From a phage, in sequence record PZ179880.1: a stretch of DNA of 64,000 nt. The stretch is one strand, 5' to 3'. The notes beneath the pieces are model-generated. The model was not told the DNA's origin. It searched no databases and was given only the letters and a program-made list of their open reading frames with translations. A program made the position numbers and the translations under genes. Positions 1 to 64,000 of the stretch are shown piece by piece; the stretch's first letter is position 1; every line of letters begins with the position of its first letter.

Positions 1-1836
<1,836 letters not shown>

Positions 1837-1864
1837 TATTAAAGCATATTAAAGAGGATTAAAA

Positions 1865-3844
1865 ATGACTTTATTATCTCCGGGCATTGAGCTCAAAGAA
1901 ACTACGGTTCAAAGCACCGTGGTTAATAACTCTACTGGTACAGCAGCTTTGGCCGGTAAATTCCAGTGGGGTCCTGCTTTTCAGATTAAACAGGTTACAA
2001 ATGAAGTAGATTTAGTTAATACTTTTGGTCAACCTACAGCTGAAACTGCTGATTATTTTATGTCTGCAATGAATTTCTTACAATATGGAAATGATTTGCG
2101 AGTTGTGCGTGCTGTCGATAGAGATACCGCTAAAAACTCATCTCCGATTGCTGGTAATATTGAATACACTATTTCTACCCCAGGTAGTAACTACGCGGTT
2201 GGAGATAAAATCACAGTTAAGTATGTTTCAGAAGATGTTGAAACAGAGGGTAAAATTACCGAAGTAGATGCTGATGGAAAAATTAAGAAAATTAATATTC
2301 CTACCGCAAAAATTATCGCTAAAGCGAAAGAAGTCGGTGAATATCCAGAACTAGGTTCTAACTGGACCGCGGAAATTTCTTCGTCTTCATCTGGCTTAGC
2401 TGCAGTAATAACTCTTGGAAAAATTATTACTGATTCCGGTATTTTATTAGCTGAAATTGAAAATGCTGAAGCTGCTATGACAGCAGTTGAATTTCAAACA
2501 AATCTCGAAAAATATGGAATTCCAGGAGTAGTAGCTCTTTATCCAGGCGAGTTGGGCGATAAAATCGAAATTGAAATCGTATCTAAAGCTGACTACGCAA
2601 AAGGTGCTTCTGCATTACTACCAATTTATCCAGGTGGCGGAACACGCGCATCTACTGCCAAAGCAGTGTTTGGATATGGACCACAAACTGATTCGCAATA
2701 CGCTATTATAGTTCGTCGTAATGATGCTATTGTTCAAAGTATTGTTCTTTCAACAAAGCGTGGTGAAAAAGATATTTACGATAGTAACATCTACATTGAT
2801 GACTTTTTCGCAAAAGGCGGTTCAGAATATATTTTTGCAACTGCGCAAAACTGGCCAGAAGGCTTCTCTGGAATTTTAACTCTGTCTGGTGGATTATCAT
2901 CAAATGCTGAAGTAACAGCAGGAGATTTGATGGAAGCCTGGGACTTCTTTGCTGACCGTGAATCTGTTGACGTTCAGTTGTTTATTGCGGGTTCTTGTGC
3001 CGGTGAATCTTTAGAAACAGCATCTACTGTCCAAAAACATGTCGTTTCAATTGGGGATGCACGCCAAGATTGCTTAGTATTGTGCTCACCACCGCGTGAA
3101 ACTGTAGTTGGAATTCCTGTAACTCGTGCTGTTGATAACTTAGTCAATTGGAGAACCGCAGCAGGTTCATACACTGATAATAACTTTAATATCAGTTCAA
3201 CCTACGCAGCAATTGATGGTAACTACAAATATCAGTATGACAAATATAATGATGTAAATCGCTGGGTTCCATTAGCAGCTGATATTGCCGGTTTATGTGC
3301 AAGAACCGATAACGTTTCTCAGACTTGGATGTCTCCAGCTGGTTATAATCGCGGTCAGATTCTTAACGTTATTAAACTTGCTATTGAAACTCGCCAAGCT
3401 CAGCGCGACCGTTTATACCAAGAAGCTATCAACCCAGTAACTGGCACAGGTGGTGATGGTTACGTATTGTATGGTGATAAAACAGCTACTTCTGTTCCTT
3501 CTCCATTTGATCGTATTAACGTTCGTCGTCTGTTTAATATGTTGAAAACGAATATCGGACGTAGTTCAAAATATCGTTTGTTCGAATTAAACAACGCGTT
3601 TACTCGTTCATCATTCCGCACAGAAACTGCCCAATACTTACAGGGAATTAAAGCTCTCGGTGGAATTTATGAATATCGTGTAGTTTGCGATACAACAAAT
3701 AACACTCCGTCAGTAATTGATAGAAATGAGTTTGTTGCAACATTCTACATCCAACCGGCTAGAAGCATTAACTACATTACCTTGAACTTCGTAGCAACTG
3801 CTACTGGTGCAGATTTCGATGAGTTAACTGGTCTTGCAGGTTAA
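1865..3844 (+). CDS. 18: Contractile tail sheath protein gp18
   Basis: 659-aa ORF, same length as T4 gp18; position after gene 17; TATAAATA late promoter upstream. Confidence 0.95.
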   Translation: MTLLSPGIELKETTVQSTVVNNSTGTAALAGKFQWGPAFQIKQVTNEVDLVNTFGQPTAETADYFMSAMNFLQYGNDLRVVRAVDRDTAKNSSPIAGNIEYTISTPGSNYAVGDKITVKYVSEDVETEGKITEVDADGKIKKINIPTAKIIAKAKEVGEYPELGSNWTAEISSSSSGLAAVITLGKIITDSGILLAEIENAEAAMTAVEFQTNLEKYGIPGVVALYPGELGDKIEIEIVSKADYAKGASALLPIYPGGGTRASTAKAVFGYGPQTDSQYAIIVRRNDAIVQSIVLSTKRGEKDIYDSNIYIDDFFAKGGSEYIFATAQNWPEGFSGILTLSGGLSSNAEVTAGDLMEAWDFFADRESVDVQLFIAGSCAGESLETASTVQKHVVSIGDARQDCLVLCSPPRETVVGIPVTRAVDNLVNWRTAAGSYTDNNFNISSTYAAIDGNYKYQYDKYNDVNRWVPLAADIAGLCARTDNVSQTWMSPAGYNRGQILNVIKLAIETRQAQRDRLYQEAINPVTGTGGDGYVLYGDKTATSVPSPFDRINVRRLFNMLKTNIGRSSKYRLFELNNAFTRSSFRTETAQYLQGIKALGGIYEYRVVCDTTNNTPSVIDRNEFVATFYIQPARSINYITLNFVATATGADFDELTGLAG

Positions 3845-3860
3845 TACGGTGCATTCTAAA

Positions 3861-3878
3861 GGCCTGTTTCGGCAGGCC
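3861..3878 (+). terminator. Hairpin terminator after gene 18
   Basis: GGCCTG-tttcgg-CAGGCC stem-loop after the gene 18 stop. Confidence 0.6.
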
Positions 3879-3879
3879 A

Positions 3880-3887
3880 TATAAATA
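3880..3887 (+). promoter_or_regulatory. T4-type late promoter (TATAAATA)
   Basis: Exact TATAAATA directly after the gene 18 terminator hairpin. Confidence 0.6.
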
Positions 3888-3938
3888 CACTATATCCTTA
3901 ATTCTTTAATTCTATATGCCCTAGGTTAAACATAGGGA

Positions 3939-3946
3939 TATAAATA
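3939..3946 (+). promoter_or_regulatory. T4-type late promoter for gene 19
   Basis: Exact TATAAATA 15 nt upstream of the gene 19 ATG. Confidence 0.7.
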
Positions 3947-3960
3947 CTACAGAGGCTAAT

Positions 3961-4452
3961 ATGTTTGTAGATGATGTAACACGAGCGTTTGAATCTGGTG
4001 ATTTTGCTCGACCTAACTTATTCCAAGTAGAAATTTCTTATCTTGGACAAAATTTTACATTCCAATGTAAAGCCACTGCTTTACCAGCTGGTATTGTAGA
4101 AAAAATTCCAGTCGGATTTATGAACCGTAAAATTAACGTAGCAGGCGATCGTACATTCGATGACTGGACTATTACAGTAATGAATGATGAGGCACATGAT
4201 GCTCGCCAGAAGTTTGTTGACTGGCAAAGCATTGCTGCTGGGCAAGGAAACGAAATTACTGGTGGAAAACCAGCAGAGTATAAAAAGAGTGCTATTGTAC
4301 GCCAATATGCTCGTGACGCTAAAACTGTAACAAAAGAAGTCGAAATTAAAGGCCTGTGGCCTACTAACGTGGGTGAACTTCAGTTAGATTGGGATTCAAA
4401 CAATGAAATCCAAACCTTTGAAGTAACTCTCGCTCTCGATTATTGGGAATAA
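3961..4452 (+). CDS. 19: Tail tube protein gp19
   Basis: 163-aa ORF, T4 gp19 length and order; late promoter motifs upstream. Confidence 0.95.
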   Translation: MFVDDVTRAFESGDFARPNLFQVEISYLGQNFTFQCKATALPAGIVEKIPVGFMNRKINVAGDRTFDDWTITVMNDEAHDARQKFVDWQSIAAGQGNEITGGKPAEYKKSAIVRQYARDAKTVTKEVEIKGLWPTNVGELQLDWDSNNEIQTFEVTLALDYWE

Positions 4453-4459
4453 AATGAAT

Positions 4460-4473
4460 GGGGAGAAATCCCC
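4460..4473 (+). terminator. Hairpin after gene 19
   Basis: GGGGA-GAAA-TCCCC stem-loop (GNRA-type loop) after the gene 19 stop. Confidence 0.55.
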
Positions 4474-4484
4474 ATCCTGCTTAA

Positions 4485-6109
<1,625 letters not shown>

Positions 6110-6110
<1 letters not shown>

Positions 6111-6349
6111 TGGAAGGTTTAATTGAAGCTATTAAATCAAACGACCTCGTAGCCGCTCGTAAATTCTTTGCTGAAGCCATGGCTGCAAGAACGATTGATT
6201 TAATTAAAGAAGAAAAAATCGCTATCGCTCGTAATTTCTTAATCGAAGGTGAAGAACCTGATGATGAGGATGATGAAGATAGCGATGATAAAGACGACAA
6301 AAAAGACAAAGACTCTGACGAAGATGACGAAGACGAGGATGATGAATAA
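6110..6349 (+). CDS. 67: Prohead core protein gp67
   Basis: 79-aa ORF with highly acidic D/E-rich C-terminus; ATG overlaps the gene 20 stop (TAATG). Confidence 0.85.
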
Positions 6350-6774
6350 TGCTTCTGATCCCTGAAACTCATGAATTAGTTCTCGAGAATGTCGAAGCAC
6401 TTATTCCTGAAGCACAGGGTCGCTTTGACGAATTGTCTTCTGCTTTAAATAAAGACGATATAAATACAATTGTCGAGAATATGCTTGATGATGAAACTGA
6501 TTTAGCAGTTGCATTAGCTTCTATTAATGAAAATATGCCGTTAAATGAATTCATTGTTAAGCACGTTTCAGCTCGTGGTGAAATTACACGTACTAAAGAC
6601 CGCAAAACACGCGAACGTAATGCATTTCAAACCACTGGGCTGTCTAAAGCAAAACGTAGACAAATTGCTCGCAAAGCTACCAAAACGAAGATTGCCAACC
6701 CAGCAGGTCAATCTCGTGCTCAGCGTAAGCGTAAAAAAGCTCTTAAACGCCGTAAAGCATTAGGATTAAGCTAA
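6349..6774 (+). CDS. 68: Prohead core protein gp68
   Basis: 141-aa ORF, start overlaps the gp67 stop; basic C-terminal tail; T4 order 67-68-21. Confidence 0.85.
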
Positions 6775-7412
6775 TGAATGAACCCCAATTACTAATTGAA
6801 ACTTGGGGTCAACCTGGCGAAATTATTGATGGTGTGCCAATGCTTGAATCTCATGATGGAAAAGACCTCGGTTTAAAACCTGGTTTATACATCGAAGGAA
6901 TATTCATGCAAGCGGAAGTTGTCAATAGAAATAAACGTCTTTATCCAAAACGCATATTAGAAAAAGCGGTAAAAGACTATATCAATGAGCAAGTTTTAAC
7001 AAAACAAGCTCTCGGAGAATTAAATCATCCTCCACGCGCTAATGTTGACCCGATGCAAGCCGCTATCATTATAGAAGATATGTGGTGGAAAGGAAATGAC
7101 GTATACGGACGAGCTCGTGTTATTGAAGGTGACCATGGTCCTGGAGATAAATTAGCAGCTAATATTCGTGCCGGATGGATTCCAGGAGTTTCTTCTCGTG
7201 GATTAGGTTCATTGACTGACACAAATAAAGGTTATCGTATCGTAAACGAAGGATTCAAATTAACTGTAGGTGTTGATGCAGTATGGGGTCCAAGTGCTCC
7301 AGATGCATGGGTAACTCCTAAGGAAATTACCGAATCACAGACGGCGGAAGCCGATACAAGTGCCGATGACGCCTATATGGCTCTCGCAGAGGCCATGAAA
7401 AAAGCGTTATAA
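6774..7412 (+). CDS. 21: Prohead core protease gp21
   Basis: 212-aa ORF, T4 gp21 length and position between 68 and 22. Confidence 0.93.
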   Translation: MNEPQLLIETWGQPGEIIDGVPMLESHDGKDLGLKPGLYIEGIFMQAEVVNRNKRLYPKRILEKAVKDYINEQVLTKQALGELNHPPRANVDPMQAAIIIEDMWWKGNDVYGRARVIEGDHGPGDKLAANIRAGWIPGVSSRGLGSLTDTNKGYRIVNEGFKLTVGVDAVWGPSAPDAWVTPKEITESQTAEADTSADDAYMALAEAMKKAL

Positions 7413-7415
7413 ATA
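7408..7415 (+). promoter_or_regulatory. T4-type late promoter for gene 22
   Basis: Exact TATAAATA overlapping the gene 21 stop, ~28 nt upstream of the gene 22 ATG. Confidence 0.7.
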
Positions 7416-7442
7416 TTATTATCTAAACAACAGGACTACAAA

Positions 7443-8252
7443 ATGCTTAAAGAACAACTGATTGCTGAAGCGCAAAAAATTGATGCTTCCGTTGCTCTTG
7501 ATAGTATTTTCGAATCAGTTAATATTTCTCCGGAAGCAAAAGAAACTTTCGGCACTGTATTCGAAGCTACCGTCAAGCAGCACGCCGTTAAATTAGCTGA
7601 ATCTCATATCGCTAAAATTGCTGAAAAAGCAGAAGAAGAAGTAGAAAAAAATAAAGAAGAAGCTGAAGAAAAAGCTGAGAAGAAAATCGCTGAGCAAGCT
7701 TCTAAATTCATCGACCATCTTGCGAAAGAATGGCTCGCTGAAAATAAATTAGCAGTTGATAAAGGCATCAAAGCCGAACTGTTTGAATCCATGCTTGGTG
7801 GATTAAAAGAGCTCTTTGTTGAACACAACGTTGTTGTTCCAGAAGAATCAGTTGATGTTGTGGCTGAAATGGAAGAAGAGCTGCAAGAACATAAAGAAGA
7901 ATCAGCTCGTCTGTTCGAAGAACTCAATAAGCGTGACGCGTATATCAATTATGTGCAGCGTGAAGTGGCATTGAGCGAAAGTACTAAAGATCTGACTGAG
8001 TCTCAAAAAGAAAAAGTCTCTGCTCTGGTCGAAGGTATGGATTATTCAGATGAATTCTCAAATAAATTGAGTGCCATCGTAGAAATGGTGAAGAAGTCTA
8101 ATAAAGATGAAAGCACTATTACTGAGGGTATAAATACTCCTGATACTGAAGCAGCCGGACTGAATTTCGTCACTGAAGCTGTAGAAGATAAAGCTGCACC
8201 TGGTGCAGAAGATATTGTAAGTGTATATGCGAAAGTCGCATCTCGTTTCTAA
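7443..8252 (+). CDS. 22: Prohead core scaffold protein gp22
   Basis: 269-aa acidic, coiled-coil-rich ORF (E/K/A-rich); T4 gp22 length and position. Confidence 0.93.
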   Translation: MLKEQLIAEAQKIDASVALDSIFESVNISPEAKETFGTVFEATVKQHAVKLAESHIAKIAEKAEEEVEKNKEEAEEKAEKKIAEQASKFIDHLAKEWLAENKLAVDKGIKAELFESMLGGLKELFVEHNVVVPEESVDVVAEMEEELQEHKEESARLFEELNKRDAYINYVQREVALSESTKDLTESQKEKVSALVEGMDYSDEFSNKLSAIVEMVKKSNKDESTITEGINTPDTEAAGLNFVTEAVEDKAAPGAEDIVSVYAKVASRF

Positions 8253-8270
8253 TTTTAAAGGTTAACACAA

Positions 8271-9836
8271 ATGACTATCAAAACTAAAGCTGAACTTTTG
8301 AACAAATGGAAGCCATTACTGGAAGGTGAAGGTTTACCGGAAATTGCTAATAGCAAACAAGCGATTATCGCTAAAATCTTTGAAAACCAGGAAAAAGATT
8401 TCCAGACAGCTCCAGAATACAAAGACGAAAAAATCGCTCAGGCGTTCGGTTCTTTCTTAACAGAAGCTGAAATCGGTGGTGACCACGGTTACAACGCTAC
8501 TAACATCGCTGCTGGTCAGACTTCTGGCGCAGTAACTCAGATTGGCCCAGCTGTTATGGGTATGGTACGTCGTGCTATTCCTAACCTGATTGCTTTCGAT
8601 ATTTGCGGTGTTCAGCCGATGAACAGCCCGACTGGCCAGGTATTCGCACTGCGTGCAGTATATGGTAAAGACCCAATCGCTGCCGATGCTAAAGAAGCAT
8701 TCCACCCAATGTATGGTCCAGATGCAATGTTCTCTGGTCAGGGTGCTGCTAAGAAATTCACTGCTTTAACTGCTGGCGCTACTACTGTCAAAGGTGACAT
8801 CTATACTTATTTCTTCCAGGAAACTGGTACTGTGTATCTGCAGGCTTCCTCTGTAGTAACAATTAGTTCAAGTGCTGATGATGCAGCTAAATTAGATGCT
8901 GAAATTAAGAAACAAATGGAAGCTGGTGTACTGGTAGAAATCGCTGAAGGTATGGCTACTTCTATCGCTGAACTTCAGGAAGGTTTCAACGGTTCTACCG
9001 ATAACCCATGGAATGAAATGGGCTTCCGTATCGATAAACAAGTTATCGAAGCTAAATCTCGTCAGCTGAAAGCTGCTTACTCTATCGAATTAGCACAAGA
9101 CCTCCGCGCTGTTCACGGTATGGATGCTGATGCTGAACTGTCTGGTATTCTGGCTACCGAAATCATGCTGGAAATCAACCGCGAAGTTGTTGATTGGATT
9201 AACTACTCAGCTCAGGTTGGTAAATCTGGTATGACCCTGACTCCGGGTTCTAAAGCTGGTGTATTTGACTTCCAGGATCCGATTGATATTCGTGGTGCTC
9301 GCTGGGCGGGTGAATCCTTTAAAGCTCTGTTGTTCCAGATTGACAAAGAAGCAGTTGAAATTGCTCGTCAAACCGGTCGTGGTGAAGGTAACTTCATTAT
9401 CGCTTCCCGTAACGTAGTTAACGTTCTGGCTTCAGTTGATACTGGCATTTCTTATGCTGCACAGGGTCTGGCTACCGGCTTTAACACTGATACTACCAAG
9501 TCAGTATTTGCTGGTGTTCTGGGTGGTAAATACCGTGTATATATCGACCAGTATGCTAAACAGGATTATTTCACCGTAGGTTATAAAGGTCCGAACGAAA
9601 TGGATGCTGGTATTTACTACGCTCCATATGTAGCTCTGACTCCGCTGCGTGGTTCCGATCCGAAGAACTTCCAACCAGTAATGGGATTCAAAACTCGTTA
9701 CGGTATCGGTATCAACCCATTTGCAGAATCCGCTGCTCAGGCTCCGGCTTCTCGCATCCAGAGCGGTATGCCTTCTATTCTGAATAGCCTTGGTAAAAAC
9801 GCTTACTTCCGCCGTGTATATGTTAAAGGTATCTAA
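8271..9836 (+). CDS. 23: Major capsid protein gp23
   Basis: 521-aa ORF, N-terminus MTIKTKAELLNKWKPLLEGEG as in recalled T4 gp23; strong hairpin terminator immediately downstream. Confidence 0.97.
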   Translation: MTIKTKAELLNKWKPLLEGEGLPEIANSKQAIIAKIFENQEKDFQTAPEYKDEKIAQAFGSFLTEAEIGGDHGYNATNIAAGQTSGAVTQIGPAVMGMVRRAIPNLIAFDICGVQPMNSPTGQVFALRAVYGKDPIAADAKEAFHPMYGPDAMFSGQGAAKKFTALTAGATTVKGDIYTYFFQETGTVYLQASSVVTISSSADDAAKLDAEIKKQMEAGVLVEIAEGMATSIAELQEGFNGSTDNPWNEMGFRIDKQVIEAKSRQLKAAYSIELAQDLRAVHGMDADAELSGILATEIMLEINREVVDWINYSAQVGKSGMTLTPGSKAGVFDFQDPIDIRGARWAGESFKALLFQIDKEAVEIARQTGRGEGNFIIASRNVVNVLASVDTGISYAAQGLATGFNTDTTKSVFAGVLGGKYRVYIDQYAKQDYFTVGYKGPNEMDAGIYYAPYVALTPLRGSDPKNFQPVMGFKTRYGIGINPFAESAAQAPASRIQSGMPSILNSLGKNAYFRRVYVKGI

Positions 9837-9850
9837 TCTTTGACGATTTA

Positions 9851-9868
9851 AGGGACCTTCGGGTCCCT
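9851..9868 (+). terminator. Rho-independent terminator after gene 23
   Basis: AGGGACC-TTCG-GGTCCCT followed by a T-run. Confidence 0.8.
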
Positions 9869-9884
9869 TTAGTTGTTTTTATGG

Positions 9885-9892
9885 TATAAATA
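9885..9892 (+). promoter_or_regulatory. T4-type late promoter for gene 24
   Basis: Exact TATAAATA between the gene 23 terminator and the gene 24 RBS. Confidence 0.7.
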
Positions 9893-9919
9893 AATCATAT
9901 AAACCAAAAGGAAAGCGCA

Positions 9920-11203
9920 ATGGCTAAAATCAACGAACTTCTGCGCGAATCAACCACAACGAATAGCAACTCAATCGGTCGCCCAAATCTCGTTGCTTTG
10001 ACTCGCGCTACCACTAAATTAATATATTCTGACATTGTAGCAACGCAAAGAACTAATCAACCTGTTGCTTCTTTTTATGGTATCAAATACCTTAACCCGG
10101 ATAACGAATTTACATTTAAAACTGGTGCTACTTACGCTGGCGAAGCTGGATACGTAGACCGAGAACAAATCACAGAATTAACAGAAGAGTCTAAATTAAC
10201 TCTCAATAAAGGCGATTTATTCAAATATAATAATATCGTTTATAAAGTATTAGAAGATACACCATTTGCTGATATTGAAGAAAGCGATTTAGAATTAGCT
10301 CTTCAGATTGCAATTGTTCTTTTAAAGGTTCGTCTATTTTCTGATGCCGCAGTAACAAGCAAATTTGAAAGCTCTGATAGTGAAATTGCGGATGCTAGAT
10401 TCCAGATTAATAAATGGCAAACCGCAGTTAAATCTCGTAAACTTAAAACTGGCATCACAGTTGAATTAGCACAAGATTTAGAAGCAAACGGATTCGATGC
10501 TCCTAATTTCTTAGAAGATTTGCTTGCAACTGAAATGGCGGATGAAATCAATAAAGATATTTTGCAGTCTTTGATTACAGTGTCAAAACGCTATAAAGTT
10601 ACAGGAATTACTGATACTGGATTCATTGATTTGAGTTATGCATCTGCACCTGAAGCCGGTCGTTCATTATACCGAATGGTGTGCGAAATGGTTTCACATA
10701 TTCAGAAAGAATCAACTTATACAGCAACGTTCTGTGTTGCTTCAGCTCGTGCCGCTGCGATTCTTGCTGCATCAGGTTGGTTAAAACATAAACCAGAAGA
10801 TGATAAATATCTTTCACAAAATGCCTACGGGTTCTTAGCTAATGGTTTACCGCTTTATTGCGATACCAACAGCCCATTAGATTATGTAATCGTTGGCGTA
10901 GTAGAAAATATCGGTGAAAAAGAAATTGTTGGGTCAATTTTCTATGCTCCGTATACAGAAGGTCTTGACTTAGATGACCCTGAACATGTAGGTGCATTTA
11001 AAGTTGTAGTTGATCCAGAAAGTTTGCAGCCATCTATCGGTTTATTAGTTAGATATGCTTTATCTGCAAATCCTTACACTGTAGCAAAAGATGAAAAAGA
11101 AGCAAGAATAATTGATGGTGGAGACATGGATAAAATGGCAGGTCGTTCAGATTTGTCTGTTTTATTAGGTGTTAAGCTACCAAAAATTATCATTGATGAA
11201 TAA
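9920..11203 (+). CDS. 24: Capsid vertex protein gp24
   Basis: 427-aa ORF, T4 gp24 length; late promoter TATAAATA upstream; terminator downstream. Confidence 0.95.
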   Translation: MAKINELLRESTTTNSNSIGRPNLVALTRATTKLIYSDIVATQRTNQPVASFYGIKYLNPDNEFTFKTGATYAGEAGYVDREQITELTEESKLTLNKGDLFKYNNIVYKVLEDTPFADIEESDLELALQIAIVLLKVRLFSDAAVTSKFESSDSEIADARFQINKWQTAVKSRKLKTGITVELAQDLEANGFDAPNFLEDLLATEMADEINKDILQSLITVSKRYKVTGITDTGFIDLSYASAPEAGRSLYRMVCEMVSHIQKESTYTATFCVASARAAAILAASGWLKHKPEDDKYLSQNAYGFLANGLPLYCDTNSPLDYVIVGVVENIGEKEIVGSIFYAPYTEGLDLDDPEHVGAFKVVVDPESLQPSIGLLVRYALSANPYTVAKDEKEARIIDGGDMDKMAGRSDLSVLLGVKLPKIIIDE

Positions 11204-11208
11204 AACAA

Positions 11209-11226
11209 AGGGACCTTTTGGTCCCT
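11209..11226. terminator. Bidirectional terminator between gene 24 (+) and rnlB (-)
   Basis: AGGGACC-TTTT-GGTCCCT flanked by A/T runs on both sides. Confidence 0.75.
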
Positions 11227-11232
11227 TTTTAT

Positions 11233-12237
11233 TTAACTTACCAATTCAATCCAAGCCGGACGAAGTACATCTTGTACCATTTTAACTAATTCCTTCTTAA
11301 TCAAAGAAGGATTATCTGCTTGAGTTAGAGTAATACCTTCACGAGAAGTTTCTTCCAAAATATCTTGAACCGTTAGTCCCATCACCTTTCCAAAATCTTT
11401 TGGACCAATTTCGCCAATTTTAGAAATAACGTTATTTACTCGGTTCAGTGTAACGTAACAAGCTAAAATTCCAACCAATTTGTTATCAGCTTCTGACAGT
11501 TCAACTTTAGCTTTAATAGGCTTATCGGACTTTTTCTTTTCACTAAATTTAGAGTTCTTGCATTTGATGGCTACACGATTGCCGTTATGCAGCCAAGAAG
11601 GATAACAAGGTTTCAATACATATCCTTCAGCGGTAAATACTTCGCCTTTTGCTTCAGCATTCCAAACGCATTTATTTGCATCAACTAATCCAGCATGGTC
11701 TACTGTAAAATTATAATCTTGGACGACAGAATCTAAATCATTTGGCAATTTAATCAGCTCTTCAAATTTACCACGACCTAAAAGTGGAGCCATTTTAAAT
11801 TTAAATGTATTACAGAATGATTCCATCATATAATCATCGACATAAGTAACATCACCACTTTCTGTAGTAACAATAATGTCAAATACATAAAAATCTTTAT
11901 CACCATAATCGACATTCTTCTGAATGCCAGGTCCAGCGAATTCGCCAAAAACTTGATAAGATACAACTGCTGAAGTTTCCATAATATCTTGTACTGCTTT
12001 AATGGAATCAGCGTAATTCTTCAAAATAATTTCATACCCAAAGAAATCTTCGGCAGGAAGAATAGGACCAGTGCGTTTAGCACAAGTTACTTTATCACGC
12101 TCAATAATCAATGAGAAATTTGTGCCATGAATCTTTTCACGAGCTACCCATTCGCCGCCAGTCAATCCTAAACTGTAAAGTTTTTCAATGAATTTAGAAT
12201 TGTAATGATTTTCAAGACTGCTATACTTTTTAAACAT
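11233..12237 (-). CDS. rnlB: RNA ligase 2 (Rnl2)
   Basis: 334-aa ORF; nucleotidyltransferase lysine motif context EKIHGTN; matches recalled T4 Rnl2 (gene 24.1) sequence, length and position. Confidence 0.92.
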
Positions 12238-12246
12238 AATTAATCC

Positions 12247-12525
12247 TCAAAATGTAATTTCTAACCAATCACCATCACGCTGATCACTATTGACTTTAAA
12301 GCTAAATCCTTCTTTTCTCAGCCAATCACCGATTTCTTCAGTAATCAATTTATCGCGAGCAGTACAATAATAACTAAAATATGTTTTACCTTGTTCAGCT
12401 GCTTTATTAGCAAGTTCCGAAAAATCTTTAATAAAACACTCTAGCTTAAACTGTTTACTTTTAAGTGCTTTTTCGCGTAATCGATTAGCAAAAGATTCAT
12501 TTTCATAAAGATCATACTGTTCCAT
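12247..12525 (-). CDS. 24.2: Hypothetical protein (T4 24.2 position)
   Basis: 92-aa ORF co-oriented and tightly packed downstream of rnlB. Confidence 0.7.
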   Translation of the reverse strand: MEQYDLYENESFANRLREKALKSKQFKLECFIKDFSELANKAAEQGKTYFSYYCTARDKLITEEIGDWLRKEGFSFKVNSDQRDGDWLEITF

Positions 12526-12727
12526 TTTTCACCTTTTTATTAATATGTCTTTTTCTGTAAACAACTTTTTCTCGAGTTTCAAATTTATTCTTAGCAGTCA
12601 TAGCTCGAGCCCATAATACAGCCACTTCTTTCGCCTGTAAGTTTAATTCACGAGCAATTTCAATGAATGACTTTCCAGACTCATGAAGAGTAAACACCAC
12701 AACCTCAGTTCTCATAATCAATCTCAT
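12512..12727 (-). CDS. 24.3: Small protein with helix-turn-helix-like segment (T4 24.3 position)
   Basis: 71-aa ORF; segment GKSFIEIARELNLQAKEVAVLWARA resembles an HTH; start uncertain (internal Met possible). Confidence 0.6.
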   Translation of the reverse strand: MRLIMRTEVVVFTLHESGKSFIEIARELNLQAKEVAVLWARAMTAKNKFETREKVVYRKRHINKKVKNGTV

Positions 12728-12796
12728 GTTATCGAGTTGATGCCATTATATACATCATTTTCTGAGTGTGTTTTGTGTGCTTTCAAAATGAAGAAA

Positions 12797-12810
12797 GGGG
12801 CCGAAGCCCC
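12797..12810 (-). terminator. Terminator after hoc
   Basis: GGGGC-CGAA-GCCCC hairpin immediately downstream of the hoc stop. Confidence 0.7.
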
Positions 12811-12816
12811 TTATGA

Positions 12817-14232
12817 TTATGGATAGGTATAGATGATACCAGTTTCTAAAGCAGTTTTATGAATGATGTATCCATTACGTGATTCTTGAACATCGACTTC
12901 TGGATAGTCTTTCATCATCTTCTGAAGAGTGTAACGATGCAGGTAGTATTTACTATCTGGATCTTCAGTTTTCCAATCTTTACCTTCTTCGGTCATTTTT
13001 TGGATTTCATCCATAACCCACCAACCGCACCAGATATAAGCTGAAGTACGATGTGGAAGAGGATGAACATAAGGCAATTCACCTTCTGGTTCTGGAGCAA
13101 CTTTAGCCGTGACTGTTACATTACCAGTTTTGGTAACGGTTACAGGGTTATAATCTGCAGCAGATACAACAACAGAAACGCCAATCACTTGGGACCCTAT
13201 ATCAGACGTGTCAATCGCTAAAGTGCTAGTAGAACCTTCTACAGGAGAACCATCTTTGGTCCATGAATAAGCTACAGATGCTCCTGCCGGCGCTCCAGTA
13301 ACATCGGCTTTAAAAGATGCTTCTGCTCCTTTTTCAGTGGTAATTGAACTAGGCGTCAGAGTAACAGAAACGGCTCCCATAGTCTTTTTAGTAAAAACAA
13401 CCTCAATACCGTTAGTCGCAGTAGCTGGGTTATAATTTGATGCAGAAACCGTTACTTCACAATTCAATGTGTAATTAGCTTCTGCGGGTTCAGTTATGGT
13501 AATTGTTTTAGCAGTCTGACCTTCAATAACGGCAGTATCACGTTTCCAAACATAAGCGATACTTGCACCTTCTGGAGCACCAACAACGTTAGCTGTAACT
13601 ACCTGAGACTGCCCAATCTCTTTGGAAACAGAAGTCGGGCTCAAAGTAACCGAAACACCGCTCATGGTCTTTTTAATAAAAGCAACAGCAATGCCTTTAG
13701 TTGCAGTTCCATTATTATAGTCTGGAGCAGAAACCGTTACTTCACAATTCAATGTGTAGCTGGTTTCCGTCGATTCAGTCAAGGTAATTGTTTTACCAGT
13801 TTGACCGGAAATAACAGAAGAGCCACGTTTCCAAACATAAGCAATGCTTGCTCCTGACGGTGCGCCAGTAACATCAGCTGTGACTACCTGAGATTGACCA
13901 ACTTCCTTAGAAACAGAAGTCGGGCTCAAGGTTAAAGTAATTGCAGGCATAGTTTTGTTCTGAACGGTCAGAGTGGTTTCTGCCTCAGCAGTTTCTGCCG
14001 CACCCTCTGCTGGGGTAACAGTAGCAACTACTTTAACAGTCTTACTACCTGCAGGTCCTGCAGCAACATAATTCATAGCTGCGGTGACAGAAGATTGTTT
14101 TACGCCGTTTACTGTCCACACAAACGTTTCTGTGCCTTCAGCTGCGGCACCAGAAGTTGTTGCAGTAAAATTGGTTGTTGCTCCAATGACTGCCGAAGCG
14201 GCCAAAGGAGCAATAGATACGCTATAAGCCAT
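12817..14232 (-). CDS. hoc: Highly antigenic outer capsid protein Hoc, four Ig-like domains
   Basis: 471-aa ORF; C-terminal capsid-binding region matches recalled T4 Hoc; four ~95-aa Ig-like repeats where T4 Hoc (376 aa) has three. Confidence 0.9.
   Translation of the reverse strand: MAYSVSIAPLAASAVIGATTNFTATTSGAAAEGTETFVWTVNGVKQSSVTAAMNYVAAGPAGSKTVKVVATVTPAEGAAETAEAETTLTVQNKTMPAITLTLSPTSVSKEVGQSQVVTADVTGAPSGASIAYVWKRGSSVISGQTGKTITLTESTETSYTLNCEVTVSAPDYNNGTATKGIAVAFIKKTMSGVSVTLSPTSVSKEIGQSQVVTANVVGAPEGASIAYVWKRDTAVIEGQTAKTITITEPAEANYTLNCEVTVSASNYNPATATNGIEVVFTKKTMGAVSVTLTPSSITTEKGAEASFKADVTGAPAGASVAYSWTKDGSPVEGSTSTLAIDTSDIGSQVIGVSVVVSAADYNPVTVTKTGNVTVTAKVAPEPEGELPYVHPLPHRTSAYIWCGWWVMDEIQKMTEEGKDWKTEDPDSKYYLHRYTLQKMMKDYPEVDVQESRNGYIIHKTALETGIIYTYP
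13384..13953 (-). repeat. Tandem direct repeat (2 x ~285 bp) encoding near-identical Ig-like domains within hoc
   Basis: Protein segments aa 94-188 and 189-283 of Hoc are highly similar (SPTSVSKE[VI]GQSQVVTA...NCEVTVSA...KKTM); a third, more diverged copy lies at 13099..13383. Confidence 0.8.
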
Positions 14233-14241
14233 AGGTGTTCC

Positions 14242-14922
14242 TTATTTTAATGTTACGAAAGAAGAATTACGTGTTTCACGAATTAGAACTGATCCGTCGC
14301 GATTAATGTAATAAATTAAGCTAAATAAAGTTTGGTGCGCAGACGCATGTTCAAAACTAGTTGGGTGAGATTTCCAATCTGGAGTTTCAGCAATCCATTG
14401 GTAAATCCACCAAGGAACAGTGCAGAATCCTGGATTTTTTCCAATCAGCTGAAGATTTGGGCTAAAGTTTTCCGGAAGAGTAAATACAGGCGGCTTTTCA
14501 GATTCAATAATCTCAGCTACAGCCTGCTCGAATTTTTCTTCAACAAAAGGAGTATCTTCAATCAAAACATCGGTATTTTCAGGAATTTTATCCGTTTCTA
14601 CTACTTCAATTTTAATGTCAGATTTAACCGGAGAATCAATCAGAAGTGCTGCCTCTGGATTGACTTCTTCATCGTCATATTTTAACCCCTCTGCAGCATC
14701 AGCAGCATTGATTAAGTCTTTAATAGATAACCCATCAGTCTCTGGCATAGGTTCACTAGCGAGCTTCTGGAGGGCTTCTTCAATATCATTAACGATATTA
14801 TCAAAAGATTTATTCTTTTTGACCTTTATACCAAACTGTTCAGCATATTCAGCTAATTTAGCCTTAGCTTCTTTATTATCATCAAGAGCCTTCAGCTCTG
14901 CAATATAATCTTTATCTATCAT
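14242..14922 (-). CDS. inh: Inhibitor of prohead protease (Inh)
   Basis: 226-aa ORF at the T4 inh position between hoc and uvsW. Confidence 0.8.
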   Translation of the reverse strand: MIDKDYIAELKALDDNKEAKAKLAEYAEQFGIKVKKNKSFDNIVNDIEEALQKLASEPMPETDGLSIKDLINAADAAEGLKYDDEEVNPEAALLIDSPVKSDIKIEVVETDKIPENTDVLIEDTPFVEEKFEQAVAEIIESEKPPVFTLPENFSPNLQLIGKNPGFCTVPWWIYQWIAETPDWKSHPTSFEHASAHQTLFSLIYYINRDGSVLIRETRNSSFVTLK

Positions 14923-14935
14923 AATATTTCCTCAG

Positions 14936-14943
14936 TATAAATA
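14936..14943 (+). promoter_or_regulatory. T4-type late promoter for uvsW
   Basis: Exact TATAAATA ~30 nt upstream of the uvsW ATG. Confidence 0.65.
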
Positions 14944-14972
14944 TAGATATATTTATTACATGGTATTTAGAC

Positions 14973-16484
14973 ATGACTGACATTAAAGTACATTTTTATG
15001 ATTTTAGTCACGTGAGAATTGATTGTGAAGAAAGTACATTTCATGAACTCCGTGATTTCTTTAGCTTTGAAGCCGATGGGTATCGTTTTAATCCAAAGTA
15101 CAAATATGGTCACTGGGATGGACGAATCCGTCTTTTAGATTATAATCGTCTTCTTCCATTCGGCTTAGTCGGGCAAATTAAAAAGTTCTGCGATAACTTT
15201 GGCTATAAAGCCTGGATTGACCCACAGATTAACGAAAAAGAAGAATTATCAAGAAAAGATTTTGATGAATGGCTTTCTAAATTAGAAATCTATTCAGGAA
15301 ATAAAAGAATTGAACCGCATTGGTATCAAAAAGATGCAGTATTCGAAGGATTAGTTAATCGTCGTAGAATTCTTAATCTTCCAACATCCGCAGGTAAATC
15401 TTTAATTCAAGCTTTGCTTGCTCGGTATTATTTGGAAAATTATGAAGGTAAAATTCTTATCATTGTTCCAACAACTGCTCTGACAACTCAGATGGCTGAT
15501 GACTTTGTTGACTATCGTTTATTCAGTCATGCAATGATAAAGAAAATTGGCGGTGGAGCATCAAAAGATGATAAATATAAAAATGATGCACCAGTCGTTG
15601 TTGGTACATGGCAAACTGTAGTAAAACAACCAAAAGAATGGTTCTCACAGTTTGGAATGATGATGAATGATGAATGCCATCTTGCTACAGGAAAAAGTAT
15701 TTCATCTATCATATCAGGTTTAAATAACTGTATGTTTAAATTTGGTTTGTCTGGTTCATTGCGCGATGGCAAAGCTAATATAATGCAGTATGTTGGAATG
15801 TTTGGTGAAATATTTAAGCCAGTAACGACTTCTAAATTGATGGAAGATGGACAAGTAACTGAGCTAAAAATTAATAGTATTTTTCTTCGCTATCCCGATG
15901 AGTTCACTACTAAATTAAAGGGAAAAACTTACCAAGAAGAAATAAAAATTATTACTGGACTCAGTAAAAGAAATAAATGGATCGCTAAATTAGCTATTAA
16001 ACTTGCGCAAAAAGATGAAAACGCTTTTGTCATGTTTAAGCATGTATCACATGGTAAAGCTATTTTCGATTTAATTAAAAATGAATACGATAAAGTTTAT
16101 TACGTATCAGGGGAAGTTGATACTGAAACACGCAACGTAATGAAAACCTTAGCTGAAAACGGTAAAGGAATAATTATAGTAGCTAGTTATGGTGTATTTT
16201 CTACTGGTATTTCAGTTAAAAATCTGCATCACGTTGTTTTAGCGCACGGTGTTAAATCTAAAATTATTGTATTGCAAACAATAGGTCGCGTATTACGTAA
16301 GCATGGTTCTAAAACAATCGCAACGGTCTGGGACCTCATAGATGATTGTGGTGTTAAGCCAAAATCTGCTAATACGAAAAAGAAATACGTTCATTTGAAC
16401 TATCTTTTAAAACACGGCATTGATCGTATTCAGCGCTACGCAGATGAAAAATTTAATTACGTAATGAAAACAGTTAATTTATAA
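14973..16484 (+). CDS. uvsW: UvsW DNA/RNA helicase (SF2)
   Basis: 503-aa ORF; Walker A LPTSAGKS and DEAD-like MNDECH motifs; T4 UvsW length; late promoter upstream. Confidence 0.93.
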   Translation: MTDIKVHFYDFSHVRIDCEESTFHELRDFFSFEADGYRFNPKYKYGHWDGRIRLLDYNRLLPFGLVGQIKKFCDNFGYKAWIDPQINEKEELSRKDFDEWLSKLEIYSGNKRIEPHWYQKDAVFEGLVNRRRILNLPTSAGKSLIQALLARYYLENYEGKILIIVPTTALTTQMADDFVDYRLFSHAMIKKIGGGASKDDKYKNDAPVVVGTWQTVVKQPKEWFSQFGMMMNDECHLATGKSISSIISGLNNCMFKFGLSGSLRDGKANIMQYVGMFGEIFKPVTTSKLMEDGQVTELKINSIFLRYPDEFTTKLKGKTYQEEIKIITGLSKRNKWIAKLAIKLAQKDENAFVMFKHVSHGKAIFDLIKNEYDKVYYVSGEVDTETRNVMKTLAENGKGIIIVASYGVFSTGISVKNLHHVVLAHGVKSKIIVLQTIGRVLRKHGSKTIATVWDLIDDCGVKPKSANTKKKYVHLNYLLKHGIDRIQRYADEKFNYVMKTVNL

Positions 16485-16497
16485 GGGCTTCGGCCCT
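16484..16497 (+). terminator. Hairpin between uvsW and uvsW.1 (terminator or RNA stability element)
   Basis: AGGGC-TTCG-GCCCT directly after the uvsW stop and overlapping the uvsW.1 RBS region. Confidence 0.5.
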
Positions 16498-16509
16498 TTG
16501 GAGAAAAAG

Positions 16510-16740
16510 ATGTTACTAGAATTTAAACAATTTCTTTATGAAGCTTCTATTGATGAATTTATGGGTAAAATTGCCTCTTGTCAAACATTAGAAGGTCTAG
16601 AAGAACTTGAAGCTTATTATAAGAAAAGAGTTAAAGAAACTGAATTAAAAGATACTGATGACATCTCTGTGAGAGATGCTTTGGCAGGAAAAAGAGCTGA
16701 ATTAGAAGATTCAGACGATGAAGTAGAAGAAAGCTTTTAA
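16510..16740 (+). CDS. uvsW.1: UvsW.1 small acidic protein
   Basis: ORF track opens at TTG 16498; ATG at 16510 after GGAGAAAAAG gives 76 aa, the T4 UvsW.1 length. Confidence 0.85.
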   Translation: MLLEFKQFLYEASIDEFMGKIASCQTLEGLEELEAYYKKRVKETELKDTDDISVRDALAGKRAELEDSDDEVEESF

Positions 16741-16795
16741 ATTAAAAAAGGCCCAACCAAAAAGGAAGGGCCAAAACTATAGACTAAAGGTCACA

Positions 16796-16963
16796 CTATA
16801 GCAAAAGTTGTGTTTCATTTAATTGTTCTTCAGAACTTTCTGAAACTGGTAGTTCTTTAATGTAATTATAACAAGGCCCAGGATGTACAGGACCTTTGTC
16901 TGTTTCAACAACCAATGCAGAATCGATTGGAGTTTTACAGACAACACAAATCTTATCTGACAT
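16796..16963 (-). CDS. uvsY.-2: Small Cys-containing protein (zinc-ribbon-like), T4 uvsY.-2 position
   Basis: 55-aa ORF read by hand (below the ORF-track size cut-off): MSDKICVVCKTPIDSALVVETDKGPVHPGPCYNY...; three Cys; sits between a terminator hairpin and uvsY.-1. Confidence 0.6.
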   Translation of the reverse strand: MSDKICVVCKTPIDSALVVETDKGPVHPGPCYNYIKELPVSESSEEQLNETQLLL

Positions 16964-17003
16964 GATTGTCTCCTCTAAATTATATATCTATTTATATAAC
17001 TAT

Positions 17004-17228
17004 TTATATAACTCTCATATGCATATCAATACCCATATCTTTAGAATAAAAATATTCATCAAGATATCCGGCAAATTTTCCTTTAATATAAAGTACATCT
17101 TCACCGCATGGGTGGTCGGCCAGGATACGAATATCCTGACGCTTGAGATTATACTTTTTCATTAAGAATTGAATTTCCGTTTCGAATTCTTCTTCATAAT
17201 TAAAAGCATCATCAATGCTATATCTCAT
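17004..17228 (-). CDS. uvsY.-1: Hypothetical protein (T4 uvsY.-1 position)
   Basis: 74-aa ORF immediately downstream of uvsY, co-oriented. Confidence 0.75.
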   Translation of the reverse strand: MRYSIDDAFNYEEEFETEIQFLMKKYNLKRQDIRILADHPCGEDVLYIKGKFAGYLDEYFYSKDMGIDMHMRVI

Positions 17229-17641
17229 TATTTTCCAGCCTCAAATGCTCGCATGTCTTGAATATGCTTAATAGCAAATCCACGTGATTTAATAGCATCA
17301 AGAGCTCCGCTACAGAAATCCAATAAAATTCCCCAATATTGTAATGAAGTATCAACTTTTAAAACATCCTTATCAGCTGATAGAACTGTCTTCATTTCTG
17401 ACTTCTCATAACGATCCATACTAAATTCATCACCATCTCCTCGTCCCGAGTAGTAGTCTAATTTAGCTTTAAGAGCAACTTTTTTCTGTGCGTCAATTCT
17501 AAGCATTTCCTTTTTAATACTTGAATGCTTATTAAGCCATTTACTATATAACATCACATTATTAGCTGCTTCATACTGTAATTTAGTCGAATCTATAAAC
17601 ACATCTTTCTTCAATTCTTCTTGAAGATCTTCTAATTTCAT
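17228..17641 (-). CDS. uvsY: Recombination mediator UvsY
   Basis: 137-aa ORF, T4 UvsY length and position upstream of gene 25. Confidence 0.92.
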   Translation of the reverse strand: MKLEDLQEELKKDVFIDSTKLQYEAANNVMLYSKWLNKHSSIKKEMLRIDAQKKVALKAKLDYYSGRGDGDEFSMDRYEKSEMKTVLSADKDVLKVDTSLQYWGILLDFCSGALDAIKSRGFAIKHIQDMRAFEAGK

Positions 17642-17707
17642 GTTGTTCTCTATTCAATTGTTATTGGATGGACTTAGATTCATTATACCACGTTTATACG
17701 TGAAGCA

Positions 17708-18106
17708 TTATACTCTGTTACTGGAAGCCAGTTGCAGTTTTATCTGCTCAATATCATCAGGGTTATCGATGACCGAAAAGCGTATTTCTACTATCAGAGT
17801 ATAATCATCATAAACTGGTATTACATTAACTGCTAATTTATTAATACGTGGCTCGTAGTTTCTTACTGCGCTTTCGATGTTACGCTCAACTGTATCAGCA
17901 GTAAGAGGAGTCATATTCTCAAAAAGTTGATCAGATAAATCACATCCAAATTCTGGGTCAAAAGGTCTCGACCCCTTTCTGGTTGTAATAATTCCTAAAA
18001 GACTGTTTTTAATTGACCTTAATCCAAGAGATCTGGAAACGTCTTTGTCCCAATCCATTTTCATTTCTGGGTCAATGTCAGAATAAAGTTTATTAATATT
18101 TGCCAT
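17708..18106 (-). CDS. 25: Baseplate wedge protein gp25
   Basis: 132-aa ORF, T4 gp25 length and position. Confidence 0.92.
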   Translation of the reverse strand: MANINKLYSDIDPEMKMDWDKDVSRSLGLRSIKNSLLGIITTRKGSRPFDPEFGCDLSDQLFENMTPLTADTVERNIESAVRNYEPRINKLAVNVIPVYDDYTLIVEIRFSVIDNPDDIEQIKLQLASSNRV

Positions 18107-18732
18107 TACAATAGCTCAAAGAATTCTTTGAGTCCTCTTATTACATGAGCGTGAGATTTTCCACACTCTGGACACTTAATTGGAACAGCCAAATAAACAG
18201 TAGGCTTTAAAAGCATATCTTTTATAGCTACAATATCTGACTCTGTGATGATAGAATATAAATCTTCCAGTTCCTTTTCATTTAAGTCTTCAACTGGAAT
18301 GCTTTCCCCGTTAGCATGAATCGTTTCTATGCATGATACTATCATATGGGCTATATTTTTATCATCAAAAATTTTAGGGTAATGGAACTTAATTTTAATG
18401 TCACCCAGTGTATACCAGAGGTCTTCTGGTGCATCTATTTGTGTATGTAATAGATTTATATGGGTTGGTATTTCAGTTCCACAGGTGCACTTCCAGGAGT
18501 TTTCGTGATTAACTTCTCCAAGAGAATGCGCCCATAAATGAATCAACAAGAGTTCTGATTCTTGGCGGTTTAAATCTTTTGCATTTGTACAGTCTTTGAT
18601 TAGCTTTTTAACGATCTCTTCTACTGAACCATTCTTTTTAGCAGTAATAAGTTCTAGATATTCTTTAAGAGTAAATGCGCGACAGTTGATTATTTTAGAA
18701 CCAACTCTCACATCAAATTTGTATTCATACAT
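18106..18732 (-). CDS. 26: Baseplate hub protein gp26
   Basis: 208-aa ORF, T4 gp26 length; divergent from gene 51 across a promoter region. Confidence 0.9.
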
Positions 18733-18753
18733 ATTTAGCTCCTTTATTTATCA

Positions 18754-18761
18754 TATTTATA
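18754..18761 (-). promoter_or_regulatory. T4-type late promoter for gene 26 (divergent, overlapping the gene 51 promoter)
   Basis: Reverse complement of plus-strand TATTTATA is TATAAATA on the minus strand, ~22 nt upstream of the gene 26 start. Confidence 0.6.
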
Positions 18762-18765
18762 AATA
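18758..18765 (+). promoter_or_regulatory. T4-type late promoter for gene 51
   Basis: TATAAATA within the palindromic TATTTATAAATA between divergent genes 26 and 51. Confidence 0.65.
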
Positions 18766-18782
18766 GAATAAAAGGAGCATCT

Positions 18783-19532
18783 ATGGCAAACATTATTCGT
18801 TGTAAATTACCAGATGGTGTTCATCGTTTTAAACCATTTACGGTAGAAGATTATCGAGATTTTTTGTTAGTTCGAAACGATATAGAACATCGGTCACCAC
18901 AAGAACAAAAAGAAATAATTGCTGATTTAATTGCCGATTATTTTGGAGACTATCCGAAGACTTGGCAACCATTTATATTTTTGCAGGTATTTGTAGGGTC
19001 AATAGGTAAAACTAAAGTACCGGTCACATTTGTATGTCCAAAATGTAAAAAAGAAAAGACGGTTCCATTTGAAATATATCAAAAAGAATTAAAGGAACCT
19101 GTTTTTGATGTAGCTAATGTTAAAATTAAATTAAAGTTTCCTTCTGAGTTTTATGAAAATAAAGCAAAGATGATTACTGAAAATATTCATTCTGTTCAAG
19201 TAGATGAAATATGGTATGATTGGAAGGAAATTAGTGAATCAAGTCAAATAGAACTTGTTGATGCCATCGAGATAGAAACATTAGAAAAAATTCTCGATGC
19301 AATGAATCCCATTAATTTAACATTGCATATGTCCTGCTGTGACAAGTATGTAAAAAAATACACTGATATAGTAGATGTGTTTAAGCTATTAGTTAACCCA
19401 GATGAGATATTTACTTTTTATCAAATTAATCACACACTTGTAAAAAGTAATTATAGCTTAAATTCAATAATGAAAATGATTCCTGCCGAGCGCGGATTCG
19501 TATTAAAACTGATTGAGAAGGATAAACAATAA
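18783..19532 (+). CDS. 51: Baseplate hub assembly protein gp51
   Basis: 249-aa ORF, T4 gp51 length; late promoter and AAGGAG RBS upstream. Confidence 0.9.
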
Positions 19533-20707
19533 TGAGTATGTTGCAACGCCCAGGATATCCAAATCTCAGCGTTAAATTATTTGATAGCTACGACGCTTGG
19601 AGTAATAATAGATTTGTTGAATTAGCTGCTACTATTACCACATTAACTATGCGGGATTCTCTTTATGGCCGAAATGAAGGAATGCTGCAGTTTTATGATT
19701 CTAAAAACATTCATACAAAAATGGATGGAAATGAAATAATTCAGATTTCTGTAGCTAATGCAAACGATATTAATAATGTTAAAACAAGAATTTATGGATG
19801 TAAGCATTTTTCCGTATCAGTAGATTCAAAGGGTGATAACATCATTGCTATTGAATTGGGAACTATTCATTCTATAGAAAATCTTAAATTTGGTAGACCG
19901 TTTTTCCCTGATGCAGGTGAATCTATAAAGGAAATGCTTGGCGTCATTTATCAAGATCGCACATTATTAACTCCAGCAATAAATGCTATAAATGCTTATG
20001 TTCCTGATATTCCGTGGACTAGCACATTTGAAAACTATTTGTCATATGTCAGAGAAGTTGCTCTAGCTGTAGGAAGTGACAAATTTGTATTTGTATGGCA
20101 AGACATCATGGGAGTTAACATGATGGATTATGATATGATGATAAATCAAGAACCATATCCAATGATTGTCGGTGAGCCATCTTTAATAGGTCAATTCATC
20201 CAAGAATTAAAATATCCATTGGCATATGATTTCGTTTGGTTGACTAAATCGAATCCTCACAAACGTGACCCAATGAAAAACGCTACTATCTATGCTCATT
20301 CATTTTTAGATTCTTCATTGCCAATGATTACTACAGGAAAGGGCGAAAACTCTATTGTAGTGTCAAGGTCAGGTGCTTATTCTGAAATGACTTATAGGAA
20401 TGGATATGAAGAAGCTATTCGTCTTCAAACTATGGCGCAATACGATGGCTATGCTAAATGTTCTACTGTCGGTAATTTTAACTTGACACCTGGCGTTAAA
20501 ATTATTTTTAATGATAGTAAAAACCAATTTAAAACAGAATTTTACGTTGATGAAGTTATCCACGAATTATCCAATAATAATTCAGTAACTCATCTATATA
20601 TGTTCACTAATGCAACGAAACTGGAAACAATAGACCCAGTTAAGGTTAAAAATGAATTTAAATCTGATACTACCACTGAAGAAAGTAGTTCTTCCAATAA
20701 GCAATAA
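19532..20707 (+). CDS. 27: Baseplate hub protein gp27
   Basis: 391-aa ORF, T4 gp27 length; overlapping start with the 51 stop. Confidence 0.93.
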
Positions 20708-21185
20708 AGAAGTTTCTATTCCTAAAATGGGTCTTAAACATTATAACATTTTAAAAGATGTTAAAGGTCCTGATGAAAATTTAAAACTTCTTATTGATTC
20801 TATTTGTCCGAATTTATCACCGGCAGAAGTTGATTTCGTTTCTATTCATTTATTGGAATTTAATGGAAAGATTAAATCTCGCAAAGAAATAGATGGTTAT
20901 ACTTATGACATTAATGATGTTTATGTATGCCAAAGATTGGAATTTCAATACCAAGGAAATACATTTTATTTTAGACCGCCTGGAAAATTTGAACAATTTT
21001 TAACTGTGAGCGATATGTTATCCAAATGCTTGCTTAAGGTCAATGATGAAGTTAAAGAAATTAATTTTCTTGAGATGCCAGCATTCGTTTTAAAATGGGC
21101 AAATGACATTTTTACAACTTTAGCAATTCCTGGCCCTAATGGTCCAATAACCGGAATTGGCAATATTATTGGATTATTTGAATGA
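20652..21185 (+). CDS. 28: Baseplate hub distal subunit gp28
   Basis: 177-aa ORF, T4 gp28 length; overlaps the 3-prime end of gene 27 in another frame. Confidence 0.88.
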
Positions 21186-22954
21186 AAAAGCCACAAGAAA
21201 TGCAAACGATGCGTAGAAAAGTTATTTCAGATAATAAACCGACACAGGAAGCGGCTAAATCCGCTTCCAACACTTTATCTGGACTTAACGATATATCTAC
21301 GAAATTGGATGATGCTCAAGCTGCTTCTGAATTAATTGCTCAAACTGTCGAAGAAAAATCGAATGAAATAATTGGAGCAATTGACAATGTAGAAAGCGCA
21401 GTGAGTGATACTACTGCTGGTTCTGAGTTAATTGCTGAAACTGTTGAAATTGGCAACAATATTAATAAAGAAATCGGTGAATCGCTCGGGAGTAAATTAG
21501 ATAAATTAACGAGTTTATTAGAGCAAAAAATTCAGACAGCTGGAATTCAACAAACAGGAACCAGTTTAGCCACTGTTGAAAGCGCTATTCCTGTTAAAGT
21601 TGTTGAGGATGATACAGCTGAATCTGTGGGTCCTTTATTACCGGCTCCTGAAGCAGTTAATAATGATCCTGACGCTGATTTTTTCCCTACCCCTCAGCCA
21701 GTTGAACCTAAACAAGAATCACCAGAAGAAAAACAGAAAAAAGACGCATTTAACTTAAAATTATCTCAAGCTTTAGATAAATTAACAAAGACTGTTGATT
21801 TTGGATTTAAGAAATCCATTTCAATTACTGATAAAATATCAAGCATGCTATTTAAGTATACCGTCAGTGCTGCTATTGAAGCCGCTAAAATGACTGCAAT
21901 GATATTGGCTGTTGTTGTTGGAATAGATCTGCTGATGGTTCACTTTAAATATTGGTCAGATAAATTTTCGCAGGCTTGGGATTTGTTTAGTACAGACTTT
22001 ACTAAATTCTCTAGCGAAACCGGAACATGGGGTCCTTTATTACAGAGCATCTTTAGTTCTATTGATGAAATTAAAAAATTCTGGGAAGCGGGAGATTGGG
22101 GCGGTTTGACAGTAGCTATTGTAGAAGGACTTGGAAAGGTTCTTTATAATTTAGGTGAACTTATTCAACTTGGAATGGCTAAATTATCTGCTGCAATTCT
22201 TCGAGTCATTCCTGGAATGAAGGATACTGCTGATGAAGTAGAAGGAAGAGCACTAGAAAATTTCCAAAATTCTACTGGAGCATCTCTCAATAAAGAAGAC
22301 CAGGAAAAAGTTGCAAATTATCAAGATAAACGAATGAATGGAGACCTCGGTCCAATAGCAGAAGGACTAGATAAAATTGCGAACTGGAAAACTCGTGCAT
22401 CTAACTGGATTCGTGGTGTTGATAATAAAGAAGCACTAACTACCGACGAAGAACGTGCAGCGGAAGAAGAAAAATTAAAGCAACTTTCGCCGGAAGAAAG
22501 AAAAAATGCTTTAATGAAGGCTAATGAAGCTCGTGCCGCGATGATTCGCTTTGAAAAATATGCTGATTCAGCTGATATGAGTAAAGACTCAACGGTTAAA
22601 TCAGTTGAAGCTGCCTATGAAGACCTTAAAAAACGGATGGATGACCCGGATTTAAATAATTCACCGGCAGTTAAAAAAGAACTTGCTGCTAGATTTTCTA
22701 AAATTGATGCTACTTATCAAGAACTCAAGAAAAATCAGCCTAATGCCAAACCTGAAACTTCTGCTAAATCGCCAGAAGCAAAACAAGTCCAGGTTATTGA
22801 AAAGAACAAAGCACAACAAGCTCCTGTTCAACAAGCATCTCCTTCAATCAATAATACTAATAATGTTATTAAGAAAAATACTGTCGTTCATAATATGACA
22901 CCCGTAACGAGCACGACTGCTCCTGGTGTATTTGGCGCGACTGGAGTTAATTAA
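21182..22954 (+). CDS. 29: Tail tape-measure / baseplate hub protein gp29
   Basis: 590-aa ORF, T4 gp29 length; extended, low-complexity, coiled-coil-rich sequence. Confidence 0.92.
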   Translation: MKKPQEMQTMRRKVISDNKPTQEAAKSASNTLSGLNDISTKLDDAQAASELIAQTVEEKSNEIIGAIDNVESAVSDTTAGSELIAETVEIGNNINKEIGESLGSKLDKLTSLLEQKIQTAGIQQTGTSLATVESAIPVKVVEDDTAESVGPLLPAPEAVNNDPDADFFPTPQPVEPKQESPEEKQKKDAFNLKLSQALDKLTKTVDFGFKKSISITDKISSMLFKYTVSAAIEAAKMTAMILAVVVGIDLLMVHFKYWSDKFSQAWDLFSTDFTKFSSETGTWGPLLQSIFSSIDEIKKFWEAGDWGGLTVAIVEGLGKVLYNLGELIQLGMAKLSAAILRVIPGMKDTADEVEGRALENFQNSTGASLNKEDQEKVANYQDKRMNGDLGPIAEGLDKIANWKTRASNWIRGVDNKEALTTDEERAAEEEKLKQLSPEERKNALMKANEARAAMIRFEKYADSADMSKDSTVKSVEAAYEDLKKRMDDPDLNNSPAVKKELAARFSKIDATYQELKKNQPNAKPETSAKSPEAKQVQVIEKNKAQQAPVQQASPSINNTNNVIKKNTVVHNMTPVTSTTAPGVFGATGVN

Positions 22955-22962
22955 GGAATAAT

Positions 22963-24057
22963 ATGGCAATTGTTAAAGAAATAACTGCTGATTTAATTAA
23001 AAAGTCCGGTGAGAAAATTTCAGCCGGACAGAGCACTAAATCAGAAGTAGGAACTAAAACATACACTGCCCAGTTTCCAACTGGGCGTGCTAGTGGTAAT
23101 GACACTACAGGGGACTTCCAGGTAACAGATCTATATAAGAATGGATTATTATTTACTGCATACAATATGTCATCTAGGGATTCTGGAAGTCTTAGATCGA
23201 TGAGATCTAACTACTCTTCTTCATCTTCGAGTATTTTACGTACAGCCAGAAACACTATCAGTAATACAGTATCAAAACTGTCAAATGGATTAATATCAGA
23301 TAATAATTCAGGAACAATAAGTAAAGCTCCTGTTGCAAATATTCTTTTACCAAGATCTAAATCCGATGTTGATACATCATCACATAGATTTAATGATGTT
23401 CAAGAAAGTCTTATCAGCAGAGGCGGAGGTACTGCTACTGGTGTGCTAAGTAATATTGCTTCAACTGCAGTATTTGGGGCACTGGAAAGTATAACACAAG
23501 GTATAATGGCTGATAATAATGAACAGATTTATACGACAGCCAGAAGTATGTATGGTGGTGCTGAGAATAGAACTAAAGTGTTTACATGGGATTTGACTCC
23601 ACGTTCCACAGAAGATTTAATGGCTATTATTAATATCTATCAATATTTTAACTATTTTTCTTATGGTGAAACGGGTAAATCTCAATATGCTGCTGAAATA
23701 AAGGGGTATTTAGATGATTGGTATCGTTCTACGTTAATTGAACCTTTATCTCCGGAAGACGCAGCTAAAAATAAAACACTATTTGAGAAAATGACATCGA
23801 GTTTAACTAACGTTCTAGTAGTTTCAAACCCGACAATTTGGATGGTGAAAAACTTTGGTGCAACATCTAAGTTTGATGGAAAAACTGAAATATTTGGTCC
23901 ATGCCAAATACAGAGCATCAGATTTGATAAAACACCTAATGGTAACTTTAACGGATTAGCTATTGCTCCAAACCTCCCTAGTACATTTACTCTTGAGATT
24001 ACTATGAGAGAAATTATCACGTTAAACCGTGCTTCTTTATATGCGGGGACTTTTTAA
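22963..24057 (+). CDS. 48: Baseplate tail-tube cap protein gp48
   Basis: 364-aa ORF, T4 gp48 length and position. Confidence 0.92.
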   Translation: MAIVKEITADLIKKSGEKISAGQSTKSEVGTKTYTAQFPTGRASGNDTTGDFQVTDLYKNGLLFTAYNMSSRDSGSLRSMRSNYSSSSSSILRTARNTISNTVSKLSNGLISDNNSGTISKAPVANILLPRSKSDVDTSSHRFNDVQESLISRGGGTATGVLSNIASTAVFGALESITQGIMADNNEQIYTTARSMYGGAENRTKVFTWDLTPRSTEDLMAIINIYQYFNYFSYGETGKSQYAAEIKGYLDDWYRSTLIEPLSPEDAAKNKTLFEKMTSSLTNVLVVSNPTIWMVKNFGATSKFDGKTEIFGPCQIQSIRFDKTPNGNFNGLAIAPNLPSTFTLEITMREIITLNRASLYAGTF

Positions 24058-25022
24058 TGTATTCTTTAGAGGAATTTAATAATCAAGCAATAAACGCAGA
24101 TTTCCAACGTAATAATATGTTTAGCTGCGTTTTTGCGACAACTCCATCAACTAAAAGCTCTTCGTTGATAAGTTCAATTAGCAACTTTTCTTATAATAAC
24201 TTGGGCCTAAATTCAGATTGGTTAGGATTGACTCAAGGCGATATTAATCAGGGAATTACTACGCTAATTACTGCTGGCACACAAAAACTGATAAGAAAAT
24301 CAGGGGTTAGTAAATATCTTATTGGTGCCATGAGTCAACGTACAGTTCAAAGTTTATTAGGCTCATTTACAGTTGGTACATATTTAATTGACTTCTTTAA
24401 CATGGCATATAACTCATCTGGATTGATGATATACTCCGTAAAAATGCCAGAGAATAGATTATCCTATGAAACTGACTGGAACTATAATTCTCCTAATATT
24501 CGCATAACCGGAAGAGAATTAGACCCTTTGGTTATTTCATTTAGAATGGATTCAGAGTCGTGTAATTATCGTGCAATGCAAGACTGGGTTAACGCTGTTC
24601 AAGACCCAGTAACTGGACTGCGTGCTTTGCCGCAAGATGTCGAGGCAGACATTCAGGTTAATCTTCATGCTCGTAATGGATTACCTCATACTGCTGTGAT
24701 GTTCACTGGATGCATTCCAGTGTCAGTGAGCGCTCCTGAGTTATCATACGATGGAGATAACCAAATAACTACATTTGATGTTACTTTTGCGTATAGAGTC
24801 ATGCAGGCTGGAGCGGTTGATAGACAAGCTGCTCTTGAATGGCTTGAATCTGCTACTATAAACGGTATTCAAAGCGTTCTCGGAAATAGTGGAGGTGTTA
24901 CTGGACTATCTAATTCGCTTTCACGACTTAGTAGATTAGGAGGAACTGCAGGAAGCATTTCAAACATTAATACTATGACAGGAATTGTCAATTCGCAAAG
25001 TAAAATATTAGGAGCAATATAA
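24057..25022 (+). CDS. 54: Baseplate tail-tube initiator gp54
   Basis: 321-aa ORF; start overlaps the gp48 stop; terminator hairpin downstream. Confidence 0.92.
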   Translation: MYSLEEFNNQAINADFQRNNMFSCVFATTPSTKSSSLISSISNFSYNNLGLNSDWLGLTQGDINQGITTLITAGTQKLIRKSGVSKYLIGAMSQRTVQSLLGSFTVGTYLIDFFNMAYNSSGLMIYSVKMPENRLSYETDWNYNSPNIRITGRELDPLVISFRMDSESCNYRAMQDWVNAVQDPVTGLRALPQDVEADIQVNLHARNGLPHTAVMFTGCIPVSVSAPELSYDGDNQITTFDVTFAYRVMQAGAVDRQAALEWLESATINGIQSVLGNSGGVTGLSNSLSRLSRLGGTAGSISNINTMTGIVNSQSKILGAI

Positions 25023-25026
25023 CAAT

Positions 25027-25044
25027 GGGGACCGAAAGGTCCCC
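25027..25044. terminator. Bidirectional terminator between gene 54 (+) and the alt block (-)
   Basis: GGGGACC-GAAA-GGTCCCC followed by a T-run. Confidence 0.8.
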
Positions 25045-25050
25045 ATATTT

Positions 25051-25341
25051 TTATTTACGGAATGAAATAAAAGCAGCAACTGAAGCAACTAAACTGTCTT
25101 CAATATAAACTTCAATTTTTACCGGAGCTTCTGACTCAAATTTACCTGTTACTACACCTTGGAAAATGCTTTCAGTCTGTTCTGGCTTTGAAAAATTTTC
25201 AGAAGGAAAAATTCCGAACTTTTTATCTGTTCCAAAAATTTTGATAAATTCATCGTAAACCGCTTCATTAAAAGCGTTATCAGCAGGAATAACGCCTTCA
25301 ACTACGAGTTCTTGACCTAAAAAGCGCAAAGAAGATTTCAT
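25051..25341 (-). CDS. Hypothetical protein (T4 alt.-3 position)
   Basis: 96-aa ORF at the distal end of the leftward alt block, ending near the bidirectional terminator. Confidence 0.65.
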   Translation of the reverse strand: MKSSLRFLGQELVVEGVIPADNAFNEAVYDEFIKIFGTDKKFGIFPSENFSKPEQTESIFQGVVTGKFESEAPVKIEVYIEDSLVASVAAFISFRK

Positions 25342-25401
25342 TTTGTGTTCCTCATGTTATGTCAGTAAGATTATTATAACACAACACGAGGGACTTGTAA
25401 A

Positions 25402-27459
25402 CTACATCTTGAACTTTTTAGACATTCCGTTGATGTTAACCAAAGAAGCCAAGATTTGAGAAACTTCGTTTTCCTCTTCTTTTGATTCTTCTACAAGGAA
25501 TTGGTTAAATCCAGTCATTGGACGAACTTCACCAGTTTCCATCAGATGGTCACCATCATATACCGATTCTTCTAATTGTTCAGAAGGAGGAACGATTGTG
25601 CCTTCGATTAGATACTTATTATAAGCAGTTTCTTTCATCATGTACGTACTCACTTTATTAATCTTCAGCAAAATTCCACGCGGTAGAATAACTTCAGCTT
25701 CTGATGGAAATCCTGATAAATGACCTGGAACGATAACTTTGATTCGCTCAGCTCCTTTAATTACCATACCCACGCTAGTTTCAGCATCTTCATTGGCATA
25801 CGCAGAATGACTGCCCATATGCATCAAATCTTCAGCATCAACTGAACCTTCTCCTTCACCAGAAAATACTGTGCCGGAATCATCTAGGGCCATATAGTTT
25901 TTACCATACTCACCGAAGATATTTGGTTTAAGCGATGTGGATACGAAGTTCTTGAAATAGAACATTTTATTTTCAATATTATGACGTAAAGTTTTAAAGG
26001 TAACTTCTTGTCCACGGTAAAGTGTAGTTCCTGGAGGAAGAACTGATCCTTTGGCAAAGGCAGAATCCATTGTCTCGATGTGTTTAATAGCTCGTTCCAT
26101 ATATTCTTCACGAGTAGAATCTGGTTTACCTAAAAGGAATGAGTTCATTTCAACATATGAATCTGCACAATAATCTTCAATTACATCAGACTCAGCCTGA
26201 GTTAATCCTTTTGGAGTTACTTCAGTACTTGCATATTCATACGCTTGAGAAGCAGACTCATTAATCAATTTATAAACGCCATTCATGACAAATTGAATAA
26301 TAGCTACCTTTTCATCTGGCGTGGCTTTAGAACCTTTAACTAAATCATTGACAATTTTCTTAATAACATCAAAGCTATTAGAAATATTAATGTCAGCAAG
26401 ATCACTTAAAATTTTATCAGTTTTATAATCAAAAAATTCTTTATTCTTTAAATATTCTTGAGAACCTTGATATGTTATATCGCTCTGTAACTTGATAGAT
26501 GGATCACGTAAACGCGCATGAGCCAATGCAATATGATTTCGGAAGCTTTCTAATTCATAATCGCTAGATTTAAAACGGGAAGCACTTCTCATACCACCGA
26601 TAGCTCCTTTGCTGAAGTTTGAACCAACCTGAATAACGCCAGAGTTCATTGGTCCTTCTGCTTTATATACTGGAACTTTAGATTCAAACTCTTGATATTT
26701 CTTAGCAGCGAAGCTATCACCCTGAAGTGAAGCATCGACAGTAGAATATTGAGCTTGTGCTGCTAATCGACGACTAATTTTAGTTTTCTGAATAACAGCT
26801 TGATCCGTGCGCTTATCATTTTCTAAAGCAATAGAAGCAGCAACAGCGACAGCTTTAGGAACAGCATTGCCTGTTTTAACATCTACATAAACATCACCAA
26901 CCTTTGATTCAACTTTTGTGAATAACTCAGTTGAAATAGGAGGTACACCTGGAATGTCTTCTAAATTGGCATTTTTACGGTAAACCATAATATATGCATA
27001 TTTCTTATCATAGTCCCAGATTTCCTTTAAAAGAACATATCGACCTGCTCCTTTAGTACGTACTAAACGGTCGGCAATAACTTGCATTTGACGAGCTGCA
27101 CCGTTTGTTTTACTCTTTAGTACGCGGAATAAGCATGCGTCAATTTTGTACTGTTTCATTGTCTGAAGAGCAGTATCAAAAACCGCATTAATGACACCAA
27201 TTGGATTTCCACCCAAGTTTTTAAGTTTAACTAATGATAGTTTCTCATTAACACCTATCATTACGATATGCATCATTTTATCGCCTGGCTTAACGTTTTT
27301 ATTCGTATCACCGCCAGAGGTGTATGTACAAAATCTAAATCCAGGAAGCACGCTTTCTTCGCCTGCTTGAATAGCAAAAATTTGAGGTATTTTATGCTTA
27401 GGATTTAAGTTAACAACCGGCGCCGAAGCGCCGTCAAATAATTCTGTAATAAGTTCCAT
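25402..27459 (-). CDS. Alt-family mono-ADP-ribosyltransferase paralog (distal copy)
   Basis: 685-aa ORF; N-terminus MELITELFDG (capsid-targeting-like); C-terminal ART motifs YRGQ, FVSTSL, EAEVILPRG; 3-nt spacing from the upstream paralog. Confidence 0.85.
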   Translation of the reverse strand: MELITELFDGASAPVVNLNPKHKIPQIFAIQAGEESVLPGFRFCTYTSGGDTNKNVKPGDKMMHIVMIGVNEKLSLVKLKNLGGNPIGVINAVFDTALQTMKQYKIDACLFRVLKSKTNGAARQMQVIADRLVRTKGAGRYVLLKEIWDYDKKYAYIMVYRKNANLEDIPGVPPISTELFTKVESKVGDVYVDVKTGNAVPKAVAVAASIALENDKRTDQAVIQKTKISRRLAAQAQYSTVDASLQGDSFAAKKYQEFESKVPVYKAEGPMNSGVIQVGSNFSKGAIGGMRSASRFKSSDYELESFRNHIALAHARLRDPSIKLQSDITYQGSQEYLKNKEFFDYKTDKILSDLADINISNSFDVIKKIVNDLVKGSKATPDEKVAIIQFVMNGVYKLINESASQAYEYASTEVTPKGLTQAESDVIEDYCADSYVEMNSFLLGKPDSTREEYMERAIKHIETMDSAFAKGSVLPPGTTLYRGQEVTFKTLRHNIENKMFYFKNFVSTSLKPNIFGEYGKNYMALDDSGTVFSGEGEGSVDAEDLMHMGSHSAYANEDAETSVGMVIKGAERIKVIVPGHLSGFPSEAEVILPRGILLKINKVSTYMMKETAYNKYLIEGTIVPPSEQLEESVYDGDHLMETGEVRPMTGFNQFLVEESKEEENEVSQILASLVNINGMSKKFKM

Positions 27460-27462
27460 GAT

Positions 27463-29556
27463 TTATCCTTGAACGAACTTGTAAGGCATGTTTGTAATAT
27501 CTATGCAAGACGCAATAATTCCAAGAGATGATTCTACTTTCTGTTTAATATTTGATGAAACAAATGATGCAAAGTCAACTCTGTCTTCTATTTCAATATC
27601 ATCTGTCATTGCAACTACTTCGCCGGTTTCCATTAGACGGTCACCGTCATAAATTACTGATTCGGTGAGTTCTTCCGTAGTCATAACTTCAGCTTGAATG
27701 AGTTTTGTATTATTAGATGTTGTTCCGTCATTATTAGAAGCATCAGTTATTTTATTAACTTTGACCATCAATCCGCGTGGTAGAATAACTTCAGCTTCTG
27801 TTGCTATTCCGAGACTTCCTGGATATACAACATTAACTTTATGAGCTCCATCAATAGCCCATCCTATTTGAACTTTAACGTATTCAGGATTTTCTTTATA
27901 CGCTCTTATTTCGTTTGGATTAATAGTTATTCCTTCTTCATTTTTATCAACTGTTAATTCATTGCGAGCTTCTGGTTCTAAAAGACCGATACCAGCATGT
28001 GTAATTCCAAAACGTCCAAAAATGATAGGAGTTAAAGAAGTAGATACAAAATTTCTGAAATAGAACACTTTATTTTTAACTAGTGCTTCGTATATAGGAG
28101 CAGTCATACTTTGAGCACGATAAACTGTAATGCCTTCTGGTATACGGTCACCATTTTCAAAAGCTGAATCTAAATTATTTATCGCAGATTCAATTTCTTT
28201 TTCACTCATTACATCATATCGTTCTGGATTGTAGCGGCCTAAAAGAAGATTATTGATGTCAGTATATCCTGATCCACAATATTCTCTAATGCCGCGCTTT
28301 TGTGATGGAGTATATTTAGAACCATCACGGGCAATAGTAATATCAATCATTGGACCTGCACCAATTCCAGAAAAGCTATAAATCATTCGTTTGAGGAATT
28401 TAGTTTTTGCTGCGTTCCAGGAATTTTTAGTTATTTCTTCCCAGACTTCATCTGGCTGCCCTTTACGAGTTTTATTATGTTTATCAAGCCAATTATCTTT
28501 ATATTCTTCAAAGAATTGATTAACAGCTGCTGCGTATTTCTCTAAACATTTTATTGAAGTAGTTGGTTCATTTTTAATCGCATTAAGAATTACATCTTTA
28601 ATTTTTTCAGAAACTTCATTAACCTCACTTTTTGAAAAGAATTTATAATCATAGTGAAGTTCATCTGCAGTTCCTTCGGCAATAATTTTTGCTGCCTTAG
28701 TTTTAGAAGCTAATGAATTAATTCCAAGTTTCATTTCTTCTGCTTCAGGAATTAAAGGAGCTGTAGCAGGTTTATTGAAATTAGCTGCGGTAGATTCATA
28801 CTTCTGGAATAATTCACTTTCAAATCTAGAAGATTCTAATGATTGACTTTGCGCAATTGCTCTACGGGAAATTTTAACTTTAACGATTACAGCTTGGTCA
28901 GAACGTTTATCATTTTCTTGTGCAATAGATGCTGCAATTGCCTCATTTTTAGTTACTTGAGCTCCAGTATCTTTATTGATATAAACATCACCGACCTTCG
29001 ATTCAACTTTAGTAAAGAGCTCGGTACTAATTTCAGGAACTCCTGGAATGTCTTCTAATGATACATTTTTGCGATGTATAAGAATATATGCATACTTTTT
29101 ATCGTAATCCCAGAGTTCCTTAAGAAGGACGTATCTGCCACCTGAGCGACTACGAATAAGTCTATCAGCAATAACTTGAATTTGTCGAGCTTGACCGGCA
29201 GTTTTAGACTTAAGAATACGGAGCATGCAGGCATCAATTTTATACTGACGCATCGTCTGCATCGCAACAGTAAAAACTGAATTGATGTAATTAATTGGGC
29301 TTGGACCGAGACCTTTTAATTTAGCAATTGAACCTTTAGCAGTTAATGTAAAAGGAACAATATGCATCATTTTATCGCCCATTTTTAAATCGCGATTAGT
29401 ATCACCTCCAGATGTATAGGTACATAAACGAAAACCTGGTTGTTCAATTGCGTCATCAACATGAACTGAAAAAATTTGCGGTATTTTCTTCTTTGGATTT
29501 AAGTTTGTAATCGGAAGAGTAGTATCTTCGTCAAATAATTCTGTAATGAGTTCCAT
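27463..29556 (-). CDS. alt: Alt ADP-ribosyltransferase (copy proximal to gene 30)
   Basis: 697-aa from the second Met (MELITELFDE); ART motifs YRAQ, FVSTSL, EAEVILPRG; late promoter and RBS upstream; which copy is orthologous to T4 alt is uncertain. Confidence 0.85.
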   Translation of the reverse strand: MELITELFDEDTTLPITNLNPKKKIPQIFSVHVDDAIEQPGFRLCTYTSGGDTNRDLKMGDKMMHIVPFTLTAKGSIAKLKGLGPSPINYINSVFTVAMQTMRQYKIDACMLRILKSKTAGQARQIQVIADRLIRSRSGGRYVLLKELWDYDKKYAYILIHRKNVSLEDIPGVPEISTELFTKVESKVGDVYINKDTGAQVTKNEAIAASIAQENDKRSDQAVIVKVKISRRAIAQSQSLESSRFESELFQKYESTAANFNKPATAPLIPEAEEMKLGINSLASKTKAAKIIAEGTADELHYDYKFFSKSEVNEVSEKIKDVILNAIKNEPTTSIKCLEKYAAAVNQFFEEYKDNWLDKHNKTRKGQPDEVWEEITKNSWNAAKTKFLKRMIYSFSGIGAGPMIDITIARDGSKYTPSQKRGIREYCGSGYTDINNLLLGRYNPERYDVMSEKEIESAINNLDSAFENGDRIPEGITVYRAQSMTAPIYEALVKNKVFYFRNFVSTSLTPIIFGRFGITHAGIGLLEPEARNELTVDKNEEGITINPNEIRAYKENPEYVKVQIGWAIDGAHKVNVVYPGSLGIATEAEVILPRGLMVKVNKITDASNNDGTTSNNTKLIQAEVMTTEELTESVIYDGDRLMETGEVVAMTDDIEIEDRVDFASFVSSNIKQKVESSLGIIASCIDITNMPYKFVQG

Positions 29557-29579
29557 CATATCCTCTCTAGTGTTTATTC

Positions 29580-29587
29580 TATTTATA
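29580..29587 (-). promoter_or_regulatory. T4-type late promoter for alt
   Basis: Minus-strand TATAAATA ~25 nt upstream of the alt ATG, directly after a terminator hairpin. Confidence 0.65.
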
Positions 29588-29592
29588 AAATT

Positions 29593-29610
29593 AAAGGCCC
29601 GAAGGCCTTT
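29593..29610 (-). terminator. Terminator between the gene 30 operon and alt
   Basis: AAAGGCC-CGAA-GGCCTTT overlapping the stop of the 62-aa ORF. Confidence 0.7.
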
Positions 29611-29797
29611 AATAATCTATTGGTAAGAGAGTACGATATATTTCAAACTTTGGACCTTTTTCATAAGCATCAAATGTTTCTGTGAATTTATTATAAGCAT
29701 ATGCATCTATAAATTCAATCATAATTTGTGATACAGAAGTAGAAACATCTCCACCTTCTTTTTGAGCAACGACAATTGTTTCTAAGTAAGCTTTCAT
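29609..29797 (-). CDS. Hypothetical small protein
   Basis: 62-aa ORF; ATG overlaps the gene 30 stop (ATGA); followed by a terminator hairpin. Confidence 0.6.
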   Translation of the reverse strand: MKAYLETIVVAQKEGGDVSTSVSQIMIEFIDAYAYNKFTETFDAYEKGPKFEIYRTLLPIDY

Positions 29798-31254
29798 AGA
29801 CCAGTTACCTCATGAAAATCACCAAATACATCCTCGAATGTATTAGCTTTAGTTTTATCTTCGCGTAAACGAATCGCAATCGGAAGAAATAATTTTACGT
29901 AATCAGTGCGGCCATCAGATTTTAACCAACCATTACATTCGCACTCTAGAATTTTTCCAATATAATAATTTTGGTTTTCCATAATGCGAGTACGGTCAAG
30001 TTCATGTGATTTTACACCGGCTTTATCTTTTAAGCCTGAACCTGCATTTACTTTAATTTTTCCACACTCTGATTCAAGAATAAATCCACCCGCTTTAGTA
30101 GGGTCTTTACGGTGAGGATAAATTCCTACAATTTTTAAATCAACATCAATTACTTCTTTAAATTTATAGAGATTTTTTGAACGAGCATTTTCCCACAATC
30201 CATCGGTATTTTTGAGAATAATACCTTCAAGACCTTGGTCAATATATTTTTTATAAATTACCTTAGCTTCATCTAGGTTATTTACTACCTGGTTTTCAAT
30301 TAAAATTACTTTATCATATCCTGATGCCATTTGTTCTAGTTTAGAAAAACGTACATCATATTTTAAACGAAACGCCGGAAGACCGTATATTTCTACCAAC
30401 GGAACATAATCCCAGACCTGAAACTTCATGCATTGAGCTTCTTTTTCCGAAATAGTTCCCTTTAAAGATTTATTAGCGATTCCATTAGAAGCAGTACGAG
30501 ATTCAGCTACTTCTGTGAAGTCTTTAGCTTTGCTAATTTCAGGAGTGTTAAAAAGAAAATCTAGGCCTTCTGGTTCCTTTTCAACTTGCTCATGGTATAC
30601 CAATTCGCCATCAATTAACACACCTTCTGGATGAATCTGGCGGGCTTCAGCAGTCATTTTGATTAACTCTTCCTTAAGAAGATCTAATCCTAGATATTCA
30701 TTGCCAGCTCGCGATAAAAGACGAACATCATCTAATTCATCGCCTCGGACTTCAGCAAAACACCGAGCTCCATCTGCTTTTAACTGTGCAAAGGCTGGAA
30801 ATTTGATATTCTTACTAATGCCTTTTTCATCATAAGAACTTGCCAGCATTTGAGGTTGTTCAGGAATTAAACCTGGCCAAACTTTGTTTGCAATAGATAC
30901 TGAAGCACCACATTCAAGGTCTCGCATCATAACTCGACGCAAAACTTCAACATCATCCTTTTTACCATCGGTGATATATCCAGTTAATTCCTCAATTGCT
31001 GCATTGCCAGTTAATTTCCGAGTAGCTAACGTGAATTCAATGAAGTCAAGCATATCGGTAATAGTCAACATTCCAAAACTCTGGGTAGCAATACCAGGTT
31101 TAGGCCATTTCTTGATATAATACTGTAACCCACGAGAATAAGTCAGACGATATACTCGTTTAAGCAATTCATTATCTTTATTCTTTTCAAGAATTGCTTG
31201 CTTCTGTTTAGTTGATCCAATAGATGCTATTTCATTCAGAATTTTAAGAATCAT
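29794..31254 (-). CDS. 30: ATP-dependent DNA ligase gp30
   Basis: 486-aa ORF; adenylation-site motif KADGAR; sequence matches recalled T4 DNA ligase. Confidence 0.95.
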   Translation of the reverse strand: MILKILNEIASIGSTKQKQAILEKNKDNELLKRVYRLTYSRGLQYYIKKWPKPGIATQSFGMLTITDMLDFIEFTLATRKLTGNAAIEELTGYITDGKKDDVEVLRRVMMRDLECGASVSIANKVWPGLIPEQPQMLASSYDEKGISKNIKFPAFAQLKADGARCFAEVRGDELDDVRLLSRAGNEYLGLDLLKEELIKMTAEARQIHPEGVLIDGELVYHEQVEKEPEGLDFLFNTPEISKAKDFTEVAESRTASNGIANKSLKGTISEKEAQCMKFQVWDYVPLVEIYGLPAFRLKYDVRFSKLEQMASGYDKVILIENQVVNNLDEAKVIYKKYIDQGLEGIILKNTDGLWENARSKNLYKFKEVIDVDLKIVGIYPHRKDPTKAGGFILESECGKIKVNAGSGLKDKAGVKSHELDRTRIMENQNYYIGKILECECNGWLKSDGRTDYVKLFLPIAIRLREDKTKANTFEDVFGDFHEVTGL

Positions 31255-31520
31255 TGCTCATCCTTCAAGGTTTGGTTTACAGCTCTATTATAAATCAATT
31301 CATCATTAAGCTCAGGCAAAGACCTATGATATGTAGTTCTAACTTTATTTCCTTGCATCCAGTGCTTGACGTAAATGAAACCTTGCTCTACACATTTTTT
31401 AAAAATTCGTTCGTCTTTTTGAGCTCGGAATTCTGGATTGCATCTAAAAAATTGATTTACGTGACCGTAATCACGTGTAGTATTACCTTCATTTTCATAA
31501 ATAGTATGAACAACAAACAT
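31251..31520 (-). CDS. Hypothetical protein (30.x block)
   Basis: 89-aa ORF overlapping the gene 30 start by 4 nt; co-oriented. Confidence 0.65.
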   Translation of the reverse strand: MFVVHTIYENEGNTTRDYGHVNQFFRCNPEFRAQKDERIFKKCVEQGFIYVKHWMQGNKVRTTYHRSLPELNDELIYNRAVNQTLKDEQ

Positions 31521-32359
31521 TAGAATGCTCCTTGAAAAATATTATCACCACTAGTAGGTCTATTATACAAATACTCTATGCCACCAGGTTTAATATAGTT
31601 CCATGTCTGAAACGGATGTGTCTGATATGGATGATATGGATGATTATAAGGATTAAATCCAGGCGTTCTCCAGGTAGTATTCCAAGGAAAAGAATTGTTT
31701 TTAACCATTTTCTCAATTGCATCTTTTATAGCTTTTTCACTATCAAAACTTTCTTTATTTTCCTTTGGTGAAAAAAGCTTATTTTCTACATCATTCCATG
31801 TATAAACTCGCTGCGCAGTTTTTGGAATATTGTCACGCTCTCCTCGAGCCATCCAATAAACTGGAACATTTAATATTTCACTCGCATGATCGCAGTGATG
31901 AGCGAGATCGTCAATATAACAAATTACGTTATATTTCTCTTTTGCCTTTTTGAACAGCTCTTCTTTTGAAGAATCATGACCACACATCATTACTTCTGAG
32001 AAGGCACCGGGAAAAAGAGCATTCAAATTAAATTGACGATTCAACAGAGCGTCAATAGAATCACCCAATGCTGTAACAGCTACAAAATTATAATCTTCCT
32101 TTAATTTGTTAATTACACACAGGGCATCTTTATACGGAGACAAGTAACGAATAAAATCTGAACGATTGTATTTTTCAATTAACTTGACGCCAAGTTCTTC
32201 GTCACAATTAAAGAGTTTACCTGGAGAAATAAATTTCTCATCTTGGATCATTTTTAAAATATGTTCTAATGGAAGATTATATTTCTGAGCAAAATAAGGA
32301 AGGCCTGATTGCCAGCTTAAACATACTCCATCAATATCAGTCAAAATAGTTGGCTTCAT
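31520..32359 (-). CDS. HAD-superfamily phosphatase-like protein (T4 30.2 position)
   Basis: 279-aa ORF; N-terminal DxDGV motif (ILTDIDGVCL) typical of HAD phosphatases/deoxyribonucleotidases; Pro/Tyr/His-rich C-terminal tail. Confidence 0.75.
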   Translation of the reverse strand: MKPTILTDIDGVCLSWQSGLPYFAQKYNLPLEHILKMIQDEKFISPGKLFNCDEELGVKLIEKYNRSDFIRYLSPYKDALCVINKLKEDYNFVAVTALGDSIDALLNRQFNLNALFPGAFSEVMMCGHDSSKEELFKKAKEKYNVICYIDDLAHHCDHASEILNVPVYWMARGERDNIPKTAQRVYTWNDVENKLFSPKENKESFDSEKAIKDAIEKMVKNNSFPWNTTWRTPGFNPYNHPYHPYQTHPFQTWNYIKPGGIEYLYNRPTSGDNIFQGAF

Positions 32360-32820
32360 AGAGAGTCTCTTAATAGGTTTAACACATCAATAAATTCAGC
32401 TTCGGTTAATATTGTATCATCTTTTGTTAGACCACTAGCCATGCTGTGCTTCAAAACTTTTCCTTTCGAGGCTTGTAATGCATCACGAAAGCCCTTGTTT
32501 TGGATCGCTGCTTCAAAGTATGCATTTGTGTATAATTCTTTCCACGCTGGAGAGTATCTTGAAAACGGAACTCCAAGCCAGAAGAGGGTCCCACGGTCTT
32601 GAGCTCTAGCATAAGACCTTCCAGCTTGTTGGGCGGCAAGCCCGGATAACCCAAATATACGACGTTGTTGTTCAACATTTTTCACCTTACATCCTTGAAG
32701 GAATCCTTCGAGACCTCCAAATTGGATACCATCCATAACGAAAGGCCATTGGGCGAAATTGCTTAATGCACATGATGGCCATCTAAAATTGCTTCTTATC
32801 TCTAGCTCAGACATTTTCAA
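32356..32820 (-). CDS. NADAR (YbiA-like) domain protein (T4 30.3 position)
   Basis: 154-aa ORF; motif LSNFAQWPFVMDGIQFGGLEGFLQGCK resembles the NADAR/YbiA signature (SNFA.WP...DG...E.F.Q..K). Confidence 0.75.
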   Translation of the reverse strand: MKMSELEIRSNFRWPSCALSNFAQWPFVMDGIQFGGLEGFLQGCKVKNVEQQRRIFGLSGLAAQQAGRSYARAQDRGTLFWLGVPFSRYSPAWKELYTNAYFEAAIQNKGFRDALQASKGKVLKHSMASGLTKDDTILTEAEFIDVLNLLRDSL

Positions 32821-33013
32821 TACTTATAATTTCAACATCAGCCCAATGACCATAGCAAGGAAGACGAAATTCAACTGGCCAGTTAGGGTCCTTTTCTAAT
32901 ATAATAGACTTAACTTGTGGTTCTTCATGTTCATCGGTATACGGACCTTTATACGTTACTTTATATGTGACCTTAATGTACTGAATTCCAAAAATCTTAT
33001 TAATTATATTCAT
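32807..33013 (-). CDS. Hypothetical protein
   Basis: 68-aa ORF, co-oriented and overlapping its neighbours in the 30.x block. Confidence 0.55.
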   Translation of the reverse strand: MNIINKIFGIQYIKVTYKVTYKGPYTDEHEEPQVKSIILEKDPNWPVEFRLPCYGHWADVEIISIENV

Positions 33014-33207
33014 ACTAATTCCTTTAATCCATAGATAGGAGATAATTCATCACCCATACGAAGGTCTTCATTTCCATCTACCCAGGAAACAATATAAGCT
33101 TCTTTTATTTGAACGTCTCTCCATTTAAATGCAGGCAAAACCTTAGAAATTAATCCAGGTATACCGACTCCCTTTAATTCAACAGTTTGACCTAAAAAGA
33201 ATTTCAT
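33010..33207 (-). CDS. Hypothetical protein
   Basis: 65-aa ORF, co-oriented in the 30.x block. Confidence 0.55.
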   Translation of the reverse strand: MKFFLGQTVELKGVGIPGLISKVLPAFKWRDVQIKEAYIVSWVDGNEDLRMGDELSPIYGLKELV

Positions 33208-33494
33208 TAGAACCTCATCTGAAAACCATGCGATTTAACATTACCACCACCAATGTCAGAAATGTTAATTTCACGCGCAATTGAAGGGTCAATGTCAATT
33301 TCACGGTTGAGTTTAGTGATAGCTAGAGTATCACGCCCATTTACAGTACGGAACTCTAAAGGGCAGACTACATTAACGTAGTTTTTAATCGATTCACTGG
33401 TAGGTTGCAAATGAGCAGGAAGGCCTTTAGGCGCCTTTGAGAAAACCACTTCACAGAAATTTTTGCGGGTATCAAAATAAGTAGTCATAAACAT
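33207..33494 (-). CDS. Hypothetical protein
   Basis: ORF track opens at a TTG (33545); ATG at 33494 is preceded by GAGGAAAA and lies downstream of a hairpin, giving ~95 aa. Confidence 0.6.
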   Translation of the reverse strand: MFMTTYFDTRKNFCEVVFSKAPKGLPAHLQPTSESIKNYVNVVCPLEFRTVNGRDTLAITKLNREIDIDPSIAREINISDIGGGNVKSHGFQMRF

Positions 33495-33510
33495 AGTATT
33501 TTCCTCAGTA

Positions 33511-33526
33511 AGGGGCCGAAGCCCCT
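33511..33526 (-). terminator. Intercistronic hairpin in the 30.x block
   Basis: AGGGGC-CGAA-GCCCCT between two small ORFs. Confidence 0.5.
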
Positions 33527-33534
33527 GTTTTATT

Positions 33535-33900
33535 TTAAATATCAAATTCGTTAAGAACTACATCAAAGATTGCTTCAAGATGCTCAGGTTTAGCTCTGTT
33601 ACTCAAAATATGACGAATCCAAGTTTTAACTAGAAGCTTACGATTGACGCCATTCCAGCAAGGATGAGTCCCTAAATCACGTTGACGAAAATCATCATCC
33701 AGAGCGATTTTGAAAGAAGAACCTTCTTTCGTGATTGAAACCGTGATGCCATTTTCAAATCGCATATAAACGTAGTTAGGAGTCATATACTGTTCAATTT
33801 CGCATACTGATCCATTTTGATGTTTCCAAAGGCAAATAGTATCAATAGAACCTGCAATACCGTTAGAAACATATTTACGTTCAAAGTTGATGTAGTTCAT
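33535..33900 (-). CDS. Hypothetical protein
   Basis: 121-aa ORF, co-oriented in the 30.x block. Confidence 0.6.
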   Translation of the reverse strand: MNYINFERKYVSNGIAGSIDTICLWKHQNGSVCEIEQYMTPNYVYMRFENGITVSITKEGSSFKIALDDDFRQRDLGTHPCWNGVNRKLLVKTWIRHILSNRAKPEHLEAIFDVVLNEFDI

Positions 33901-33968
33901 TTTTATTCTCCAAGATGTTTAATTGCGGTACAGGTATATAATATCATATCCTGTACCAAAGTAAACAA

Positions 33969-34301
33969 TTATTTTACTACTTTCCAGTGCTGCATGTCAA
34001 GTTTGCCAACTTTTTTCATCTTCTCAATTAAGCGTTCTGCACGTTGGCGAGCTGTAACATAATACCATTCACCTAATTCATTTTGTTCAATTTTTCCAAC
34101 GATTACTGTATTCAATTCATAAATCCAACCAGTAAAGAAATTATGAACTTGGATTGTAAAGGTGAAATCTGTTCCCATACCTTCTGTTGTTTCTACTTCA
34201 ATAATATCACCTTCAACTGCCATTAAGAACCACATAGTTTCATCATATTTACCATTGAAGCATTTAGTTTTAACTGTAGCGTTCAGATTAATCGTTTTCA
34301 T
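33969..34301 (-). CDS. Hypothetical protein
   Basis: 110-aa ORF with AAGGAG RBS and an early-promoter-like element upstream. Confidence 0.65.
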   Translation of the reverse strand: MKTINLNATVKTKCFNGKYDETMWFLMAVEGDIIEVETTEGMGTDFTFTIQVHNFFTGWIYELNTVIVGKIEQNELGEWYYVTARQRAERLIEKMKKVGKLDMQHWKVVK

Positions 34302-34328
34302 TTTATTCTCCTTTGTTTGTGTAAGATA

Positions 34329-34358
34329 ATACTATCACAAAGGAACTATACTGTAAAC
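34329..34358 (-). promoter_or_regulatory. Putative early (sigma70-like) promoter for the 33969..34301 gene
   Basis: Minus-strand GTTTAC, ~18-nt spacer, TAGTAT, ~27 nt upstream of the ATG; weak by-eye match. Confidence 0.3.
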
Positions 34359-34387
34359 AACTTTGTGCAATCTTTGGAAAATAAAAA

Positions 34388-34407
34388 AGGACTCCCGAAG
34401 GAGTCCT
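34388..34407 (-). terminator. Rho-independent terminator after the 30.9-like gene
   Basis: AGGACTCC-CGAA-GGAGTCCT followed on the minus strand by TTTTTTATTTT. Confidence 0.8.
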
Positions 34408-34411
34408 CAAC

Positions 34412-34588
34412 TTATGCTTTCTGCTTACCAAAACGAGAAGCATCATCTCGAAGAACCGCACGTGCTCGGCGCATGATCTTCTCAACAGTTTGATTGATAC
34501 GAGAGTTCGACCCACGCTTGTAACCAGCGCGTTTAGAATCACCAACTTTCTTTTCAACTGCTTTCTTTGCTTTAGCTTGTTTTGCCAT
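34412..34588 (-). CDS. Small basic protein (T4 30.9 position)
   Basis: ORF track gives 72 aa; ATG at 34588 (MAKQAKAKKAVEKK...) gives 58 aa, Lys/Arg-rich; terminator hairpin immediately downstream. Confidence 0.6.
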   Translation of the reverse strand: MAKQAKAKKAVEKKVGDSKRAGYKRGSNSRINQTVEKIMRRARAVLRDDASRFGKQKA

Positions 34589-34746
34589 TATAAATTCTCT
34601 TTTAAATGAAAATGCAGGACTTATTGGCATTGCCTGCGAAAGCCCTCAAGGGGGTACTTAGGTTTTGAATATTTACCGACAGGATAACCATAAACCTCGT
34701 CAACATTCAAGAGGTACACCGTAAAACTGCCGGGGTCTTAAAACTA

Positions 34747-34766
34747 TAATGATTCGCAAATCATTA
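34747..34766. repeat. Perfect 20-nt hairpin palindrome in the rIII / 30.9 intergenic region
   Basis: taatgatt-cgca-aatcatta: 8-bp perfect inverted repeat with a 4-nt loop in an otherwise non-coding ~240-bp stretch. Confidence 0.6.
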
Positions 34767-34827
34767 ATCAGACAGTTCGACGGCTCCTCGATTTTAGCTC
34801 ACACTAAGGCAGTGAATCTCCAATAAA

Positions 34828-35076
34828 TTACTTCAGTGTTACCACAAAGTGACGAACTGCTTTTCGTGCAGCAGAAGCCAGAGGCTTAGCATACTTAAGT
34901 TCATCTTTTTCCTGGAGCTCAGCAGCTAATGCAGTTTGAGCAGGATTCAGATGTTTGAAATAACGCAGGATTTCAAGAGCTTCGGCTTCAACATCAATAG
35001 ATGCGCCATAGTTTTCGTGACCATTATTCCATGCGTTTCGTTGCAGTTCAAGAGCGTGTTGTAATTGTTTAATCAT
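34828..35076 (-). CDS. rIII: Lysis-inhibition accessory protein RIII
   Basis: 82-aa ORF immediately downstream of gene 31, the T4 rIII position and length. Confidence 0.75.
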   Translation of the reverse strand: MIKQLQHALELQRNAWNNGHENYGASIDVEAEALEILRYFKHLNPAQTALAAELQEKDELKYAKPLASAARKAVRHFVVTLK

Positions 35077-35223
35077 TTAAAAATTCTCGTTAGAGATTAA
35101 AACTCGGTAGTCACGTTCTTCTGAATTTCATCTTCTTTCGACAGATCTCTCAGTTGTAGACTACCACATAGAATTGTTCGGTTAACTTATTATTCCGACA
35201 CCCAATTCATATTATTATTTATA

Positions 35224-35559
35224 TCACTTATAAAGACATGGAATAGCTTTATAGTGACAGGTAACGAATTTTTGTTTAATTTCTTTTGGCTGCTTAAGAC
35301 CCAGAGCTACAAAAGGATGCGGAACGTTTCGAATTTGACCAACTGGAAGAGAAGTCAAATCACCAACTTCGCAGAAACCTTCAGGAACATCAGGACCAAC
35401 AGAGTGAATTACACACAGTTCAGGAACTTCACCTTGAACACGTTTACCGATAATAAGTCCTGATTCTGTAACTTCTTCATCACCGGCTTGTGCAGGTTCA
35501 GAAACTAAAATAACATATTCACCGACAGCACGAATTGGTAGCTGTTGTACTTCAGACAT
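35224..35559 (-). CDS. 31: Co-chaperonin gp31 (GroES-like)
   Basis: 111-aa ORF; sequence matches recalled T4 gp31. Confidence 0.93.
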
Positions 35560-35615
35560 CGTTTTTCCTTTTTGTTAACAGATGAATTAATAATAACAAA
35601 TAATTCTTAAAGCAT

Positions 35616-35924
35616 TTATTTACCAATAAATTGAAGCAAATGCTCAACTTTCATACCATTAACGGAAATCAATTTGTCAATAGAAAAACCTCGCCATGCA
35701 CCAAGCTCAACATCAAATACTGGAATCATATCAGTAGATTCTTTCCGAGTAGATTCAGTCAATTTACCAGTTTGCATGGTTGGCATAAAGTCAGCATCAC
35801 GAGTACCTTTCATAGTACGAATAGTACCATCAGACTTTTCAAAAACCACGTTTGAAATACCCATGGACAATTTAGTTTTCAAAATTTCACGAATTGCTAC
35901 TTTTTGTTCAGTCGTCAGTTTCAT
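35616..35924 (-). CDS. 31.1: Hypothetical protein (T4 31.1 position)
   Basis: 102-aa ORF upstream of gene 31, co-oriented. Confidence 0.7.
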   Translation of the reverse strand: MKLTTEQKVAIREILKTKLSMGISNVVFEKSDGTIRTMKGTRDADFMPTMQTGKLTESTRKESTDMIPVFDVELGAWRGFSIDKLISVNGMKVEHLLQFIGK

Positions 35925-36161
35925 TTATTTACCTATCACAGTTTTAATATGAGTTGTTCCACGTTCTTTAAGAGTGGAAAGCAATTTTTGGCATTTTTCT
36001 AAATCAGATTTCCAACTATGCGGTCTATCAATACAAACCCAGTTTGACTTATAATACTGCCTCCATTTAGAGAAAAAATACTTCTTATACTCTACAACAA
36101 ATGAAATGTTCTCGTTGGAATAAGAACTAATTGCTGTAAGTTGTACCAAACGAAATTTCAT
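35925..36161 (-). CDS. 31.2: Hypothetical protein (T4 31.2 position)
   Basis: 78-aa ORF between cd and 31.1. Confidence 0.65.
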   Translation of the reverse strand: MKFRLVQLTAISSYSNENISFVVEYKKYFFSKWRQYYKSNWVCIDRPHSWKSDLEKCQKLLSTLKERGTTHIKTVIGK

Positions 36162-36742
36162 TATTCACCACAGAATTCGTTGATATTTTCCCAGTTTAAC
36201 TTATTCAAGTTTTTCTTAGGAACATTAAACACTTCAATACCCGCATTTCGCAGAATATCATCCCAGCCAGGTTTATTTTTATCGTATGTTTCGCAATAAA
36301 CCAGCTTTTTAATTCCAGATTGAGCTATCGCTTTTGCACAATCTGGGCAAGGAGAAAGTGTTACATACATAGTAGCACCTTCAATTGAAGAACCATTTCG
36401 TGCAGCAAACAAAATCGCATTTAGTTCAGCATGAATTTCATTTTTAGACGACCATTCAGAGTGAGCGCTACGGTGTTCTTTCGCCAAGACAAAACGATCA
36501 GTTGAACCAAATGATACACATTCGGGCTTATGACCTTGAATGATAGTATGTTTAGGCTTATTCAGCAACCAACCTTGCTCGGCAGCATAATCACAGCAGT
36601 TCACACCACCTGCAGGTGAACCATTATATCCAGTAGAAATAATACGTCCATTCTTTTCAATTACTGCTCCTACTTTCCAGGAGCAACATTTTGATTCTTG
36701 TGATACTAAATATGCAATTTGAAGTACTGTACTCGCTTTCAT
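36161..36742 (-). CDS. cd: dCMP deaminase
   Basis: 193-aa ORF; zinc-binding deaminase motifs HAELNA and SPCPDC; T4 Cd length. Confidence 0.95.
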   Translation of the reverse strand: MKASTVLQIAYLVSQESKCCSWKVGAVIEKNGRIISTGYNGSPAGGVNCCDYAAEQGWLLNKPKHTIIQGHKPECVSFGSTDRFVLAKEHRSAHSEWSSKNEIHAELNAILFAARNGSSIEGATMYVTLSPCPDCAKAIAQSGIKKLVYCETYDKNKPGWDDILRNAGIEVFNVPKKNLNKLNWENINEFCGE

Positions 36743-37077
36743 TTCATAATCACCAGATAAGCAGATTTAGCAGTTTCAACACGATAAATTTCGTGACGAA
36801 GTTTAGTTATACTTTTAATAACAGAACTAATTATATTCTGCCCATCTTTAAAGCGGTTTTTCTTATCAATAAAAATTGCGCCAACCATCTTTTTGTGAAG
36901 CTCAACCGGATACTTCGTCACAATAATAGCATCATACACAGAAGGATGAATACTATTCACCAGAGTATCATTCATTAAAGTTATTCTAATGAACTGTGCT
37001 GTTTCAGAATCAAGCGCTCTATGATCGCCAGTATCATTTTCAAGACAATTATCAAATATATCAGTTAAATTCATCAT
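36739..37077 (-). CDS. Hypothetical protein (cd.1 position)
   Basis: 112-aa ORF overlapping the cd start by 4 nt. Confidence 0.65.
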   Translation of the reverse strand: MMNLTDIFDNCLENDTGDHRALDSETAQFIRITLMNDTLVNSIHPSVYDAIIVTKYPVELHKKMVGAIFIDKKNRFKDGQNIISSVIKSITKLRHEIYRVETAKSAYLVIMK

Positions 37078-37313
37078 AGTACGCCATACACCCTTTGTGC
37101 TTCAACTAATCCATCAAAATCCAATTTGAGATGTGTTATTTGGTCACCATCACCTGGATTCACAATTACTAATGCAGAATCGATTGGAGTTTCGGTAATA
37201 ACACGAACCGACGTTTCAGGAAATCGTTCAGAAACCTTATTTACCAATTCTTGAGCAAATAGTTTAACTTTTTCTTGGAATTCTTTAACAGTAATTGGTT
37301 TTTCGCTTAGCAT
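37074..37313 (-). CDS. Hypothetical protein (cd.2 position)
   Basis: 79-aa ORF, overlapping start/stop with neighbours. Confidence 0.65.
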   Translation of the reverse strand: MLSEKPITVKEFQEKVKLFAQELVNKVSERFPETSVRVITETPIDSALVIVNPGDGDQITHLKLDFDGLVEAQRVYGVL

Positions 37314-37834
37314 GTTGATCCTAGCTCCTTACTTTCAACATTTTTAACTAATTTGACAGAAACTAATTCAGCATCTTGGGTAATCATTACCGGACCTTCT
37401 TCATACTCTTCAAGATATTCTAGAGCTTTCTTTTTAGCTTCTTCCTTCGTATCAGTTTGAGCATAGATATAAAACATACAACCAGTAATACCTACTACTT
37501 TCCACTTAATTTCTTTATCAGTTTTAATTTCAAATTTACTTACAGAATCATCTTTTTGAACTTCTTCGAAAAAAGAATATTCTAACATATAAGCAATTGA
37601 AAATAACGGGCTAACTTTATAGGATTCACCCATTACATCAACAGCTTTATACCAACAATCATCAATTTCACGTTTAATGCTAATAACATTTTTCGCAGGA
37701 TCTATTTTTACTTTAAATGAATTTTCCCCAATAAACTGGGCAATTCGTTTATTAGCCCCGCAAGTTTCATTAAAAATATCTTTATACCCAGTTTTAAAGC
37801 GATAAACCTTATCTTCTTCAAACCATTCGCTCAT
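37307..37834 (-). CDS. Hypothetical protein (cd.3 position)
   Basis: 175-aa ORF. Confidence 0.65.
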   Translation of the reverse strand: MSEWFEEDKVYRFKTGYKDIFNETCGANKRIAQFIGENSFKVKIDPAKNVISIKREIDDCWYKAVDVMGESYKVSPLFSIAYMLEYSFFEEVQKDDSVSKFEIKTDKEIKWKVVGITGCMFYIYAQTDTKEEAKKKALEYLEEYEEGPVMITQDAELVSVKLVKNVESKELGSTC

Positions 37835-37895
37835 TTCAATTTCCTCGTTTGTTTTGGTAGAGCTATAATATCACAACTCTACCGTAAAGTAAACT

Positions 37896-38201
37896 TTAAA
37901 TTGCTTTGAATTCTGATGTCTGTGATTCAAAGCGAATATCGCCTTTGATGACTAGCTCAGCATCAAGACCGAATACGACAATGATATGCGCGGAACCTGG
38001 ATACAACGTGATGGCAACAGAATCCACCTGGTCTGGAAGCAAAGTGTTCAATACATGAGTCACTTGAGCATGGATTCGAAGCTCAGCTGCGTTATCAAGT
38101 TTTTCAAACATATTATTAGCGATAATTTGGCTAAACACTACTTCTACGATTTTAGAGTAAGTCGGAAACATATTTACCTCACATAATTTTCTTCGAGCCA
38201 A
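37896..38201 (-). CDS. Hypothetical protein (cd.4 position)
   Basis: 101-aa ORF. Confidence 0.6.
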   Translation of the reverse strand: MARRKLCEVNMFPTYSKIVEVVFSQIIANNMFEKLDNAAELRIHAQVTHVLNTLLPDQVDSVAITLYPGSAHIIVVFGLDAELVIKGDIRFESQTSEFKAI

Positions 38202-38374
38202 TCAATAACATCCAAAGCGTTATCAAAAGTTGCGCCATCTACTTTGTCTTCTGTTTCATAATCAAGAACATCTAGGCCTACTCTTCCGTCAACAATAGGC
38301 CATAGACAAAATAGATATTTCTTTTCTTTTTCAATTTTATCACAAAGACGATAAATCTTTTCTAGGTTATTCAT
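38174..38374 (-). CDS. Hypothetical protein (cd.5 position)
   Basis: 66-aa ORF. Confidence 0.55.
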   Translation of the reverse strand: MNNLEKIYRLCDKIEKEKKYLFCLWPIVDGRVGLDVLDYETEDKVDGATFDNALDVIDWLEENYVR

Positions 38375-38563
38375 ACGTTTTCCATGGTAAAGGCAGTTTA
38401 GTTTTCTTTACTACTAGTTCAACATCAGGATTCTTTTCTCTTAATTTAAGGCATTCCTCCCATGCTCTATTTTCACTAGTAAATACACAAAATTGCCCAT
38501 TACTAGTACCAACTAAACCGCTATTTACAATAACAATAGCCCAAGTTTCATGATGTAAAGCCA

Positions 38564-38564
<1 letters not shown>
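38367..38564 (-). CDS. Hypothetical protein
   Basis: 65-aa ORF directly downstream of pseT. Confidence 0.55.
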
Positions 38565-39785
<1,221 letters not shown>

Positions 39786-39789
<4 letters not shown>

Positions 39790-40016
39790 TTATTTTTCTC
39801 AACCAATGATTGAATATAATCATGCAGATCTTTAGATGCTTTACCCCACTTATTTTGGTATTCATTTTTAAGATTAGCACGCGATTGAGCTAATAAAACA
39901 TCATTAGTTGGAGGTAAAGATTCTAATCGTTGAATCTGGCGTCCATAAATCATTGCAGCCATCTCGGATTCATAAATCAATCCTTTGAGATGTTCAAATT
40001 GATGCCATGAAATCAT
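39786..40016 (-). CDS. Hypothetical protein
   Basis: 76-aa ORF. Confidence 0.6.
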
Positions 40017-40312
40017 TTACATTTATCCTCTTTTAGCTCTTGACGATAATAACATATCATAGTTTTTTGGTCATGTACATATCGTTTTACATCATTAAGC
40101 CAAATACGAAATTCCTGGGAATCTTCAAATGGCATACCGACCCAAGCTTTACCATCAATAACTTTAACTTGCCAAGATAGTTTAGCTTCATCATATGACT
40201 TTATTTGTACAGGCCAATTAGGATGAACTGTTTCTTTCTTTACTTCTAAAGGCTTTGTCGAACAACCAACTAGAAGACCAATAGATAATATTACTGCCGA
40301 TAGTTTAATCAT
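40013..40312 (-). CDS. pseT.2: Outer-membrane spanin (o-spanin lipoprotein), pseT.2-like
   Basis: 99-aa ORF; signal peptide with lipobox LLVGC; C-terminal Cys residues; directly downstream of the i-spanin. Confidence 0.8.
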   Translation of the reverse strand: MIKLSAVILSIGLLVGCSTKPLEVKKETVHPNWPVQIKSYDEAKLSWQVKVIDGKAWVGMPFEDSQEFRIWLNDVKRYVHDQKTMICYYRQELKEDKCK

Positions 40313-40662
40313 TTAGAAAGGTCCTGGATGTCTTCTGCGAACTTGTTGAAGGAGTTGTTGATTTGTTTTTCAACCAATCCTGGCTTATGAGCCACCACAT
40401 CCGCCTTCTTTGCATCTTTGCGCAGTTTTTCATTTTCACGCTCAATAGCAGCAATTGCCTCACGATTTTTATTATTCATCGCATCAATATAATTATACTG
40501 AATTCGCAAATTATCTAATGCTAAAGCGTTTTCATTGGCTGTTTTTGTAATTTCAGTAACTGATGTTTCTAATCTTTCTACCTTATTTTTTAAAATAATA
40601 GATGTTCCGCCAAATGCTATTACAAGTAATAGCAATCCAGCTGTAAAATTACTTACATGCAT
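40309..40662 (-). CDS. pseT.3: Inner-membrane spanin (i-spanin), pseT.3-like
   Basis: 117-aa ORF; N-terminal transmembrane helix followed by a coiled-coil-rich periplasmic region; 4-nt overlap with the o-spanin gene. Confidence 0.8.
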   Translation of the reverse strand: MHVSNFTAGLLLLVIAFGGTSIILKNKVERLETSVTEITKTANENALALDNLRIQYNYIDAMNNKNREAIAAIERENEKLRKDAKKADVVAHKPGLVEKQINNSFNKFAEDIQDLSK

Positions 40663-41156
40663 AAAGTTTTAATAACCTCTACAATATCGTCTTGAGAAAG
40701 ACCGTTAATTAAAATATGATGTTCAGCTGGAGATTTAGAAATTTTAAAGCATGCCTCAACATCTTCTGCCATATCCGATGCGCTACGATTTGGATTACTA
40801 ATTCCAAGACGATGTTTTCCCGTCAAAGGATTAACGATGATGTAGCATTTACAGCTATTAATGTGAACATTAGGTTGAGTCTGATTAATGAACACATCAC
40901 AATCGTATTTCGCAAGCTGATTTTCTAAAAAGACTTTCATCTCCTCAACCGCATCAGGAAGCATATCACGGGCTTGCTCAAGACGACGATTTCGATATTC
41001 TTTAATGGTCGTTTTCCGTTTGACTTGCTTAGCTAAATCTTTCTTAAGATCGGTGATATATCCAACTCGACGATTTCCTTTAAATACAGAAATCCCATCT
41101 GTAGTATCACCATATGCTTCAACGACCATCTCAGTAGTAATAAGCTGTAAATCCAT
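40653..41156 (-). CDS. alc: Alc, inhibitor of host transcription
   Basis: 167 aa from the second Met (MDLQLITTEM...), matching recalled T4 Alc length and position next to rnlA. Confidence 0.85.
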   Translation of the reverse strand: MDLQLITTEMVVEAYGDTTDGISVFKGNRRVGYITDLKKDLAKQVKRKTTIKEYRNRRLEQARDMLPDAVEEMKVFLENQLAKYDCDVFINQTQPNVHINSCKCYIIVNPLTGKHRLGISNPNRSASDMAEDVEACFKISKSPAEHHILINGLSQDDIVEVIKTLCM

Positions 41157-41220
41157 CATAAAGTCCTCATGTTATGTCAGTAAGTCTACTATAACACAAC
41201 ACGAGGGACTTGTAAACAGC

Positions 41221-42808
<1,588 letters not shown>

Positions 42809-42835
42809 AATAAAATGGGCCTTGCGGCCCACTCC

Positions 42836-44005
42836 TTAAAAATATTTTTTAAAACTCATCATAACTTTATCATCAACATCATTATCAATCTGTGCTACAA
42901 GGTAAGATGACAGTTCTACTTCTTGTGGTGCGGATTGAACATTATCAGAATTAAGGTATTCACGAATCCAAGGATATGGATGTTTAACCGGAGCATCGGT
43001 AATTGGGCATGGAAGACCACACTGTTTCATACGAGATACAGTTAAGTAATCAATAAAGCTCCACATGCTATTTGTATTTAATCCAGGAACATCACCATCT
43101 TTAAATAAATGAACCGCCCAGTCTTTTTCTTGGCGGTTAACTTCCATGAAAATATCAACTGCTTCTTGTTCACACTCTTGAGCAATTTTAACCCATTCAT
43201 CACCATCAGTGCCAAGTTGAAGTTGACGAATAATATATTGGGTGCCTTTAAGGTGAAGTTGCTCATCACGAGCAATGAACTTCATAATCTTGGCATTACC
43301 TTCCATGATTTCCATGTTCTTATGGAAGTTAAAGGTACATGCGAAAGATACATAAAAACGAATAGCTTCCAATGCGTTGATTACGTGCAGGCAGAGGTAA
43401 AGAGATTTCATTAGTGCTCGTTTAGTACATTCAACAACTTTGCCTAACTCTTCTTTACGAAATCCTTCTGATAAAATTCCTTCATAATCTTCAACCGCAT
43501 TCTGATATTCACGAGTCTTAACTAGAACGTCATCATAATAACGACCAATAGATTCAGCACGTTTCATGATAGCTTCATCTAGTACAATCTCATCAAATAC
43601 CTTCGATGGATCAGTATAAAGATTTCGCATGATATGGGTATATGAACGGCTATGAATAGTTTCACTAAAAGTCCATGTAGCAACCCATGTATCAAGACTT
43701 GGGTCTGAAATTAATGACATAAGTACTGCAGACGGTGCACGACCCTGAATGCTATCTAGAAGTGATTGATACTTCAGGTTGTTAGTAAAAATATCTTGCT
43801 GATACTGAGGAAGCTTGTTAAATTGTGCAGCATCCATCATTAAGTTTACTTCTTCAGGACGCCAGAAAAATGACAACTGCTTTTCGGTTAAATCTTCAAA
43901 AACTTTATGACGTTGAATATCATAACGCGCAATACCAAGACCTGAACCGAAGAACATAGGTTCTTTTAAAACATCAACTGGGTTTGTATTAAAAACTGTA
44001 GACAT
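42836..44005 (-). CDS. nrdB: Ribonucleotide reductase small subunit NrdB (no intron)
   Basis: Continuous ORF; 389 aa from Met MSTVFNTNPV; matches recalled T4 NrdB without interruption. Confidence 0.93.
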   Translation of the reverse strand: MSTVFNTNPVDVLKEPMFFGSGLGIARYDIQRHKVFEDLTEKQLSFFWRPEEVNLMMDAAQFNKLPQYQQDIFTNNLKYQSLLDSIQGRAPSAVLMSLISDPSLDTWVATWTFSETIHSRSYTHIMRNLYTDPSKVFDEIVLDEAIMKRAESIGRYYDDVLVKTREYQNAVEDYEGILSEGFRKEELGKVVECTKRALMKSLYLCLHVINALEAIRFYVSFACTFNFHKNMEIMEGNAKIMKFIARDEQLHLKGTQYIIRQLQLGTDGDEWVKIAQECEQEAVDIFMEVNRQEKDWAVHLFKDGDVPGLNTNSMWSFIDYLTVSRMKQCGLPCPITDAPVKHPYPWIREYLNSDNVQSAPQEVELSSYLVAQIDNDVDDKVMMSFKKYF

Positions 44006-44736
44006 TAATTTTTCCTCTTTAAAATTCTGCCGTGTTTCCAACCTGGCGGTATAATATCATCTTTACCTATAAGCGTGCATTCACTTCCATTATTAATCCA
44101 TTTCTTACCGCGGATTCCTTTATAATCTCTTGGTTTTATTTTGTCAAACTTTGCATCAAGTTGATATGACCATCTAAATCCATAAGCATATTGAAATTTA
44201 CCCTCGGCACAATATTTGATATTTGACCCGTTTCCATTAACTGACCGGGACGCTGCCGCAATAGAGTGAAAGGTTTCTATGAAATCCCCATCTAATGAGA
44301 ATTTATGTATTTCTATAGATGGGCATGCATATCTATTCACGTTTGATACATGCTGTTTAGTTTCGCTTTTATGGTGCTTGCCTAACATTCCTTTAGGATG
44401 AGGATTATTTTTCCAATATTTCTTAAAGAACTCAGAATTAGCTTTAGCAAATAATTTTCTGTGTAAGCTGTACAATCTGTTATTAATTCTATTGCCAGCT
44501 TTATCTGTTGCCATTAACGTTAACGCAGAGGCAAGCCCAAAATGGCCTTCATTTATCTTACATAGTAGTAAATGAGCTATAAAATGTTCTCTGGCTGTTA
44601 ATTCAACTAAATTTTCCTTATCATCAGAACCTCCCATACATCTAGGGATTATATGATGTGTCTCTTTATATTCTGATAAAGATTCCCGAGCCTGAGCTCG
44701 GGAAATTAGGTCATTATAGATTTTTTGATAATTCAT
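44005..44736 (-). CDS. mobE: Free-standing HNH homing endonuclease (mobE position)
   Basis: 243-aa ORF; HNH motif HHIIPRCMGGSDDKENLVELTAREHFIAH; C-terminal AYGFRWSY-type motif; fills the nrdA-nrdB gap exactly with 1-nt stop/start overlaps at both ends. Confidence 0.85.
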   Translation of the reverse strand: MNYQKIYNDLISRAQARESLSEYKETHHIIPRCMGGSDDKENLVELTAREHFIAHLLLCKINEGHFGLASALTLMATDKAGNRINNRLYSLHRKLFAKANSEFFKKYWKNNPHPKGMLGKHHKSETKQHVSNVNRYACPSIEIHKFSLDGDFIETFHSIAAASRSVNGNGSNIKYCAEGKFQYAYGFRWSYQLDAKFDKIKPRDYKGIRGKKWINNGSECTLIGKDDIIPPGWKHGRILKRKN

Positions 44737-47000
44737 TACAATTTACACGCTGCGCAATCATCGGCTTTTGGAGTTTCTATTTCGTAATCATCAGTACCGG
44801 AACCATCACGAGTATTATGATAATAGAAGTTTTTAATGCCATAATACCATCCGTATAGCATGTCATCAATCATTACAGACATTGGAACCTTTCCTTTTGG
44901 AAAAATCTGCGGGTCATAATATGTATTCGCTGAAGCTGATTGACATACCCATTTCAGCATAATAGCTACCTGCGTAAGATAAGGTTTATTGCCTTTCTTA
45001 GCTAATTTCCACGTATAATCATAGAGGTCTATGTTATGCTCAATATTGGGCACGACTTGATTAAAGGAACCCTCTTTTGATTCTTTAACAGAGACTGGTC
45101 CACGTGGAGGCTCGATACCGTTTGTACTGTTAGAAACTTGGGAAGATGACTCACATGGCATAAGTGCTGATAATGTGCTATTACGGATGCCAAAGAGCTT
45201 AAGGTCTTCCCGCAGCGACGACCAGTCACAAACGTATTTTGGAGCTGCGATTTGGTCAATCTTTTTATTGTACCAGTCGATAGGTAATTCGCCTCGAGAC
45301 CAACGAGTGTCTGAATAATATTCGCAAGGTCCTTTTTCTTTGGCGAGCTTAATGGATGCTTTAATGAGCCCATACTGTAATCTCTCAAATAGTTCATGTG
45401 TTAAATCGTTAGCATCTTCATAAGAAGCAAAGTTACTTGCCAGCCAAGCTGCATAGTTCGTAACACCAACACCGAGATTACGACGCTTTTTAGCTTTTAA
45501 AGCTTCTGGAACCGGATAATCTTGATAGTCTAACAGGTTATCAAGTGCACGTACTTGAACTTCTGCTAATTCATTAATTTTATCTTGGTCTTGCCAATCG
45601 AAGTTATCCAACACAAATGCAGATAACGTGCACAATCCAATTTCAGCATCAGGACTATTCACATCATTTGTTGGAATAGCAATTTCACAACACAAGTTAC
45701 TCTGGCGAATAGGCGCCTTTTCACGAATAAACGGAGTATAGTTATTCGTATTATCAATGAACTGCACATAAATCCTTGCTGTTCCTGATCGTTCAGTCAT
45801 GAGTAATTCAAATAGTTCACGGGCTTTAATACGCTTTTTGCGAATATTAGGGTCTTTTTCTGCTGCTTCGTATAATTCGCAGAAACGGTCTTGGTCTTTA
45901 AAATAAGAATAATAAAGCTCACCACCCATTTCATGCGGACTGAACAAAGTAATGTAATCGTTCTTTCCAAAACGTTCCATCATCAAATCATTCAACTGGA
46001 CGCCATAATCCATATGACGGATACGGTTTTCTTCTACACCTTTGTTATTTTTCAAAACGAGAAGATTTTCAACTTCCAAATGCCAAATAGGATAATAAGC
46101 AGTAGCAGCGCCGCCACGAATTCCGCCCTGTGAACATGATTTAACAGCAGTCTGAAAATGTTTCCAAAAAGGAATAACACCAGTATGACGCACTTCACCC
46201 ATGCCAATCTTAGAACCTTCGGCACGAATCATACCAACGTTAATACCAATTCCAGCACGTTTGGAGATATATTCAACAATTGAAGCAGAAGCCTTATTAA
46301 TAGACTTTAATGAATCACCTGCCTCAATAACAACGCATGAACTAAACTGCCGAGTTGGAGTACGGCAACCAGCCATAATAGGAGTTGGTAATGAAATCTG
46401 TCGAGTAGATACTGCTTCATAAAAACGAATAACATGTTTTAATCTATCAACAGGTTCATCTTGATGCAATGCCATTCCAATAGTCATAAATGCAAACTGA
46501 GGAGTTTCATAAATTTGACCAGTGGTTTTATCTTTAACGAGATATTTTTCTTTTAATTGCATCGCCCCGGAATAAGTAAATTCCATATCCCGCTCATGCT
46601 TAATTTTTGATTCTAAAAATGTAATTTCTTCTGCTGAATATTTTGACAACAATTCAGGGTCATATTTACCTTCATTTACGCAGTAAGAAATATGGTCAAT
46701 AAATGAACGTGGTTCATACTGCCCATAAACATGCTTACGAAGAGCGAACATTAAACAGCGCGCAGCTACGTATTGATAATCAGGCTCTTCAACTGAAATA
46801 GAATTCGCAGCAGCCTTAATGACAATAGTCTGAATGTCATCAGTTGTCATTCCATCACGGAGATATGATTTAATATTTTCATATAATTCATAAGGATCTA
46901 CAGATGTTCCTTCAGCTGCCCAAGATAAAACTTTAATAATTTTTTGCGGGTCAAAGCTCTGAGAAACACCACTACTTTTGATAACATTAATTAATTGCAT
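44736..47000 (-). CDS. nrdA: Ribonucleotide reductase large subunit NrdA
   Basis: 754-aa ORF, T4 NrdA length; ATP-cone N-terminus; class I RNR motifs. Confidence 0.95.
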   Translation of the reverse strand: MQLINVIKSSGVSQSFDPQKIIKVLSWAAEGTSVDPYELYENIKSYLRDGMTTDDIQTIVIKAAANSISVEEPDYQYVAARCLMFALRKHVYGQYEPRSFIDHISYCVNEGKYDPELLSKYSAEEITFLESKIKHERDMEFTYSGAMQLKEKYLVKDKTTGQIYETPQFAFMTIGMALHQDEPVDRLKHVIRFYEAVSTRQISLPTPIMAGCRTPTRQFSSCVVIEAGDSLKSINKASASIVEYISKRAGIGINVGMIRAEGSKIGMGEVRHTGVIPFWKHFQTAVKSCSQGGIRGGAATAYYPIWHLEVENLLVLKNNKGVEENRIRHMDYGVQLNDLMMERFGKNDYITLFSPHEMGGELYYSYFKDQDRFCELYEAAEKDPNIRKKRIKARELFELLMTERSGTARIYVQFIDNTNNYTPFIREKAPIRQSNLCCEIAIPTNDVNSPDAEIGLCTLSAFVLDNFDWQDQDKINELAEVQVRALDNLLDYQDYPVPEALKAKKRRNLGVGVTNYAAWLASNFASYEDANDLTHELFERLQYGLIKASIKLAKEKGPCEYYSDTRWSRGELPIDWYNKKIDQIAAPKYVCDWSSLREDLKLFGIRNSTLSALMPCESSSQVSNSTNGIEPPRGPVSVKESKEGSFNQVVPNIEHNIDLYDYTWKLAKKGNKPYLTQVAIMLKWVCQSASANTYYDPQIFPKGKVPMSVMIDDMLYGWYYGIKNFYYHNTRDGSGTDDYEIETPKADDCAACKL

Positions 47001-47317
47001 AAGTCCTCAACTTGAAAATCGTCTTTAAACAATCGGTTAACTATATGAGCTATTATATCACCATGACACGGCTTTGGTTTACATGTGCATCCTAGCCTCA
47101 TTCCACGTAAAGGCTCTAAATGTGCTTTAGTTATTTCTCCGGATTTAATTCGACGTATAAAATCTTTTTTGAATAATTCAATGGCAGCCTCCCGGCTGCC
47201 AGCATCTTTACCGACGTAATTTCCCCAAAATGTACCACGGTGAATATTAACATCAAAGTCGGATTTATATTTATTCACTACCTGGCATAGACGGCCCGCG
47301 CGGTGATAATTCGTCAT
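46991..47317 (-). CDS. Small Cys/His-rich protein (putative metal-binding)
   Basis: 108-aa ORF; motif [12 protein letters not shown]; overlaps the nrdA start by 10 nt and the upstream ORF by 47 nt. Confidence 0.6.
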
Positions 47318-47534
47318 ATTGTTTTTCCGTTAAAACAGTAATATCATAGTAACAATCTGAAGAAGTTTTAACTGTAGAAATTTTATTATCAAAATACTCA
47401 CGAGTCATTTTATGAGTATAATATTTTTTGCCGTAAATGATAATAGGCTGATTTGGTCCTGGAACTTCTAACTCACTTGGATTAGGAAGTGTAAAAAGAA
47501 CTGCACCAGAAGTATCTTTAAATCGTAAAATCAT
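47271..47534 (-). CDS. Hypothetical protein
   Basis: 87-aa ORF immediately downstream of td. Confidence 0.55.
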
Positions 47535-47557
47535 ATATCCTCACAATTAATAATTAA

Positions 47558-48418
47558 TTACACCGCCATTTTTCCTTTAATAGGAGGGTGTGATTCGTAA
47601 CCTTTAAGAACGAAATCTTTAGGCCTGAGTTTAAGAACATATTCCAATTGTTCTTTAGTAGAAAGATAGCGGAATTTATAAGGCAATCCGCCTATTACCA
47701 GTTCACAAAGCTCTTTAGGTTCACGACGCAAAATTTCTTTACATTGTTCTACGTGATTCATATAGATATGAGTATTACCGCCAGAAAATATCAAATCTCC
47801 TGGAATAAGATTACACATCTTAGCTACAATATGAACTAATGCAGCATATGATGCAATATTAAATGGAAGACCGAGGAAAACATCTACCGAACGTTGATAC
47901 CACTGCAAATCCAAATAGCCATTACGCACATTAAACTGATAGAACATATGACAAGGCGGTAATGCCATATATTTAAGTTCAGCTGGATTCCACGCCGACA
48001 CAATTTGTCGCCTATCATTTGGTAGTTTTTTAATACGATCAATAACTTCTACAATTTGGTCTACACCGCCAAAATCACGCCATTGTTTTCCGTAAATTGG
48101 ACCAAGTTCACCACTATGATATCCTAAATCTTTTGCTTGGTTTTCGTAATTTTCATCCCAGACTGTTTTGCCTTGAATTAATGAATCGTGTTGAATTAAT
48201 CGTAAATCATTGACATTTGTGCTTCCTGATAAAAACCAAAGTAGCTCAGCAATGCAAGCTTTCCAGGCGAGCTTCTTAGTTGTTACTGCAGGAAAACCTT
48301 TACTTAAATCCCAGCGCAATTTAGTACCGAACAAAGCAATTGTTCCTGTGCCTGTTCGGTCATCAGTTTCATAGCCATTTTCCAGGATATCTTTAATTAA
48401 AAATTGGTATTGTTTCAT
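47558..48418 (-). CDS. td: Thymidylate synthase (no intron)
   Basis: Continuous 286-aa ORF matching recalled T4 TS length and sequence; active-site region PPCH present. Confidence 0.95.
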   Translation of the reverse strand: MKQYQFLIKDILENGYETDDRTGTGTIALFGTKLRWDLSKGFPAVTTKKLAWKACIAELLWFLSGSTNVNDLRLIQHDSLIQGKTVWDENYENQAKDLGYHSGELGPIYGKQWRDFGGVDQIVEVIDRIKKLPNDRRQIVSAWNPAELKYMALPPCHMFYQFNVRNGYLDLQWYQRSVDVFLGLPFNIASYAALVHIVAKMCNLIPGDLIFSGGNTHIYMNHVEQCKEILRREPKELCELVIGGLPYKFRYLSTKEQLEYVLKLRPKDFVLKGYESHPPIKGKMAV

Positions 48419-48426
48419 TAGTTCAT

Positions 48427-49447
<1,021 letters not shown>

Positions 49448-49455
49448 ATTATCTC

Positions 49456-49791
49456 CTAATATAAAGGATCAGGAACATATCCACTGGCTTTAATCATTTT
49501 AATTAACGTTAACATTCCTTTATTAACTGCTCGTGAAATTTCATCAAAAACTTCATCACTAAAAAGTTCTAACACGCCCTTCTGAACTTTTAATTTACAG
49601 CCAACAATTTCGTCATCGCCTATAGTAAATTCGTTTCCGCCAATTCCGCCGAAAAACTTAATTGCACCAGTCAACTGCCTTCCACGAGAATATGGGTCGT
49701 GTGATAAAGTAATATGAGTCACCCCAGGTACAGTTTTAAATTGGCAGCGAATGTTTACTTGGGAAATTCCAGTTACATGAATGTCAGACAT
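49456..49791 (-). CDS. Hypothetical protein (frd-32 accessory cluster)
   Basis: 111-aa ORF. Confidence 0.6.
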   Translation of the reverse strand: MSDIHVTGISQVNIRCQFKTVPGVTHITLSHDPYSRGRQLTGAIKFFGGIGGNEFTIGDDEIVGCKLKVQKGVLELFSDEVFDEISRAVNKGMLTLIKMIKASGYVPDPLY

Positions 49792-49801
49792 AATATTTTC
49801 C

Positions 49802-50101
49802 TCAGACGGACTTTTTCACAATTTTCCAATCGGCTTTAAACTGTTCAACGTCAGAATGGTAAATCCAGAATCCTGCGCTTTCTCCATCCTCATAAAGAGG
49901 GCATCCATCACATTCATCTTCCCACCCCATGTCACGTAAAAGATGTTCAGCTTTTTCAACAAGTTCAGAATCTTTACCGATGATATTAAAATACCATTTA
50001 CCTTTAACTTCTGAATCTTTGATGCTCTGACGTTGTAATCTCATTTTATTCTCCTTAGTTGATAAGGCTATAGTATCACTACCATAGCCCGTTGTAAACA
50101 A
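49802..50101 (-). CDS. Hypothetical protein (frd-32 accessory cluster)
   Basis: 99-aa ORF; start uncertain. Confidence 0.55.
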   Translation of the reverse strand: MFTTGYGSDTIALSTKENKMRLQRQSIKDSEVKGKWYFNIIGKDSELVEKAEHLLRDMGWEDECDGCPLYEDGESAGFWIYHSDVEQFKADWKIVKKSV

Positions 50102-50404
50102 TTATTTTTGAATTTTATCGAGCCACTTACCAAGCTTAATCATTTCTTTAGTAGCCTTTTCCATACTTCTGAACTTAACCAATAGAGGATAGGTATCGAC
50201 ACCCATAACTAAACTGGTTACAAGACTGTGTTCACCCACAAGCCATAACGAATACGTTTGAATATCGAGTCCGTAATTTCTGTCTTTATGGACCCGTACA
50301 CCCATCACTTCAAATTTCTCACTAGCTTTTTCTACCGCATCCAGGAAATCATCTTTAGTCATATTAGGCCTTAAAAGTTTTTCGCAAAAGTTCAATGATT
50401 TCAT
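50102..50404 (-). CDS. Hypothetical protein (frd-32 accessory cluster)
   Basis: 100-aa ORF. Confidence 0.55.
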   Translation of the reverse strand: MKSLNFCEKLLRPNMTKDDFLDAVEKASEKFEVMGVRVHKDRNYGLDIQTYSLWLVGEHSLVTSLVMGVDTYPLLVKFRSMEKATKEMIKLGKWLDKIQK

Positions 50405-50765
50405 CTACATTGTTTTCGTCTACAATGCAGTGAATTTTTGTTACGCCAGAAACCTTGTCTTCGACTTCATCTTCTTCAGAAGTCGGTTCTTTATACTCGC
50501 GGAAACAATAAAACTCTTCTTCACTAAGTTCAAAATAATCATCACCTATGCCATCATTATAATAGATTTCGCCATTAGCACAAATGATTTCGGTTACATA
50601 ATCAAAGCCATCTAAACTTGATATTGATTTAACTTCAAACCAACCGCCATTTTCTTGAATGATGCTGACCATATTAGCATTTGATGAACTAATATCAATG
50701 AAAGATTTAATACGGTGTGGATTTAACTCATATTTTTTGCCGATTTCCATTTTGATTTTCCTCAT
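50364..50765 (-). CDS. Hypothetical protein (frd-32 accessory cluster)
   Basis: 133-aa acidic ORF. Confidence 0.55.
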   Translation of the reverse strand: MRKIKMEIGKKYELNPHRIKSFIDISSSNANMVSIIQENGGWFEVKSISSLDGFDYVTEIICANGEIYYNDGIGDDYFELSEEEFYCFREYKEPTSEEDEVEDKVSGVTKIHCIVDENNVDEIIELLRKTFKA

Positions 50766-50795
50766 TTTAACGGGACTGTAATAGCCCCTTGATAA

Positions 50796-51086
50796 TTATT
50801 GTTCAATCAGTCCCATATAAAATTCTGCGTCTTCAGAATCCATGCCATCACAGTATTCATTAGCCATAAAGCGGGTGAGGTCTTCAAGAGGACCTTCAAT
50901 AACGATTTGAATACTCCAAAACTTAGAATCTTGCACATTTGTGATTCTAAGTTCAGGATAACGATTACGAATAATTTCTTCAATATATTCAAAATCAACG
51001 ATGTCAATATCAACTTTAGCCATGTTATTTTCCTCTTTAATCATCAGCAGTATTGCCGATAGTTGTATAGTACCATAGAAGAGCAA
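50796..51086 (-). CDS. Hypothetical protein (frd-32 accessory cluster)
   Basis: 96-aa ORF; the true start may be the internal Met (MAKVDIDIV...). Confidence 0.55.
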
Positions 51087-51129
51087 GGATGTAAACCATT
51101 TTGTGAAAAAATTTTGAAATAAAAAAAAA

Positions 51130-51149
51130 GGGGGACCTCTAGGGTCCCC
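51130..51149 (-). terminator. Rho-independent terminator after gene 32
   Basis: GGGGACC-tctag-GGTCCCC followed on the minus strand by a run of nine T. Confidence 0.85.
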
Positions 51150-51171
51150 AATTAATTAGTAATATAATCTA

Positions 51172-52080
51172 TTAAAGGTCATTCAAAAGGTCATCCAGGT
51201 CCGTGTCATCAGCACTAGATGAACTGTCAGAGCTTGAGCTCATAAAATCATCTTCAGTTTTTGTTTTGAAGTCATCAACATTGAATGCATCCAAATCATC
51301 AGCAACTTTATCAGCTTTCTTAGCGGCAGTTGCTGCGGCACCACCCATAGCAGCAGTTCCCATAACTTGACTGAACTTAGTGCTCAGTTCTTCAAACGAT
51401 TTGAATTTATCTTTAGAAGTCATTTCAGAAAGGTCAACCATTTGTTCGAACAGTTCTTTCTGGAAAGATTCATCATCAATGTTTGGAATCGCAGATTGAT
51501 TCAGGAATTTAGATTCGTCGTAGTTACTAAAACCAGAAACTTGTTTAACTTTCAGTACAAAGTTAGCACCTTCCCACGGACAAGTTACATCAACCGGAGT
51601 TTCACCCATTTCAACATCAACTGCAATCATTGCATTGATTTTATCCCAAATTTTCTTACCGAAACGGTATTTAAATACTTTACCTTCATTTTCTGGAGCA
51701 GCTGGGTCTTTTACTACAAGAATGTTAGCCCAGTAAGAAGTTTTACGTTTAACAAGACCATACTCTTTATTGTCAGTGTTGTACAAATCATTTTTACTGA
51801 TGTACTGACATACTGGACAAGAATCGTAATCACCGTGGGTAGATGAACAGTTTTCAATATACCATTTACCATTTTTCTTGAAACCGTGATTTACAAGAAT
51901 TGCGAATGGTGCTTGTTCATCATTTTTAGACGGAAGAAAACGAATTACTGCTTGACCGTTACCCGCATTATCGAGTTTCAGTTTCCACTCGCCTTTATCT
52001 TCAGAAGAAAAACCACCTTTATTTCCAGCCAGTTTAGCCATTTGTGCAGCGAGTTCAGCAGTAGATTTACGTTTAAACAT
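51172..52080 (-). CDS. 32: Single-stranded DNA-binding protein gp32
   Basis: 302-aa ORF; sequence matches recalled T4 gp32, including the acidic Ser/Asp-rich C-terminus; strong terminator downstream. Confidence 0.95.
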
Positions 52081-52179
52081 TTTTATTTCCTTTTTAATTT
52101 AATTAACAGTTGGTGCTATGACGATGTATGACCTCATAGCTGGTCAGTGAGATAATTATAATCTATTTATAATAAGCAA

Positions 52180-52833
52180 TTAATACTTACAAGATTTCAC
52201 AGTTTCAATGAAAACACTTTTGGCTTTCTGCGAATCAATATTTAAAATTTTTCTATAAGCCTTTAACTTTATAGAATAATTATTCCAGACTAAATTATCA
52301 GTCTGTTCATCATGTTTATCAATTATATTTAAAAACGAATCAAGCAAGATAAACGTCTCAAACGAAATTATATTCGATTGAAGTAGTTTAAAAATATAAC
52401 TTGATTGAACTTTTGGATTATACTCAAAGATTTCTTTAAAAGCAGAAACTTCAACTTTTTTACTAAAATAGTAAATATTGCGAATATCTTCTTCAAACTT
52501 AAATTTAATTTGCTTTAAGCGTCCGATATATTCACGATAAAACACAAGTGCATCAGCGTCAGAGATGTCACCAATCCAAGCATCTTGGTTAGCAACAAGA
52601 TTGCTTATAAAGATTAAAGCAAGTTCCTTTAATTTATATTTTTCTGATAACTTCTGGAAAAAATACTTATCCCTTCGCTTTTGATAAGCGGCATCAGACA
52701 CCCGCATGCACCAATTATACTTAATTACGTCATACTTTCCATTCATATGTTGTTTTATCATTAAGTATAATTTATAAACTGATTTACCATCAATATATCT
52801 TTCACCACCAGCAGGCATGCGGAGTTTAATCAT
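52180..52833 (-). CDS. 59: Helicase loader gp59
   Basis: 217-aa ORF, T4 gp59 length and position. Confidence 0.92.
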   Translation of the reverse strand: MIKLRMPAGGERYIDGKSVYKLYLMIKQHMNGKYDVIKYNWCMRVSDAAYQKRRDKYFFQKLSEKYKLKELALIFISNLVANQDAWIGDISDADALVFYREYIGRLKQIKFKFEEDIRNIYYFSKKVEVSAFKEIFEYNPKVQSSYIFKLLQSNIISFETFILLDSFLNIIDKHDEQTDNLVWNNYSIKLKAYRKILNIDSQKAKSVFIETVKSCKY

Positions 52834-53168
52834 AGCAGAAAATCTAAGGTATTAGTTTTTTCACAACGAACAACAGAAGGACGTAAAAGATTTTCGTCAA
52901 TAGCTTCTGACTGAATTTTTTCAATTATACCCGAAGGAATAAATTTAGCAAATTGAGTTTCAGGAATAGAATTTTCTTCCAAGAATGCTGTTGTAGCTTC
53001 AAGATAACTCATTCCAAACTCTTCTACCATTTTTTCAATAATAAATCCATTTTCTTGACGGTCAAGAAGCTTTGCAATTTCATCCTTTTCTTTCTTAATT
53101 GAAAGTTCTTTTTCTGAAAGACCGGTCTCATCGACCGGACGAATATCATTTAGAGAAAACTGTGTCAT
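52830..53168 (-). CDS. 33: Late transcription co-activator gp33
   Basis: 112 aa from Met MTQFSLNDIRP, T4 gp33 length; position between 59 and dsbA. Confidence 0.88.
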   Translation of the reverse strand: MTQFSLNDIRPVDETGLSEKELSIKKEKDEIAKLLDRQENGFIIEKMVEEFGMSYLEATTAFLEENSIPETQFAKFIPSGIIEKIQSEAIDENLLRPSVVRCEKTNTLDFLL

Positions 53169-53415
53169 AAAGTTCAACTACCTCTTCGGTTTCAGCTTCA
53201 AACACATCACGGTTATCTTTATGATACAAAGCTAATAGACGATTAAACATCTTACCATCAACACCAAGTTCATCTTTGGCACGAATTCGAATGTCTTTAA
53301 TCAATTCATTATAACCAGAAATTTTCAGTTTATGATCAGATGCTTCTTTGATAAATTTGGCCAAGTCTTCGCTATGAATAGCTTCGTCAAATTCAACCAT
53401 TTCTTTTTTAGCCAT
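53146..53415 (-). CDS. dsbA: dsDNA-binding late transcription enhancer DsbA
   Basis: 89-aa ORF, T4 DsbA length and position. Confidence 0.85.
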   Translation of the reverse strand: MAKKEMVEFDEAIHSEDLAKFIKEASDHKLKISGYNELIKDIRIRAKDELGVDGKMFNRLLALYHKDNRDVFEAETEEVVELYDTVFSK

Positions 53416-53423
53416 TATTCACC

Positions 53424-54341
53424 TCAAAATTCATTAATGCTATTAGTTAATTTAGAAAGACCCGCTTTTACAAAATATGAATAAATTTTGCCACGCGGTG
53501 GTAATTTATATGAATTATAGTAATTCACAATGTTTGAAGCAATATTATCAGGAATATAATCAAAGTCAATTAGAACTAAATTTTCTTTATATCGATTATA
53601 TTCAGATTCAGTGAGAAGCACCTTAGCTTGCTCACGGTCATTAGCAATAGCTTCAACAATAGATGTTTTCATTGAAGGAGTTCGTTCACCTTCAACTCTG
53701 GTAAACCAAAAGTCAGATCGTACTTTAACTGAAGCAACGTTATCCTTTTTGTCGCCTTTAAGGATTTTAGTCATGCAATCAATTTCAGCAGAACCGCTTT
53801 TAATTTTAACCCATTTCTTATGCATCGGTGACCATTGCTTAACATTTGGATACTTGTGAAGTTGAGTAAAGTCACCATCCGATGAAATGATTAAAATTTT
53901 ATGTCCTTCTAAAGAGAACTTTTTAACAAGCACAGCAATGTGGTCATCTGCTTCATACTTATCAATATCCATAACAATGTATGGCATATAAGCTTTCAAT
54001 TCATCTATAACTTTATGACTGGATTCAAAATAACCTTCCCAGTCCCAAGTAGATTCTTCTCGTGCTTTTCCACGGTTTTTCTTATAATAATAAGCAAAAT
54101 CACGACGCCAGTATCCGGATTTTGCGTTATCGATACACAATACAATTTTAGTGTATCCAAGAGTTTTTGCTTTTTTGACATTAAACTTAATTGAGTTCAA
54201 TATCAAATGACGAACCATTGATAAGTTAATTTTTTCTTTATCTGGAAAGTTTACTAAAGCAGTTGAAAGCGCAATTTGACTAAAGTCAATTAAGCAAATT
54301 CCTTCTTTGTAATCTTCATCCAGCATCATTTCTAAATCCAT
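53424..54341 (-). CDS. rnh: RNase H (5-prime to 3-prime exonuclease, FEN family)
   Basis: 305 aa from Met MDLEMMLDEDY; matches recalled T4 RNase H. Confidence 0.92.
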   Translation of the reverse strand: MDLEMMLDEDYKEGICLIDFSQIALSTALVNFPDKEKINLSMVRHLILNSIKFNVKKAKTLGYTKIVLCIDNAKSGYWRRDFAYYYKKNRGKAREESTWDWEGYFESSHKVIDELKAYMPYIVMDIDKYEADDHIAVLVKKFSLEGHKILIISSDGDFTQLHKYPNVKQWSPMHKKWVKIKSGSAEIDCMTKILKGDKKDNVASVKVRSDFWFTRVEGERTPSMKTSIVEAIANDREQAKVLLTESEYNRYKENLVLIDFDYIPDNIASNIVNYYNSYKLPPRGKIYSYFVKAGLSKLTNSINEF

Positions 54342-54403
54342 ATGAACCTCGTTCAATTAGTGAGATTTCTATTATATACTATCCAAATCTTAAAGTAAAC
54401 AAG

Positions 54404-54411
54404 TATAAATA
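54404..54411 (+). promoter_or_regulatory. T4-type late promoter for gene 34
   Basis: Exact TATAAATA ~35 nt upstream of the gene 34 ATG. Confidence 0.7.
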
Positions 54412-54445
54412 CTTATTATTGAAAACACAATAGGAGCCCGGGAGA

Positions 54446-57400
54446 ATGGCCGAGATTAAAAGAAAGTTCAGAGCAGAAGACGGTCTGGACGCAGGTGGCG
54501 ATAAAATAATCAATGTAGCTTTAGCTGATCGTACCGTAGGAACTGACGGTGTTAACGTTGATTACTTAATTCAAGAAAACACAGTTCAACAATATGATCC
54601 AACTCGTGGATATTTAAAAGATTTTGTAATCATTTATAATAATCGTTTTTGGGCAGCAACGGATAATATTCCAAAACCTGCTGGAAGTTTTAATAGAATT
54701 CGTTGGAAAGCATTACGTACTGATGCCGTATATACAACCGTATCATCTGGACCATATCAATTAAAATCCGGAGAAGCAATTTCAGTAGATACATCAGTTG
54801 GTAATGACATTGAGTTTAATTTACCGCCTTCTCCGCTTGATGGAGAAACCGTAATAATTCAAGATATTGGTGGAAAACCTGGTATAAATCAGGTTAAAAT
54901 AAATTCTTCAAATCAGAGTATTGTTAATTTTAGAGGTGAACAAGTACGTTCAGTTCTAATGACTCATCCAAAGTCACAGATGATATTCATTTTTAATAAT
55001 CGTTTGTGGCAAATGTATGTTGCTGATTATAGCAGAGAAGCTGCGATTGTTACTCCATCGACTGCATATCAAGCACAATCTAATGATTTTATCGTGCGTA
55101 GATTTACTTCCGCTGCGCCGATTAATATTAAACTTCCGAGATTTGCTAATCATGGCGATATTATTAATTTCGTTGATTTAGATAAATTAAATCCACTTTA
55201 TCATACAATTGTCACGACATATGATGAAACAACTTCAGTACAAGAAGTTGGAACTCATTCTATTGAAGGCCGTACATCGATTGACGGTTTCTTGATGTTT
55301 GATGATAATGAAAAATTATGGAGATTGTTTGACGGGGATAGTAAAGCGCGTTTACGCATTATAACAACTAATTCTAATATTCGTCCAAATGAAGAAGTTA
55401 TGGTATTTGGAGCGAATAACGGAACAACCCAAACAATTGAACTTCAGCTTCCAACTGATATTTCCATTGGTGATACTGTTAAAATTTCCATGAATTACAT
55501 GAGAAAAGGACAAACAGTTAAAATCAAAGCTGCTGGTGAAGATAAAATTGCTTCTTCAGTTCAATTGCTGCAATTCCCAAAACGCTCAGAATATCCACCT
55601 GAAGCTGAATGGGTGACTGTCCAAGAATTAGTTTTCAATGGTGAAACTAATTATGTTCCGGTTTTACAACTTGCTTATATAGAAGATTCTGACGGAAAAT
55701 ACTGGGTTGTACAACAAAACGTTCCAACGGTTGAAAGAGTCGATTCTTTAAATAATTCTACTAGAGCAAGATTAGGCGTAATTGCTTTAGCTACACAAGC
55801 TCAAGCAAATGCTGATTTAGAAAATTCTCCGCAAAAAGAATTAGCAATTACACCAGAAACATTAGCTAACCGTACTGCTACAGAAACTCGTAGAGGTATC
55901 GCAAGAATAGCAACTACTGCTCAAGTAAATCAGAACACTACATTCTCTTTTGCTGATGACCTTATCATCACTCCTAAAAAGCTGAATGAAAGAACTGCTA
56001 CAGAAACTCGTAGAGGCGTTGCTGAAATTGCCACGCAACAAGAAACTAATACAGGTACTGATGATACTACAATCATCACTCCTAAAAAGCTTCAAGCTCG
56101 TCAAGGTTCTGAATCATTATCTGGTATTGTAACCTTTGTATCTACTGCAGGAGCTACTCCAGCTTCTAGTCGTGAATTAAATGGTACAAATGTTTATAAT
56201 AAAAACACTAATAATTTAGTTGTTTCGCCTAAAGCTTTGGATCAGTATAAAGCTACTCCAACGCAACAAGGTGCAGTAATTTTAGCAGTTGAAAGTGAAG
56301 TAATTGCTGGACAAAGCCAAGAAGGATGGGCAAATGCGGTTGTAACGCCAGAAACGTTACATAAAAAGACATCAACTGATGCAAGAATTGGTTTAATTGA
56401 AATTGCTACGCAAAGTGAAGTTAATACAGGAACTGATTATACTCGTGCAGTCACTCCTAAAACTTTAAATGACCGTAAAGCAACTGAAAGTTTAAGTGGT
56501 ATAGCTGAAATTGCTACACAAGTTGAATTCGACGCAGGCGTCGACGATACTCGTATCTCTACACCATTAAAAATTAAAACCAGATTTAATAGTACTGATC
56601 GTACTTCTGTTGTTGCTCTATCTGGATTAGTTGAATCAGGAACTCTCTGGGACCATTATACCCTTAATATTCTTGAAGCAAATGAGACACAGCGTGGTAC
56701 ACTTCGTGTGGCTACGCAAGTTGAAGCTGCTGCAGGAACATTGGATAATGTTCTAATAACTCCTAAAAAGCTTTTAGGTACTAAATCTACTGAAGCGCAG
56801 GAAGGCGTTATTAAAGTTGCAACTCGGTCTGAAACTGTAGCTGGAACGTCAGCAAATACTGCTGTATCTCCAAAAAATTTAAAATGGATTGTGCAGAGTG
56901 AACCTACTTGGGCAGCTACTACTGCGATAAGAGGTTTTGTTAAAACCTCATCTGGTTCAATTACGTTCGTTGGTAATGATACAGCTGGTTCTACGCAGGA
57001 CTTAGAACTATATGAGAAAAATAACTATGCAGTATCACCATATGAATTAAACCGCGTATTAGCAAATTATTTGCCGTTAAAAGCAAAAGCTGTAGATAGT
57101 AATTTATTAGATGGTTTAGATTCACTCCAGTTCATTCGTAGGGATATTGCGCAGACGGTTAATGGTTCACTAACCTTAACACAGCAAACGAATCTGAGTG
57201 CCCCTCTTGTATCATCTAGTACTGCTACATTTGGTGGATCAGTTTCAGCAAATAGTACATTAACTATTTCTAATACTGGAACGGCAACTCGTCTGATTTT
57301 TGAGAAAGGACCTCAAACTGGAACAAACCCGGCTCAAACGATGACAGTCAGAGTGTGGGGAAATCAATTTAGTGGGGAGTCAGACACAACACGTTCTACT

Positions 57401-58315
57401 GTATTTGAAGTTAGTGATGAAACTTCTAGTCATTTTTATTCTCAGCGTAATAAAGCTGGTAATATAACATTTAATATCAACGGTACAGTAACACCGATAA
57501 ATGTGAATGCTTCAGGAACATTGAATGCGAATGGCGTTGCAACATTTGGTAATTCAGTCACTGCAACTGGTGAAATTATTTCTCGAAGCGCAAATGCTTT
57601 CCGTGCTATTAATGGAAATTACGGTTTCATTATTCGTAATGACGGGTCAGTAACGAATTTTATGCTTACTGCATCAGGCAATCAAACTGGTGGATTTAAT
57701 GGATTGCGTCCATTGTCCATTAATAATCAATCTGGGCAGGTCACAATTGGTGAAAGCTTGATCATTGCTAAAGGTGCTACTATAAATTCAGGTGGTTTAA
57801 CTGTTAACTCGAGAATTCGTTCTCAAGGTGTTAAAACATCTGATTTATATACCCGCGCTCCGACATCTGATACCGTAGGATTCTGGTCAATCGATATTAA
57901 TGATTCAGCCACTTATAACCAGTTCCCGGGTTATTTTAAAATGGTTGAAAAAACTAATGAAGTTACTGGACTTCCATACTTAGAACGTGGCGAAGAAGTT
58001 AAATCTCCTGGTACATTGACTCAGTTTGGTAACACACTTGATTCACTTTACCAAGATTGGATTACTTATCCAACGACTCCAGAAGCACGTACCACTCGCT
58101 GGACACGTACATGGCAAAAAACTAAAAACTCTTGGTCAAGTTTTGTTCAGGTATTTGACGGAGGTAACCCTCCTCAACCTTCAGATATAGGAGCGATCCC
58201 ATCTGATAATGGAATAATAGGTAATCTTACTATTCGTGATTTCTTACGAATTGGTAATGTTCGCATTATTCCTGACCCAGTGAATAAAACTGTTAAATTT
58301 GAATGGGTTGAATAA
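54446..58315 (+). CDS. 34: Long tail fiber proximal subunit gp34
   Basis: 1289-aa ORF (T4 gp34 length); internal tail-fibre repeat motifs; late promoter upstream. Confidence 0.93.
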   Translation: MAEIKRKFRAEDGLDAGGDKIINVALADRTVGTDGVNVDYLIQENTVQQYDPTRGYLKDFVIIYNNRFWAATDNIPKPAGSFNRIRWKALRTDAVYTTVSSGPYQLKSGEAISVDTSVGNDIEFNLPPSPLDGETVIIQDIGGKPGINQVKINSSNQSIVNFRGEQVRSVLMTHPKSQMIFIFNNRLWQMYVADYSREAAIVTPSTAYQAQSNDFIVRRFTSAAPINIKLPRFANHGDIINFVDLDKLNPLYHTIVTTYDETTSVQEVGTHSIEGRTSIDGFLMFDDNEKLWRLFDGDSKARLRIITTNSNIRPNEEVMVFGANNGTTQTIELQLPTDISIGDTVKISMNYMRKGQTVKIKAAGEDKIASSVQLLQFPKRSEYPPEAEWVTVQELVFNGETNYVPVLQLAYIEDSDGKYWVVQQNVPTVERVDSLNNSTRARLGVIALATQAQANADLENSPQKELAITPETLANRTATETRRGIARIATTAQVNQNTTFSFADDLIITPKKLNERTATETRRGVAEIATQQETNTGTDDTTIITPKKLQARQGSESLSGIVTFVSTAGATPASSRELNGTNVYNKNTNNLVVSPKALDQYKATPTQQGAVILAVESEVIAGQSQEGWANAVVTPETLHKKTSTDARIGLIEIATQSEVNTGTDYTRAVTPKTLNDRKATESLSGIAEIATQVEFDAGVDDTRISTPLKIKTRFNSTDRTSVVALSGLVESGTLWDHYTLNILEANETQRGTLRVATQVEAAAGTLDNVLITPKKLLGTKSTEAQEGVIKVATRSETVAGTSANTAVSPKNLKWIVQSEPTWAATTAIRGFVKTSSGSITFVGNDTAGSTQDLELYEKNNYAVSPYELNRVLANYLPLKAKAVDSNLLDGLDSLQFIRRDIAQTVNGSLTLTQQTNLSAPLVSSSTATFGGSVSANSTLTISNTGTATRLIFEKGPQTGTNPAQTMTVRVWGNQFSGESDTTRSTVFEVSDETSSHFYSQRNKAGNITFNINGTVTPINVNASGTLNANGVATFGNSVTATGEIISRSANAFRAINGNYGFIIRNDGSVTNFMLTASGNQTGGFNGLRPLSINNQSGQVTIGESLIIAKGATINSGGLTVNSRIRSQGVKTSDLYTRAPTSDTVGFWSIDINDSATYNQFPGYFKMVEKTNEVTGLPYLERGEEVKSPGTLTQFGNTLDSLYQDWITYPTTPEARTTRWTRTWQKTKNSWSSFVQVFDGGNPPQPSDIGAIPSDNGIIGNLTIRDFLRIGNVRIIPDPVNKTVKFEWVE
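55840..56890 (+). repeat. Tail-fibre repeat array within gene 34
   Basis: Recurrent ~39-aa units (TPETLANRTATETRRGIARIAT / TPKKLNERTATETRRGVAEIAT / TPKTLNDRKATESLSGIAEIAT ...), with matching DNA strings such as ctgctacagaaactcgtagagg repeated ~117 bp apart; approximate bounds. Confidence 0.75.
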
Positions 58316-58323
58316 GAGGTATT

Positions 58324-59439
58324 ATGGAAAAATTTATGGCAGAGTTTGGACAAGGATATGTCCAAACGCCATTTTTATCGGAAAGCAATTCAGTAAGATA
58401 TAAAATAAGCATAGCGGGCTCTTGCCCGCTTTCTACTGCAGGGCCATATGTTAAATTTCAGGATAATCCCGTTGGAAATCAAACATTTAGTGCAGGTCTT
58501 CATTTAAGAGTTTTTGACCCTTCTACGGGAGCATTAGTTGATAGTAAGTCATATGCTTTTTCTGCTTCAAACAATACAACATCTGCCGCTTTTGTCAGTT
58601 TTATGAATTCTTTGTCAAACAATAGACTTGTTGCTATATTAACTAGCGGAAAGGTTAATTTTCCTCCTGAAGTGGTATCTTGGTTAAGGGGAGCAGGAAC
58701 TTCAGTTTTTCCATCAGATTCAGTATTGTCAAGATTTGACGTATCATATGCTGCTTTTTATACTTCTTCTAAAAGAGCTATTGCATTAGAGCATGTTAAA
58801 CTAAGTAATAGAAAAAGCACAGATGATTATCAAACTATTTTAGATGTTGTATTTGATAGTTTAGAAGACGTCGGAGCTACGGGATTTCCTAAAAGAACAT
58901 ATGAAAGTGTCGAGCAATTTATGTCAGCGGTTGGTGGAACTAACAACGAAATTGCGCGATTGCCAACTTCAGCTGCTATAAGTAAACTATCTGATTATAA
59001 TTTAATTCCTGGTGATGTTCTTTATCTTAAAGCACAGTTATATGCTGATGCTGATTTACTTGATCTTGGAACTACAAATATATCTATCCGTTTTTATAAT
59101 GCATCAAATGGATATATTTCTTCAACACAGGCTGAGTTTACTGGGCAAGCTGGGTCATGGGAATTAAAGGAAGATTATGTAGTTGTTCCTGAAAATGCAG
59201 TCGGATTTACTATATATGCGCAGAGAACTGCTCAAGCTGGTCAAGGCGGAATGAGGAATTTAAGCTTTTCTGAAGTATCAAGAAATGGCGGCATTTCAAA
59301 ACCTGCCGAATTTGGCGTCAACGGTATTCGTGTTAATTATGTCTGTGAATCGGCTTCACCTCCAGATATAATGGTACTTCCTACACAAGCCTCTTCTAAA
59401 ACTGGCAAAGTGTTTGGGCAAGAATTTAGAGAAGTTTAA
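58324..59439 (+). CDS. 35: Long tail fiber hinge (knee) protein gp35
   Basis: 371-aa ORF, T4 gp35 position and near-identical length. Confidence 0.9.
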   Translation: MEKFMAEFGQGYVQTPFLSESNSVRYKISIAGSCPLSTAGPYVKFQDNPVGNQTFSAGLHLRVFDPSTGALVDSKSYAFSASNNTTSAAFVSFMNSLSNNRLVAILTSGKVNFPPEVVSWLRGAGTSVFPSDSVLSRFDVSYAAFYTSSKRAIALEHVKLSNRKSTDDYQTILDVVFDSLEDVGATGFPKRTYESVEQFMSAVGGTNNEIARLPTSAAISKLSDYNLIPGDVLYLKAQLYADADLLDLGTTNISIRFYNASNGYISSTQAEFTGQAGSWELKEDYVVVPENAVGFTIYAQRTAQAGQGGMRNLSFSEVSRNGGISKPAEFGVNGIRVNYVCESASPPDIMVLPTQASSKTGKVFGQEFREV

Positions 59440-59444
59440 ACTGA

Positions 59445-59462
59445 GGGAGCCTTCGGGTTCCC
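59445..59462 (+). terminator. Terminator after gene 35
   Basis: GGGAGCC-TTCG-GGTTCCC (one G-U wobble) followed by TTTTTCTTT. Confidence 0.75.
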
Positions 59463-59470
59463 TTTTTCTT

Positions 59471-59478
59471 TATAAATA
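59471..59478 (+). promoter_or_regulatory. T4-type late promoter for gene 36
   Basis: Exact TATAAATA after the gene 35 terminator, ~24 nt upstream of the gene 36 ATG. Confidence 0.7.
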
Positions 59479-59501
59479 ATATTAAAATAAAGGGGCATAT
59501 A

Positions 59502-60152
59502 ATGGCTGATTTAAAAGTAGGTTCAACTGTGGGTGGATCTGTCATTTGGCATCAAGGAAATTTTCCATTGAATTCAGCCGGTGACGATGTACTCTACAAA
59601 TCATTTAAAATATATTCAGAATATAATAAACCACAGGCAGCTGATAACGATTTCGTTTCTAAAGCTAATGGTGGTACTTACACCGGTCCAATTACTATTA
59701 ATTACGGGGTAAATAGTTATCTTCAATTAAGTAATAATGAAACCCCTATCCGAATTCGTTCTGGTGGCGGCACCGGTAATACTCTTGTAATCGGTGGCTC
59801 TTCTGGTGGTATTAGTTTTAGACCTGCAGGTAGTGAAATCACTACTGGACAAATTACTATTACGCCAGAAGGTTTGACAACATTCACTAAAGCTGTAAAG
59901 GCTCCATCTGTAACTGTTACATCTACTCCTTCCGCAGCATCAGATGCTACTCGTAAAGATTATGTTGATGGAGCAATAAATACTGTTACAGCAAATGCAA
60001 ACTCTAGAGTGTTACGATCTGGTGACACCATGACAGGAAATTTAACTGCGCCAAACCTTTTTTCACAGAATCCTGCATCTCAACCTTCACACGTTCCACG
60101 ATTTGACCAAATCGTAATTAAGGATTCTGTTCAAGATTTCGGCTATTATTAA
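59502..60152 (+). CDS. 36: Long tail fiber distal connector gp36
   Basis: 216-aa ORF; late promoter upstream; T4 gp36 position. Confidence 0.9.
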   Translation: MADLKVGSTVGGSVIWHQGNFPLNSAGDDVLYKSFKIYSEYNKPQAADNDFVSKANGGTYTGPITINYGVNSYLQLSNNETPIRIRSGGGTGNTLVIGGSSGGISFRPAGSEITTGQITITPEGLTTFTKAVKAPSVTVTSTPSAASDATRKDYVDGAINTVTANANSRVLRSGDTMTGNLTAPNLFSQNPASQPSHVPRFDQIVIKDSVQDFGYY

Positions 60153-60160
60153 GAGGACTT

Positions 60161-63112
60161 ATGGCTACTTTAAAACAAATACAATTTAAAAGAAGCAAAA
60201 CCGCAGGTCAACTTCCTGCTGCTTCAGTATTAGCCGAAGGTGAATTGGCTATTAATTTAAAAGATAAAACAATTTTCACAAAAGATGACTCAGGCAATGT
60301 TATAGAATTAGGTTTAAAATATGGAGGAACAATTGATGGTTCTTTAACTGTTAATGGAAATATAATTGGAAATTTAACAGGTAACGCTGCAACTGCAACG
60401 AAATTAAAAACAGCACGAAAAATTAATGGTATATCCTTTGATGGGTCAAAAGATATCACGCTAACTCCATCTGACATAAATGTCAATAGCACAACATTTA
60501 TAAAAAATAACGGCGAATTACCTGTTGATGCTAATTTAGATGAGTACGGGCCTGTTGAAGAATATCTTGGAGTTTGGTCGAAAGCAACTTCAACCAACGC
60601 TCAACCAGCAAATAAATTTCCAGAAGAAAATGCTGTAGGTGTGCTAGAAGTATTTGTAGCCGGTCAATTTGCTGGTACTCAGAGATATACAACTAGATAC
60701 GGAAATGTTTATATTCGTTCCTTGACTGCTACATGGAACGGAGTAAATGGTCCGTGGAGTGTGTGGCGAAATATTCAATCCGGTACTCGTCCACTGTCAA
60801 CAACAATTGATCTTAATGATCTAGGAGGCGCTGAACACTTTGGTTTGTGGCGAAATAGTTCAAATTCCATTGCTACCTTTGACAGAAATTTCCCAGAAGA
60901 GGGGTCGTCAGCTAAAGGTCTTTTGGAAGTATATGAAGGGGGAAGCTATTCTCGTACACAAAGATATACAACCATGTTTGGTGTTGTTTATACTCGCTGT
61001 CTTACTGCTGCGTGGGATGCTTCTGCGCCTAAATGGGGACCGTGGCAACAAGTCGGTAATGTCACACCAGCGACTTTTTATGATGGAGATCTGAATGATT
61101 TTAAAACTCCTGGGTTATATAATATTTTAGGCACTGATGCCGTTATTAATTGTCCTACAGGCGAAGGTTTACCAGCCGTTATTGTTGGTTTGCTGGAAGT
61201 TAAACAGCGTGCTTCTGGCGGTGCTATTTTCCAAAAATTTACTACTGCCGGAACAGGTGCAACTACTCGCGATCGTATTTTTGAGCGTGCATATACTGGT
61301 GGTGCGTGGGGTGCATGGAACGAAGTATATACATCTTATTCTCTGCCAATTACTTTGGGTATGGGTGGCATTAAAGCTCAATTAGCGGAGTTAGATTGGC
61401 AAACCTTTGATTTTGTCCCTGGTAGTATGTTTAGCGTTCCTTTGAATAAAATAAAGAACATGCCAGCAAATATGAATTGGGGGACGATTGATGGAAACTT
61501 GGTTATGTTTTCTGTCGGTCCTAGCGAGCATACTGGCACAGGGCGTACTGTTCAGGTTTGGCGTGGTACTGTATCCCAGACAAACTACCGTTATTTTGTC
61601 GTTCGTGTATTCGGTAATTCAGGAAATAGAACTTGCACAGTTCGTCGTGTTGTTCTTGAAGACGGATCACATACTTGGACTGCTCAACAAAACTTTAGAG
61701 GATTGTTGAATATCACTGCTGTTGTTAATCTTGGCGCTAATCAGAAAATTTCACTTGCTCCAGGAGCATATATTCAAGCCCCTGCTAGCGGTTCTGGTTC
61801 TAATACTTACGCAAATCAGAATACTACTATTGCGCCATTATATCAGGCCATTGACGATTCAAATAAAAACCAGTTTGCTCCTATTGTAAAACAGAAAAAC
61901 ACTGTAACAAATATTACTATGGCTTCTGGTATGGATATTGCTAGTTCAGAATATCGTATCATTGCTCAAGGTGATTTATCCGCTACTGGAACTACAGCTA
62001 ATGAATTAGCTACATGGCGTTTCTTGCCGTCTGGCCGATTCATGTCACAAAGCCGAGTTTATGCTGGCGCAGCATTCTTGAACACTGATGGTAACATTGC
62101 TGGTTCAATCTGGAAGAAATACAACAATGCAACCAACTTAGACGCTGCTTTGAATACTCGCGTAGGTAAAAGCGGTGATACGATGACAGGTCGGTTAACA
62201 ATCAATGCACCTAATGATGTTATTGTATTATCAACAACTGCTAGTAATTCTTTGTATATTCGCGGTGATATAGACGGGACTGGTAACTGGTATATTGGTA
62301 GGGGTGGTGGTGATGATAATGGATTAGCGTTCCATAGTTATGCTAATAATGCTGGTGTATACATTACAAACAATGGTGAGATTGCGTTAAACCCGCAAAA
62401 TACCGCAATGGTTAACGTTAACCGTGACCGTGTACGCATTAACGGTTCTGGATGGATTGCTAGACAACCGGGTGATTGGGGCAACCAATGGCGAGTAGAA
62501 GCTCCATTATTCGTTGATCATGGTTATGTTTCACCGGATTGTTATTATCCAATTATTAAAGGAAGAAGTGTAATCACCAATCAAGGATATAGCACCGCTG
62601 TTGACTTTGGTATGCGTCGTATTCCATCACAGTGGGGGCAAGCAATCATTCGTGTCGGATCCACGGAGGCTTCTCCTGATGCTGGACACCCACAAGCTGT
62701 GTTTGAATTCCATCATGATGGATTCTTTTATACACCAGGAAATGGTAGCTTTAGCGATGTGTATATTCGTTCTGACTCCCGTCTCAAGATTAATAAAGAA
62801 GAATTAGAATATGGAGCAGTCGAAAAAGTTTGCCGACTGAAAGTTTATATTTACGATAAAGTTAAGTCTATTAAAGACCGTAGTGTTATTAAACGTGAAG
62901 TTGGTATTATTGCTCAGGACCTTGAAAAGGAATTACCGGAAGCTGTATCTAAGGTTGAAGTTGATGGATCTGATGTTCTGACAATTTCTAACTCTGCTGT
63001 GAATGCTCTTTTAATTAAGGCTATTCAGGAAATGAATGAAGAAATTAAAGAATTGAAAACGCCTCTCTTTACTAAAATTGCTCGCAAAATTAGTAAATAT
63101 TTTAAATTCTAA
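60161..63112 (+). CDS. 37: Long tail fiber distal subunit gp37 with C-terminal intramolecular-chaperone-like domain
   Basis: 983-aa ORF; N-terminus similar to gp36/gp37 joining region; C-terminal ~120 aa resemble the auto-processed chaperone domains of other phage fibres. Confidence 0.9.
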   Translation: MATLKQIQFKRSKTAGQLPAASVLAEGELAINLKDKTIFTKDDSGNVIELGLKYGGTIDGSLTVNGNIIGNLTGNAATATKLKTARKINGISFDGSKDITLTPSDINVNSTTFIKNNGELPVDANLDEYGPVEEYLGVWSKATSTNAQPANKFPEENAVGVLEVFVAGQFAGTQRYTTRYGNVYIRSLTATWNGVNGPWSVWRNIQSGTRPLSTTIDLNDLGGAEHFGLWRNSSNSIATFDRNFPEEGSSAKGLLEVYEGGSYSRTQRYTTMFGVVYTRCLTAAWDASAPKWGPWQQVGNVTPATFYDGDLNDFKTPGLYNILGTDAVINCPTGEGLPAVIVGLLEVKQRASGGAIFQKFTTAGTGATTRDRIFERAYTGGAWGAWNEVYTSYSLPITLGMGGIKAQLAELDWQTFDFVPGSMFSVPLNKIKNMPANMNWGTIDGNLVMFSVGPSEHTGTGRTVQVWRGTVSQTNYRYFVVRVFGNSGNRTCTVRRVVLEDGSHTWTAQQNFRGLLNITAVVNLGANQKISLAPGAYIQAPASGSGSNTYANQNTTIAPLYQAIDDSNKNQFAPIVKQKNTVTNITMASGMDIASSEYRIIAQGDLSATGTTANELATWRFLPSGRFMSQSRVYAGAAFLNTDGNIAGSIWKKYNNATNLDAALNTRVGKSGDTMTGRLTINAPNDVIVLSTTASNSLYIRGDIDGTGNWYIGRGGGDDNGLAFHSYANNAGVYITNNGEIALNPQNTAMVNVNRDRVRINGSGWIARQPGDWGNQWRVEAPLFVDHGYVSPDCYYPIIKGRSVITNQGYSTAVDFGMRRIPSQWGQAIIRVGSTEASPDAGHPQAVFEFHHDGFFYTPGNGSFSDVYIRSDSRLKINKEELEYGAVEKVCRLKVYIYDKVKSIKDRSVIKREVGIIAQDLEKELPEAVSKVEVDGSDVLTISNSAVNALLIKAIQEMNEEIKELKTPLFTKIARKISKYFKF

Positions 63113-63118
63113 CAGCAA

Positions 63119-63134
63119 GGGGGAAATTTCCCCC
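63119..63134 (+). terminator. Hairpin after gene 37
   Basis: GGGGGAAATTTCCCCC palindrome followed by TTTGG, between 37 and 38. Confidence 0.6.
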
Positions 63135-63149
63135 TTTGGAGTATAAATT

Positions 63150-63932
63150 ATGGCAGTAGTTGGAGTTCCTGGCTGGATTGGAAGTTCAGCCGTAAATGAA
63201 ACGGGACAGCGCTGGATGAGTCAAGCGGCTGGTCAATTAAGATTGGGTGTTCCTTGCTGGATGAGTCAATTTGCAGGTCGCTCACGAGAAATTATTCACA
63301 CGCTTGGAGCAGACCATAACTTCAATGGTCAATGGTTCCGAGATAGATGTTTTGAGGCAGGTAGTGCACCTATAGTGTTTAATATCACTGGAGATTTAGT
63401 ATCATATTCTAAAGATGTTCCTTTATTCTTCATGTACGGAGATACACCGAATGAATATGTTCAGTTGAACATACATGGTGTAACGATGTATGGCCGTGGC
63501 GGGAATGGCGGTAGCAATAGTCCTGGCTCAGCTGGGGGTCATTGTATTCAAAATGATATTGGTGGGAGACTAAGAATTAATAATGGCGGAGCTATTGCTG
63601 GCGGCGGTGGCGGTGGCGGCGGCGGGTATTATTCTCCTTTTTCACAAATGAGATTGACCTTTGGCGGTGGCGGCGGTCGTCCGTTTGGCGCACCGGGCGG
63701 ATCTATTGATATGCAATCAGGAGCAACTGCTGGTACTATTTCTTCGCCAGGCGCAGGGTCTGTGAACGGTATCTACAACGGCGGGTCTGGTGGTGAAGTT
63801 GGCTCCGCAGGAGGTAGATGTAATATTCGTGGTCAAGGATATGAATACGATGGCGGAGCTGCTGGTTATGCCGTCATAGGGTCTACACCGACATGGCAAA
63901 ACGTTGGAGCAATATATGGTCCAAGAGTATAA
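63150..63932 (+). CDS. 38: Receptor-recognising adhesin gp38 (T2 type, glycine-rich motifs)
   Basis: 260-aa ORF; poly-Gly motifs ([23 protein letters not shown]) separating variable segments, typical of T2-type gp38 adhesins rather than the 183-aa T4 chaperone. Confidence 0.88.
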
Positions 63933-63962
63933 TTTGAATAAATATCCTTAAAAGGAGGGTCT

Positions 63963-64000
63963 ATGGCAGCACCTAGAATATCATTTTCGCCCTCTGATAT
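63963..64000 (+). CDS. t: Holin T, N-terminal fragment (truncated by window end)
   Basis: Begins MAAPRISFSPSD, the recalled T4 holin T N-terminus; only 12 codons in the window. Confidence 0.7.
   Translation, partial: MAAPRISFSPSD

Follow-up and report, generated by a model that had tools for sequence, protein, structure and literature searches.

In published work on the long tail fibres of T-even phages, the receptor-binding tip of T4 belongs to gp37 itself, and T4 gp38 acts as a chaperone without becoming part of the fibre. In T2 and T6 the C-terminus of gp37 is cleaved and then capped by gp38 (PMC3157838). In phage S16, gp37 sheds a C-terminal stretch of 113 residues by autocleavage at DLNVS^SDRRIKK, whereby the gp38 docking face is exposed (PMC7917993), and three N-terminal Trp residues of S16 gp38 serve docking (PMC6851490). 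The aligned site in T6-like gp37 is DVYIR^SD, a motif which has been discussed for the fPS phages (PMC7917993). Chaperone domains of the S74 type carry a Ser-Lys dyad with an oxyanion Arg (PMC3742443). The architecture, processing and receptor logic of such fibres have been known since the 1980s (T2, T6, Ox2), with structural confirmation from S16 (2018) and PP01 (2026).

The receptors of several of these phages have also been described. Phages RB3, RB5, RB6, RB7, RB14, RB27 and T6 are Tsx-dependent (PMC3157838), infection by WilhelmHis, KarlGJung and Paracelsus likewise depends on Tsx according to the literature, and nearly all Tsx binders have one HVS set of gp38 in common (Trojet 2011). Exchange of gp38 from HVS2 onwards switches porin specificity (2026 preprint). 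The substitution Q206L in RB51/RB68 gp38 has been described as an OmpF to OmpW switch, and three gp38 changes between T6 and PST are described as widening the host range.

Here we describe the corresponding module in a 64,000-nucleotide stretch of phage DNA (sequence record PZ179880.1), hereafter the window. The end of the window is a Tequatrovirus long-tail-fibre cluster with the gene order gp34, gp35, gp36, gp37, gp38 and then holin t, an order also found in T6, T2, PP01, S16, RB14 and Paracelsus; the locus position and the gp34-gp36 partners are shared with T4. Gene 37, an open reading frame at positions 60161..63112, encodes the long tail fibre distal subunit as a 983-aa precursor, and gene 38, an open reading frame at 63150..63932, encodes a tail-fibre tip adhesin of 260 aa; both, like all features given below, lie on the plus strand. 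The intergenic spacer is 37 nt long, and holin t lies 3' of gene 38. Within the spacer, an intercistronic RNA hairpin (AGGGGGA-AATT-TCCCCCT, 63118..63135; RNA fold -16.5 kcal/mol, z=-2.1) stands directly 5' of the gp38 Shine-Dalgarno sequence GGAG (63138-63141), and the hairpin stem is present in T6, PST, T2 and PP01 too, with differing stem and loop sequences. Public assemblies already hold the exact gp38 sequence, no copy of the exact gp37 sequence was found in the public protein collection, and hundreds of near-identical modules are present in the databases. The gene 37-gene 38 module is an ordinary, well-studied T-even long-tail-fibre tip that is already known.

The gp37 protein matched phrog_1699, 'long tail fiber protein distal subunit', with E=5e-199, and the Pfam gp37_trimer match covers aa 690-739, upstream of the C-terminal chaperone domain. 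Amino acid identity over gp37 was 96% to Paracelsus, 96% to KEP10 and 77% to T6. The protein is mosaic, with only 14-42% identity to T6 across aa 500-700, and its last ~150 aa, in which tip and chaperone domain lie, match those of T6-like coliphages at ~100% identity. Identity of the gp37 C-terminus was only 39% to T2 and 28% to S16.

The extreme C-terminus of gp37 (its last 113 aa, the segment SDSRLKINKEELEYGAVEKV...KYFKF, aa 871-983, 62771..63109) is a Peptidase_S74 intramolecular chaperone domain, placed as it is in other members of the S74 family. Pfam PF13884 matched aa 871-929 of the whole protein (E=6e-10, 39.7 bits, cut-off 22) and the chaperone fragment by itself (E=3.7e-11, 43.6 bits). 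The original prediction had described a segment of ~120 aa resembling self-cleaving chaperones; the likeness stands, and the length is corrected to 113 aa. It had also placed the module at 62740-63932, where the end coincides with the gp38 stop codon but the start precedes the domain boundary by 31 nt and is out of frame. The domain opens with the motif S871-D-x-R874-x-K876 (SDSRLK). Its residues S871, D872, R874 and K876 do not vary between T6, T2, PP01 and S16, and six T-even gp37 proteins retain them despite only 28-39% identity elsewhere. A profile search with an alignment of T-even gp37 C-termini as the query matched the MYRF ICA domain 7dc3 (E=1.3e-9), the tail fibre 8jov (4.6e-9) and, from the GA-1 neck appendage, the chaperone 3gud (E=0.004). 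The SDSRLK motif aligns with the domain starts of MYRF ICA and the GA-1 chaperone, and the chain of 3gud, the released GA-1 chaperone, starts at the Ser aligned with gp37 S871.

S871 and K876 are described here as putative catalytic residues, together with R874, and autocleavage is predicted between R870 and S871. The junction DVYIR/SDSRLKI aligns with the S16 autocleavage site DLNVS^SDRRIKK, and by this alignment DVYIR (gp37 aa 866-870, 62756..62770) would provide the mature C-terminal residues and the gp38 docking face. The wider family that shares the PF13884 match (K1F endosialidase, the T5 L-shaped fibre, the phi29/GA-1 neck appendage and MYRF ICA) also shares S-D-x-R-x-K at the domain start and the extreme C-terminal place in a trimeric fibre; gp37 differs from these proteins in that its cleavage is thought to uncover the docking surface of a separate adhesin too. 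The S74 domain of the T6 type further carries a basic, hydrophobic tail, TPLFTKIARKISKYFKF, whereas that of T2 is without it. An AlphaFold2 monomer model of gp37 aa 851-983, built from a 15-sequence alignment, was of low confidence (pLDDT 49.7), and Foldseek found no match to it in the PDB at E<0.001; since the domain is expected to work as a trimer, modelling it as a monomer may not probe the fold well. The chaperone fold is therefore assigned from sequence and profile matches.

The gp38 protein matched the Pfam families GP38 (PF05268, E=3.1e-71) and Gp38_N (PF21721, E=1.2e-20), phrog_2056 'tail fiber protein; host specificity' (E=6e-113), and the crystal structures of the PP01 gp38 receptor-binding domain (9v85_A, E=1.6e-80) and S16 gp38 (6f45_D, E=6.5e-49), all of which agrees with the earlier assignment to the adhesin type and not to the T4 chaperone type. 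The Gp38_N match defines an N-terminal attachment domain at aa 1-42 (63150..63275), whose residues W9, W22 and W37 are invariant in 9/9 aligned adhesins. Glycine makes up 34% of aa 115-260, and poly-Gly occurs as G9 at aa 151-159 and G5 at aa 172-176, in addition to ten GG pairs. The G9 run is the longest glycine-rich motif (63600..63626) and is assigned as the core polyglycine-II helix; it aligns with the helix-3 residues 151-GGGGGGGG-158 of S16 (PMC6851490). In the alignment of nine adhesins the Gly columns are invariant, as are the three Trp, and the segments between them vary, dropping to 28-41% identity between receptor classes; the picture of a 260-aa gp38 in which poly-Gly motifs separate variable segments is thereby borne out. 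Many phages have gp38 aa 1-142 in common but not the rest.

Over the whole of gp38, identity was 98% to RB14, 97% to Paracelsus, 93% to T6, 51% to T2 and 49% to S16. The module had been called 'T2-type', but both gp38 (51%) and the gp37 C-terminus (39%) have low identity to T2; judged by sequence, the subtype is T6 (Tsx) and not T2 proper. The likeness to the T6-like coliphages (T6, RB14, RB3/RB5, Paracelsus Bas36, WilhelmHis Bas35 and KEP10) extends to the gene order, the DVYIR/SDSRLK junction and a gp38 that is 93-98% identical, and the differences are the mosaic gp37 and the gp38 allele (A202, S213, Y231 and T246) of the window phage. The architecture of the S16 tip complex (6F45, Dunne et al. 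2018) would recur here: a trimeric gp37 beta-helix that loses a chaperone domain of 113 aa by autocleavage, capped by one gp38 in which a beta-helix and a polyglycine-II sandwich follow the three Trp used for docking. The module differs from S16 in the gp37 residues directly before the cleavage site, which are longer in the window phage, and in the receptor, Salmonella OmpC for S16 as against the Tsx predicted here. The best match among solved structures is PP01 gp38 (9V85, Terasaki et al. 2026), which is 97% identical in the beta-helix (aa 47-114) and has the same framework of loops A-E but only 41% identity at the non-Gly positions of the specificity domain; PP01 binds OmpC of O157.

Taken together, we consider it very probable that this is the T6-subtype form of the 'T2-type' long-tail-fibre tip module of a Tequatrovirus, and that it works in the following manner. 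The gp37 protein would be synthesised as a 983-aa precursor, in which the C-terminal 113-aa Peptidase_S74 domain would nucleate trimerisation of the distal beta-helical fibre. After correct assembly the domain would cleave itself off at R870/S871 by means of the Ser871/Lys876 dyad, with Arg874 assisting, and the gp37 trimer would thereby expose a flat tip formed by DVYIR. A single gp38 monomer would then dock on this tip via its N-terminal three-helix attachment domain, with W9, W22 and W37 entering three equivalent hydrophobic pockets of the trimer. The remainder of gp38 would form a beta-helix and a polyglycine-II 'sandwich' made of the glycine-rich motifs, and five variable loops on its distal face would bind the outer-membrane receptor of the host. 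Of this, the sequence shows the gene order, the domain and family assignments, the conserved catalytic and docking residues and a specificity domain nearly identical to those of typed Tsx binders; that gp37 is cleaved, that gp37 and gp38 stand at 3:1, that virions contain gp38 and that Tsx is bound are points that we infer by homology.

No sequence evidence against the adhesin-tip explanation was seen, and the two readings that depart from its architecture appear far less probable. A T4-type arrangement, in which the gp37 C-terminus is the receptor-binding tip and gp38 a folding chaperone outside virions, draws on the observation that phrog_1121 'tail fiber adhesin' resembles only the first ~61 aa of gp38, but the 260-aa gp38 has the full GP38 adhesin domain and the polyglycine motifs, an S74 C-terminus on gp37 marks fibres which, like that of S16, are cleaved and capped by gp38, and close relatives are all annotated, and some shown, as adhesin-capped fibres; we find this arrangement hardly credible. 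The T4 type was rejected as a class for this module: it would call for a short gp38 that lacks the glycine-rich specificity domain and for a gp37 with a receptor-binding tip of its own and no S74 domain, and the gp38 found here has 260 aa with a full adhesin domain and the gp37 ends in S74. It is also very improbable that the S74-like domain is a degenerate relic which stays attached or is cut by another protease, with gp38 binding elsewhere. The poor AlphaFold2 model of the domain would fit such a relic, as would the fact that cleavage is predicted here from sequence; against it, T-even gp37 proteins that have diverged widely all keep the catalytic Ser/Lys and the Arg, the literature records demonstrated cleavage in S16, T2 and T6, and T6-type phages show ~100% conservation of the domain although other parts of gp37 are mosaic, a conservation which indicates purifying selection.

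At the non-Gly positions of gp38 aa 115-239, identity was 90-95% to RB14, Paracelsus, WilhelmHis, T6 and PST, compared with 33% to RB32 (OmpA), 41% to PP01 (OmpC), 32% to T2 (FadL) and 28% to S16. The protein has the T6 set of four HVS sequences. Loops A-E were placed by pairwise alignment to the loops of the PP01 crystal structure (PP01 loop A = W119-I124), which gave predicted loop A at aa 121-125 (GSNSP, 63510..63524), loop B / HVS2 at aa 163-170 (PFSQMRLT, 63636..63659), loop C at aa 184-189 (GSIDMQ, 63699..63716), loop D at aa 205-209 (VNGIY, 63762..63776) and loop E / HVS4 at aa 225-232 (NIRGQGYE, 63822..63845). The expectation that host range maps to the gp38 loops is in line with the concentration of between-receptor variation between the glycine motifs, and agrees with Trojet 2011 and the swaps of the 2026 preprint. 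With loops of the T6 type, gp38 most probably recognises the nucleoside channel Tsx as its primary receptor on E. coli.

With the same architecture, the receptor might nevertheless be other than Tsx, or not Tsx alone, if A202, S213, Y231 and T246 shift or broaden binding towards another porin, for instance OmpA, or LPS. This set of residues is unlike RB14, Paracelsus and T6 and is common to UGKSEcP1/2 and L14, and the allele differs from each experimentally typed Tsx binder by at least five residues, Y231 among them. At position 231, in predicted loop E, RB14, RB5, Paracelsus and T6 carry Ser, and UGKSEcP1/2, L14 and HP3.1 carry Tyr; Y231 aligns with PP01 Tyr230, a receptor-contact residue that was cross-linked to OmpC. 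One or a few HVS substitutions can suffice to switch or extend gp38 specificity, as the RB51/RB68 and PST versus T6 cases illustrate. The nearest gp38 relatives (99.2-99.6%) have Shigella and E. fergusonii as their hosts, and no receptor typing was found for them or for other phages with the A202/S213/Y231/T246 allele. For the Yersinia phage fPS-65, whose gp38 is 97% identical, LPS inner-core heptose is reported as the receptor on Yersinia, so that the choice of receptor may vary from host to host. On the other side, all five distal loops are, apart from position 231, those of the Tsx-typed RB14 and Paracelsus; Q166 and M167 in loop B and G207 in loop D are T6 states and not those of PST, which has R, I and Ile; the HVS set is the one common to nearly all Tsx binders; and the polymorphic residues of gp38 circulate freely among T6-type adhesins. 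Such a departure from Tsx is on balance unlikely, and that this particular allele confers a receptor or host spectrum shifted or broadened relative to the Tsx adhesins of T6 and RB14 is quite unlikely; such a spectrum might involve a second receptor, or a variant Tsx loop that occurs in Shigella or E. fergusonii.

With T6-subtype adhesin capping as the preferred reading, the module raises no new question for the family, and its practical value is limited to annotation: adsorption via gp38 to Tsx would be predictable from sequence alone, and the five short gp38 loops, mainly aa 163-170 and 225-232, are the sites where engineering could start and where host-range mutations should be looked for.

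Over its final 10 kb the window carries the canonical T-even long-tail-fibre genes, all on the + strand: gp34 (54446..58315, 1289 aa), gp35 (58324..59439, 371 aa), gp36 (59502..60152, 216 aa), gp37 (60161..63112, 983 aa) and gp38 (63150..63932, 260 aa). The holin t gene, also on the + strand, starts at 63964 and continues past the window end; its visible part (63964-64000, MAAPRISFSPSDI...) is separated from gp38 by a 31-nt spacer and has a GGAGG Shine-Dalgarno sequence. The source is a Tequatrovirus without an identical record in the phage collection searched. The top match for the last 25 kb of the window was phage P922 (96.3%), and for g37-g38 the top matches were KEP10 (95.3%) and the BASEL phage Paracelsus (95.2%).

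The original prediction placed a receptor module at 62740-63932, with a segment of about 120 residues at the end of gp37 that resembles self-cleaving chaperone domains. The segment is present at gp37 aa 871-983 (nt 62771..63109, SDSRLKINK...KYFKF), but it is 113 residues long; the proposed start lies 31 nt upstream of the domain boundary, while the end is the gp38 stop codon. Its chaperone-like character was borne out by a Pfam match to Peptidase_S74 ('chaperone of endosialidase') at aa 871-929 (39.7 bits, E=6e-10; curated cut-off 22 bits) and by the invariant Ser, Arg and Lys. When the C-terminus was aligned with those of T6, T2, PP01 and S16, residues S871, D872, R874 and K876 were invariant, with identities of only 28-39% outside the T6 group (T2, PP01, S16). 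The catalytic dyad of endosialidases consists of the equivalent Ser and Lys, with an Arg stabilising the oxyanion, and these residues are correctly positioned only once the protein has trimerised (PMC3742443). A gp37_trimer Pfam match was found at aa 690-739, and the C-terminal piece alone was matched by PHROG profiles from a wide range of unrelated tail fibres.

As a single sequence, the gp37 C-terminus gave only a weak match among PDB sequences (S16 gp37, E=7e-4). Only with a profile built from six T-even gp37 C-termini were three other solved structures found: the intramolecular-chaperone autocleavage domain of MYRF (7dc3, E=1.3e-9), the tail fibre 8jov (E=4.6e-9) and, from the GA-1 neck appendage, the released chaperone domain (3gud, E=0.004), in which the chain starts at the Ser aligned with S871. 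An AlphaFold2 monomer model of aa 851-983, calculated from a 15-sequence alignment from one homologue search (20 proteins, mostly fragmentary), had a pLDDT of 49.7 and a pTM of 0.24, the domain being expected to work as a trimer. Searching the PDB with this model in Foldseek returned no match below E=0.001, the winged-helix and Mad2 matches being irrelevant. Given this low-confidence model without a significant fold match, assignment of the chaperone-domain fold rests on the sequence profiles. At that level, gp37 bears a C-terminal S74 chaperone domain with its catalytic residues intact.

In Salmonella phage S16, gp37 is autocleaved at DLNVS^SDRRIKK, which removes the last 113 residues and uncovers the gp38 docking surface; the site aligned with it in T6-like gp37 is DVYIR^SD (PMC7917993). 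The corresponding junction in the window is DVYIR|SDSRLKI, and the predicted released piece is likewise 113 residues long. By extension from work on S16, T2, T6 and the endosialidases, the S74 domain would drive trimerisation and then cut between R870 and S871, and the predicted mature gp37 would be an 870-aa chain with DVYIR at its C-terminus. One gp38 would cap each gp37 trimer, as in the S16 tip complex (6F45).

The gp37 protein contains a tandem duplicated domain of about 90 aa (aa ~124-209 and ~216-302, window 60530-61066), with a local alignment score of 160 against 28 +/- 5 in shuffles (z=25). A much weaker, possibly degenerate third copy may lie at approximately aa 340-390 (z 2-4), extending possibly to ~61330. 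The repeat region matched phrog_4618 'tail collar fiber protein' and no Pfam family. Further along, aa ~500-700 (window 61660-62260) share only 14-42% identity with T6 gp37, against 86-100% with Paracelsus, KEP10 and RB14. Across all T6-type phages, identity is 96-100% over the N-terminal 50 aa and over the last ~150 aa, a pattern consistent with a shaft shuffled by recombination between fixed gp36-joining and gp38-docking ends. Since the last ~150 residues are ~100% conserved across these phages despite the mosaic shaft, the end of gp37 appears to be under strong constraint.

The gp38 protein was matched by Pfam Gp38_N (aa 1-42, E=1.2e-20), Pfam GP38 (aa 47-260, E=3.1e-71) and phrog_2056 'tail fiber protein; host specificity' (E=6e-113), as well as by the sequences of two crystal structures, the PP01 receptor-binding domain (9V85, E=1.6e-80) and S16 gp38 (6F45 chain D, E=6.5e-49). 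As predicted, it is 260 aa long with poly-Gly motifs (G9 at 151-159, G5 at 172-176) and a glycine content of 34% over aa 115-260. In a nine-phage alignment, W9, W22, W37 and every glycine motif were among the invariant columns; in S16 the gp37 tip has three equivalent pockets into which these gp38 tryptophans insert (PMC6851490). Judged from its sequence, gp38 has a three-Trp attachment domain, a beta-helix and polyglycine motifs. A T4-type reading in which gp38 is a chaperone only was rejected from the domain content of gp38 and gp37. Five predicted receptor loops were placed by alignment with the loops defined in the PP01 structure: A (aa 121-125, GSNSP), B (163-170, PFSQMRLT), C (184-189, GSIDMQ), D (205-209, VNGIY) and E (225-232, NIRGQGYE).

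A perfect GC-rich hairpin (63118-63135, AGGGGGA-AATT-TCCCCCT; RNA MFE -16.5 kcal/mol, z=-2.1) lies directly 5' of the gp38 Shine-Dalgarno sequence. Its stem is kept in T6, PST, RB14, T2 and PP01 with differing stem and loop sequences (T2 and PP01 have a UUCG tetraloop), suggesting that an RNA structure is conserved here. Without a T-run after it, the hairpin does not qualify as a classical terminator; it may stabilise the mRNA or set the gp37:gp38 expression ratio. A sigma-70 and terminator scan of the + strand returned nothing else convincing, and TATAAATT (63142-63149) was rejected as a late promoter, sitting between the gp38 Shine-Dalgarno and the ATG. In T6 (AP018814, locus L003:8711-8722) and PST (KF208315, locus L009:3057-3077), gp38 is annotated from upstream starts (LEKI.../MPPLEKI...) that extend across the Shine-Dalgarno sequence and, for PST, also into the hairpin. 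The window and most relatives use a conserved MAVVG start with a proper GGAG, and the T6 and PST annotations therefore probably start too early.

The description of the module as T2-type holds only in part: gp38 is 93-98% identical to its Tsx-type T6 relatives (RB14 98%, Paracelsus and KEP10 97%, WilhelmHis 95%, T6 93%) but just 51% to T2, with 68% to PP01 and 49% to S16. Over the non-glycine positions of aa 115-239, specificity-domain identity is 90-95% to the T6 group (RB14, Paracelsus, WilhelmHis, T6, PST), against 41% to PP01 (OmpC), 33% to RB32 (OmpA/LPS), 32% to T2 (FadL) and 28% to S16 (Salmonella OmpC); variation among phages with different receptors lies mainly between the glycine motifs, in line with the original prediction that host range maps to the gp38 loops. 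RB32 and the window have 100% identical attachment domains, an illustration of the modular design of gp38, and many phages among the database matches match aa 1-142 at 70-90% but not the remainder. Tsx is used by T6, RB3, RB5, RB6, RB7, RB14 and RB27 (PMC3157838), and WilhelmHis, KarlGJung and Paracelsus were Tsx-dependent in the BASEL study; exchange of gp38 from hypervariable segment (HVS) 2 onwards suffices to switch porin specificity (2026 preprint). On the strength of the near-identity to typed Tsx binders and these swap data, the primary E. coli receptor is likely to be Tsx, which would be bound by the distal gp38 loops. OmpA 'type 1' adhesins have been reported as phylogenetically close to Tsx binders; this assignment was rejected on the low specificity-domain identity to OmpA-binding RB32 compared with that to the Tsx binders.

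There are real caveats to the Tsx prediction. Between the window allele and each typed Tsx binder there are 5-8 differing residues (A194, S199, A202, S213, Y231, D234 and T246 in the window), and Y231, in predicted loop E, lines up with Tyr230 of PP01, which has been mapped as a receptor contact. One HVS change can be enough to switch the receptor (2026 preprint), and for Yersinia phage fPS-65, with a 97% identical adhesin, LPS heptose is reported as the receptor on Yersinia. Against these caveats, the variant residues also occur in the T6-type adhesins of UGKSEcP1/2, L14, HP3.1 and RB5, and at three positions setting PST apart (Q166, M167, G207) the window has the T6 states.

Eight public contigs carry the exact gp38 sequence; the 90%-identity cluster to which it belongs comprises 155 members, and a homologue occurs in 811 phage records, 128 of them at >=90% identity. 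The representative of this cluster (P0022, window 63150-63929) is PJZ22119.1, 'receptor-recognizing protein [Bacillus cereus]', on a 171.5-kb contig that is probably a T-even coliphage contaminating a Bacillus assembly rather than the source of a Bacillus gene. The exact gp37 sequence was absent from the public protein collection searched, the protein being a 96% mosaic relative of Paracelsus and KEP10 gp37. The module is a known, correctly annotated system and not a discovery: for T2/T6-type phages its architecture, processing and receptor logic are textbook knowledge.
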